NCBI GenBank assembly: GCA_000004695.1
Contig: CM000154.2
Span: 736,001-800,000, forward strand
Reading direction: 5' to 3'
From: Dictyostelium discoideum
Lineage: Eukaryota
Length of the DNA stretch: 64,000 nucleotides
Under the pieces are notes generated by a model. It saw nothing but the letters and a program-made list of their open reading frames with translations, was not told the origin of the DNA and did not search any database. The position numbers were made by a program, and so were the translations under genes. Numbering within the stretch: position 1 is the first letter of the stretch; every line of letters starts with the position of its first letter. This document shows positions 1-64,000 of this stretch, piece by piece.

Positions 1-3000
1 ACTCATTAACAGGAGTAGGTTCAATTGGTAATATCGCCAATGCAATTTCAACTGGTCTTGTCGGTCAAATCACAACATCAAAACCAACAGTTTCATCAAC
101 AACAACAACATCAAGTCAAGGTACAAGTGGCTTTATTTCTGGAGCAGGTAGTATCGCTGGTGGATTATCAATTGGTAATAGTGGATCAGTAGCTGGAATA
201 ACAACTCAATCAGGAAGCTTAACTGGTGCAAATACAGTAGCAGCAGTAACAACAGCCAACTCAATTGGATCCAAAACATCAATAACTGGTGTTTCATCAA
301 TTGGAGCAATTTCAGGTTCAATTGATGGATTAACAACTGCAAACTCATTAACTGGTATATCATCAATCGCTGGTATAACTAATCAAGCATCATCAATCGC
401 CAATGCAATTTCAGGTGGTAATATTGCAGGTGTAACTACATCTCAAAGTTCTACTGGTATTATTTCAGGAGTAATCGCAGGAGGATCTGGATCAATTACA
501 TCTCCACAATCTATAACTGGCCAAAGTTCAACCAGTATTATTTCAGGAGTAATTTCAGGAGTTATCTCTGGAGGTAATAGTGTCGCAGGAGGATCAGGAT
601 CAGTCGGAAATAGTGGTTCAATTACTGGTTTAACAACAAATGGTGGAATAAGCGGAGGTAATGCTATTGCAGGTGTAACAACTTCAAATTCAATCGCTCA
701 AACTGGATCAATTACAGGCTTAATTGCCAATGGTATTGCAGGATCAGTCGGAGGTTTAACAACAGCAAACTCATTAACAGGAGTTGGTTCAATTGGTAAT
801 ATCGCCAATGCAATTTCAACTGGTCTTGTCGGTCAAATCACAACATCAAAACCAACAATCTCATCAACAACAACAACATCCAGTCAAGCTACAAGTGGCT
901 TTATTTCTGGAGCAGGTAGTATCGCTGGTGGATTATCAATTGGTAATAGTGGATCAGTAGCTGGAATAACAACTCAATCAGGAAGTTTAACTGGTGCAAA
1001 TACAGTAGCAGCAGTAACAACAGCCAACTCAATTGGATCCAAAACATCAATAACTGGTGTTTCATCAATTGGAGCAATTTCAGGTTCAATTGATGGATTA
1101 ACAACTGCAAACTCATTATCTGGTATATCATCAATCGCTGGTATAACTAATCAAGCATCATCGATCGCTAATGCAATTTCAGGTGGTAATATTGCAGGTG
1201 TAACTACATCTCAAAGTTCTACTGGTATTATTTCAGGAGTAATCGCAGGAGGATCTGGATCAATTACATCTCCGCAATCCATCACTGGTCAAAGTTCAAC
1301 CGGTATTATTTCAGGAGTTATCTCTGGAGGTAATAGTGTCGCAGGAGGATCAGGATCAGTCGGAAATAGTGGTTCAATTACTGGTTTAACAACAAATGGT
1401 GGAATAAGTGGAGGTAATGCTATCGCAGGCGTAACAACTTCAAATTCAATCGCTCAAACTGGATCAGTTACAGGATTAACTGCAAATGGTATTGCAGGAT
1501 CAGTCGGAGGTTTAACAACAGCAAACTCATTAACAGGAGTAGGTTCAATTGGTAATATCGCCAATGCAATTTCAACTGGTCTTGTCGGTCAAATCACAAC
1601 ATCAAAACCAACAGTTTCATCAACAACAACAACATCAAGTCAAGGTACAAGTGGTTTTATCTCTGGAGCAGGTAGTATCGCTGGTGGATTATCAATTGGT
1701 AATAGTGGATCAGTAGCCGGAATAACAACTCAATCAGGAAGTTTAACTGGTGCAAATACAGTAGCAGCAGTAACAACAGCCAACTCAATTGGATCCAAAA
1801 CATCAATAACTGGTGTTTCATCAATTGGAGCAATTTCAGGTTCAATTGATGGATTAACAACTGCAAACTCATTAACTGGTATATCATCAATCGCTGGTAT
1901 AACTAATCAAGCATCATCAATCGCCAATGCAATTTCAGGTGGTAATATTGCAGGTGTAACTACATCTCAAATTTCAACCGGTATTATTTCAGGAGTAATT
2001 GCAGGAGGATCTGGATCAATCACATCTCCACAATCTATAACTGGTCAAAGTTCAACCAGTATTATTTCAGGAGTAATTTCAGGAGTTATATCAGGAGGTA
2101 ATAGTGTCGCAGGAGGATCAGGATCAGTCGGAAATAGTGGTTCAATTACTGGTTTAACAACAAATGGTGGAATAAGCGGAGGTAATGCTATTGCAGGTGT
2201 AACAACTTCAAATTCAATCGCTCAAACTGGATCAGTTACAGGTTTAATTGCCAATGGTATCGCAGGATCAGTCGGAGGATTAACAACTGCAAACTCATTA
2301 ACAGGAGTAGGTTCAATTGGTAATATCGCCAATGCAATTTCAACTGGTCTTGTCGGTCAAATCACAACATCAAAACCAACAGTTTCATCAACTACAACAA
2401 CAACATCAAGTCAAGGTACAAGTGGTTTTATTTCTGGAGCAGGTAGTATCGCTGGTGGATTATCAATTGGTAATAGTGGATCAGTAGCTGGAATAACAAC
2501 TCAATCAGGAAGCTTAACTGGTGCTAATACAGTAGCAGCAGTAACAACAGCCAACTCAATTGGATCCAAAACATCAATAACTGGTGTTTCATCAATTGGA
2601 GCAATTTCAGGTTCAATTGATGGATTAACAACTGCAAACTCATTAACTGGTGTGTCATCAATCGCTGGTATAACTAATCAAGCATCATCAATCGCCAATG
2701 CAATTTCAGGTGGTAATATTGCAGGCATAACTACATCTCAAAGTTCAACTGGTTTGACATCATCAGTATCAATTGCATCCTCTGGCCAAAGTTCAATTGG
2801 TATTACTTCTGGAGTTATCTCAGGAGGCAACAGTGTTACAGGAGGATCAGGATCAGTCGGAAATAGTGGTTCAATTACTGGTTTAACAACAACAACTGGT
2901 GGAATAAGCGGAGGTAATGCTATCGCAGGTGTAACAACTTCAAATTCAATCGTTCAAACTGGATCAGTTACAGGCTTAACTGCCAATGGTATTGCAGGAT

Positions 3001-3332
3001 CAGTCGGAGGATTTACAACAGCAAACTCATTAACAGGAGCAGGTTCAATTAGTAATATTGCCAATGCAATTTCAACTGGTCTTGTCGGTCAAATCACAAC
3101 ATCGAAATCAACAACATCAGCTCAAGGTACAGGTGGACTCACTACTGGCAGTGGTTTGATAGGTTCTACAAATCCAACCAAAAAACCATCTTTTAGCTCC
3201 ATTGGCTTCATTTCTGGTAGTTTTAAAATGAATGATGATAAACCATTCATTTTTGAAAATGATAAAGTTGATAAAAAAGATATTGTTAAAGAAGTACCTC
3301 GAAATCAAAGCCCAGCTTTTAGTGAAAATTAA
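1..3332 (+). CDS. 3' part of a gene for a Gly/Ser/Thr/Ile-rich low-complexity repeat protein. 5' end lies outside the window. Built from about four tandem ~255-aa repeat units. Stop TAA at 3330-3332.
   Basis: One open frame (codon positions 3,6,...) runs 3..3332 with no stop. The repeat 'caaggtacaagtgg' recurs at 117, 885, 1641 and 2412, periods 768/756/771, all multiples of 3. No Cys, no hydrophobic segments. Likely secreted or extracellular matrix-like. The minus-strand ORFs at 133-366, 901-1134 and 1657-1890 are antisense artefacts of this repeat. Confidence 0.6.
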   Translation, partial: SLTGVGSIGNIANAISTGLVGQITTSKPTVSSTTTTSSQGTSGFISGAGSIAGGLSIGNSGSVAGITTQSGSLTGANTVAAVTTANSIGSKTSITGVSSIGAISGSIDGLTTANSLTGISSIAGITNQASSIANAISGGNIAGVTTSQSSTGIISGVIAGGSGSITSPQSITGQSSTSIISGVISGVISGGNSVAGGSGSVGNSGSITGLTTNGGISGGNAIAGVTTSNSIAQTGSITGLIANGIAGSVGGLTTANSLTGVGSIGNIANAISTGLVGQITTSKPTISSTTTTSSQATSGFISGAGSIAGGLSIGNSGSVAGITTQSGSLTGANTVAAVTTANSIGSKTSITGVSSIGAISGSIDGLTTANSLSGISSIAGITNQASSIANAISGGNIAGVTTSQSSTGIISGVIAGGSGSITSPQSITGQSSTGIISGVISGGNSVAGGSGSVGNSGSITGLTTNGGISGGNAIAGVTTSNSIAQTGSVTGLTANGIAGSVGGLTTANSLTGVGSIGNIANAISTGLVGQITTSKPTVSSTTTTSSQGTSGFISGAGSIAGGLSIGNSGSVAGITTQSGSLTGANTVAAVTTANSIGSKTSITGVSSIGAISGSIDGLTTANSLTGISSIAGITNQASSIANAISGGNIAGVTTSQISTGIISGVIAGGSGSITSPQSITGQSSTSIISGVISGVISGGNSVAGGSGSVGNSGSITGLTTNGGISGGNAIAGVTTSNSIAQTGSVTGLIANGIAGSVGGLTTANSLTGVGSIGNIANAISTGLVGQITTSKPTVSSTTTTTSSQGTSGFISGAGSIAGGLSIGNSGSVAGITTQSGSLTGANTVAAVTTANSIGSKTSITGVSSIGAISGSIDGLTTANSLTGVSSIAGITNQASSIANAISGGNIAGITTSQSSTGLTSSVSIASSGQSSIGITSGVISGGNSVTGGSGSVGNSGSITGLTTTTGGISGGNAIAGVTTSNSIVQTGSVTGLTANGIAGSVGGFTTANSLTGAGSISNIANAISTGLVGQITTSKSTTSAQGTGGLTTGSGLIGSTNPTKKPSFSSIGFISGSFKMNDDKPFIFENDKVDKKDIVKEVPRNQSPAFSEN
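117..3110 (+). repeat. Coding tandem repeat of about four near-identical units, each 756-771 bp.
   Basis: Direct self-alignment by eye. The track's identical minus ORFs (77 aa, 1-2 substitutions) repeat every 768/756 bp. Confidence 0.85.
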
Positions 3333-3514
3333 TATCTGTGACTTTATGTCCAAATTATGTCTAAACAAGAAAATAATGTTAATTTTATTTTTTATTAATG
3401 AAAATTAAAAAATAAAAAAAAAGATAAATAAAAATTAAAATACGAAATTAAACAAATAAATTTTTAATATAAATAAAAAAAGAAAGGTTTATTGAAATAA
3501 TTTTAAGAAAATGG

Positions 3515-6500
3515 TTAATTATTCATAGTTTTCATTGAAATATTATTATTTTTTTTAAATTTAGATTTAAAAGATAACATTTTAGTTCTAACACTTATGT
3601 TTTTTGTGTAAAGTACAGACATTAATACAGTTACAACGATAGCAGCACCAACAACTGAAACAACTACGGCAACTGGTAAAATCCATTTTCTTTTATCATT
3701 GAAGTTGTTGGAAGAGTTTTCAATTTTAATACCACATTCATCATATTCATCTTCATTGAAATTTGGATCTACCAAAACTGAGAAATCTGGATCTAATTCT
3801 ATATATTCTTTAAAAAAAGGTATATTAACTTTAACTTGAATTGTTGTACCAAACTCTAAACCTTCATTTGAAGTTGAAACAACTCTACCATCAGCGATTA
3901 GATAATTTGAGAATTTACCATACAATGATACTTGATTATTTGGTAATGTTACCCAATGCATATCTGTTGATTTCTTTGCGCCCCATGCAATTGATTGTTT
4001 AATTTCACATTCTGTTGATAATTTCGAATTTGGTGATGCTTGATAAATCAATTGTAAATTATTTAAATTTGAAACAAATGTATAATTTTCAATTCTTACT
4101 GAATATTTAATTGAGTGATCAGGTAAATTTAATAATTGACCTGCCCACTCTCTTGTTGTTGCAACGGTAATAGTTTCTAGTTCTACCAAAACCTTTGAGT
4201 ATTCAGTTAATGTAGTGTTATAGATAAGAATATTATTTTCATCGGAAAGTAAAGACCATGAATCTGTTGTAAATGTATAATTTTTAACCAATTTACCATT
4301 GAAATCGATTTCTTGAATGTATGGTATTAGAATTGAATAACCAGATGATTTGGTATAGTCATTTAAAGTTGAACTACTATTTGTTGAGAAGGAACCCAAG
4401 TCAATGGATGGCTGGTTTTTACTTGTATTCATTGTCATTGATAAACCAAGATCGGGTGAATATTGATTACAAGATACACCAGTGTAATCCTTATTACAAT
4501 TACAAGTCATATCATTAGAACAAACTCCTTTTCCACTACAATTATTAATACATTTAAATGTCATATCGATTGAACAATCCGAACCTCCCCATCCATTTTC
4601 GCAGGTACAGGTTGATAAAGCTACATTACAAACACCATTACCACTACAATCTGATTTCATACAAGTTTGAATGAAAACACTAATATTTTTAATTCCATTA
4701 AAACCATAATCAACAGAGATGCTAAATGGATTGGTTGCAGGTGCCTTTAATGTATAGAAACCCAATGTACCATTAATCATTGTTAAATTTGAAGTTGAAA
4801 CCAATAATGATTGATAATCTAAAATTTTTGAAGGTAATAAATCGAGGTTTGTACCAGTAACATACAAAACTGTATCATTCATCATCACTGAAATTTGCCA
4901 AATATTTGGATTATAAAAATCTTGATAAAAGAAAAAGATTGGACAATTTTGAATGACCCCACCATTTATAACTCCATTTGAATCTACCATATTCCAAACA
5001 GAACATTGACCAACCATTCTTAAACCCCAATATAATGGAATTTCCATATCACATGTATATAATGATGATAGATTTGAAATTTGTTTTAGTGAACACTGAA
5101 TTTTCTCGTTGGTTTGTTTTTCTGAAATATAGAAAATTGGATCTTGACCATAGGATGGTGTAAAAATTTCATTGTTTGAATATTTCAAATCAATTGATAT
5201 TTTTAATTTACGATTTGAGCTACTAACATCAATAAAATTTCTAGAAAATGTTGGTGTACCAATTAAAACTGGTTTAACAATTGGTGGTGGTATAATATTG
5301 ATATATTGTTGACTAGTTTGGAATGCTGTTGGACTTAATTCATAACAATTATCGAAAATATCACAAAATGATTCTATAAATGCATTTGGATTCAAATAAT
5401 TATATTTTGCATTTAAAGTTAACAATGTACCACTTAAATTAAAATAAGAAGTTGGATCATCTTTTAAATATACCAATGATTGAGTATAACTATTGAAAGT
5501 ATCTTTAATTGTTAAAGTTAAATTCTTAATATCGGGGAATTGAGAAGATTTAATATTGAATTTTGTTGGTTGACTATTATCAAAATCGCCCAATCTCAAA
5601 AATCTTAAAATTAACTCCGGTCCTTGATAATCTTTATTTCTAATTATAAATTGTGAGTCAACGACTGTTGTGGTTGTTTGAAACTTTTGGGTTAATTTAT
5701 TAATAAATTCTAATTCTTTAGTTGAAAGTGTAAAAGTTGATGTTGGATTTGATTTCTTTGAAACATTAATTGAAATAAATTTCTTTTTACTTAAAGTTGT
5801 TGAATCGATTGAAAAATTAAAATTTCCTTTAAATAATGCTGAATTTGTTTCAGGTAGATAGGTCATTGTTAATGGTATACTATTTTCAATTGGTCCTTTA
5901 TTTTCATAATCACCAAATATTTGAACCACAACATTATAATCTTGATCAAAAACATTTCCAAATAATGATGAGAATGTAACGTTTGTTGCTGAATTAAAAG
6001 TTACAAAGTTTGTAAATAAATGAGCAGTTGGAATACTTGTAGTACCAGTACATTGATCAATATTTTCAAAAAATAATTGACGTAGCTCGGTTGCAGAGAA
6101 ATCATTTTCAAATAATCTATTACCTTTAATATCTGAACAATCAATAACTGGTGAAACAATTGAACAAAAGTAACGATTAAATTTTAATTTAATGGAAAAT
6201 TCTAATGATTGTGAGATATAGGTATGATTAATTGATTTCAAATGAATTGAACTTGGTGATAATGTAAATGAATTTGTTGCAAAACTAAATTTACAAGTTG
6301 ATTGACCAACTCCAACTGTATCCCAAATTGAAATTAAAAATTCATCTTCTTGATTCGATTCTAATGCCCAATTAAATTTAACAGTTAAACTTGGATTTAT
6401 TAAATCTTTTTTTATAAATGGATTGCCCGTCAATGTAATGGATGGATTTGTTGTTGGACCAACTAAACTATAGATCATTGATGGTGTATCACTCGCGATT

Positions 6501-8239
6501 GGTATATATGGAGTCCATTGAAGATTATTACCAGAACCTATGAAACCATGTGGGAATGATGATGAAATATTTAAAAATTCTCTTGAGTTTGGTGATGGTT
6601 TTGAATTTGTTGTTAATTTTCCAACTGGTGTTAATGAAATGGTGACTTCTGAAATTTCATAAAAAGTTTGAGTCATTGAAAAACTACCTTTAACAAATGT
6701 AAAGTATTCATTACCTTTTCCAATTTCAATAGAATTTTTTACTGTTGATATTAAATCTGATTGTGGTGAAATGATATCAATTGTAACTGAACTATTTGAA
6801 TATAATAAAACTCTACCAACACTTTCATAATTACCGAAAATAGCAAAGGCAACTGTTGAACTTGTTATTAAATAATCTGGAAGTGATATAATTTTACAAT
6901 AATAATTTTTACTAAAAAGTTCTCTATCACTAAGGAAAATAACATCATTTAATTTATAATCAATACTATTTAAAATTTGAGTGGTATCAGTGAAATTTAA
7001 TTCAACTAAAATTTGGATTTGTTTATTTTCATATCTATATTTACCACCAAAATATTGTGGAATCTTATAGAATTGATTTGATAATAATGTGACTTTCTTT
7101 GTAAAAGTTGGTATTAATGGAGGAGGTTGAGTATAATGTAACTCTGTACTCCATTGCGATCCTATTGGCTTTGGAATATCTATTCTAATCTTTGTATCTG
7201 AAGGTGATAATGTTAATCTAGCAATAGATGTCCAATAATTTGAAGAGTTTGATTTAATTGATATTGGAACAATATTCCATCCATCAAGTTGCATTGATTC
7301 AATCTTTTCATTTGAAACAAATATACCATAACAAAATGACCAACCATTAACTAAAACAAGTTGAGAGCTAATTGATTTTGGTAAATGATTACTTGTAAAA
7401 GTTGTACTAACTTGTCTTTGTTGACCTGTCATTTCATCTATAATGATTTCAGTGGTTTCAGTCAATTGTGAATCATTAAATTTATTATAATAATAATAAT
7501 AATCCAATCCATTTAAACTTTTAATAAATTGTAAATTACTAAATGTTGAATCTGTACTACTGCTACCATCATTATAAATATCTTTAGAATAAAACATTCC
7601 ATATGAACCTGATTCAGCATTATTAACGGTAACAATTGATAAATGTTTATTATAATCCAAACCAAATCCTAAAATATTATTATTTGTTGCATTGGTTAAA
7701 ATAATTGAATTTTCTTTGATTACATTATATGATGGTGCATTGAATGAAAATGGTACTGTTTTAAATTCTGCAATGACTTGATTTCCTCTTTGTGGATCTA
7801 TATACTCTAAATGTAAATAATAATAATCATAAAATGATTTAGTAGTTTCATCCATAAATGATGATAAACTATATGGCATTATAAATGTGTAATTTGCAAT
7901 TTGTTTAGCTTTTAACCATGTTCTTTTATTTCTTGGTTGACTATCTATTGATAATTTTTGTTGTTGTTGTTGAAATTCATTAAAATCTACCAAAGTTGCA
8001 TCAGTTGTGGATGGTCCAATTGTTGGGACATCTTCATCTAAAATTAAATTATAAGTACCATTTGTTATTATTTGATCTAAACTATTATAAATAACTGCAT
8101 AACCACTTAAAATTGTTGGTGAATCAAAAATTGAACTTAATTTAAAATATAAACTTTGGTTGTCTGATCCTGGATAAAATGGTGTGATTGCAAATGGATA
8201 AATGATATTTGGCGTAGTTATAACAGATTCCACTATCAT
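3515..8239 (-). CDS. Large (1574 aa) type-I membrane protein. Two tandem EGF-like modules (CSGNGVC...CTCENGWGGSDC / CINNCSGKGVC...CNCNKDYTGVSC). One C-terminal TM helix (ILPVAVVVSVVGAAIVVTVLMSVLY) and a short basic tail.
   Basis: Continuous ORF from the track. Cys spacing typical of EGF/laminin-EGF. The C-terminal ~330 aa are almost identical to the downstream paralogue at 8839-10432. No N-terminal signal peptide is visible, so a 5' exon may be missing. Confidence 0.65.
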   Translation of the reverse strand: MIVESVITTPNIIYPFAITPFYPGSDNQSLYFKLSSIFDSPTILSGYAVIYNSLDQIITNGTYNLILDEDVPTIGPSTTDATLVDFNEFQQQQQKLSIDSQPRNKRTWLKAKQIANYTFIMPYSLSSFMDETTKSFYDYYYLHLEYIDPQRGNQVIAEFKTVPFSFNAPSYNVIKENSIILTNATNNNILGFGLDYNKHLSIVTVNNAESGSYGMFYSKDIYNDGSSSTDSTFSNLQFIKSLNGLDYYYYYNKFNDSQLTETTEIIIDEMTGQQRQVSTTFTSNHLPKSISSQLVLVNGWSFCYGIFVSNEKIESMQLDGWNIVPISIKSNSSNYWTSIARLTLSPSDTKIRIDIPKPIGSQWSTELHYTQPPPLIPTFTKKVTLLSNQFYKIPQYFGGKYRYENKQIQILVELNFTDTTQILNSIDYKLNDVIFLSDRELFSKNYYCKIISLPDYLITSSTVAFAIFGNYESVGRVLLYSNSSVTIDIISPQSDLISTVKNSIEIGKGNEYFTFVKGSFSMTQTFYEISEVTISLTPVGKLTTNSKPSPNSREFLNISSSFPHGFIGSGNNLQWTPYIPIASDTPSMIYSLVGPTTNPSITLTGNPFIKKDLINPSLTVKFNWALESNQEDEFLISIWDTVGVGQSTCKFSFATNSFTLSPSSIHLKSINHTYISQSLEFSIKLKFNRYFCSIVSPVIDCSDIKGNRLFENDFSATELRQLFFENIDQCTGTTSIPTAHLFTNFVTFNSATNVTFSSLFGNVFDQDYNVVVQIFGDYENKGPIENSIPLTMTYLPETNSALFKGNFNFSIDSTTLSKKKFISINVSKKSNPTSTFTLSTKELEFINKLTQKFQTTTTVVDSQFIIRNKDYQGPELILRFLRLGDFDNSQPTKFNIKSSQFPDIKNLTLTIKDTFNSYTQSLVYLKDDPTSYFNLSGTLLTLNAKYNYLNPNAFIESFCDIFDNCYELSPTAFQTSQQYINIIPPPIVKPVLIGTPTFSRNFIDVSSSNRKLKISIDLKYSNNEIFTPSYGQDPIFYISEKQTNEKIQCSLKQISNLSSLYTCDMEIPLYWGLRMVGQCSVWNMVDSNGVINGGVIQNCPIFFFYQDFYNPNIWQISVMMNDTVLYVTGTNLDLLPSKILDYQSLLVSTSNLTMINGTLGFYTLKAPATNPFSISVDYGFNGIKNISVFIQTCMKSDCSGNGVCNVALSTCTCENGWGGSDCSIDMTFKCINNCSGKGVCSNDMTCNCNKDYTGVSCNQYSPDLGLSMTMNTSKNQPSIDLGSFSTNSSSTLNDYTKSSGYSILIPYIQEIDFNGKLVKNYTFTTDSWSLLSDENNILIYNTTLTEYSKVLVELETITVATTREWAGQLLNLPDHSIKYSVRIENYTFVSNLNNLQLIYQASPNSKLSTECEIKQSIAWGAKKSTDMHWVTLPNNQVSLYGKFSNYLIADGRVVSTSNEGLEFGTTIQVKVNIPFFKEYIELDPDFSVLVDPNFNEDEYDECGIKIENSSNNFNDKRKWILPVAVVVSVVGAAIVVTVLMSVLYTKNISVRTKMLSFKSKFKKNNNISMKTMNN

Positions 8240-8321
8240 TTTTTTTTTTTTTTTTTTAAAAAAAATATTAATTTTATGTATAAGTTTTTATTATTATTTA
8301 TTTTTTTTTTTTTTTTTTAAT

Positions 8322-8355
<34 letters not shown>

Positions 8356-8838
8356 GAAAACCTACAATTTAACTGACTATATATTTGATTAATAAATAAA
8401 AAAAATAAAAAAAATAAAATATTAAAATATTTCATTCCTTTATTTATTTAATATTATTTTTTATTAAAAAAAAAAAAAAAAAAAAAATTAAAGTTATTAT
8501 AAATACTATTAGCAAATCAAAAATATCAAAAAAAAAAAAAAAAAAGAAAAAAAAAAAGTTATCAATTTTTTTTTTTTTTTTTGACCAACACAAAAACTTT
8601 GAATTTTTTGATTTAAATTATTATCATTTATTTCTCATTAATTTTGTTATACCGAAATTAATTTGAATTTTTTTAAAAATAAAAATAAAGATATTTTTTT
8701 TTTTAAAAAATCAACTAAAAAAAAAAAATTTAATACCCTCACATTTTTGAAACAGTTATTTCGAAGTTTAAAACTAATTATTTTTATTTTATTTTTATTT
8801 TTATTTTTATTTTTATTTTTATTTTTTAAAAAAATTAT

Positions 8839-10280
8839 TTACATTTTTATACTATTATTTTTATTATTTCTTTTTAATTTATATTTAAAAGATAAGATTT
8901 TAGTTCTAACATTTGTATTTTTAGTATAAAATAAAGACATTAATAATGCGACAATGATAGCAGCACCAACAACTGAAACAACTACAGCAACTGGTATAAC
9001 CCATTTTCTATTATCATTATTTTTTTTAATTAAAATACCACATTCATCATATTGTTCATTATTCATATTTCCAGAATTTACCAAAACTGAAAAATCTGGA
9101 TCTAATTCTATATATTCTTTAAAAAAAGGTATATTAACTTTAACTTGAATTGTTGTACCAAATTCTAAACCTTCATTTGAAGTTGAAACAATTCTACCAT
9201 CAGCGATTAGATAATTTGAGAATTTACCATACAATGATACTTGATTATTTGGTAATGTTACCCAATGCATATCTGTTGATTTCTTTGCGCCCCATGCAAT
9301 TGATTGTTTAATTTCACATTCTGTTGATAATTTCGAATTTGGCGATGCTTGATAAATCAATTGTAAATTATTTAAATTTGAAACAAATGTATAATTTTCA
9401 ATTCTTACTGAATATTTAATTGAGTGATCAGGAAGTGTCATTAATTGACCTGCCCACTCTCTTGTTGTTGAGATTTTTATCAACTCAATTGATACAGTTA
9501 CATTTGAACCTGCTGATAATTGAGTTTGATAAATTGTAATACTGCCACCAGTTGTTGAATTTTTAGTACTTTCAACTAATTGCCAATCATTTGAATTGGA
9601 GAATGTATAATTTTTAACTAATTCACCATTGAAATCGATTTCTTGAATGTATGGTATTAGAATTGAATATTCCGATGACTTTGTATAATCGTTTAATTCC
9701 AATGAAGTGTTTTTTGAATTTGTTGAGAATGAACCCATTGTAATTGAAGGTTGAGTTAAACTTTTATTCATTGTCATTGATAACCCGATATCTGGTGAAT
9801 ATTGATTACAAGATACACCAGTGTAATCTTTATTACAATTACAAGTCATATCAATTGAACAAACTCCATTACCACTACAATTATTAACACATTGATATGT
9901 TAAATCTATTGAACAGTCTGAACCACCCCAACCTTGTTCACATTTACATTCAATTGTTTCAGGTAAACAAATTCCATTACCACTACAATTTGGTTTCATA
10001 CATGTTAAAATGAAAACATTTATAGTCTGATTAAAATATCCAACCAATTCAATGGAAAATGGTTGAGTAACATTGGATTTTAATAAAAAATATCCAAAAG
10101 TATTAATATCAGTATTATTTAAATCAACATATCCATCATTTGTATTAACTAATAATTCATTGGTAGTATCACTAAATTTAGTTAAATTTAAATTATAACC
10201 TTTTAAATATAATTTATTATCATTCATTTTAACTGATGCTTCATTAACATTTGGGATTCTAACTTTTTTTGTTGTAAAAA

Positions 10281-10312
<32 letters not shown>

Positions 10313-10432
10313 TTTTAATATTAAAGACAACAAAAAAACTATAATTATTAATTATTGACTTATTTATTTACCTGATCCATTTGTTAAGAAAAACAAAGAA
10401 AATAAAAATAAAAAAATAAAATACCTCTTCAT
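8839..10432 (-). CDS. Short paralogue of the upstream EGF-like type-I membrane protein (signal peptide, 2 EGF-like modules, TM, basic tail). Two exons: 10432..10371 and 10258..8839.
   Basis: Exon 1 encodes MKRYFIFLFLFSLFFLTKWI plus 2 nt, then a GTAAAT donor. The acceptor ...aaaaagttag|A restores the frame into the track ORF (…IPNVNEASVKMNDNK…). Exon lengths 62+1420=1482, divisible by 3. Confidence 0.65.
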
Positions 10433-10434
10433 TT

Positions 10435-10473
<39 letters not shown>

Positions 10474-10805
10474 GAATATGGGAAAATATTGAATGTGTAA
10501 AAAAAAAAGAGTTTAGAGAAAAGAAAAAAAAATTTTTTGTATTGCCATCCGATTAGAAAAAAAAAAAAAAATAAAAATTAAAATTTACACCAACGTTAAA
10601 ATCCTAAAAATATCTTTTTTTTTTTATTAATTTTATTTATTTTTTTTATTTTTTTATTTTTTAAAAATTCGCGTGCTTAAAAAAAAAAAAAAAAAAAAAA
10701 AAACCATCACTTCCAAATTTATTAATATTAACCCAAAATCAGTGTCGTAATTATATTTATTTTATTTTTAATTTTATTTTTTTATTATAATAAAATTAAA
10801 AGCAC

Positions 10806-10861
<56 letters not shown>

Positions 10862-10960
10862 AATATTTTTTCCTAAATTAATGATATGCTACAATTTTCT
10901 ATTTATTTGAATTTATTTATTATAATTTACAGAATTAATGGAGAATTATGGGTTAAATAA

Positions 10961-11812
10961 TTATGATTGTAATTGTGATTGTAATTGTGATTGTAATTGT
11001 GATTGTGATTGCGATTGTAATTGTGATTGTAATTGAGATTGTAATTTTTTTGATTTTTTTAAACTAATTATTTTATTAGCATTTATGATTAAACATTGTA
11101 AATTAAAATCAAAAGGTATCGATGGTACAGAGATATTATTTTCTAAACGATTAATTAAATCATTTGAGCCATTTTCACCAATTAATTCTATTAAATAATT
11201 TTTAAAAGTGGCTTTATCAATTAAACCATTACCAAATGCAATTGATAATAACATTAACACACCAAAACCTTCATTGTCTTTTTCAACTTTAAATTGTTTT
11301 GAAAATGTTATTTCTGGTGTATTACCTGAATTTCCTAAATTTATACTATCTTGACTATCATCATTTGTACTACCTGATATACTATCTTCCCAATATTCTT
11401 CCTCTATATTATTACTAGAATTAAAAATATTTCTTTTTTCACAAACTTGTTCACAATTTATGGAATCATTAACATCATTATTATCATCATTATCAATATT
11501 ATTATTATTATTATTACTATCATCATCATTTTTAATATTTTTATTATTATTATTAATAACATCTTTTGCTGGCTTAAAACTATTTTGAAAGAAACTTTTA
11601 TTTGCAAGAAAATTGGGAAATGGTGCTTTAGTTGTGAAATTTCTGGTATTTTTATTTGAAAAATTTAATCCAAATACATCTTTATTATTACTATAATTAT
11701 TCTTATTATTGTCATCATCTACATTTATGGCTCTTCCATAACTATTTTTTATTTTATTGCGACTATTAATATTGAAGGTAAAACTTTTCTTACCACCAAA
11801 TATTGTATGCAT
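10961..11812 (-). CDS. Hypothetical Asn/Asp-rich protein (283 aa) ending in a (QSQL)n tail encoded by a (TGTAAT/TGTGAT)n repeat.
   Basis: Track ORF. The central segment (GFGVLMLLSIAFGNGLIDKATFKNYLIELIGENGSNDLINRL) is not low-complexity. No family recognised. Confidence 0.4.
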   Translation of the reverse strand: MHTIFGGKKSFTFNINSRNKIKNSYGRAINVDDDNNKNNYSNNKDVFGLNFSNKNTRNFTTKAPFPNFLANKSFFQNSFKPAKDVINNNNKNIKNDDDSNNNNNNIDNDDNNDVNDSINCEQVCEKRNIFNSSNNIEEEYWEDSISGSTNDDSQDSINLGNSGNTPEITFSKQFKVEKDNEGFGVLMLLSIAFGNGLIDKATFKNYLIELIGENGSNDLINRLENNISVPSIPFDFNLQCLIINANKIISLKKSKKLQSQLQSQLQSQSQSQLQSQLQSQLQS

Positions 11813-12033
11813 TTCTTTATTCTTTGTCCACTTTTTTTTTTTTTTTTTAATAGATTAAAAGCATAAAAAAAAAAAAAAAAGGTTGAGTAATTAATATTTA
11901 TATAATAAATAAATTTAATAATTTCGCTCAAAAAAAAATAATAATAATTAAAAAAAAAAAATAATAATAATTAAAAAAAAAATAATAATAATTAAAAAAA
12001 AAAAAATTAAACAAGAAAAAAAAAAAAATTAAA

Positions 12034-12071
<38 letters not shown>

Positions 12072-12431
12072 AAATTAAATTAAATTATTTAAAATAAATA
12101 TAATAAAATAAACTTTCCAAAAATAAAAAGCTTAAAAAGGATTTGTAAATATAAAAAAAAAAATCTATTAAAAAAAAAAATAAAAAAAAAACTAAAAAAA
12201 ATTAATAGCAAAAAATAATCAAAACGAAACCCACTCCCCCCACACTACTCCCCTTTATTTCATTTTTATTGATTAAAATACTTTAATTGGTAATGTAATA
12301 ATAAAATTGTATTGCTGGTTATTGTAGTTGTAGTTGTTTTTTTAATTAATTGGTTACTCTTTAAGTAAAAGTAAAAAAAATAAAATGAACCAAATGAGAC
12401 TTGCAGTATTTTTATTATTATTATTATTATT

Positions 12432-12464
<33 letters not shown>

Positions 12465-12975
12465 TTCATTATTATTATTATTATTTATATTTATCTGAGG
12501 GTAGCCAGAATTTCCATTTGATCTGAACGATTCAAATCTTCCAGTGGTTAAAGCAGGAAACATTGGTTTTTGTTTAAAATTTGAAATATTGTTTTTTTTT
12601 TTTGAACTGGAAATCTTTGTTTTTTTTAAAAAAGAAAAAAGATTAATATGATTTTAGAATGATAAAAAACAAAAATAAAAAAAAAAAAAAAAAAAAATAA
12701 TAATCTTAAAAAAAAAAAAAAAAAATTAAAAAATAAAAAAAAAAAAAAATAATTAAAAAAAAGAAATTAGTTTGCTCAAAATAAGTAAAAATAATATAAA
12801 ATTAAAAATAAAATAAAATTAAAAATAAAAAAATAAAATAAAAAAAAAAAAAATTAAAAAAAAAAATTAAAAAAAAAAAAAAAAAAAAAATTTTCGATAC
12901 CCAATCATTATTGTTCACAAATAATCGACACTTCAATAAATATAAATATATCAATAACAACAGCAATGGTAATAA

Positions 12976-13441
12976 TTTTAAATAATCAAATTTTCAATCA
13001 ACCCAACAAACAAACAAAAAAAAATAAAAAATAAAAATTAATAAACTAACTTATTTTTTTTTACAAAAAAAAAAATAAAAATAAAATAAAAACAACTCAA
13101 TCATACACCAATTTATTTATTTATTTATAATACAGTCATCATCAATTAAATCATTCAAACCATTATTTGATCGTATTTTAGTTCAAAGATTAAGAAACTC
13201 TGATATTAAAACTGGTGGCGGTATTTATATTCCAGATAAAGTTGCAAATAAAACACACGAAGCTGTCGTAATTGAAGTTGGCACTGGAAGACGTACTGCC
13301 AATGGTTTTGCTCCACCACTCTTAAAGAAAGGTGATCGTATTTTACTTAATGAATCTCCACTTGGAGAAAAAATCACTGTAAATGGTGTTGAATGTGAAA
13401 TTCTCTCTGAAAATGAAGTTTTAGGTTTTATGGGAAATTAA
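12976..13441 (+). CDS. hspE: Chaperonin 10 / Hsp10 (mitochondrial co-chaperonin, GroES family), 102 aa. Exon 1 is the ATG only (12976..12978). Intron 12979..13135. Exon 2 13136..13441.
   Basis: Translation MSSSIKSFKPLFDRILVQRLRNSDIKTGGGIYIPDKVANKTHEAVVIEVGTGRRTANGFAPPLLKKGDRILLNESPLGEKITVNGVECEILSENEVLGFMGN. This matches the cpn10 signature (PLxDRVLV, GGI.IP, AVG.G, GD.VL). ATG|GTAATA donor, ...tacag| acceptor. Absent from the ORF track because the intron follows the start codon. Confidence 0.8.
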
Positions 13442-13667
13442 AAAAAAATAAAATAAAATAAAAATAAATAAATAAATAAATAAATAAAACAAAAGTAATA
13501 AAAAAAAAAATGTACAAAAAAAAAAATAAAAAAAAACTTAAAATCGAGAAATTTAAAAAAATACTTGGATGCCCAAGATCTTTTTTTTTTTTTTTTTAAT
13601 ATTATAAATTTTTTTTTTTTTAATATTATAAATTTTTTTTTTTTTTCTTTTTTTTTAATTTATTTTA

Positions 13668-14615
13668 TTAATGAAGTAAATTTAATTTTTTTAATTCTTC
13701 TAATTCTGGAGTATTTTCAGGGGTGAAATTAGTCATGAATTCGACTTGAGTTGACATGGCAGATTTAATTTTCTCTTCTTCAGTACGTTTATCAGTATCG
13801 ACGATACCATATTCATCACCAAGAGCCTTCATTTTTTCACGATACCAACGAAGTACCTTAAAGAAATCTGAATGCATTTCAAGCATACGTACACGTTTAG
13901 CCATTGCAGAAGGATCTTCAACCATATTTTTAGAGACATATTCAAGATCTTGTTCCAATTCAGCAATGATATGAGAACGACGTGGGTTATCTTCTGGGAA
14001 ACTTTTGACAGCTTCGATTTGAGCTTCAATAATCTCCTTTTCCATTCTATGATATTGACGAAGACGACCATCCAATGAAGCAGAGAAGAAATCTTGGCTC
14101 TCTTGGAGATTGTAGGTGATCTCGTCGAGACCCTCTTTGTATGCGCTGTACTTTTCTTTGGATAATGGTTCGTTTGGGATCACTTCAAAACCCAAATCCA
14201 TCTTTAAATGATTTACACAATAATCGTCCAAACCATCCTCTAACCATTTAGTAACCTGAACGATACCATTTGACCAAACGTAAAGTTTTCTATATTCCTC
14301 GGCTTTGGTTGAGAATTTCTTTTTCATTGATACTAATTTATCATTCTCCTCTTGTAACTCCTCTTCATATTCACGACGTTTTGGATGAATTGGGAATTTC
14401 TTCATTACATTCAATTGTGCTTCAATCATATTTTGATCTGTTGTAACCTTTTTTAATTCATCTTCAAAGTATTCTGCTTGTTGTAATTTGGTTGCACTAC
14501 CACCAACATAAAAGTTGGTCATAATTTTCATTACTCTCTTTAATTTTTTATATTCTTGAATTGTTGGTGTATCATTGATATAATCAATATCATCTGCTGG
14601 TAAAATTCCGTGCAT
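13668..14615 (-). CDS. Conserved-looking helical/coiled-coil protein, 315 aa, no low-complexity. Family not recognised.
   Basis: Clean 315-aa ORF with compositionally normal sequence (MHGILPADDIDYINDTPTIQEYKKLKR...). Lies convergent with hspE, 227 bp between the two stop codons. Confidence 0.55.
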   Translation of the reverse strand: MHGILPADDIDYINDTPTIQEYKKLKRVMKIMTNFYVGGSATKLQQAEYFEDELKKVTTDQNMIEAQLNVMKKFPIHPKRREYEEELQEENDKLVSMKKKFSTKAEEYRKLYVWSNGIVQVTKWLEDGLDDYCVNHLKMDLGFEVIPNEPLSKEKYSAYKEGLDEITYNLQESQDFFSASLDGRLRQYHRMEKEIIEAQIEAVKSFPEDNPRRSHIIAELEQDLEYVSKNMVEDPSAMAKRVRMLEMHSDFFKVLRWYREKMKALGDEYGIVDTDKRTEEEKIKSAMSTQVEFMTNFTPENTPELEELKKLNLLH

Positions 14616-15625
14616 GGTCTTTAAAATTTAATATATTTATTTATATAAATAAATATATGTATTATTGTAATGATAAAATTAAAAAATTAAAATAAAAAAA
14701 TAAAAAAAAAAAAAAAAAAATGAAAAAACGAAATAGATTTTTTTTTATAAAAAAAATAAATTAAAATAAAAAAAAAAAAAAAAAAAAATTAAAACCCGAA
14801 TTTTGCCAGAGTTGATGATGTTATAATTGGTTTTAATTAAATATTTTTCTTTTTTTTTTTTTTAAAAAATTAAAAAAACCAAAAAAAAAAATAATTGAAT
14901 AAATATTTATATATATATTTCATATCAGTTATTTAAAAATTAATGAACATTATTTTTTTAATTTAATTTATTTTGGTTTAAAATTTATTGATGTTTTTGA
15001 AATTTATTTAATTTTATCCACTAAATTTTATTTTTATATATTATTTTATTTTCTATAAATGGATTATTTGTTAATTTATTTAAATGCCAAAAAAAAATAA
15101 AAAAATAAAAAAAAAGATGAATTTGGGAATTATTTAAATTTAAGTTAAAGTATAAATATAATAATTATTATTATATTAAAAGGAGTTAAAATGAAATTTT
15201 AGATAATTTTTTTTTTTTACTTTTTTAATACAAATAAATACCATTTATTTTATTAAAAATAAATGAATAAATAAAATAAAATAAAATAAAATTATTCAAA
15301 TCAGATAATAAAAAATAAATAAATAATTGGCAAAAAACCGAACGATTTTTTTTTTTTTTTTTATTTTTATTTTTTTTTTATTTTATTTTTTTTTTTTTCG
15401 TTTTCCAATTTTTTTTTTTTTTAGTTTTTTTATTCGTTTTTTTTTTTTCTCTTGATTTTTTATTGATTTATTTGTGTACAGTTTATTTAATTTCTTTTCT
15501 TTTTTTTTTTATAATCAATTTTTTTATATTTTTATTTTTATTTTATTATTTTTTATTTTTAAAAAAAAAAAAATAAATAAAAAAAAAGAGAAAAAAAAAA
15601 AAAAAAAGAAAAAAAAAAGAAAGAA

Positions 15626-19503
<3,878 letters not shown>

Positions 19504-19730
19504 AGAATTAATTCATAATAATAAAAAAAAAAAAAAATAAAAAAAAAAAAAAAAAAAAGTATTTACAAAAGATAAAATAAAATTAATAAATAAAAAAAAA
19601 AAAAAAATTATATAAAATAAAAACCAAAAAAAAAAAAAAAATAATTCAATATTATATTCCATTGTCAATTATTTGATTTCTTTTTCTCTTTTTTCTTTTC
19701 TTTTTTTTTTTTTATTCATAAATAGAAACA

Positions 19731-19744
19731 CACCACGTGGTGTC
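19731..19744. promoter_or_regulatory. Perfect 14-bp palindrome ACACCACGTGGTGT with a CACGTG core, 230 bp downstream of the bms1l stop, inside an AT desert.
   Basis: Seen directly in the sequence. Its function (terminator hairpin or bHLH/E-box site) is unknown. Confidence 0.3.
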
Positions 19745-19902
19745 TAAAATTTTTTTTTTTTTTTTAAAATTTTTTTCATTTTTTTTTTAAACTTTTCACC
19801 AAACAATAGTTTGCAAATTACATGCTTTTTTTATCTTTATTTTTAAAGATTTTAAATAGTTTTATTTAAAATTGTATTTAATTATATTTTATAATTATTT
19901 AC

Positions 19903-19942
<40 letters not shown>

Positions 19943-20112
19943 AAAATAAAAAGAAAAAAATATATATAAAATATAAAATATAAAATATAATATATAAAAT
20001 AAAAAATAAAAAATAAAATAATAGGTAAAATTCCATTTTTTTTTTTTTTTATTTCATTTTATTTTTTTATTTTTTTAATTTTTTTTATTTCTTTAAGAGA
20101 TTTTAAAATTAT

Positions 20113-21297
20113 TTGATGGATTTATTATGGTTATTACCTTTAATAATTGGTGCAATATTATGGGCAGGATGTGATGTAATTTCAGATGGTGTGATTGGAG
20201 AAGATCATGAAGAAGGAATTGAAGAGAAATCAAAAAAAGATATAGATTTAAAAACCATTGAAATTGCATCATCGTCATCAACAATATCAACATTATCATC
20301 ATCATCATCGTCATCATCATCAAGTAATAATCAACACCACCATGGTAGTGAACAATCATCAGATAAATTAACAGGCGAACAAGATTCAATTGTATCAGCT
20401 ATTGTAATGTTTTTTTTAGTAATATTAGTACATATGGCAATGGGTAACGAGCTATTGTATGATTATTATGAAAGTTATTTAGTGAATGGTGGATTCACAG
20501 CAGAGAATAGTTTAGAGCGTATTAAACCATCCACAATTACATTGGCAGCATTAATTGGAGGTGCATTTCAATGTGGCTCATTAATTTATCTATTGAAGGC
20601 ATTTGAAACATCATCTTCAACCATCATCGTACCAATGATGCAATTAAATTCAATCATAATTCTACCATTAAGCATCATCCTATCAATACTTTCCTACTAT
20701 TTCCCAATTTTGGTGACCTTTCATAAAATCATCACACCAACCCATCTATTTGCATTTGTTTTAATCTTTGTGGGAAGTTTCTATCCATCATTGGAGGGTG
20801 ATTTCAGCCAATTATCAAAGATGTCATTTTGGAGACAAAAGGCGGTCAAATACGTTTTAATCTCTGATTTCCTAATTGCAATCTACTATTTGATCGTATC
20901 GTTTTGTACAAATGAAACTGGTGCTATGAGCTCAAAATCTTTCTTGGTAATATCAACCTATGGTAGTTGTATGACCTTTGCGTTGTTAATTGCCTTTGTC
21001 AAAACTTTTAGAAGGTCTGCCTTAACATTGGTCAATGTCAAAAGAAAATATGTTTATCTATCCTCAGCTGGTGAAATTTTATCATTATCTGGTTACTTTT
21101 TTGTTTCAATATCTTATCATCTCTATTATAATAGTGGCATTGTTTCTGCCGCTGAAGGTGCCCTCAATCAATTCTTTAATCTCATAGTTGCCATTCTCTT
21201 AAAGAAATTTATAAACTTTGGTAGAGATGTTAAAAGAGTTAAAGAAAAGGTTTTCTCTTGTTTAATTGTTACTGTTGGTTTACTTTTAACAACTTAA
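20113..21297 (+). CDS. Polytopic membrane protein (about 10 predicted TM helices), 394 aa. It has a Ser-rich loop and looks like a DMT/EamA-type transporter.
   Basis: Track ORF with alternating hydrophobic segments (LLPLIIGAILWAG, IVMFFLVILVHMAMG, LAALIGGAFQCGSLIYLL, ...). The family call rests only on composition and topology. Confidence 0.55.
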   Translation: MMDLLWLLPLIIGAILWAGCDVISDGVIGEDHEEGIEEKSKKDIDLKTIEIASSSSTISTLSSSSSSSSSSNNQHHHGSEQSSDKLTGEQDSIVSAIVMFFLVILVHMAMGNELLYDYYESYLVNGGFTAENSLERIKPSTITLAALIGGAFQCGSLIYLLKAFETSSSTIIVPMMQLNSIIILPLSIILSILSYYFPILVTFHKIITPTHLFAFVLIFVGSFYPSLEGDFSQLSKMSFWRQKAVKYVLISDFLIAIYYLIVSFCTNETGAMSSKSFLVISTYGSCMTFALLIAFVKTFRRSALTLVNVKRKYVYLSSAGEILSLSGYFFVSISYHLYYNSGIVSAAEGALNQFFNLIVAILLKKFINFGRDVKRVKEKVFSCLIVTVGLLLTT

Positions 21298-21299
21298 AT

Positions 21300-21446
21300 A
21301 AACAAATAAATAAATAAATAAATTAATGAATAAATTAATAAATAAATAAATTAATAAATCAATTAATTAATTAATAAATAAATAAATTAATAAATTAATA
21401 AATTAATTAATTAATTAAATAATTAGTTAATAAATTAATAAATGAA

Positions 21447-21505
<59 letters not shown>

Positions 21506-21560
21506 ATTAATAAATTAATTAATAAATAAATAAATAAATAATAAATAAATAAATAAATAA
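21300..21560. repeat. (AAAT)n/(AAATA)n microsatellite array in the 3' flank.
   Basis: Seen directly in the sequence. Confidence 0.85.
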
Positions 21561-22175
21561 AAAATAAATAAATTTCAAAAAAAAAATTAATTTTTTTATA
21601 AATAATTTTAAATTTTATTCAATTTAATATTATTTGAGATTAGTTATTTAATTATTTTTTTATTTAGATGATAATATATTATTTATTAATTAATTAATTA
21701 AATTTTTTATTATTTATTTATTTAAAAATTATTAAAAAAAATTTTGATTTGTTTTCAAATGAAAATTTTTTTTTTTAGGAGGAATTGTAATCAACTATTA
21801 TTATTTTTTTCTCTTTTCGTTTATTAAAATCTTATTTAAAAAAAAAAAAAAAAAAAAATTAATAAAAAAAGGATTTAATTATTCATTTTATTTGCCCGAG
21901 TATCTCATTTAAAAAATAAAAAAAAAAAAAAAAAAAAAAAAAAATCGTTCAATAACCGCCAAAAAAAAATTTTCCACCCATTTTTTCAAATTTTCAAAAA
22001 CTTATTCTTAATACTTTTTTTTTTTATTTTTTTTTTTTTTATTTTTTTTTCAACTTACGTTCTTGTTTTATATCCATTTTTTTTTTTCCATTAATTTTTA
22101 TTATAAAATAAAAAAAAGATAAATTTTTTAAAAAAAAAAATAAAAAAAATAAATAAAAATATATATAAATTTAAA

Positions 22176-24474
<2,299 letters not shown>

Positions 24475-24532
24475 CAAATTTAACATATGTATAACAAAGA
24501 TTCGTAATAAAAAAGTTTATTTGTGTATATGT

Positions 24533-24574
<42 letters not shown>

Positions 24575-24581
24575 TTTATTT

Positions 24582-25257
24582 TTATTTTTTAAAAGGAGTA
24601 CAAATATGAGTACAACCAGTTGGACAAGATTTTTGATTTTTATCAATAAACCAACTTTTCATATGTTCTAAATGACCACCATGACCACAACCTTGACACC
24701 AAACCCACATACCTTTTACAGGTAAACGACAAATGGAACATTTACTTGATGCTTTATTACATTTCTCACAGATGATACTATTTTGAGGAATTGATTTGCC
24801 ACAGGATGAACAAGCACTAATGAGAGTGGTATGTCTTTTCGAAGCTTGATTAATGATTTGATCATCACAATATTTCATTACTTCCAAAGCCAAGCTCCAC
24901 ATTTTATAACGTTGAAGTAATTCAATGTAAGAACCAAACCACGTTGTCAATCTATGTTTTTCAATATTTAAATCCATATATCTTCCCAAAATTAATACAA
25001 TGAATACACATGTTTGAACATCACCTTTCTCTATACATGCTTCCAACATATCTGTTATAATTGGCTGAAAGTTAAATTCTTCAAATTCAAAACATGGTAT
25101 TAAAATCTTTAATGAATCATTTTCATCATTTGATTTATTATCTTCATCATTGATTTCTTTTTTATCTAAAATATCTTTTTTATTTTCTATTGATTTATTT
25201 TTGATTTTATTCTTTTTATTATTTATATTATTATTATTATTATTATCATTATTATTA

Positions 25258-25355
<98 letters not shown>

Positions 25356-26119
25356 GTTATCATTATTATTATTGATTTCATCGTTATCTTCACCAATATT
25401 GTCAACATCATTGTCGTCATCATCATTATTATCTTTATTGTCATTATCTATTTCATTATTATCTATTTTTTCTTTATTATCATTTCTTTTTTGTTTATTT
25501 TGATCAGTTAATGATGATTCTTTATTTTCTTTTGTTGATTTTGATTTATTACTTTTCTTTTCTAAATTATCTATATTGCTATTATTATTATTATTATTGG
25601 TTGGTTGATTTTGCCTTTTGATATTTACATGTACATTAGAATTATTATCTGAAATATTATCGGTTGATTTTTGTCTTTCTAAAGAAATTGATGTTGGTAA
25701 TGATACTAAAGGTGTAACAGCTTCCGCTGAGAGTATATTACAAAATTGATCATTGCCAGTATCATTTGCATTAAATTCCATTAATGAAGAGGAGGGTGGT
25801 TCTTTTGCAGTCATCATATCATTTGATGGGTCAAATATATCACCCATTTGATTATCATCAAGGTTATTACTTGTATTATCATCATCCTCTTCTTCATCTT
25901 CTTTGTCCTCTTTATTTATATTAATTTCTTGATTACTATCATTACTATTATCTATGATATTTTTTGAATCTAATTGTTTATTCTCTAAATTTTCAATATA
26001 TTGAATTTGTTGTTCTTTTATATTTTTATCATTTTGTTGTCGCAATTGTTGTTGTGGTTGTTGTAGTTGTTGTTGTTGTTGTGGTTGTTGTAGTTGTGGT
26101 TGTTGTAGTTGTTGTTGTG

Positions 26120-26168
<49 letters not shown>

Positions 26169-26637
26169 CTTTAATTTTTGAGGTTGCTGTTTTTCAATTT
26201 TTTTATTATTTAATTTTTCCAATTCTTCTTTTTGTTGTTGTTCGATTAATTCTTTATGTTGTTGAATTTCATCCAAGTTACTATAATGAAGTTTTAAAAG
26301 TGACCACATTGTACTTATATGATGTTGATTTACAGATTGTGATACAAATTGATTATGATCACATAATTGATTAAAAGATTCACCTCTAAATCTATAGTTT
26401 TTTGCAAAATGTTCAAATAAATATTTTTCGTCATATACAATTTCAGAGTTTTGATATTTTGGTGTATAAATATTCATTATACCTTGTTCAACTTTTACTA
26501 AAGGTGGTAATGGTGGTGGTGTTGGTACATTAAATGATGCAAAAAATGATGGAAATTGTGTTGATAAAGATGGTAATGATCTGAAATAATAATAATAATA
26601 ATAAAATATTAATATTAATAAATAATTTGAATTTAAC

Positions 26638-26734
<97 letters not shown>

Positions 26735-28012
26735 GTTGATTAATTAATTTAACTTACTCATTACTTTGTGTTCTATTAATTTTATCATTAATTGAAGCTA
26801 ATTCATTATTTACATTCCAAGTAATACCAGTTGTACGAATATGTTGATAAGGTTTATAAGAATCTTGAAACTCATTAAGGAGTAAATGGCTATCTTTACT
26901 ACAAGAGATTAGAGAGGAAGGTGATTTCCAAATTAGACCAGTTGGAACATCACGATGATCAGTGAAAGAGAATAGAGGGATATAAGGTTTTTTAACGTCC
27001 CAAATATGAATTTGAAAGTCTACGATTGAAGAACAACTTGCAATATGCCATTTGTTACCAGGACGCCATTTGATACGTGAAACACTTGAGATGGTGGAAA
27101 CATTGTTTAGAGATTTACCATTTGAGAAATCCCAAACTCTAATGGCACGATCTCTACCACCACTTGCAATGATATTCTTCTCTTCTGGATGCCAATCGAT
27201 GGTTAATACCAAACCTTGATGAGAGGTGATTTTCTCCACTGCAATCGTTGGTTTTCTGATATCCCATAATTGAATGGTACCATTATCAAATGCTGCAGCA
27301 AATTGATTGGCTTGTGATGGATTAAATTGAACGTCTCTTATCGATTCAGATTTTGGTGAAAATGTAATCTTACTTGCATTTGCACTATCCCTAATATCCC
27401 ACATTCTAAGGGTATTATCTTGTGAACCAGTTAATATACAATCCAATTTCTCTGGATGCCATGCTAATTTATTCACTGCTCTACTATGATCTGTAAAAAC
27501 TCTTTCAACTGATTTAGATCCTTCTCTAACTGTATTCCAAATTACTACTGCTCCATTTGTTGCTGCTGTTGCTATTAAAAATCTATAATCTTTTATTTTA
27601 TTTTATTTTAATATTTATATAATTATTTCTTTTTTTATTTTTATTACTAAATATTTTTTTTTACTTACTTTCTAATAATGATGGATGCCAACAACAATCA
27701 TTACCAGTATAATTTAATGATTGAGTTTTACCTGCTCTTAGATTACTTGTTACTTTAAATTCATTATTTTGTACAGAGACAATTTTCACAACTTATTTTT
27801 TTTAAAAAGTTTTTGAAAAAATTAGTATTTATTTATTTAATTTTATTATTTGTTTATTTATTTATTGTTTATTTGTTTGTTTGTTTATACATACTATCTC
27901 TACCGGCTACAATTAATTTTGTACTATCAGGTGATGAACTGATTGCACTAAGTGGACTACCCAAGTTTAAATAAGTCTGGCATTTATTTGGTGGTTGATT
28001 CATTTGATTCAT
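24582..28012 (-). CDS. wdr24: GATOR2 complex subunit WDR24 (yeast Sea2) orthologue, 1023 aa. Exons 28012..27895, 27791..27669, 27589..26758 and 26580..24582.
   Basis: The N-terminus (…CQTYLNLGSPLSAISSSPDSTKLIVAGRD|IVKIVSVQNNEFKVTSNLRAGKTQSLNYTGNDCCWHPSLLE|NYRFLIATAATNGAVVIW…) aligns with human WDR24 (…[54 protein letters not shown]…LLATAATNG). WD repeats are present (SESIRDVQF…NGTIQLWDIRKP…). The C-terminal RING-like zinc finger is present: WVWCQGCGHGGHLEHMKSWF…CPTGCTHIC. Donors GTATGT, GTAAGT, GTAAGT. Exon sum 3072 = 3 x 1024. Confidence 0.85.
26581..26757 (-). repeat. wdr24 intron 3, made up almost entirely of an (ATT)n/(AAT)n microsatellite (about 100 bp uninterrupted at 26641-26740).
   Basis: GTAAGT donor revcomp at 26752-26757. 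Acceptor tttcag revcomp at 26581-26586. Confidence 0.75.
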
Positions 28013-28641
28013 GATATATTAAATTTTATTGTAAACTATTTATATTATTATTATTATTGTTATTATTAACTATTATATATTATCTATCTATTATTAAATT
28101 TTTTTATTTTTATTTTTGTGTGTGCTGTATAAAAAAAGGGAACAATTATTAAAGTTGCTTTTTTTGAAATATCATATTAATAATAGAAATAAAGATTTTT
28201 AGATCTCCATCCCTATTGTAAAAATCAGTATACTATGATTAAATACTGATTCAAATAAAAAAAAAAAAAAATTTAAAATGATTTGTAATGAATGAGATAA
28301 TTATGTGTTTGTGCACACAGGTGAAGGTTGAAAAAAATAAAAATTAAAAAAAAAAAAATAAAATTAAAAAAAAAAAATAAAAAATTGTTGAAAAATAAAA
28401 AATAAAAAAAATAAAAAATAAAAAAAAAAAAAAAATGGTGGTTAGCAAGATAATTCCAAAATATCAAAAAAAAAAAAAATTAATCAATCGTTTTCCCAAA
28501 ATTTATAAATAGAACAAAAAAAAATAAATAAAGAAAATAAATAAAAAAAAAAAAACAATTAAATAAATAAATTATTTTAAAAGTGAAAAATTAATTTTTA
28601 TTTTAAAATTAATGATTAAATTTGATGATGACCAGGAAAAT

Positions 28642-29139
28642 TTAGAATCTGATATAAAGGATACTTAAATTTGGTTGTCTATTTCCTTCAATAATGAAAC
28701 CAAAAGTGTATGATGCATGGGCATTGATTGATTCTTGATAAGATGGAAGAGTCATAACACCTGGTGAAATACGAACCATATTCCAAAGTGAGCTTGAATC
28801 TCTTAATCTGAAACTATAATCATAACCAATATAAATATCCAAAATATTACAGTTTGTTGGATTTACAATTGTGACATCATATTGAGTGTAAGTTTTACCA
28901 CAGTCAACCCAACTATTAATACATTTGAACACTAAATAAACTTCTCTATAATGTCCATGGTCATAACAAGAACATTTGTTATCTTTTACATGACAAGTAT
29001 GTTCACCTCCACAATTACCTGGACAACTATAAGGTGGTCTTCCTCTTGCAACTGCATCATTGAACTCTTCAGAATTTTGAGCTGAAACAAATGCAATTGT
29101 TAATAATAAACCAAGTAATATTAATACTATTGATTTCAT
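28642..29139 (-). CDS. Small secreted Cys-rich protein (165 aa) with a CBM49-like carbohydrate/cellulose-binding C-terminal domain. Copy A of a tandem pair.
   Basis: Signal peptide MKSIVLILLGLLLTIAFVSA. N-terminal 8-Cys knot. C-terminal half VTIVNPTNCNILDIYIGYDYSF…LWNMVRISPGVMTLPSYQESINAHASYTFGFIIEGNRQPN resembles the CBM49 consensus (V.I.N…W…G.Y.LPSW..L.PG.S..FGYI..G..PA). Confidence 0.55.
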   Translation of the reverse strand: MKSIVLILLGLLLTIAFVSAQNSEEFNDAVARGRPPYSCPGNCGGEHTCHVKDNKCSCYDHGHYREVYLVFKCINSWVDCGKTYTQYDVTIVNPTNCNILDIYIGYDYSFRLRDSSSLWNMVRISPGVMTLPSYQESINAHASYTFGFIIEGNRQPNLSILYIRF

Positions 29140-29258
29140 TTTTTATTATTATTATTAAGATTTATAAATTATTCTTTAGCAATTTAATTTATTACTGTTA
29201 TAATTAAAATTCAAATATCCCTTTATATACTTTTTTTTAAAAAAATTAAAATAAATAA

Positions 29259-29289
<31 letters not shown>

Positions 29290-29880
29290 ATAGATAAAAA
29301 AAAAAATAATAATAAATAAATAATAAAAATAATTTTATTAATTTAAATAAAAAAAGGAAATAATTATTAATTATTTCAAAGGGATATATGATTGTTAATA
29401 TTTTTTGATTGTTAGTTTTACAACCTATTAAAAGAATAAAAATACCCCCATTTTAAATTTTGAAAAAAATAAAATATAAAAAATAATAAATTTGGTTTTG
29501 TTAAAAAAAAAAAACCACATTCAAAAGCAAAAACATTTTTAATATTATAACCCTTTCCATGATTTTTTATAATTTTAATAGTTTTGGTCTTTAAATATTT
29601 TAAATTATTTTAATGAAAATATTATAAGGTTGAACATTAAAATGGTGAAAAGTAATTCCATGAGGCGCAGTTGGCCACCTTTTTTTTTTTTTTACTTTTA
29701 TTTTTTATTTCCAATACAGCGCCCCCTCAATAAATTATTTATTTAAAAAAAAAATTAAAAAAAAAAAAAAAATTTGTATATTCATTTCCAAAAAAATAAA
29801 TAAAAAAATGTGTTTTAAAAAGTGAAAAATTAATTTATTAATTAATGATTAAATTTGAAGTGATTTCCAACTTTAATAAT

Positions 29881-30378
29881 TTAGAATCTGATATAAAGGA
29901 TATTAAAATTTGGTTGTCTATTTCCCTCAATAATGAAACCAAAGGTGTATGATGCATGAGCATTGATTGATTCTTGATAAGATGGTAGGGTCATAACACC
30001 ATGTGAAATACGAACCATATTCCAAAGTGAGCTTGAATCTCTTAATCTGAAACTATAATCATAACCAATGTAAATATCCAAAATATTACAGTTTGTTGGA
30101 TTTACAATTGTGACATCATATTGAGTGTAAGTTTTACCACAGTCAACCCAACTATTAATACATTTGAACACTAAATAAACTTCTCTATAATGTCCATGAT
30201 GGTAGCAACTACATTTGTTATCTTTTACATGGCAAGTATGTTCACCTCCACAATTACCTGGACAACTATAAGGTGGTCTTCCTCTTGCAACTGCATCATT
30301 AAATTCTTCAGAATTATGAGCTGAAACAAATGCAATTGTTAATAATAAACCAAGTAATATTAAAACTATTGATTTCAT
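29881..30378 (-). CDS. Copy B of the tandem small secreted CBM49-like gene pair, differing from copy A by 5 aa.
   Basis: The 165-aa ORF differs from copy A only at Q21H, D59H, P125H, L157F and S158N. Part of the 3' flank is also shared. Confidence 0.55.
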   Translation of the reverse strand: MKSIVLILLGLLLTIAFVSAHNSEEFNDAVARGRPPYSCPGNCGGEHTCHVKDNKCSCYHHGHYREVYLVFKCINSWVDCGKTYTQYDVTIVNPTNCNILDIYIGYDYSFRLRDSSSLWNMVRISHGVMTLPSYQESINAHASYTFGFIIEGNRQPNFNILYIRF

Positions 30379-30913
30379 TTTTTAAAGTTTTAAATATTAT
30401 TTAAATTAATATTTATTTTATTTTTTTTAAAAGATTTGAATGAATGTTTTTAAAGATAATTAAAATTTAATTTATACTTTTTTTTTTTTTATTATTTTTA
30501 TTTTTTATTTTTTTTTTTTTTTCTAAATATTAAAATAATTAAACAATTAAAATTAATATATTACCAAGAGGTTATTATTTTATAAAAATAGGTTAAATAT
30601 TTTTTTAAATTAATAGAATCGTTCCATACCCCCATTTTGTTTTTATTAAATTTTTCCAAAAATAAAATATATAAAAAAAAATTATAAAAAATAAATTAAT
30701 TAATTTTTTAATAATATTACAGCAAACATTATAAAAAAATCTTAATTGGATATATAATCTCAAATTCAATAATCACAATTCATTGTTATTTGAGTTTTTT
30801 TTTTTTTATTTACAAACACATAATTTAATAAACTAACAATTTTTTTTTTTTTTTTTTTTAATAATTATTAAAATTATAATAATAAATTATAAAACTATTA
30901 TTACTTTTTTTAT

Positions 30914-34093
<3,180 letters not shown>

Positions 34094-34261
34094 GTTTAAA
34101 TTTGTATATTTATATATAATTAAAATAAAATTTTTTTTGATTTTATTTGTTTTGGTGGATACTATATCATAATAAAGAGTGTGTGTGTGTGTGTGTGTAA
34201 ATGCGTGTTTTTGGGAAAAAGAGAAGAGAGAAAAGAAAAAGAGAAGAGAGAAAAGAAAAAG

Positions 34262-34292
<31 letters not shown>

Positions 34293-34690
34293 TGTATGAA
34301 AATTTTATGAAAGAATAAAGTGATTATTTTGTATTTTTGTTTCTTTTTTTTATTTTTATTTTTATTATTTTTTAGATGATGTCTAAATATTTGCAGAAAA
34401 TTTTTAAAAAAAATAAAAAAAATAATAAAATAATAAAAAAAAAAAACAATAGTGAGGGTGTGAGAAATTTTTTAGAATGAACCACAAATAAATTTAAATT
34501 AAAAACACAAAATGACCTAATTTTAATTATTTATTTAAAAAAAAAAAAAAAAAAAAAAATTAAAAAAAAAAAAAATAAAATAAATAAAAAAATAAAATTA
34601 AAAAAACTATAAAAAAAAAAAAATTAAAAAAAATTAAAAAAAAAAAAATAAAAAAGAAAAATCGTTTTTTTTGATTATTTTTAAAAATTT

Positions 34691-34724
<34 letters not shown>

Positions 34725-35062
34725 GTTAAAGGTTTTAAGAAAAAATGGAAATTTCTTAAAAAAGAAATTTTAAAAAATTTCTTTTCAAATTAAAAAAAAA
34801 TAATTAATTGGTATTAAGTGGTCAAGAAACCTCCAAAAAATTTTTAATTTTTTTTTTTTTTTTTTAACCCCCCCACCCCGGTCAAAAAAACTTTAAAAAA
34901 AAAAAGGCCGATTGGGGGAAAATATTTTTAAAATTTTTTAAAAAAATTAAAAAAAAATCCACCAAAAAATTTTTTTTTTTTTTTTTTTTTTCCCAAAATT
35001 AAATTAAATTAAATTAAATTAAATTATTAAAATTAATTAAAAAAAAAAAAAAATTTATTTCC

Positions 35063-35098
<36 letters not shown>

Positions 35099-35338
35099 CC
35101 CAAAATATAATTCAATGAAGTTTTTTATTTTTAAAAAAAATTTTTTTTTTTTAATTTAATTTTTTTTTTTTTTGAAAATTTTTTTTTTTTAGCCATCAAA
35201 TTATATTTTGAAAATATCTGGTTTTTCAAAAAAAAAAAAGTGTTGATTTTTTAATTTTTTAATTTTTTTTTTTTTTTTTTTTTTTTTTTCATCAATCCCA
35301 TTTGTAACATTAATATATACATATAAAAAAAATAAACC

Positions 35339-36816
<1,478 letters not shown>

Positions 36817-36979
36817 TAATAATAATAATCATCATCAATAATAATAAACAATAATTACATTATGTTATCCCTCAATAAATATATATATAAAATAAAATTT
36901 AAAATAAATAATTTGTTATACTAGAAATTATTTTTTTATTTTTATTTTATTATTTTTTTTAATACTATTATTATTATTA

Positions 36980-37415
36980 TTATTTCTTTCTAACTAATTC
37001 ATTTAAACTTCTTTCTGTATCTGTAATTTGTGCATCAATATATTTACTTTGATTCTATATATGTGTGTGGTGTGGGGTATTGGTTAGTATAATAATTAAT
37101 TTAAAAATAGTATATATATTTATATATATATTAATAACATACAATTAAACCTTTAACATCTTCTTCATCTTTTTGAACTTGTTGTTTTAATTCAGTTTTT
37201 AAAGAGGTCATTGGTGAGATAACAAACATTTTACCAACTGCTTTATAGGTTTTAGTTTCTGATGATAATGATTCTAATTCATTGATTGTAATTAAACATT
37301 TCTTTCTATCATTTTCTGCAATTTGAATACGTTGTTTGATTATATTTAAACTTCTACTTAATGTATATAGTTTTTCACGTGTTTCAAAAAATGCTTGTTT
37401 ATCTAAAATTTCCAT
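36980..37415 (-). CDS. pfdn1: Prefoldin subunit 1 (beta-type), 115 aa. Exons 37415..37143 and 37054..36980.
   Basis: …ETKTYKAVGKMFVISPMTSLKTELKQQVQKDEEDVKGLI|NQSKYIDAQITDTERSLNELVRKK, compared with human PFDN1 …ETNMYEGVGRMFILQSKEAIHSQLLEKQK…. GTATGT donor. Exon sum 273+75 = 348. Confidence 0.75.
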
Positions 37416-37610
37416 TATATATTATATTGTTGGTTTTTTTTTATTTTTTATTTTTGATGAAAACAAATTTTAATATCCCAATAGGTGAAAAAAAAAAAAA
37501 AAAAAAATCAAAAAAAGTGAAAAATTTCATTAAAAAAAAAAAAAAAAAAAAAATAAAATTGAAAATAATAACAAATGCAAAAATCAAATCTAAACAAGGG
37601 GTTTAAAAAT

Positions 37611-37650
<40 letters not shown>

Positions 37651-37674
37651 AAATAATATTATTTACAATTAAAT

Positions 37675-38479
37675 TTATTTATTTTCTTTTACTTTTCCTT
37701 TTTTTGGAATTAATTTTTTACTACTGGTTTTCTTCTTTTCTCTTTTCTTTGAATTATTGTCAGACATTTCTTTTAATAGAGTTGAAGCTGGACCAGCAAA
37801 TCCTTGTTGTTCAGTTAAAGATTCTAATAAATTTTTTACAAGATTTAAATTTAAATCAACTTTTTGATTTACTTTATAATTTTCATTATCATCTTCATCA
37901 ACATCTTTGTCATTATTATTAATATTATTATTATTATTATTATTACTTTTTTCAATATCATCAAATTCTTTTGGTAATTTGGTTGACTCCAATTCAAAAG
38001 AAGAAGCAATAATCTTTAAATTTAATTCTTGATCCATTCTTTCCATGTATTGTTTTATGGTTGATTTCTTTAAAAATTCAACATATTGGAATTCTTTTTC
38101 ATCATCATCATCTTCATCTTCATCTTCATATTCTTCAAAACCATCATCTTCATCATCTTCATCATTTTCATCATCTTCATCATCATCTTTGTCATCACTA
38201 TCTTCATAATTATCAATATCTTGGTACATATCATCATCATCGTCATCATCGTCGTCATAATCATCATCATATTTGTTATTATCAGTAAAACCCTTTAGTA
38301 TATCCATGAATTTATTTGAATCAAATGAAATATTATCATCACCACCATTACCATAAGCACTACTTTTAGTTTTATTTTTAGAATTTCCAGATTTTTCGTT
38401 AAATTCTACACCATCAAATGAGGATAGTTGAGAAAGCATTGATTTGAATTGATTCGAAAAATCATTTATTAAATTTGAA

Positions 38480-38565
<86 letters not shown>

Positions 38566-38595
38566 TTCTTTAACTTCTTTTTTACCTTCTTTATT

Positions 38596-38628
<33 letters not shown>

Positions 38629-40026
38629 CTGTTGTTGTTTTTGACGATCATTTTCAAATTCTGTAATTAAATCTTCAAATTTATCAGGATTCTCTTCATT
38701 TAACCAATCATCCTCTGATTCAATTTTACTTTTATCAGATTCTTGTAAAATTTTTATCATTTCATCAACTGATTTTGAATTTGTAACTTGATCAATTAAT
38801 TTATAAATTGATTCTTCTTCTTTATTATTATTATTATTATTATTATTAATATTATTTTTTAAATATTGATTTTTAGCAATTAATAATTTCTCTTTATATA
38901 ATTTTGAACCAATAGTTTCATCATTGAAATAATTATTTGATTTTAATTGTTTTAAATAGTTTAACCAATTCAAATCATCATTGAATCTATGATATGAGGA
39001 TACAGAATTCCTTTTGGATCTATTATAAACCATCTCTAAACCACAAATGATTTTAACACCTAATGATCTTGAATCGTAGGTTGGATGTGAGGGTTTTGGT
39101 AATTGTGGATGAAAATTCTTTGGACTATTCCATTGTTGAAGTTTTAACATTGCATAAAGACAACGAGTGAATCTAATATTGGTTGTTATCAATTGACCTG
39201 AATTACCAAACGAGTCTCTTTCTCTACTCATTGGAAATCTTTTCATTGTGCTAATGGTTTTCATATCATCTGAATCTCTATTATAAAATGTTGTTGTTAT
39301 ATCTGATATTAATTGTGGATATTGATTTAATAAATATCCAATCTCAATTGGTATCGCTGCTAATTTTATTTGATTTTGATCTTTTAAAAAATATTCACCA
39401 TTATAAAATCTAAAAAATGAAAAAATAAAATTAATAAATCTATAAATATATATATATCTAAAATGAAAATGAAAATTAAAATAAAAATAAAATTACCTTT
39501 TTAATCTATTTTTTAAAATTTCATTAATTTCATTTGAAACTTTTGTAATAATATTATTTGAAGATGATGATAATATTGATAAAGCAGTATTTGTATCCAT
39601 TTTATAAGGAATTGTATCTAATTGAGAAGGATCCGAAGGTAATGGTATTATATGAATTTCACCATTTTTTAAGTAAACTCTATTATTAGAATTTGTAGGT
39701 TTTATCCATTTTGGTAATGCTTGAGCAGTTTCAATTAATATAAATTCACCATCATTGTCTTTAATTGAAACAATTAATGATTGAAACTTTTTTGTTAATT
39801 CTAATAAAATATAAACTATAAACCATTCATCATCAATTGATTCTTCAAATTTAGTATTTCCATAAAAATGAATTGGTAGTTGTTGTTGTTGCTGTTGTTT
39901 CTTTTTATGGTCATAAATTTTTAAATTAAATGGTTCTTTTTGCCAAATATAATCTTTAATATAATTTAAAATTAAATATTCTTTAATTTCATTTAATTTA
40001 TTTGTTATAGTGGTATTTTCGTTATT

Positions 40027-40057
<31 letters not shown>

Positions 40058-40221
40058 TTATTATTATTATAATTTATTAAATGAGTGTCAAATATTCTAT
40101 ATTTTACAAAATTAATTTCTTCTTTATGTTTATTATTTAAAATATCATCACCATTATTATAAAAGTCTTCGAAATTATCAACAAACTGTGGAACCGCTCC
40201 ACTATTTTTAGCTTTGTTCAT
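37675..40221 (-). CDS. ecd: Ecdysoneless (ECD / hSGT1) homologue, about 819 aa. Exons 40221..39497 and 39409..37675.
   Basis: [66 protein letters not shown] aligns with human [78 protein letters not shown] aligns with VTFTKCLYAQL. C-terminal VDLNLNLVKNLLESLTEQQGFAGPASTLLKEM aligns with [38 protein letters not shown] donor at 39496. Exon sum 2460. Confidence 0.85.
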
Positions 40222-40457
40222 TGTAATTATTTGAAAAATGAAAATGTGAAAAAAAAAAATAAAAAATAAAAAAAAATAAAAAAAAAAAAATTGAAAAATA
40301 AAATGAAAATTGGAAAGGGGGTACACCATTTAATAAATTTCATTAAAGGAAACCACAAACCCTTTTCCAATTTTTTCTTCATGTTTTAAATTTAATTTTT
40401 TTTAATTTATTGTTTTTTTTTTTTTAAAATGTGTTTTTTATTATTTTTAAAAAAAAA

Positions 40458-40564
40458 ATCATTTGGCAAACACACTTGTTTTAACATTTTCCAAAAAACT
40501 ATTTAAATATATATATTTTTTTTCTAAAAAAAAATATCATTTGACAAACACACTTGTTTTAACA
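40458..40564. promoter_or_regulatory. Two copies of a 30-bp direct repeat, ATCATTTG(G/A)CAAACACACTTGTTTTAACAT, 77 bp apart. They sit in the 413-bp divergent promoter between ecd (-) and the KAR5/GEX1-like gene (+).
   Basis: Copy 1 at 40458-40487 and copy 2 at 40535-40564, with 1 mismatch. Their non-AT-rich composition stands out from the flanking DNA. Confidence 0.5.
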
Positions 40565-40634
40565 TCAATAATTTTCAAAATAATTCCATACTCATAATAT
40601 ATAAAATTTTTTTTTTTTTTTTTTTTTTTAATAA

Positions 40635-41986
40635 ATGTTATTTATTTTAAAATTATTATTTTTATTATGTATTATTATTATAAAAATTAATGGAGAATTA
40701 TCAAATTATTATCAATATGAAATTGATAAAAAAATAAATGATAGAATTAATAATGGTAGAGAAAGTTTAGAATCAATTAAAAAGAATTCAATATCAAATA
40801 GATGTTTGGAGGAATGTATGGAAATATTATCAAATGGTTGTAAGGATATGGATGATTTATCAAAGAGTAGATTAGCAGTTAAATTAACCAATTGTCATTT
40901 GGCAAAGAGTGGTCACAAACAGTATCCATGTAGATTTGATATGTCAATACAAGATTGTACATCTAAAATGGATCAAATGGCATTCTCAACCTATACAAAT
41001 TTTTATATATCCACAGAAAATATTTGTTATTATCTATCACAGGAACTATTTCAACAACGTACAGAACAATCAATTAATAATCTTGTTACAAGTACACATA
41101 AAACTCAAACTGTGATTAATATATTACATTCAAAAGCAGATGACATCAATGAACAAGTTGACCTATCATTAAGCAATCAAAAAAAGTTATTACAAAATCA
41201 AAAACAATTAATCGACGATTTAGATAATAGTGCCAACACAATCAATGACATTGGTAAGAAATCCATTGAAATCGAACAATCCATAACTAAACAATCAAGA
41301 CAACAACAACAATTAATCGATTCACATGATCAACTTTCAAAACAATATCATGATCAATCTAAACAATCATTGGAATTAATTAATGAAATTAAACAATCAT
41401 CAGAAACAATGAATCAACAACAAAAACAATCATTAGAAAATCAAAATCATTTAATTCAATTACAATCTCAATCCATTCAATTCATTGAAACCATTGAAAC
41501 CATCACTGATACTTCATTATCAAAATTGAAACAAGTAATAACCTTTCAAGACCAATTATTAGATGGTAATAAAATTATTATTACAATCTTAAATCAATTA
41601 AATTTACTTCAAAATTGGATTTTATCTGAAGTTATTGATTTTAAATCAATTTATTTTTATATTTCAATTTTTTTAATTGTATGTAAATTTTTAAATAAAA
41701 AAAAAAAAAAAAAAAAAAAAAATTATTAACAAAATATTTTAAATTATAATAATAATAAAATGAAAAAAAAAAGATATATTTAATATCATCAACAAAAAGA
41801 ACCAAATCAACAAGAGTACCATTATTAATTGGATTAATTATTGATATTTTTGTTGAAAGATCAATTTGTTCAACAGTTTTATCATCTCCATCAACAACAA
41901 CATCAACATTATTTAATTTATTATCAATTTTATTCAATATTCCAATAATTAAGTTTATAAGGGAAAATTATTTATTATTTACAAAT

Positions 41987-42025
<39 letters not shown>

Positions 42026-42358
42026 GAATTCACAAATATTTTTTCAAATATTGATCAAAGTATACCAACATCAAGAGAAAATATTTATTTAATGATTAAT
42101 AATATTAGAATAATTTTTATAGTTTATTCGTTGGTTATATTATTTTCATCATTTTGGTTTTATAAAGATTATGAAAAAGACAACCACCAAATGTTGGTTA
42201 CAATTTTAAAAACAGTAAAAAAGAGTGAAAAAAAGTATAGCAATTTAAAGAATCTACTTTACGAAAAAGGTTTGCTCGACAAAAATGATAAAAGATTAAA
42301 AGATCATTCTTCTGTTGAAATTACTAAATTAATTGACTCTGTTGATGATAATAATTAA
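40635..42358 (+). CDS. Candidate nuclear-fusion (karyogamy) protein of the KAR5/GEX1/Brambleberry (Tht1-like) family, 543 aa. Exons 40635..41678 and 41774..42358.
   Basis: Signal peptide (MLFILKLLFLLCIIIIKING). Cys-rich domain CLEECMEILSNGCKDMDDLSKSRLAVKLTNCHLAKSGHKQYPCRFDMSIQDCTSKMDQMAFSTYTNFYISTENICYYL, with the LA.KL..C…G core recalled for this family. A long Gln-rich coiled coil follows. Exon 2 encodes two C-terminal TM helices (TRVPLLIGLIIDIFV; IRIIFIVYSLVILFSSFWFY). GTATGT donor at 41679, acceptor aaaaaag|ATATAT. The family assignment is an inference from domain order plus the CRD pattern. The gene model itself is firmer. Confidence 0.5.
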
Positions 42359-42419
42359 TAAAAATGGAATTACAATTTTTAAAATATCTTCACAAAATTT
42401 ACATTTTTACAAAACAAAA

Positions 42420-42456
<37 letters not shown>

Positions 42457-42802
42457 AAAAAATAAATTTACATTTTTTACAAAACAGTCTTCAATAAATT
42501 TTCGGAGATCAAATAACAATATACAATGTTTTTCATTTTACTTTTTTTTCTCTTATCTTTGTTTTATTATAAAAAAATAAATAAATTAAATAAAAAAAAA
42601 AAAAAAAAAAAAAAAAGATTGATCTAAATTTAACTCTAACCCCTTCCCCCACACAAAACTTTAATATTTTTTTTATTTTTTTTTATTTTTTTTTATTTTT
42701 TGATGCTGGTTTAACACCAACCTACTCTATTGTTTAATTTTTGATTTAATTATTATTTTTATTATTATTATTATTATTTTTTTTTTTTTTAACTTTGGGG
42801 GT

Positions 42803-42836
<34 letters not shown>

Positions 42837-43107
42837 AAAAAAAATTTTTTTTTTTTTTCTATATTCACCAAATAGTAAAACTTCTTTTTACTCCCAAGTT
42901 AAATTAATTTATTTTGGGAATTTATGGGTAAGTAAAAAAATTTTATTAATTTTTTTTTTTTTTTAAAAAAAATTAAAAAAATTAAAAATTAAAAATTTTT
43001 TTTTTTAATTTAATTTTTTTGGGAAAAACCCCCCCCATATATTTTTATTTCCAAAAATTTTTTTAAATTTTTTAAAAAAAATTATTATTATTATTTTAAA
43101 ATTAAGA

Positions 43108-43157
<50 letters not shown>

Positions 43158-43160
<3 letters not shown>

Positions 43161-45041
43161 AAATTAAATAAAATAATTTCAAATTATTTATTAATAATAA
43201 TAATTTCATTAATAATAATAACAACATCAACAATTGTTAATGGTTGTAAAGATGTTGTATTAGATTATACAGAAGATGTACCAAGTAGTTCAACTTCAAC
43301 ATGTTTAGGAACAACGCCATCAGTAACATTTAATAATTATCAGGTTTATAGTGTTTTCAAAATTTCACCAACACCAATTTCAATTGCAACCGATGTAAAT
43401 AAAAAGATAGTAACATTTAAATATGATACAACATATACTTTAAATTATAATGTTGGAGAAGGTTGTACAGAAAATACAAAAGCATTTAAATATGATTCAT
43501 TATCACCACCAGTTGCACAATTCACAGTTACTCAAGGAAAATGCTCATACTCTGAAAGTTCCATAACAATAACAAATCCTCAATCAATATCAGAATATGA
43601 ACTTAAATTAATTAATTCTACTAATGGTGGTGGTAATGGTATTATTAAATTAAATTCAACCAATCCAACTGCAACTATAAGTAAAAGTGGTCAATGGATA
43701 TTATCAGATTCTAGTTTAGGTGCTTCATATGAACCATGTGAAAGAGTGATTTCAATTGATCAACCATCAACAGGCTATCCAGAGTTTACAATTACTTCAC
43801 CAAGTTGTTATGGTAATAATGGTTCAATCGTTGTATCATCAGCTACTGCTTCAAGTTTCACTTCAATTACTTTAACAAATACATTGAATGGTAATTTAAT
43901 TACATCATCAAGTGTTGGTTCATTCACTTCACTTGAAAGTGGTAATTATATATTATCATTGACAAGTAATGCTTGTGGAAAACAATTAATTCCTGTAGCC
44001 CTGGATCCAATAATGCCAAGATTAGCATTCACCTACACCGATGTAACATGTCCATCAAAACCAAAGATTAAAGTATCAATTGATGATCCAAATATCCCAT
44101 CCACTGAAACATTTACAATGACAATCAATGGTATTGCATCAATTGATAATCTATTATCACCAATTATCACATTAGAAAATCAAACTTCTCTTCCATTTAC
44201 ATTCTCTTATAAAAATTGTTTATCAAGTTTTTCATTACCAATGAATCAACCACAAATGAATTTAGCATTTTCAATTGATAGCCAAGAGAATTCATTATAC
44301 GATTGCTCATTAACATCATCATCATCGTCGATTAATTTAAATTATGATAAATCAAGTATTACAGATTTAAATGTTAAATTAGTTAATGATGGTAGTACTA
44401 TAACACCAATTGATTCAAATTTAAATAAATATTCAATTAAAACTAATCAACAATTATCAATTTCATCATCATGTTATGTTAATCCATTATTCATTGAATT
44501 ACCACAACCTGAACCAATTATAAATGTTGATGGTGGAATTAATGGAATAGGTTGTTATGAGAATACTACGATTTCAGTTTATAATCATTTAGATTTTTCA
44601 TCAATAAAACTAGTACCATTAGATTCACCAACTACCTCTATACAATTAAATAGTGAAACTGGTCAATTTACAAATATTTATCGTAAATCTTATAATTTAG
44701 TTTACCAATATTGTTCAACATCAATTGAATCAAGTAAATTATTAAATCTTGCAAGTTCAACTTTAACTTCCTCTCAATATATTTTGGAACAAGATAGTAC
44801 TACAAATGATTTAGATTGTAAAACTGGTGGTGTTACTGTAAAAGCAACTTTTATAAAATCAGATTCAACAAAATTAGATCCAATTTATTCTTTTTTTAAT
44901 CCAAATCAAATTACACCAATTCAATTTAAAATCAATGATAATTGTATAATTGATTTAAATTTTAATCAAAATATTACTTTTAATTCAAATTGTAAGTATA
45001 ATACTAAAATTATAAATATTTATTTTAATAATGATTACTAA
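43158..45041 (+). CDS. N-terminal part (signal peptide plus repeated beta-rich Cys-containing modules) of a large type-I membrane glycoprotein gene. The frame is broken at about 45016-45041.
   Basis: Signal peptide MKLNKIISNYLLIIIISLIIITTSTIVNG. Recurring module motif C-x3-[ND]-G-S-I (SPSCYGNNGSIVV…). Confidence 0.6.
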
Positions 45042-47577
45042 TAATAATAATTGTTTTATGAAAATAGATTTAAATTTAAATAATAAACCAATAATTAAAA
45101 TTAATAATTCAACATGTTTATATTCAAATGATGGATCAATTGAAATTGATGGAAATGGTATTGATATTGGTAGTGTTTTAATTGGTGATCAATTATTTAG
45201 AAAATCTTCAAATGGAGTATATGGTGGTTTAAATGTTGGTAGTTATCAAGTTTCTTTAATTTATAGTACAATTAGTTCAAATCTATTTTGTGGTGGTCAA
45301 AAATATGATGTTGGTACCGTTACCATTGGTTCAATTGATTCTAGTTTTAATGTTGTTGTAAATTCAGTTTCAAATGCTAATTGTCAAACTAATGGTAATG
45401 ATGGTTCAATTACAATTGAAAATCCAACAACATTTAAATCAATTTCAATAGCAAGTGGTGGTGGTGGTGGTACAAATGTTGCAGTTAATGGTGTTTTATC
45501 AAATTTACAATCAGGTTTACATAAAGTTGATTTCGAAAGTATTGATTCAAAATGTAAAGGTTCATTCCCAGTTTTTGTTGGTAGTGCAGGTACAGAACCA
45601 ACTATTACTTTAAATTTAATTCAACCTTCAACATGTTATTCTGATCCTTCAATTTCATCAGTTTCAAATGTTATTGGTGATGGTATTCTCTCTATTGGTA
45701 TATTTAATTCATCAGGTGATAGTACGGAAGTTTCAAAAGTAATTGATGTAAATTCAAATAATTTACAATTCACAAGTCAAACTGGTGCTATACCAATTTC
45801 ACCAGGTAATAAAGTGTTAATCATTTATTCCGGTACATGTGCTTATAGAAAAACTATAACAATTCCACATACCGATCCATCATTATCATATAGTTCAACC
45901 TTTGATTACAATTGTTTTAATCAATTTGAAAATGGTATAATTTCAAGTTCATTAGAATCAAATTTCAATGTTGTTATAAATTCAGTTAAAGTTACAACAA
46001 CAACACCAACACCAACACCAACTACTACAACTTCAATTATTAATAACTCACCATTTGTAATTAATAATTTACAAAGTGGACAATATTCAGCATTAGTTAA
46101 ATGGAACTCAGTTTGTCAATCAGTATTACCAATTGTAACGAAATCAGTTAGCCCAATAACACCACCACCACCAACTTTTACAATTACTCATGATACTTCA
46201 ACTTGTTTATCAGATTATAACTATCATTTACAAATTACAAATATGGAAAAATATTCGAGCGTTTCAATTAACGGTAGAATTCAAGATGATTCAAATGGTA
46301 ATTTCTTTATGTTACCAGTTACAAGTGGTGAAATCATTTATAAAGATAAATCTACTCAATGTATTGGTAAGGTTAATTTCAATTTTGACCCTTTGACAAC
46401 AACCGCCACTCCTTTATCAACAAATCCAAACATTAATAAAACATTTGAAACATGTCATGGATCATGTGATGGAACATTACAAATTAGTAATAATATTTTA
46501 AATGAAACTTATTATCATTATTCATCAATTTCAATTAGAGAGAATAGTAAAAGATTTTTAACACCATTCAAACCATCAATGTCATCCGGTATTAATTATT
46601 ATGGAATTTCAACAACAAATTTATTATTTAATGAAATTGGTAAATCGAATCCATTTTGTATAATTTCAAAACCAATTTCATTTACATCTTTTGAACCGAT
46701 AATTGTAAATTTAAATGGTGAATCATGTTTAGTATTTAATAATGATACCGATATGGTTTTATATACAAATGTAACAAACCCACAAACAAATATATCAACC
46801 ATTGTAGTTTCATATAAGGGTAGTTCAAAGAATATTGGCTCCATTGAAGCTATGGTCAGAGTATTTGATGATGAAAATAGTGATATTGAATCATTGCCAA
46901 CTAGTTTAACTGCAACTTATAAATTGGTTAATACTAATACACCAAGTTCAATAATTCCATCAACAAGTAATAGCATTGCTGATTATGATAATTTATCATT
47001 TGGTAATTATTTATTAACAGCATCAATCACTAATAAACAATGTAAAAGATCTTTAGTACAATCATTTAAATTGGATAATACAACCAATAATGCATTCTTA
47101 ATTAAATTAGATACTACCAATTATTGTGAAGCTGTTAGAATAGTACCATTCAATATGAATCTATTATTTAACTATTATATCACAAATTCATCAGGTGGTT
47201 TAGTTTATCAATATTTAAATAAAACCGGTGTTGTAATTAGTGATTATTTGGATAGTGAAATGCAATACACTGTAAAAGCAGTTCAAATCAATAGTAATGG
47301 TGGTGATCAATATATAAGCTCATGTAATTTGATTGTCCAATCAAAAATTTGCCCTGTTAATAATGATTCTCAAATTAAATTAATCGTTGGTTTAGCATTA
47401 GGTTTATTGGTTGCTGCTTTCATCATAGTATATGCTATCTATAAATTAAGACAAAGACAAATTAAAAAGAATAATAATGAAAAATTAAAAGAAAATGAAC
47501 ATCCTCAAGAAGATGATGATCAAGAAGAAGAAATTGATGAAAATTATCGTCATCATAATATGATGGTTGAAATGTAA
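45031..47577 (+). CDS. C-terminal part of the same large type-I membrane glycoprotein, read in the +1 frame. It carries more Cys modules, a Thr/Pro linker (TTTPTPTPTTTTS), a TM helix (IVGLALGLLVAAFIIVYAIY) and an acidic cytoplasmic tail.
   Basis: It repeats the ORF-1 module motifs (NSTCLYSNDGSIEIDG, NANCQTNGNDGSITIEN, CHGSCDGTLQISNN). It has no signal peptide of its own and begins 11 nt before the ORF-1 stop. A single gene split by an indel or slippage fits better than two genes. Confidence 0.6.
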   Translation: MITNNNNCFMKIDLNLNNKPIIKINNSTCLYSNDGSIEIDGNGIDIGSVLIGDQLFRKSSNGVYGGLNVGSYQVSLIYSTISSNLFCGGQKYDVGTVTIGSIDSSFNVVVNSVSNANCQTNGNDGSITIENPTTFKSISIASGGGGGTNVAVNGVLSNLQSGLHKVDFESIDSKCKGSFPVFVGSAGTEPTITLNLIQPSTCYSDPSISSVSNVIGDGILSIGIFNSSGDSTEVSKVIDVNSNNLQFTSQTGAIPISPGNKVLIIYSGTCAYRKTITIPHTDPSLSYSSTFDYNCFNQFENGIISSSLESNFNVVINSVKVTTTTPTPTPTTTTSIINNSPFVINNLQSGQYSALVKWNSVCQSVLPIVTKSVSPITPPPPTFTITHDTSTCLSDYNYHLQITNMEKYSSVSINGRIQDDSNGNFFMLPVTSGEIIYKDKSTQCIGKVNFNFDPLTTTATPLSTNPNINKTFETCHGSCDGTLQISNNILNETYYHYSSISIRENSKRFLTPFKPSMSSGINYYGISTTNLLFNEIGKSNPFCIISKPISFTSFEPIIVNLNGESCLVFNNDTDMVLYTNVTNPQTNISTIVVSYKGSSKNIGSIEAMVRVFDDENSDIESLPTSLTATYKLVNTNTPSSIIPSTSNSIADYDNLSFGNYLLTASITNKQCKRSLVQSFKLDNTTNNAFLIKLDTTNYCEAVRIVPFNMNLLFNYYITNSSGGLVYQYLNKTGVVISDYLDSEMQYTVKAVQINSNGGDQYISSCNLIVQSKICPVNNDSQIKLIVGLALGLLVAAFIIVYAIYKLRQRQIKKNNNEKLKENEHPQEDDDQEEEIDENYRHHNMMVEM

Positions 47578-47704
47578 AATTAAATTTAAAAAAAAAAAAA
47601 AAAAAAGGAAAACAAAAAAAAAAAAAAACAAATTTTAAAAAAATATATTTATATATGTATATTTAAAAAAATAAAATAAATATTGTAATAATATTCTTAA
47701 ATAT

Positions 47705-47747
<43 letters not shown>

Positions 47748-47821
47748 TTCATTTATTTTATTTTTAATTTTACATTATTATTATTTTGTGTGAATTTATT
47801 TTATAAATTGGCTCCAACTAT

Positions 47822-47994
47822 TTATAGATTATTTTGATCATTTTTATTTCTATTTAATTGAGAAATCTCAAGTTCTTTAATCTCTTTTTCTAATAATTTA
47901 ATTTCTTCATCAATTTTAATTAATTTTTCAACATTTATTATATCCTGTGTATCATTTGAATTATTATTAATTAAATTATTATTTTTATTTTTAC

Positions 47995-48027
<33 letters not shown>

Positions 48028-48223
48028 AACAATCAGATTGATGGTAAAAATTTATTATTCTTTCAATAATTTCACTTTTTTTTCCTTTAACATTTTTAAT
48101 TCCTAATTCTCTAGCAATTTTTGCAACTTCTTTGTATAATTTATTATTTAAATTTTCTTTTGTATAAAAATTGATTTGTTTATTTAAATTTTCTTTAATA
48201 TATAAATTGTTTTCTTTATCCAT
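47822..48223 (-). CDS. Small SAP-domain protein (133 aa) with polyN and a C-terminal coiled coil.
   Basis: SAP-like helix-loop-helix LNNKLYKEVAKIARELGIKNVKGKKSEIIERII. Confidence 0.5.
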
Positions 48224-48292
48224 TTTCTATTTATTGTTGATTCAAATTAAAATAAATATTTTCAATTTTATTTTTATTGTATTTTTTTTTTG

Positions 48293-48332
<40 letters not shown>

Positions 48333-48419
48333 TTAAAGATTAAATTAAAATTCTATAATTGGTTCGAAAAAAAAAATAATATAAGGATAAAAATTAATTT
48401 CAAATAAAAAAAAAAAATA

Positions 48420-48460
<41 letters not shown>

Positions 48461-48693
48461 AGTGGATGGGTAATGGAATATTAAAATAAATTTATTATTC
48501 TAATTTGTTTGTACATAATTAATTTTACTAATGAAAAAAAAAAAAATTTTTATATATCATATTTAATTTTAAAAAAAAAAGGTTAAAATTATTGATTAAT
48601 TGGTGATACATTTGAAACCAAAATTGAATTTATATTGATTAATTTTTTTTTGATATGATTTAATTTTTTAAATCTTTTCAAATGGTTGGTTCC

Positions 48694-48736
48694 CTATAAA
48701 AAAAAAAATAAAAAATAATAAAAAGTGTTAGCATGG

Positions 48737-48771
<35 letters not shown>

Positions 48772-49242
48772 CCTCTTTGGACTGTGGTGATATATGAATA
48801 CTATAATACCCACGTCTTTTTTTAATTTTTTATTAATCTTTTTTTTCTGGTGGTTTCCATTATTATTATTACTATTTACATCACTATCATTTGTATCATC
48901 ATCGCTATTTTTATCCGATTTACTATCATCATCATCATCACAATCATTATTATCTTTTTTAATATTATTAGTATTATTATTAATAGTATTATTATTATTA
49001 TTATTATTATTATCCAAATAAAGTTGTTTATCTAAAATTGATAAATCTATTGAATTGAATTCTTTTTTTGGTAATAAAGGAGAAGATGGAGGTGGTGGTG
49101 GAGTTATTCTATGCTGAAGACGTTGATAATTAAAATTATGTTGTTGTTGTTGTTGTTTGGTAAATGAAGTTGCATTAACCAACAATATTAGATTTATACA
49201 TTCAGAATCATGTTGTTCCAAAACACACGTATTTGATCTCAT
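48694..49242 (-). CDS. Hypothetical low-complexity (polyQ/polyN/polyD) protein. The 3' end runs into poly(A)-encoded Lys, so the true stop or an intron is uncertain.
   Basis: Track ORF only. Confidence 0.3.
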
Positions 49243-50188
49243 CCCTTTTCAATTATTGTACTTTTTTTTTTTTTTTTTAATTTAAATTTTTTTTTTTTTG
49301 ATCGTATCTTTTTTTTTCTTTTTTTTGTTGTTGTTGTGCGACAAAAATATAAAAATATAAAAATATAAAAATAAAAAATATAAAATTAAAATTATAAAAA
49401 AAAAAAAAAATGGAATAAAAAAAGTGGAAAGAAAAAAAAAAAAAAAAAAAATTAAAAAAATATAAAATATAAAAAAAAAGTAAAAATGAAATTTAGATGG
49501 ATGGGATGAATGGGAAATTTATAAACAATTGTTTAATAAAAAATATATAAATAAATTTAAAATGTAGATTCTTTAAAAAAAATAAAAAAAAAAGTAGAGG
49601 TCACTACACTAACTGTCAGTTAAAAAAAAAAAAAAAATAAAAAAATAAAGAGAAAAAAAAAAAAATAAAAAAAAAAAATAATTAAAAAAATAAAACAACA
49701 AGTGGGTTTATTATTTTCATTTTTTATTTAATTTTTATTAATTTTTATTTTTTATTAAAAATTTAATAACTTAATTTCAAAAAAAATATTTAAATAAATA
49801 AATTTTAAATATTTAATTAAAAAATTAATTAAAAATTAAAAATTAAAAAATTCTTTATTAAAAAAAAATTAATTTTTAAAATTTAAAATTAAAAAAAAAA
49901 ATTAAAAATTAAAAAAAAAAAAAAAAAAGTGGATTAGAAAAAAAAAAAAAAAAAAATAATCAAAATGATAAAAGGAGGATTTATAATTATTTTTATTATT
50001 ATTATTTTTTTTTTTTTTAAATTTTAAATTTTTTTTTTCAATTTATAAAATTTTGATCTTCAAGTATTAAAATCAAATCAAATCAAATCAAGAATCAATC
50101 TGAAAAATTTAATAAATAAATAAATAAATCCAATTATACATATCGAAAAAAAACCTTTAATATTATAAAAAAATATTATGATAATGAG

Positions 50189-50222
<34 letters not shown>

Positions 50223-50559
50223 AAAAAATAAAAATATGAAAAATAATTTATATAATAATAATAATAATTAAAAAGAAAATGAATACTATAATTATTTTAA
50301 TAATTTTTATTTGTAGATAGATATCAAAAATAACAACACCAACCGCCACAACCAATAAAAAAATAAAAATAAAATTTTTAGAAAAAAAAAAAAACAACAA
50401 TGATTTCCTTTATTTATTTATTTATTTATTTCCACTACTTTTTTTCCAAATACGATTATTTAATTTTTACCTTTTTTATAAATTAAATGTTGTAAAATAC
50501 CATGATAACATTTATTACTCTATTAACATAAAAAGAAACTTCTAATTTAAGTATGTTTC

Positions 50560-50696
50560 AATTGTTGTTTATATGATTTTCTCCTAAATACGATTAGTGT
50601 TAGTGTTTCTTTTATCTGTGTGTGGGTGTGTGTGAGAGATAGGGAGAGAGTGTGTGTGTGTGTGTGTAATTTTTTGAATTATATATTTATTTAATT

Positions 50697-50729
<33 letters not shown>

Positions 50730-50751
50730 CCGCATGCATTTTTCACATCCC

Positions 50752-50783
<32 letters not shown>

Positions 50784-51560
50784 ATTTTAAAATGGAAAAT
50801 ATTAATTATAAATATAAATAAATATATTTATAACTCAATGTATTTATTTGTTGTTTGTTAAAAATAGAAACAGTATATAGAAGTAGTAGTGGGGAGTGAG
50901 TAAGTGTGGGTGGTTGGTAGTAGATTTTCTATATTGAGAGAATTTGTGTGAAAACGTGTGGGCTTAATTAATTTGGAAATAATTTATTTTAACGGTAATC
51001 ATATATTATGATATATGTATACTTGTGAGTGAAAGATAGTGTGTGAGTGTGGGAGTGTGGGAGTGCCCACTCACTATTTCTATTCATATTTTATATATTT
51101 TTTCAATAATGTCCTATTATATCATATTCATTGATTATGGTTGATGTTGTTATTTTGTTGTTTTTTTTTTTTTTATTTAAAAAAAATATAATTTTTATTT
51201 TTTTTTATTTTTATGGATATATATGATAATAATTTGTATTTACATGGTGGTGGTGTTGGTGGTGTTTTAAAATTTTTTATACTTATATATATAAAATTTA
51301 TATTTTTGAAAAATTGTATAATAGCAACAAAAACAAAACAAAATAAAAAAAAAAAATAAATAAAAAAATAAAAAAAAAAAGCATACAATATTAACAACCA
51401 CCAAATCTTGATGGTATTGGAAAAATTAAAAATTTTATGTTTATTTTATTAAACAATTAATTTTGTCTCTGCATATATGCATGTGTGTGAGAGAGTGTGT
51501 GTGTTTTAGTGTGTTTAATATATCTTTTACCCACACATCCATTTTTATTGATATGATTCT
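50560..51560. promoter_or_regulatory. About 1 kb G/T-rich, comparatively GC-rich island in a 2.7-kb AT desert. It carries many GTGTGGG/GGGTGTG/GAGAG motifs resembling Dictyostelium G-box (GBF-type) elements and (GT)n runs.
   Basis: Seen directly. Example motifs: gtgtgggtgtgtgtgagagatagggagagagtgtgtgtgtgtgtg, gtgtgggtggttggtag, gtgtgagtgtgggagtgtgggagtgcccactcac, ggtggtggtgttggtggtg, tgtgtgagagagtgtgtgtg. No ORF. Confidence 0.4.
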
Positions 51561-51958
51561 ATATTTGGACAATTTAATTTTTTTTTGTTATTATTTATGT
51601 TGTATGTAAAATAATTAAATTTAATTATATGTACAACAATACCTATATAGCACATTTATATTAAATTTAAAATTTTATTTATCTATTTTTTTTTTTTAAT
51701 TATTTAATTATTTTTTTTATTTTTTATTTTTGTTTTTTTTTTTTATTTTTTTCTAATCAATTATTTAAATAAAAAAAAATAAATTTCATTTTTTTAGTAA
51801 CCAAAATAAAAAAAAATAAATAAATAAATAAATTTTAAATTAAAAAAAATTATTATTATTTTAAAAATAAAAAAAAAAAAATAGGAATTATAATAATAAT
51901 TTTAAATTTTAAAAATAATAATATTAATAATAATAATCATAATAAATTAAAATAAAAA

Positions 51959-52696
51959 ATGAAAAATAATACTAAAATAATAGAAACTAAATGCAGTATG
52001 GAGCAAATAAATGTATCTCCAAAATACTATGATATAATTTCCTTTGGATATTTTCCAAATTATTTTAATATTAATAATTCAACAAATTCTATTGAAAATC
52101 AATCAAATAATATTAAAGAATATAAAATTTCCATTTTGGAAGATTTCCAAGAAAATGATAATCAAACTAATAAATTATGTACAACTATAACAAATAATAT
52201 TAAAATCATAAAAAAAATCAGTAAATCAAAAAAATTAAATTCAAAATCACATATTTTTAAAAAAAGAAATTTTAAATCAAATTGTACTTCATCAAATCAA
52301 AATTCAAATAATGTAATTGCAACTTTAATTTTACCAAAAATTGATGATAATAATAATAATAATAATAATGATCAAATTGAAAATAATTCAATTAATTGTA
52401 TAAATAATAATAATATTAATAATAATATAAATGAAAATAATAAATTTACATGGGTTTACTATCATTATGATTGTAATGGTAAAAGAAAATCAATATACGA
52501 TGATAATGAAATGTCAGAATTGTCAACTACCCCATTTCCAAAAAATCATATTTGTTCAAAATGTTCATCTAGCCAACGTTCTGTATTTAAATTAAATAAA
52601 TTTGGTAAATTAGATTGCTCATTTTGCTTAAATAATAATAATAATACTACTACTACTACTACTACTACTCCACAACCAAATTCCGATTTTAATTAA
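51959..52696 (+). CDS. Hypothetical Asn-rich protein (245 aa) with a C-terminal CxxC…CxxC segment (ICSKCSSSQRSVFKLNKFGKLDCSFC).
   Basis: Track ORF. Real-gene status is uncertain. Confidence 0.35.
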   Translation: MKNNTKIIETKCSMEQINVSPKYYDIISFGYFPNYFNINNSTNSIENQSNNIKEYKISILEDFQENDNQTNKLCTTITNNIKIIKKISKSKKLNSKSHIFKKRNFKSNCTSSNQNSNNVIATLILPKIDDNNNNNNNDQIENNSINCINNNNINNNINENNKFTWVYYHYDCNGKRKSIYDDNEMSELSTTPFPKNHICSKCSSSQRSVFKLNKFGKLDCSFCLNNNNNTTTTTTTTPQPNSDFN

Positions 52697-53029
52697 AAAA
52701 AAAAAAAAAAAAAAATATATAAAAAAAAAAAAACATGGAAATAAATTAAAAAAAAAAGATGGAAAAAAAAATAAAAAAATATAAAAAAAGATGGAAATAA
52801 TAAATAATAAAAAAAAAAAAATCTTAAAGATTGATTTAATAAATTAAAAAAAAAAATAAAAAAAAAAAAAAATTTTTTTTTTTTAAAATAATTATAATTT
52901 TCTGTTTTAGTTTCATCTGTTGTGATTCAAACAAAATGTTGCCATTAATTTTTTAGTTTTTTTTTTTCTTTTAATTTTTTTTTTAATTTTTTTTTAATTT
53001 TTTTTTTAATTTTTTTCAAAATAAAAAAA

Positions 53030-53069
<40 letters not shown>

Positions 53070-53102
53070 AAATTTATTTATTTATTTATTTATTTATTTA
53101 AT

Positions 53103-53159
<57 letters not shown>

Positions 53160-53236
53160 AAAATAATTAAAAACATTAGACGCAACAAATAAAACTAAAA
53201 AAAGAAATAAAAGAAAGAAAAATATATATTTAGAAA

Positions 53237-54688
53237 ATGATAAAAACTTCAATTAAATTATTAAATAGGAATAGTAATAATTATAGAAATTACTTTTTAA
53301 AAATTAAAAATAAAAATGTTTTAGTAAAATCAAATAATAATAATAATAAAAATAATAATAATATATTTAAAAGAAATTATAATACACAAACATCATTAAA
53401 TACTGATACTCAAAGACAACAACAACAACAAAAACAACAACAACAACAACAAAATAATATAGAATCTTCAATTGATCCAATTTTAAATGATAATTCTAAT
53501 GAAGATGATTTAGAGATTAAAGATCCTTTAATTATTTTCAATACAGTTTGGAATAAATTGGAACAAAAGTATGGTGCTAATAATATGAGATTTCCACAAG
53601 AGATCATATTGGTAGCAGGTGCACCAGGTTCTGGTAAAGGTACCAATACCCCTTTCATGAGCAGTGTCAGAGGTATCACTGCAGATCCAATTGTAATGAG
53701 TTCTTTATTAAATAATGAAGAAGCAAAGAAGATTAAATCATCAGGTGGTATGGTTAGCGATAGTAATGTATTGGAATTATTTTTAGAGGAATTAAGAAAA
53801 CCATGCTATAGATCGGGTGTTGTTGTGGATGGGTTTCCAAGAACCAATATTCAAGTGGAACTTACTAATGCACTCTATCAAAAGATGAAGCAAATGAGAA
53901 AGGTATACTACAACACACCATTGGCACCCTTCTTCCCTCGACCAATATTTAGGGTAACGGTGCTATTCGTTGGCGAGAAGGAATCTGTAGATAGGCAATT
54001 AAGAAGGGGTGACATAACTCGTGATACTAATGTGAAGCTAAAAGAGCAAGGTTTGCCTCTCTTGGAAGAACGTGACACGGATCTTTCTGAAGAGGCGGCA
54101 AGAAAGAGATACAAGATTTTCAGAGATCACTATTCAACCTTACAAACTTTGAAAAAACATTTCCCATTCTCAATTATCGATGCCTCAAAGTCTTTGGATA
54201 AAGTTCAACAAAGTATAATCAAGGAGTTTAAATATCAATCCTCTTTGGAACTCTCTCAAGAAACCTTTGATTTAGTTCAACGTATACCATTGGTCACTGA
54301 TATCATTCAACATGCACGTGTTGATTTAATCACTCGTTTAGATGAATATCAAAATAGACATAACATCCTTTTCACTTCAGTGGTTCATGTAATTGAAAAA
54401 GAATTTTTACCAACAATTCGTCGTCAAGCTATCGCTGGTAGTACGATGCTTAGAATAACAAATAGTATTTTCTCATCATCATTGGCAGTCGATATGGCTT
54501 TGGATCTCTTATCAGAGAGAGGTTTCAGAGTTACCTTTGATATTAAAACAACTTATATACCACGACGTATTGATCCAATAACTCATGAAATTACAAATTT
54601 AACAAAACAAGAATACCAATTTAAATTAGATTTTGAAAAACCTGCAATTCGTGATTTAAGTCAAGCTGTTAAAATTAATTTAAATTAA
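53237..54688 (+). CDS. Adenylate-kinase-family P-loop protein (483 aa). It has an N-terminal low-complexity extension that may be organellar targeting, and a ~230-aa C-terminal extension.
   Basis: AK signature ILVAGAPGSGKGT (GxPGxGKGT). NMP-binding and LID-flank motifs (GGMVSDSNVLELFLEEL; VVDGFPRTNIQVE). Confidence 0.65.
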   Translation: MIKTSIKLLNRNSNNYRNYFLKIKNKNVLVKSNNNNNKNNNNIFKRNYNTQTSLNTDTQRQQQQQKQQQQQQNNIESSIDPILNDNSNEDDLEIKDPLIIFNTVWNKLEQKYGANNMRFPQEIILVAGAPGSGKGTNTPFMSSVRGITADPIVMSSLLNNEEAKKIKSSGGMVSDSNVLELFLEELRKPCYRSGVVVDGFPRTNIQVELTNALYQKMKQMRKVYYNTPLAPFFPRPIFRVTVLFVGEKESVDRQLRRGDITRDTNVKLKEQGLPLLEERDTDLSEEAARKRYKIFRDHYSTLQTLKKHFPFSIIDASKSLDKVQQSIIKEFKYQSSLELSQETFDLVQRIPLVTDIIQHARVDLITRLDEYQNRHNILFTSVVHVIEKEFLPTIRRQAIAGSTMLRITNSIFSSSLAVDMALDLLSERGFRVTFDIKTTYIPRRIDPITHEITNLTKQEYQFKLDFEKPAIRDLSQAVKINLN

Positions 54689-54817
54689 TAAAAAAATAAA
54701 TAAATAATAATAATAAAATTAATTATTTATTTCATTTTTATTCAAATTTTCTTTTTTATTTATTTCTTTTTTTTTTTTTTAATAAATTATTTATCTATTT
54801 ATTTTATTTTTTTTTTT

Positions 54818-54848
<31 letters not shown>

Positions 54849-56494
54849 TTATTTATTTTTATTTGTAAAAACCACCAGTAACAAAAAAAAAAAAAGTTGA
54901 CCGGAAAATAAAATTTTCGCTCCACTATAACCTTTTACAAAAAAAAAAATAAAAATAAAAAATAAAAACTTTTTAACCAGAATTCCGGAAAACAAAAATA
55001 AAAATATTGTTTTGAGAAAATTCGTGTAATGAAAGTAAAAAATTTTGGTGGCTTTTTTTAAAATATCAAAGGAGAAATGTGGAAAAAAAAAAAATGAAAA
55101 TAAAAAACGTTATTTTAATGAGGTCTAAAAACCAAAATTATAAAATAAAAAAAAAAAAAATAAAAAAATAAAAAAATAAAAAAATGATAAATGATTAGTT
55201 GTAGAATTAATTAATTAATTTATTTAGTTGAATTTTTTATTTTTTTATTTTTTTATTTTTTTTTTTTGTTAATGTTACCCCAATCTAATTCTTTTTGACA
55301 AAAAAAAAAAAAGAAAAAAAAAAAAAAAATCATATAACCTTTGAATTGAAAAGCCAAAGATTTTAACTTTCAGAAAAAAAAAAAATTAAAAAAAAAATAA
55401 AAAAAAAATTGATTTTTTAAAATAACGCCATCATTTAAAAATGCTGATGCATATTCCTAAATTTCCTTTTTTGTTGGAATTATTTTTATTTATAAACTTT
55501 TTTTTTTAAAAAAAAATGATCATATTAATTTATGGTGCAACACACCTTTGTATAAAAAAAAAAAAAAAAAAAAACCTTATGACATTCTTTTTGTGTCAGA
55601 GAGGAAAAAAAAAAATTTAAAAAATTTATAAATAAAAAAAGATTTTTTCTTTTGTTTTTTTTTATTTTTATTTTTATTTTAAAAAACATATAACCTTGAA
55701 AGTTATAAATAAATTTTTTTTTTTTTTTTTTTCTTAACTTAATCTATTATTACTTTTTTTTTTATTTTTTTGGTAAATATCAAAATTTTGCAGTAAAAAA
55801 AAAAAAAAAAAAATTAAAAAAAAAAAAAACAAAAATAAAAAAATAAAAAAAAAAATAAAAAAAAATAAAAAAAAATAAAAATAAAAATAAAAAAAAAAGA
55901 TCTGTTTTGAAGGAAAAGGACAATTAATCCTCTCTTTTAGTCCATTCTATCAATTAAAGAATATAGTATATAATACACATATATATGTTTTTTCTCATAT
56001 TTTCAAAATAAATAATAAAAATAGAAGCAAAAATAAAGACCACAGATTTAAAAACAAACAATTTATTTTATTTTTATTTTTTTTTTTTAATAATTTTTTG
56101 ATAATACAATTGTAATATATAAATTTTTTCATTTTTTTTTTTTTTTTTTTAATCTTAATGTATTATTTAAATTATTTTTAAATTATATATAACATCAAAA
56201 AAAAAAAAACAATAAAAAATAAATAAATAAGACATAAAAAAAATAATAAAATTATAATAATAATAAGAATAATAAAATAATATTATAACATTCACACACA
56301 CAAATTACCAATAATTTTTTTCTTTTTAATATCTGTAATATTAATATTAACTTTTTTTTTTTTTTATTAATTTATTTATTTATTTTAAAAATTTTTAATT
56401 TATAATTTTTGGTTATTAGTAATTTCAAATTTATTTACTGACGTTGGCAAAACAAATCCAAAAAAAAAAAAAAAATAAAAAATTTATTTAAGAA

Positions 56495-61051
<4,557 letters not shown>

Positions 61052-61544
61052 TATAAATAATATATATTTTTTTTAAAAAAAAAAAAATTAAAGTTTAAAA
61101 ATAAATGGTACTCTCCCATCTTAATAGGATGGTGGAATGTAAATTATTTAGATAAAAATTGGAAGTTGTTAATTGTTAAACAACTATTTTTTTATTTATT
61201 ATTATTATTATTATTTTCTGTGGATCTTTTTTTTTTTTTTTTATTTATCCATTTTAATTTTTCTAATTAAATGCCTTAATAAAAACCACAAAAAAAAATA
61301 AAATTACTATAAAAAAAATAATCAAAAATAAATCGATTTCTCTTTGAGGCACTGGATCTTATTGGTTGGATGGGGTTATTATTTCAAATTTAAATTGTTT
61401 GGTTTTTTCCATTTACAACTTTTTTTTTTTTTTAAAACTCATTAATTTAAATAAATAATTAAAAATATATTTTAATATTAATGATAAATTAAAAGTTAAT
61501 AAATTTTTATTGAAAAGAAAAAAATTGAATTTAAAAAAATAAAT

Positions 61545-62867
61545 TTAAATTATTAATGATAAAATTAAGGATAAAGTAACAAATAATGATAAAACCAATT
61601 TTGAAGATGATGAATTTGAAGAACTAGAGTCTAAAGATGATTCACCACCAAGTACTGGATCATGAGTTAAATTATTTGGACGAATTGCATCAAATGAATG
61701 AATTAAAAACTTTGATTGGAAGAAACCATTTCCAAAACATTGTTTAATCATTAATGCACCGAAATCATTGAATTTTGAATATTCAGTTGTGTTTGAAATT
61801 ACTTTAACATCAGTTGAGTCACCTTTATCATTTGTAACTGAAGCTTGAGTTACCCATGAAAAACCAGCATTAATTTCTTCATTTTTTATTTCAATATTTG
61901 AATCTTTTTTATTATGTTCATCTCTATCAATATCAAGTTCAATGTTTTTACTTTTAGTTGCAAAAAATGAAGTTATTGCTAATCTTGATTGATTATTATT
62001 TGAAGGACCAGTGGAAGCACAATTTAAATTTTTAATATTTTTGGAATCAAATTGACATCCATTACTTTTTACATTAATTGATTCATTGTAATAACCAATG
62101 ATTGAAACATCAACTTTTGATTGTTCAGCTGATAATTTAACATCACCAACATTGATTGGTGCTCCACTAATGTAAAATACCATTTGGAAAATATTATTAT
62201 CAGAAGTAACTTCAATTTGATAGACAGTAAAATTTTTACCATTATTTCCTTCCATTTCTTTTTGATCTCTAGTTAATGAATATTTTTGTTTTGATAAATT
62301 TATGTAACCCAAAATTTCATCACCACCATATTGAAAACCTTCAATACTATTATTTTCAGCATATTCAATAATAAAAGTTGGCATATATCCTATTGAAATT
62401 TTTGAAAATTCAATATCATGATGGTCATCAGACGATTCTTCATCCGAACTAGCACTACTATTTGTTGGATTATTGGTATTATTACCATTGAGTTCTAATG
62501 AAAAGAAATTGAAAAAGTAGTTTGGGAATTGTGTAGCTTTTCTATTACATGTTTGGAAATTAAAAATACTGGTGTCAACTTTAAGGTCTTTAACAATACT
62601 TTTATCAACTGAAACTCCATTGGCTGAGAATGAAGGACATCCTGATTTATCATTGGTTCTTATTTTATAGGAACGGAAAACATCATCTTCTTCAGTAGCT
62701 GATTTAATTTTATCTATTAAAAATTAAAAATATTTTTTTTTTTATAATGTTAATAATTAAATTAAAAAAAAAACAATTGTTTAATAAAAAAAATAAATAC
62801 CCCAATGTTTTCCATACACAGAATAAGTGGTGAATAAAAGAAGAATTAAACAAATTAAAATTTTCAT
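61545..62867 (-). CDS. Secreted, probably GPI-anchored protein, about 411 aa. Exons 62867..62801 and 62713..61545.
   Basis: Exon 1 encodes the signal peptide MKILICLILLLFTTYSVYGKHWG plus 1 nt, then a GTATTT donor. Acceptor ttaatag|AT. Ser-rich omega region, then the hydrophobic C-terminus KLVLSLFVTLSLILSLII. Exon sum 1236. Confidence 0.6.
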
Positions 62868-64000
62868 TTTTTTTTTTTTTTTTTGTTTGTTGTAACTTTT
62901 TTAATTTTTTATAAAATAAAATATAAATATAAATGAATAGGTAAATAAAATTGATTGTTCTGAAATAATTAAATTTTTTTTTTAAAGTTTAATTTATACT
63001 TTTTTTTTTTTATTATTTAATATAAAAATAATTTATTTTTTTATTTTAAAAATCATATTGTGATAATCAAATAAAAACCAATTTCTTGAATATATATAAT
63101 TAAGTTATTATCTGAAAATATGATTTAGACATTATTATTGGAAATACTTATTTTTTTAATTTACCAAAAAAAAAAAAAAAAAAAAAGATATCGACATACT
63201 GGGATGATCGGAAAAAAAAAAAAATAAAAAAAATTTTTTTGGGTTACTGCGAAGAGTTTTATTTTATGGTAATCAAAAATTAAAAAAAAACCATTAACTT
63301 CAGTCTTAAATTAACACCCACACTTAACCTCTAAAAAATTAAAATAATGATATTTTTAAAAATAATTTAAAACTAATTAACAATTTGAAATAAAAAATTT
63401 ATTTATAAAAAAAAGTTTATTATAATATTTATTTCAACAAAAAAAAAAAAAAAAAAAAAATCATTCAAATAATTATTTTTTTTTTTTTTTTTTTTTCTAA
63501 TATTTTAAAATAACAAGGGAAATGTGATATTTTATTTTATTATTTTTAAATTTATTTTATTATTTAAATGAATAATTTTTTTTTATATTATTATTTTCTA
63601 CTCATTTAAAATCACAAGTGTAATATGATATTTTAAAATAGTTTATTTTTTTAATTTAATATATATTTTTTTATTTTTTAATTTTTTTTTTCATTGGTTT
63701 TTTAATTTTTTTTACTAACTTGAAAAAAGAGTTTATACAAAAAAAAAAAAACTAATAAAAAAAAAAAAAGCAAAAAAGGCTATATTTTTAAAATATCTTG
63801 GTAGGATTGATATTGTTTTATTTTTTTTTATTTTTTTTAATTTTTTTTTTTTTTAATTTTTTTTTTATTTTTTTTTTTTTTTGAGTTTTGCTGCTTTTTT
63901 TTTTTTTTAAATTTATATATTTTTTTTTTTTTTTCAGTAAATTTTAAAAATTTTAATTTACTGAAAAAAAAAAAAATAAAAAGGTTAATTTAATATTTGA

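Follow-up and report, generated by a model that had tools for sequence, protein, structure and literature searches.

DDB_G0287831 is a likely GEX1/KAR5/Brambleberry orthologue of Dictyostelium discoideum, with a recent tandem duplication in its promoter

We consider it likely that DDB_G0287831, a gene on the forward strand of the window (the whole 64-kb stretch of D. discoideum DNA that was analysed), is the D. discoideum GEX1/KAR5/Brambleberry orthologue, that its product has a role in zygote karyogamy, and that two 30-mers in its promoter stem from a recent tandem duplication. The preliminary description had assigned the gene to this family by the layout of its product; the assignment is now supported by homology as well as layout. 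The presence of the family in Dictyostelium is already known from published inventories, which list GEX1 for Dictyostelium genomes (PMC6263441, PMC5892394); the listed gene is putatively the same as DDB_G0287831. The gene contains two exons and one intron, as follows.

40635–41678, forward strand: exon 1, codons 1–348, the ATG-opened frame up to the GTATGT donor
41679–41773, forward strand: intron, 95 nt, GT..AG, A+T ∼95%, phase 0 (sequence and splice model)
41774–42358, forward strand: exon 2, codons 349–542 and the TAA stop codon (joined CDS)

The intron splits the coding sequence of the first transmembrane segment (TM1), and its retention leads to an in-frame stop at 41729. The joined CDS encodes a protein of 542 amino acids, which is identical to XP_637084.1 (DDB_G0287831, Q54JR8) of D. 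discoideum AX4. The gene is present as the preliminary description had proposed; the length of 543 amino acids given there includes the stop codon. In the databases, DDB_G0287831 and Q54JR8 are labelled "hypothetical protein" and "uncharacterized", and no mention of DDB_G0287831, Q54JR8 or XP_637084, including expression, localisation or phenotype, was found in the literature texts and supplements searched.

In other organisms, proteins of this ancient family bring about the fusion of nuclear envelopes that follows fertilisation. The family is defined by a signal peptide, a six-cysteine domain, one or two coiled coils and two or three TM segments (PMC4291462, PMC7586128). The corresponding parts of DDB_G0287831 are listed below.

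40635–40694, forward strand: predicted signal peptide, residues 1 to ∼20, MLFILKLLFLLCIIIIKING (Kyte-Doolittle heuristic)
40716–41114, forward strand: Cys-rich domain, residues 28–160 (profile search, invariant cysteines, hhalign and AlphaFold2)
41040–41624, forward strand: helical heptad-periodic (coiled-coil-like) region, residues ∼136–330 (AlphaFold2 and periodicity)
41634–41884, forward strand, across the intron: TM1-loop-TM2 hairpin, residues 334–385 (hydropathy and motif conservation)
41885–42082, forward strand: loop, residues 386–451, mostly a dictyostelid-specific Ser/Thr-rich insert (alignment occupancy and pLDDT)
42083–42160, forward strand: third conserved TM segment, residues 452–477, in which R460 is invariant (hydropathy and family alignment)
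42161–42217, forward strand: juxtamembrane motif YKDYEKDNHQMLVTILKTV, residues 478–496, conserved across the family (alignment and BLASTP)

The signal peptide, the Cys-rich domain and the long coiled coil agree with the layout proposed earlier, but the conserved TM segments are three in number, not two. With a Kyte-Doolittle mean of 2.55 and a polar stretch next to them, residues 1–19 fit a signal peptide, a call that is based on this hydropathy heuristic and not on a SignalP-type prediction; an N-terminal hydrophobic segment is also found in most homologues. The Cys-rich domain contains cysteines at residues 57, 61, 69, 87, 99, 108 and 131. Six of them, C57, C69, C87, C99, C108 and C131, are invariant in family alignments of 40 and 46 diverse sequences. 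The AlphaFold2 model of the domain is all-helical, with a pLDDT of 93.4. Continuous helices are modelled at residues 114–234 and 244–353, and the 3.5-residue hydrophobic periodicity of residues 136–330 has a power greater than that of all 2000 shuffles; the coiled-coil call comes from this helix model and heptad periodicity, not from a COILS-type prediction.

Hydrophobic segments at residues 336–355, 361–380 and 456–475 are conserved family-wide, giving the three-segment pattern of GEX1. One weaker hydrophobic segment (residues 392–410) lies within the dictyostelid-specific insert, where the alignment occupancy of residues ∼386–440 is below 0.4 and the pLDDT of residues 421–445 is below 50. 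TM1 and TM2 have family-wide mean hydropathies of 1.84 and 1.78, respectively, at full alignment occupancy. The hairpin that they form carries the conserved motif YLxTSTxRTxxAR...ER, in which R362 is invariant and E376 is present in 45 of 46 sequences. In the juxtamembrane motif, D480 is found in 44 of the 46 family sequences; YKDYEKDNHQMLVTILKTV matches RDYEVLNHQILLRLVDKV of Arabidopsis GEX1 (AtGEX1), and BLASTP against the AtGEX1 C-terminus gave 10/24 identical residues (E = 2e-4 for this single comparison). These membrane-anchor motifs are conserved although the family sequences were picked by the Cys-rich domain alone.

Homology searches reached well beyond the dictyostelids. Used as a single query, DDB_G0287831 found an amphioxus protein with E = 4e-29, and the similarity continues into the membrane region. 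An exhaustive HMMER search of 1.84 billion representative proteins with the Cys-rich-domain profile gave 1243 matches at E≤1e-3, 697 of them at E≤1e-10. The matches include Nematostella A7RG01 'Protein brambleberry' (E = 3e-42), Holothuria 'Protein GAMETE EXPRESSED 1' and Carpediemonas 'Gamete expressed 1', names that are mostly automatic annotations, and also fish homologues. Among the best 150 of the 1243 matches, there is one D. discoideum cluster. Of two profile searches in a word-indexed database, one added nothing and the other gave five short fragments only. When the family profile was compared by hhalign with the Cys-rich domains of land-plant GEX1 proteins, including AtGEX1, the probability was 99.6% (E = 6e-25), and the six cysteines were aligned. 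The Dictyostelium domain alone gave 97.6% (E = 4e-12). The plant sequences were read by machine from the text of a supplement, and a few of their residues are misread or missing; AtGEX1 was taken from the supplement of PMC7586128.

Taken together, sequence comparison supports the membership of DDB_G0287831 in the GEX1/KAR5/Brambleberry family. An unrelated coiled-coil membrane protein of the secretory pathway could in principle mimic the family through the chance placement of its cysteines and hydrophobic segments. Such mimicry is hardly conceivable here in view of the hhalign match to the plant domains with all six cysteines aligned, the 697 homologues that include proteins named Brambleberry or GEX1, and the conservation of the membrane-anchor motifs in sequences chosen only through the Cys-rich domain. 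Resemblance in layout only was effectively ruled out by hhalign, with both the family profile and the Dictyostelium domain alone, and by the profile search.

The preliminary description had named the lack of a match to the Pfam Tht1 model (PF04163) as a result that would speak against its assignment. Taken literally, this is the result obtained: DDB_G0287831 has no match to PF04163 at E≤10. Like DDB_G0287831, the dictyostelid and amphioxus homologues gave no match at E≤10. PF04163 also fails to match ten further diverse family members, Nematostella brambleberry and the Holothuria 'GAMETE EXPRESSED 1' cluster representative included, and nine plant GEX1 Cys-rich domains, among them that of the characterised AtGEX1. 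Because the plant GEX1 domains and other family members are missed as well, PF04163 is uninformative on this point; since all the non-fungal members scanned are missed, we conclude that the model is restricted to fungi. PF04163 is not usable for scoring the presence or absence of the family outside fungi, and its insensitivity is relevant where the family has been published as 'absent' from other amoebae, for example Cochliopodium. Owing to the absence of a PF04163 match, we take the link to fungal Kar5/Tht1 from the literature.

The closest non-dictyostelid relatives found are animal proteins, namely those of amphioxus and Nematostella with the E-values given above (4e-29 and, by profile, 3e-42). 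The Cys-rich domain, the TM1-TM2 hairpin and the KDY motif are all conserved between them and the Dictyostelium protein. Zebrafish Brambleberry (Bmb), which we compared by its description, has two TM segments (PMC7586128); it functions in pronuclear and karyomere fusion, in embryos whose nuclear envelope breaks down. AtGEX1 (At5g55490) has the same order of parts, with a signal peptide, a Cys-rich domain, coiled coils and three predicted TM segments (PMC7586128), and the six-cysteine domains of AtGEX1 and its land-plant orthologues are those aligned to the DDB_G0287831 family at 99.6%. The juxtamembrane motif is also common to both proteins (RDYEVLNHQILL in Dictyostelium and KDYEKDNHQMLV in AtGEX1). 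However, the Cys-rich domains of land-plant GEX1 and Dictyostelium share only ∼26% identity, and the plant domain is longer by two residues from C2 to C3 and by one from C3 to C4. The Dictyostelium protein also departs from plant GEX1 in its longer Q/N-rich helical region, in a Ser/Thr-rich insert that separates TM2 from TM3, and in its tail, which is short.

Yeast Kar5p was likewise compared by description. Its plan is similar to that of the Dictyostelium protein, with a signal peptide, coiled coils and C-terminal TM segments, and it is mostly lumenal (PMC4291462). The Cys-rich domain is the sole highly conserved region of Kar5p (PMC4291462), in which six essential conserved cysteines span C56 to C141, compared to C57 to C131 in DDB_G0287831 (PMC4291462). 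Kar5p contains two TM segments, whereas DDB_G0287831 contains three. For the kinship of Kar5p and S. pombe Tht1 with the Dictyostelium protein we follow Abrams 2012 and Ning 2013, as they are cited in PMC7586128 and PMC4291462. The GEX1 proteins of Chlamydomonas reinhardtii and Plasmodium berghei are nuclear-envelope proteins of protists, are expressed in sexual stages and are needed for sexual reproduction (PMC7586128). Likened by description, CrGEX1 and PbGEX1 offer the best functional analogy for a protist zygote; unlike those of Chlamydomonas and Plasmodium, Dictyostelium zygotes arise via the macrocyst cycle.

By analogy with Kar5p, Brambleberry, Chlamydomonas and Plasmodium GEX1, and AtGEX1, we infer a role of DDB_G0287831 in karyogamy in the macrocyst zygote. 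By the positive-inside rule and by comparison with the family, the signal peptide would direct the Cys-rich domain together with the coiled coil to the lumen of the ER or the perinuclear space, and the TM1-TM2 loop (STKRTKSTR) and the C-terminal tail, both of them basic, would face the cytoplasm or nucleoplasm. The protein would act after HAP2-dependent gamete fusion, where the two pronuclei touch. It would complete the fusion of the nuclear envelopes, probably at or after the outer-membrane step, and envelope fusion would give rise to the diploid zygote nucleus of the macrocyst.

Alternatively, DDB_G0287831 may be a true family member whose main job in Dictyostelium is some other remodelling of the nuclear envelope or ER membrane; envelope resealing around mitosis, parasexual nuclear fusion and the handling of multinucleate cells are candidates. 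Such a job would be in line with the work of Brambleberry in early-cleavage karyomere fusion besides pronuclear fusion, with the head-to-head arrangement with a housekeeping-type ecdysoneless/SGT1 gene that is kept in five dictyostelids, and with the fact that no report of sexual-stage expression of DDB_G0287831 was found in the literature searched. However, loss of the family blocks reproductive nuclear fusion in every organism tested, its expression is induced in the sexual phase in the organisms tested (PMC7586128), and the dictyostelid sexual cycle includes pronuclear fusion. We therefore regard a mainly non-sexual job as improbable and favour karyogamy in the macrocyst zygote. GEX1/KAR5 and HAP2 are the two broadly conserved syngamy genes and are used as eukaryote-wide markers of sex. 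As a named locus, DDB_G0287831 is a concrete knockout target for work on pronuclear fusion in the macrocyst cycle; what is known of the GEX1/KAR5/Brambleberry family itself is unchanged by the assignment.

The hairpin motif YLxTSTxRTxxAR...ER, with its invariant Arg and near-invariant Glu, and a (K/R)DY-x3-N-x2-LL helix after the last TM segment are conserved in Dictyostelium, cnidarians, amphioxus, heteroloboseans and Arabidopsis. The TM1-TM2 hairpin and the juxtamembrane helix might make up a second ancient functional module beside the Cys-rich domain, and the retained head-to-head arrangement might reflect a shared bidirectional control region. We put forward this combined proposal only tentatively, with the chances rather against it. 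If it is true, the second module could be a cytoplasmic or nucleoplasmic docking site for fusion machinery.

The divergent pairing with an ecdysoneless gene, another proposal of the preliminary description, was borne out by the 413-bp spacer between the two ATGs and by a match of the neighbour to Pfam PF07093. The neighbour and the elements of the spacer are listed below.

37675–40221, reverse strand: SGT1/ecdysoneless homologue, 819 aa; exon 1 40221–39497, intron 39496–39410, exon 2 39409–37675 (splice enumeration and Pfam)
40222–40634, no strand: divergent intergenic spacer, 413 bp, between the ecdysoneless ATG (40221, reverse) and the GEX1 ATG (40635, forward)
40335–40371, no strand: second non-AT block, AAATTTCATTAAAGGAAACCACAAACCCTTTTCCAAT, in the part of the spacer nearer ecdysoneless (three-species alignment)
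40424–40487 and 40502–40565, forward strand: direct-repeat copies of 64 nt, 83% identical overall, 78 bp start to start, which hold the 30-mers
40458–40487, forward strand: 30-mer copy 1, ATCATTTGGCAAACACACTTGTTTTAACAT (repeat comparison)
40536–40565, forward strand: 30-mer copy 2, ATCATTTGACAAACACACTTGTTTTAACAT (repeat comparison)
40596–40629, forward strand: TATA-like ATATATAAAA and, directly after it, a 23-nt T run that stops 5 nt short of the ATG (read from the sequence)

The exon 1 product of the neighbour matches PF07093 with E = 9e-56 (profile positions 10–182) and the exon 2 product with E = 6e-43 (positions 229–521). PF07093 is also found in the orthologous neighbours of D. citrinum, D. 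purpureum and P. violaceum, and the head-to-head order of GEX1 and ecdysoneless is kept in all five dictyostelids sampled. In Dictyostelium promoters, an oligo-T run typically stands between the TATA box and the start site; the TATA-like ATATATAAAA and the T run are probably the core promoter of GEX1. On the other side of the spacer, the AAATTTCATTAAAGGAAACCACAAACCCTTTTCCAAT block is conserved in D. discoideum (two strains), D. citrinum and D. firmibasis.

The two near-identical promoter 30-mers noted earlier are indeed present, with 29/30 identical positions. They are the only matches in the 64 kb at ≤3 mismatches (shuffles gave matches in 0/100), and no further copy of the 30-mer or of its 17-nt core was found in the window. 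An Rfam scan of 39800–43200 and a tRNA scan of the whole window gave no match, so the 30-mers do not belong to any known RNA gene. A second D. discoideum strain also has both repeat copies. In D. citrinum, a single copy, diverged but recognisable, lies at the same relative position, and D. firmibasis has only a degenerate remnant of ∼60% identity (by eye, from the alignment). Compared to D. citrinum and D. firmibasis, the ∼78-bp tandem duplication is confined to D. discoideum, and from this comparison the 30-mers are products of a recent ∼78-bp tandem duplication within that species.

The 30-mers had been read as a shared cis-element, a reading that conservation does not support: the duplication belongs to D. 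discoideum alone, and in sister species the sequence decays fast. For the same reasons, youth or gene conversion, and not a demonstrated constraint, accounts for the near-identity of the copies, and since the 30-mers lie within a duplication found in D. discoideum only, a shared cis-element is unproven. They could still form a functional, selectively maintained two-copy cis-regulatory module for one or both of the divergent genes. Their core has ∼30% G+C, compared to 10–15% in the spacer around, and they sit 30–140 bp upstream of the TATA/oligo-T core promoter. Besides the recognisable D. citrinum copy at the same relative position, the spacers between GEX1 and ecdysoneless of D. purpureum and P. 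violaceum contain CA-rich boxes, and AAACACAC occurs 7 times in the window, with 2.3 expected. In the second D. discoideum strain, the same 4-bp insertion is present in both copies, indicating that the copies evolve in concert. However, only D. discoideum has the duplication; the one copy of D. citrinum has already diverged at several positions, and the D. firmibasis remnant is degenerate. Recent duplication or gene conversion explains the near-identity of the copies, other copies are absent from the 64 kb, and nothing links the element to ecdysoneless, whose side of the spacer has a different conserved block. A maintained two-copy module is possible but seems doubtful to us, and we prefer the recent duplication. 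The CA-rich core of the 30-mer may serve GEX1 as a regulatory site; we see no indication of its being shared with ecdysoneless. Within the locus, the promoter duplication is a minor trait that is specific to the lineage.

Reading of positions 39000-43500 and assembly of the coding sequence placed two exons in the GEX1-family gene DDB_G0287831, which lies head-to-head with a gene for an SGT1/ecdysoneless protein (ecdysoneless).

Gene models in the window
40635-41678, plus strand: GEX1-family gene, exon 1
41679-41773, plus strand: GEX1-family gene, intron (95 nt, GT..AG)
41774-42358, plus strand: GEX1-family gene, exon 2
40221-39497, minus strand: ecdysoneless, exon 1 (start at 40221)
39496-39410, minus strand: ecdysoneless, intron
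39409-37675, minus strand: ecdysoneless, exon 2 (product 819 aa)

The joined exons encode 542 residues; the length of 543 in the preliminary description included the stop codon. The product matches exactly XP_637084.1 (DDB_G0287831, UniProt Q54JR8, strain AX4), which the databases call a 'hypothetical' or 'uncharacterized' protein. The layout described previously was confirmed. Residues 1-19 are strongly hydrophobic (Kyte-Doolittle mean 2.55), as expected of the proposed signal peptide, and the Cys-rich domain holds 7 cysteines within residues 57-131; it is predicted with high confidence to fold as a five-helix bundle (pLDDT 93.4). The long coiled coil is supported by AlphaFold2-predicted helices at residues 114-234 and 244-353, whose 3.5-residue hydrophobic periodicity exceeds that of all 2000 shuffles. 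The C-terminal hydrophobic segments are also present, but they are three in number (336-355, 361-380 and 456-475), not the two transmembrane helices first proposed; all three are conserved, with full alignment occupancy across 46 family members. Between the second and third segments, residues 386-451 (window 41885-42082) form one Ser/Thr-rich, low-confidence insert, most of which (about residues 386-440) is dictyostelid-only, with alignment occupancy below 0.4; at residues 421-445 pLDDT is below 50.

A lack of match to Pfam Tht1/KAR5 (PF04163) had been named as evidence against a karyogamy protein, and the scan of the DDB_G0287831 protein indeed gave no match even at E ≤ 10, which at face value refutes the assignment. 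However, PF04163 likewise fails to detect the homologues from dictyostelids and amphioxus, ten family members of diverse origin (one of them named 'Protein brambleberry' in UniProt) and nine Cys-rich domains from land-plant GEX1 proteins, among them that of AtGEX1, which has been characterised experimentally. The null result is uninformative because the model fails on these plant GEX1, Brambleberry-named and other family proteins too; that PF04163 is blind to non-fungal members is one modest addition of this work.

Single-sequence search recovered the dictyostelid orthologues, plus amphioxus proteins at E = 4e-29; in the dictyostelid-amphioxus alignment, conservation covers the Cys-rich domain, the surroundings of hydrophobic segments 1-2 and the region after the last segment. 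When the Cys-rich-domain profile was run exhaustively over 1.84 billion representative proteins, 1243 matched at E ≤ 1e-3, 697 at E ≤ 1e-10 and 83 at E ≤ 1e-30. In a sample of the matches, those with names include Nematostella A7RG01 ('Protein brambleberry', E = 3e-42), Holothuria 'Protein GAMETE EXPRESSED 1' and Carpediemonas 'Gamete expressed 1', and those without names belong to fishes, echinoderms, a brachiopod, a sponge, Balamuthia, Acrasis and Naegleria. Exactly six cysteines (C57, C69, C87, C99, C108 and C131) are invariant in alignments of 40 and 46 sequences, matching the six-cysteine family signature described for both Kar5p (PMC4291462) and plant GEX1 (PMC7586128). Compared with the land-plant GEX1 Cys-rich-domain alignment from the PMC7586128 supplement, the family profile scored 99.6% probability (E = 6e-25) with six of six cysteines in register, and the Dictyostelium domain alone scored 97.6% (E = 4e-12). 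Both proteins also share one juxtamembrane motif, KDYEKDNHQMLVTILKTV in DDB_G0287831 and RDYEVLNHQILLRLVDKV in AtGEX1. Because of the profile matches, the plant comparison and this motif, we assign the protein to the GEX1/Brambleberry branch; judged from sequence, its family membership taken alone is very likely, and the KAR5/GEX1/Brambleberry identity proposed earlier is supported. The tie to fungal Kar5/Tht1 comes from the literature (PMC7586128, PMC4291462). In the single-sequence search, the nearest non-dictyostelid relatives were amphioxus proteins (Branchiostoma P0006 and P0007, 33% identity) and not those of other protists, probably because the domain has changed slowly in those lineages.

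While the Kar5p literature stresses only the Cys-rich domain (PMC4291462), the membrane anchor also carries family-wide conserved motifs, a second modest addition. Among the 46 members, R362 and R460 are invariant (46/46 each), and E332, E376 (45/46) and D480 (44/46) are nearly so. One motif, LGE...FY...YLxTSTxRTxxAR...ER, belongs to the region of residues 334-385 (window 41634-41884); the other, YKDY-x3-N-x2-LL with D480, lies together with R460 in residues 452-496 (window 42083-42217). Both range over dictyostelids, animals, heteroloboseans and Arabidopsis.

The gene's existence is already known to specialists, since comparative-genomic inventories detect GEX1 in Dictyostelium genomes (PMC6263441) and, for a set of Amoebozoa including D. 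discoideum, score GEX1/KAR5 as present (PMC5892394); public annotation of DDB_G0287831 lags behind them. A single D. discoideum cluster occurs among the best 150 of the 1243 profile matches. Literature searches for DDB_G0287831, Q54JR8 and XP_637084 found no functional work and no expression, localisation or mutant data.

Kar5p is mostly lumenal, resides in both nuclear membranes and is required after outer-membrane fusion, and Brambleberry gathers in puncta where karyomeres fuse (PMC4291462); in Chlamydomonas, Plasmodium and Arabidopsis, GEX1 is found in the nuclear envelope of gametes and is required for reproduction (PMC7586128). For the Dictyostelium protein, the sequence analysis establishes how the parts are ordered and which of them are conserved. 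The signal peptide would send the Cys-rich domain and coiled coil into the ER/perinuclear lumen, whereas two basic parts, the short loop between TM1 and TM2 (STKRTKSTR, including the invariant R362) and the C-terminal tail, would lie on the cytoplasmic or nucleoplasmic side. By analogy, the protein should complete fusion of both pronuclear envelopes in the macrocyst-founding zygote. Family membership combined with such a role in the zygote is, in our view, a likely reading.

The pairing with ecdysoneless also held, as the minus-strand neighbour matches Pfam SGT1/ecdysoneless (PF07093) at E = 9e-56 and 6e-43. The order ecdysoneless (minus), spacer, GEX1 (plus) is kept in each of the five dictyostelids examined: D. 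discoideum (two strains), D. citrinum, D. firmibasis, D. purpureum and Polysphondylium violaceum.

Head-to-head pair in the window and in other dictyostelid loci (L001-L005; L003, second D. discoideum strain)
window 37675-42358
L001 3134-7734
L002 3120-7707
L003 57-4730
L004 2056-7207
L005 1216-6104

The genes flanking the pair vary between species on both sides. Just past ecdysoneless lies one prefoldin subunit fragment (37131-37415, minus strand; PF01920, E = 8e-10), also found in D. citrinum and D. firmibasis and absent beside the pair in D. purpureum and P. violaceum. At 43158-47577 (plus strand), two long ORFs (627 and 848 aa) lie in different frames and share 11 nt (45031-45041), the junction being either a short intron or a frameshift; jointly they resemble the 1361-1446-aa gene called downstream of GEX1 in other species. 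Translated jointly, they would give a protein with a hydrophobic segment at each terminus, probably transmembrane at the C-terminus, and between these a body that contains Ser/Thr and Cys and matches no Pfam family.

The 413-bp spacer (40222-40634) contains the two near-identical 30-mers as described.

Repeats in the spacer
40458-40487: 30-mer copy 1 (29/30 identical to copy 2)
40536-40565: 30-mer copy 2
40424-40487 and 40502-40565: 64-nt direct repeat holding the 30-mers (78 bp apart, 83% identical overall)

No further copy was found in the window at ≤3 mismatches, nor did any shuffle give a match, and no Rfam or tRNA feature overlapping the 30-mers was found. The second D. discoideum strain has both copies (L003 2808-2841 and 2898-2931), each with the same extra 4 bp, ACAA (GACAAACAAACACAC versus GRCAAACACAC); this shared strain-specific insertion suggests that the two evolve in concert, through unequal exchange or gene conversion. 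In D. citrinum a single, diverged copy (CATTTGGCAGACACTCTTGTTT) occupies the corresponding position, and D. firmibasis retains only a degenerate remnant, so the duplication arose within D. discoideum. A recent tandem duplication accounts best for the pair; the near-identity of the copies is put down to their youth or to gene conversion and not to any proven constraint. A shared cis-element is therefore unproven: the duplication is limited to D. discoideum, and nothing ties the 30-mers to ecdysoneless. They lie upstream of a TATA-like box, which is followed by a 23-nt T run ending 5 nt before the GEX1 ATG, a fitting place for an upstream GEX1 promoter element. On the ecdysoneless side, a second non-AT block, AAATTTCATTAAAGGAAACCACAAACCCTTTTCCAAT (40335-40371), is kept in D. 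citrinum and, in part, in D. firmibasis; its conservation exceeds that of the 30-mer, and it is a possible ecdysoneless promoter element.

The D. purpureum and P. violaceum spacers hold CA-rich/CACCC-type boxes, GGGTGTGTGTTTCC, AAACACACCCACAACC, ACCCCCACCCAC and ATACACCCACTCAC (L004 4726-4745 and 4868-4886; L005 4350-4440), which look similar to the G-box (C/A-rich) elements that GBF binds in Dictyostelium. These boxes, and an excess of AAACACAC in the window (7 sites versus 2.3 expected; 0/100 shuffles reach 7), are no more than leads. The AAACACAC sites include 13251, 19726, 49221 and two that lie close together on the minus strand (51499-51516).

Follow-up and report, generated by a model that had tools for sequence, protein, structure and literature searches.

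[quoted passage not shown] The proportions of 17,468 of these introns having lengths of 3n, 3n+1 and 3n+2 were 0.335, 0.332 and 0.333, respectively, and the length of about two thirds of the annotated introns is not a multiple of three (PMC1950532). The locus studied here lies within a 64-kb stretch of the D. discoideum AX4 reference genome (hereafter the window) and corresponds to DDB_G0287833 (Q54JR7_DICDI), which is annotated only as a "hypothetical protein". A literature search found no paper on DDB_G0287833, Q54JR7, XP_637085 or DICPUDRAFT_147133, and a tRNA scan of the 64-kb window identified none.

Analysis of the plus strand showed two ORFs at the locus, ORF1 (43158..45041, 627 aa) and ORF2 (45031..47577, 848 aa), which share 11 nt and lie in frames offset by +1. 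An earlier note on this DNA had reported the same two ORFs, with coordinates and an offset that we reproduced exactly, and had placed the opening of the ORF2 frame at 45016 and the stop of ORF1 at 45039-41, both of which are correct. The note considered the ORFs to be pieces of a single gene for a large type-I membrane protein, split by a frameshift. We agree that there is one such gene; the split, however, is caused by an intron. The ORF pair is almost certainly two exons of DDB_G0287833 with a single, ordinary GT-AG intron of the U2 type between them, at 44992-45067. The note was mistaken in finding no GT…AG intron that fits: a GTAAGT and an AG bound a 76-nt segment, and once this is removed the two frames run into each other with no intervening stop. 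The features of the exon-intron region are as follows.

43158..44991, plus strand: exon 1 of DDB_G0287833, comprising 611 codons and the first base (T) of Tyr612, with a hydrophobic, signal-like N terminus and the initial block of two-cysteine modules.
44992..45067, plus strand: spliceosomal GT-AG intron of 76 nt (3n+1), phase 1, GC 10.5%; its removal restores the frame and matches the reference protein.
44992..44997, plus strand: 5' splice site GTAAGT; the corresponding hexamer in the orthologues is GTAAGT, GTAGGT or GTTTGT.
45031..45067, plus strand: apparent start of ORF2 (ATG and 12 codons), MITNNNNCFMKI; intronic and noncoding, missing from all orthologous proteins and not conserved as DNA.
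45036..45042, plus strand: putative branch-point motif TACTAAT, read from the sequence, with the branch A about 26 nt 5' of the 3' AG.
45066..45067, plus strand: 3' splice site AG, the first AG 3' of the donor hexamer.
45068..47577, plus strand: exon 2 of DDB_G0287833, comprising the last two bases of Tyr612, aa 613-1447 and the stop, with further two-cysteine modules, the transmembrane helix and the tail.

With the intron removed there is a single ORF of 1447 aa, and an exact look-up found this spliced product to be identical at all residues to XP_637085.1, EAL63563.1 and Q54JR7. The exon join at 44991/45068 under this model reads …TTAATTCAAATT followed by ATTTAAATTTAAAT…, and the peptide across the junction would be …ITFNSNYLNLNNKPIIK…. 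Reading the ORFs alone presents them as offset by +1 because the intron length is 3n+1, and the 11-nt overlap exists because both frames chance to remain open for a few codons into the intron, which encodes the tail of ORF1 (…CKYNTKIINIYFNNDY). Alternative GT…AG pairs that would also bring the ORFs into one frame (e.g., 44944-45067 and 44996-45173) were rejected, since they have weak GTATAA donors, would remove conserved residues and yield a protein that differs from the reference. The earlier note had proposed comparison with a reference copy, in which an identical break would count against its reading. The window is itself the AX4 reference, so that the break is in a sense identical, and in its annotation the two ORFs are already joined by this intron.

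The sequence of the intron has the layout GTAAGT…TACTAAT…ATAG. The hexamer GTAAGT occurs only 10 times on the plus strand of the 64-kb window; its presence 47 nt before the stop of an open frame of 626 codons, at a position where its use restores the frame, is not what would be expected by chance. The branch-site consensus is TACTAAC in yeast and CTRAY more generally, and branch-point motifs usually lie 18-40 nt 5' of the acceptor. The TACTAAT is a candidate branch site, and the apparent stop codon of ORF1 (TAA, 45039-41) sits within it. The GC content of the intron is 10.5%, versus 26.4% and 27.0% for the exons, and its length of 76 nt is inside the normal range for D. discoideum. We infer that 44992-45067 is spliced in vivo. 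In comparison to canonical U2-type GT-AG introns of D. discoideum, this intron is alike in its GTAAGT and AG termini, in being short and far more AT-rich than its exons, in having a length free of a 3n constraint, and in its position being conserved while its sequence is not. There is nothing unusual about it, the sole curiosity being that the flanking frames stay open slightly into the intron and so mimic a frameshift site.

A sequencing or assembly error, in which a one-base indel within an A/T run falsely divides a continuous ORF, was the first of three causes suggested in the earlier note, and the region does have a very high AT content and short runs of T and of A. However, the 161 nt spanning the junction (44950-45110) are identical in an independent NCBI assembly (L007) and in two Logan read-set assemblies (L005, which is present in 7 samples, and L006). 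L005 and L006 come from other sequencing runs, carry 3-4 SNPs relative to the window elsewhere in the gene and therefore represent independent data. In addition, the one-base correction that the note thought would fuse the ORFs would add about 25 non-conserved residues that are present in no homologue, and all the related species are interrupted at the same codon, by 68-103 nt. Together, these data leave an error with a negligible probability. L005 and L006 were the only assembled short contigs over the locus and both retain the intron. We considered whether they might be intron-retaining transcripts and rejected this, as their ends fall in the long genomic A-runs that flank the gene; they are therefore most simply genomic assemblies and uninformative as to splicing.

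Comparison with relatives revealed that, in seven genomes including AX4, a single phase-1 intron is found at the corresponding codon, ahead of an invariant Tyr. The intron lengths were 76 nt in AX4, 83 nt in a second D. discoideum strain, 78 nt in D. citrinum, 92 nt in D. dimigraforme, 103 nt in D. firmibasis, 82 nt in D. purpureum and 68 nt in Polysphondylium violaceum, that is, in the same order, 1, 2, 0, 2, 1, 1 and 2 modulo 3, so that all three length classes are represented. Intron GC content across the seven genomes was 7-21%, and reading through the intron met an in-frame stop in all five genomes examined (AX4 to D. firmibasis in the above order). The 60-nt exon flanks have 87-97% identity to those of AX4, versus 39-81% with indels for the intron. 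The full-length orthologous proteins have 1428-1446 aa and cover 98-100% of the query; the Tyr612 at the junction is invariant in four Dictyostelium orthologues, and the NLNNKP…C-LYSNDGSI that follows it is conserved. The orthologous protein models are gene predictions; the DNA comparison, and the environmental ORF described below, are independent of those models.

These comparisons bear on the remaining two causes suggested in the note. Programmed +1 ribosomal frameshifting within 45016-45041 would link the ORFs during translation, and the AX4 frames do overlap there by 26 nt with a +1 offset. Neither the overlap nor the offset is conserved. In the second D. discoideum strain the segment has a length of 3n+2, and only two codons can be read through before a stop; the length in D. 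citrinum is 3n, with a stop in frame, and that in D. dimigraforme is again 3n+2. The segment is also without the sequence conservation that a shift site needs and all its attributes are those of an intron, making frameshifting an explanation to which we attach next to no weight. A recent pseudogene, in which a true frameshift mutation had inactivated the gene, could account for two ORFs in different frames and would be compatible with our having found no published function or expression data. Against this, dN/dS values relative to four close relatives were 0.16-0.38 for both exons, indicating that both are under purifying selection, and almost every cysteine on either side of the junction is invariant in the family. 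In addition, the interruption is ancient, since P. violaceum has it too, and it is bounded by canonical splice signals in all the genomes. We therefore regard inactivation as very improbable. All three causes are thus contradicted, and the intron that the note had dismissed is the answer; the intron and the gene are ordinary and already known, with no frameshift, sequencing error or pseudogene.

A further alternative is that there are two independent genes, one for a secreted 627-aa protein and one for a distinct 848-aa membrane protein. The 848-aa ORF was called as a protein (P0007) on Logan contigs, albeit by a prokaryote-style gene caller. In contrast, there is no intergenic space since the ORFs overlap, ORF2 has no signal peptide (as the note had said), and conservation is lacking at its ATG and initial 12 codons. 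The homologues are all single colinear proteins, and one of these is encoded without interruption: the environmental homologue P0010 is an uninterrupted 1189-aa ORF on a 3.7-kb JGI contig, with colinear matches to the two exons (E 2e-20 for exon 1 and 1e-14 for exon 2). Two separate genes are accordingly a most unlikely arrangement.

Under the two-exon model, the DDB_G0287833 transcript would lose the 76-nt phase-1 intron to give one continuous frame, and the spliced mRNA would be translated into a 1447-aa type-I membrane protein. This product would have, in order, a signal peptide, at least 11 two-cysteine Ig-like modules of about 77 aa, one transmembrane helix and a short acidic tail. The only strongly hydrophobic stretches in 19-residue windows were at aa 6-30, in ORF1, and aa 1380-1405, near the end of ORF2 and followed by a charged tail, in agreement with the note's assignment of a signal peptide to ORF1 and a transmembrane segment and tail to ORF2.

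43158..43244, plus strand: predicted signal peptide, aa 1-29, MKLNKIISNYLLIIIISLIIITTSTIVNG; the Kyte-Doolittle score peaks at aa 6-30, with cleavage probably just before Cys30.
47374..47442, plus strand: transmembrane helix, aa 1381-1403, IKLIVGLALGLLVAAFIIVYAIY; the top hydrophobicity window, conserved in all homologues.
47443..47574, plus strand: short charged cytoplasmic tail, aa 1404-1447; near-invariant in the closest Dictyostelium species.

The similar cysteine modules that the note had seen in both ORFs were evident as C-x(2-5)-[ND]-G-[ST]-[IL] at aa 217, 628, 717 and 1074. The repeat module was detected at aa 41-537 and 620-1283, placing the junction between modules, and at least 11 modules of about 77 aa, each with two cysteines, are arranged in tandem. 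An AlphaFold model of a 361-aa segment across the junction, made with five close orthologues only, had a pLDDT of 31.7 and was discarded; a usable module model came from a module-level alignment of 58 repeats. The modelled module is a sandwich of two sheets with seven strands and can be superposed on known Ig and FN3 domains. Based on this model, the modules are assigned to the Ig-like β-sandwich fold, as a structural class and not a sequence family, and resemble the Ig-like or fibronectin-III-like β-sandwiches that are repeated in the ectodomains of adhesion and receptor proteins at the cell surface.

Several modules begin with C-x3-NGSI, which resembles the motif of the SprB repeat (PF13573) of Bacteroidota gliding-motility adhesins; the modules differ from that repeat in being about 77 aa long with a second conserved cysteine. 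Faint SprB matches were found in 3 of 58 isolated modules (best E 0.0019), all scores were far under the curated Pfam gathering threshold, and most modules had no match, which does not place them in the SprB family. The whole protein had only sub-threshold Pfam matches, in the transmembrane and tail region, with none to SprB, and no PDB sequence was matched significantly in a profile search (RemZ at E 0.061). We treat the apparent SprB likeness as a lead only. Only four representative clusters among 1.84 billion proteins matched the protein. The DDB_G0287833 product belongs to a dictyostelid-restricted family of large type-I membrane proteins with two-cysteine Ig-like modules, whose members could be adhesion or recognition molecules at the cell surface. 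As a lineage-restricted surface protein, it is of mild interest for Dictyostelium cell biology and represents no new finding.

If the 76-nt intron were sometimes kept in the mRNA, translation would terminate after 16 intronic codons, and the product would be the 627-aa ORF1 protein, a soluble ectodomain fragment with no membrane anchor. Such regulated retention is very improbable; our analyses gave no support for a functional role, and the position of the intronic stop is not conserved between the species compared. The locus does provide a calibration point: in AT-rich, intron-bearing eukaryotic DNA like that of Dictyostelium, a pair of long ORFs that are offset by one frame and overlap briefly is the normal signature of a short 3n±1 intron, and a GTAAGT…AG should be looked for in such pairs before any proposal of a frameshift.

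ORF calling on the + strand recovered the two overlapping frames described in the earlier note, 43158..45041 (ORF1, 627 aa) and 45031..47577 (ORF2, 848 aa), with ORF2 in the +1 frame relative to ORF1 and open from 45016, and the ORF1 stop at 45039-41. The ORF pair is real, and the apparent +1 frameshift claimed between its members is an ordinary, already annotated spliceosomal intron of 76 nt (3n+1). The accompanying statement that no GT…AG intron fits was incorrect, as GTAAGT…AG at 44992..45067 joins both frames through the following elements.

44992-44997, + strand: 5' splice site GTAAGT, read in the sequence, 47 nt upstream of the ORF1 stop
45036-42, + strand: putative branch site TACTAAT, 26 nt upstream of the 3' AG
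45066-45067, + strand: 3' splice site AG, the first AG downstream of the GTAAGT hexamer

Deletion of 44992..45067 produced a single 1447-codon ORF with zero internal stops. Across the junction this ORF reads …NITFNSN-Y-LNLNNKP…, with the Tyr codon divided between T and AT (phase 1). The GC content of the deleted segment was 10.5%, compared with 26.4% and 27.0% for the coding sequence on either side. The "stop codon" of ORF1 falls within the TACTAAT motif, a plausible branch site judging from its sequence, and the "start codon" of ORF2 at 45031 is intronic. Based on these features, we infer that 44992..45067 is spliced in vivo. The + strand of the 64-kb window contained only ten copies of GTAAGT, and several of the others were likewise located where a long open frame ends and GC falls sharply. 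The window as a whole is very AT-rich (GC ~15-39% in 2-kb windows) and its ORFs contain poly-Asn tracts, which are typical of Dictyostelium.

Exact-sequence look-up in public collections identified the spliced 1447-aa product as EAL63563.1 / XP_637085.1 / UniProt Q54JR7, labeled [quoted passage not shown]. The window thus belongs to the AX4 reference genome, whose annotation of DDB_G0287833 has a start, intron and stop identical to those of our model; the intron is known from annotation and is not novel. DDB_G0287833 was absent from papers in the literature searched.

Full-length orthologues (1428-1446 aa, 77-94% identity, 98-100% coverage) were identified in another D. discoideum strain, D. 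citrinum, D. dimigraforme and D. firmibasis, and their protein alignment was unbroken over the junction, with Tyr612 invariant. These proteins are themselves annotations; the comparison at the DNA level, the analysis of selection and the environmental ORF described below do not depend on them. The genomic DNA of each locus was searched for an interruption that reproduced the protein, and all four loci (4/4) had exactly one GT…AG segment, in phase 1 and located at the homologous codon, with lengths of 83, 78, 92 and 103 nt, a GC content of 7-11% and in-frame stops on read-through. Introns at the matching place and phase were also present in D. purpureum (DICPUDRAFT_147133, 82 nt) and Polysphondylium violaceum (CYY_003065, 68 nt). 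In DNA alignments the 60-nt exon flanks were 87-97% identical to AX4, and the interrupting segment was 39-81% identical and indel-rich. Intron lengths modulo 3 in the seven genomes were 1, 2, 0, 2, 1, 1 and 2. Such variation in length and sequence at a fixed position is the pattern expected of an intron, whose length is free of reading-frame constraint (PMC1950532). It is incompatible with programmed +1 frameshifting, for which the overlap and the direction of the shift would have to be conserved. Of the 17,468 annotated D. discoideum introns counted in PMC1950532, approximately two thirds have a length not divisible by three, and such introns therefore mimic frameshifted ORF pairs.

A one-base sequencing error or mutation likewise cannot be reconciled with the cross-species interruption pattern. 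Over the whole gene, the window was identical to an independent NCBI assembly (L007). Two Logan contigs assembled from other sequencing runs (L006, and L005, which occurs in seven samples) had 3-4 SNPs elsewhere and were identical to the window at 44950-45110. The agreement of these three sequences at the junction indicated that the window sequence is correct. In comparisons with four close relatives, dN/dS (Nei-Gojobori) was 0.16-0.38 for exon 1 and exon 2 separately, and decay was seen in neither exon.

Some properties of the compared sequences were observed in passing. Both Logan contigs, which are short-read assemblies, end exactly at long poly-A runs on either side of the gene (window 43140 and 47604). 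On Logan contigs, a prokaryote-style gene caller gave the intron-split halves as separate proteins (e.g., P0007, 848 aa), so that protein databases compiled in this manner hold truncated Dictyostelium "proteins" with intron-encoded N-termini. The protein of the other D. discoideum strain ("Dictyostelium discoideum ACTFIR_001315", GCA_054859385.1) was only 94-95% identical to that of AX4, with a synonymous divergence of ~0.095 and an intron differing by 7 nt in length. This divergence is rather high within one species, and the strain may represent a divergent lineage or cryptic species.

An environmental homologue, P0010, is encoded without interruption by a 1189-aa ORF located on a 3.7-kb JGI contig. 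Residues 105-467 of P0010 were matched by exon 1 (E 2e-20) and residues 561-1063 by exon 2 (E 1e-14), in colinear order, indicating that the single-polypeptide architecture does not depend on gene predictions only. On the environmental JGI contigs L010 and L011 (3300028164 / 3300028160; ~3.7 kb, GC 29%, an A-run at the end), a 1189-aa member of the family, which is otherwise confined to dictyostelids, is encoded without a break. These contigs probably represent a transcript, or else a gene lacking introns, from a dictyostelid-like amoeba that has yet to be sampled.

The joined protein retains the architecture claimed for the two halves, with a hydrophobic, signal-like stretch at aa 6-30, C-x(2-5)-[ND]-G-[ST]-[IL] motifs in both ORFs and a single strongly hydrophobic segment close to the C-terminus at aa 1380-1405. 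An iterated HMM placed modules at aa 41-537 and 620-1283, with the 611/612 junction in an inter-module gap, and almost every cysteine to either side of the junction was invariant in the four-species alignment. A Pfam search with the protein returned zero families at threshold, and isolated modules gave faint matches only, to Y_Y_Y, SprB and various Ig-like models. Given an alignment of 58 repeat sequences, AlphaFold confidently (pLDDT 83.4) modelled one module as a seven-strand β-sandwich. An HMMER all-against-library search found only four representative clusters of the family in 1.84 billion proteins. The most fitting description of the product is that of a type-I membrane protein, uncharacterised and restricted to dictyostelids. 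Its ectodomain comprises at least 11 two-Cys Ig-like modules in tandem, and is followed by one TM helix and an acidic tail that is short and highly conserved. Based on this architecture, a role in cell-surface adhesion or recognition would be a reasonable guess.

Elsewhere in the window, the upstream neighbor gene (40635-42388) has a 542-aa product annotated in L007, ending at L007:1231 (window ~42388). As the longest ORFs there encode 364 aa (40635..41729) and 88 aa (42092..42358), this gene must be split by at least one intron, the same pattern of ORF fragmentation as in DDB_G0287833. A 300-nt direct repeat (28639-28938 / 29878-30177, 97% identical, 1239-nt spacing), both copies of which contain GTAAGT in matching context, suggests that a small gene or exon was recently duplicated in tandem. 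The region 16001-18000 showed strong local GC skew (+0.37) relative to the remainder of the window and overlaps an 828-aa ORF (17017..19503).
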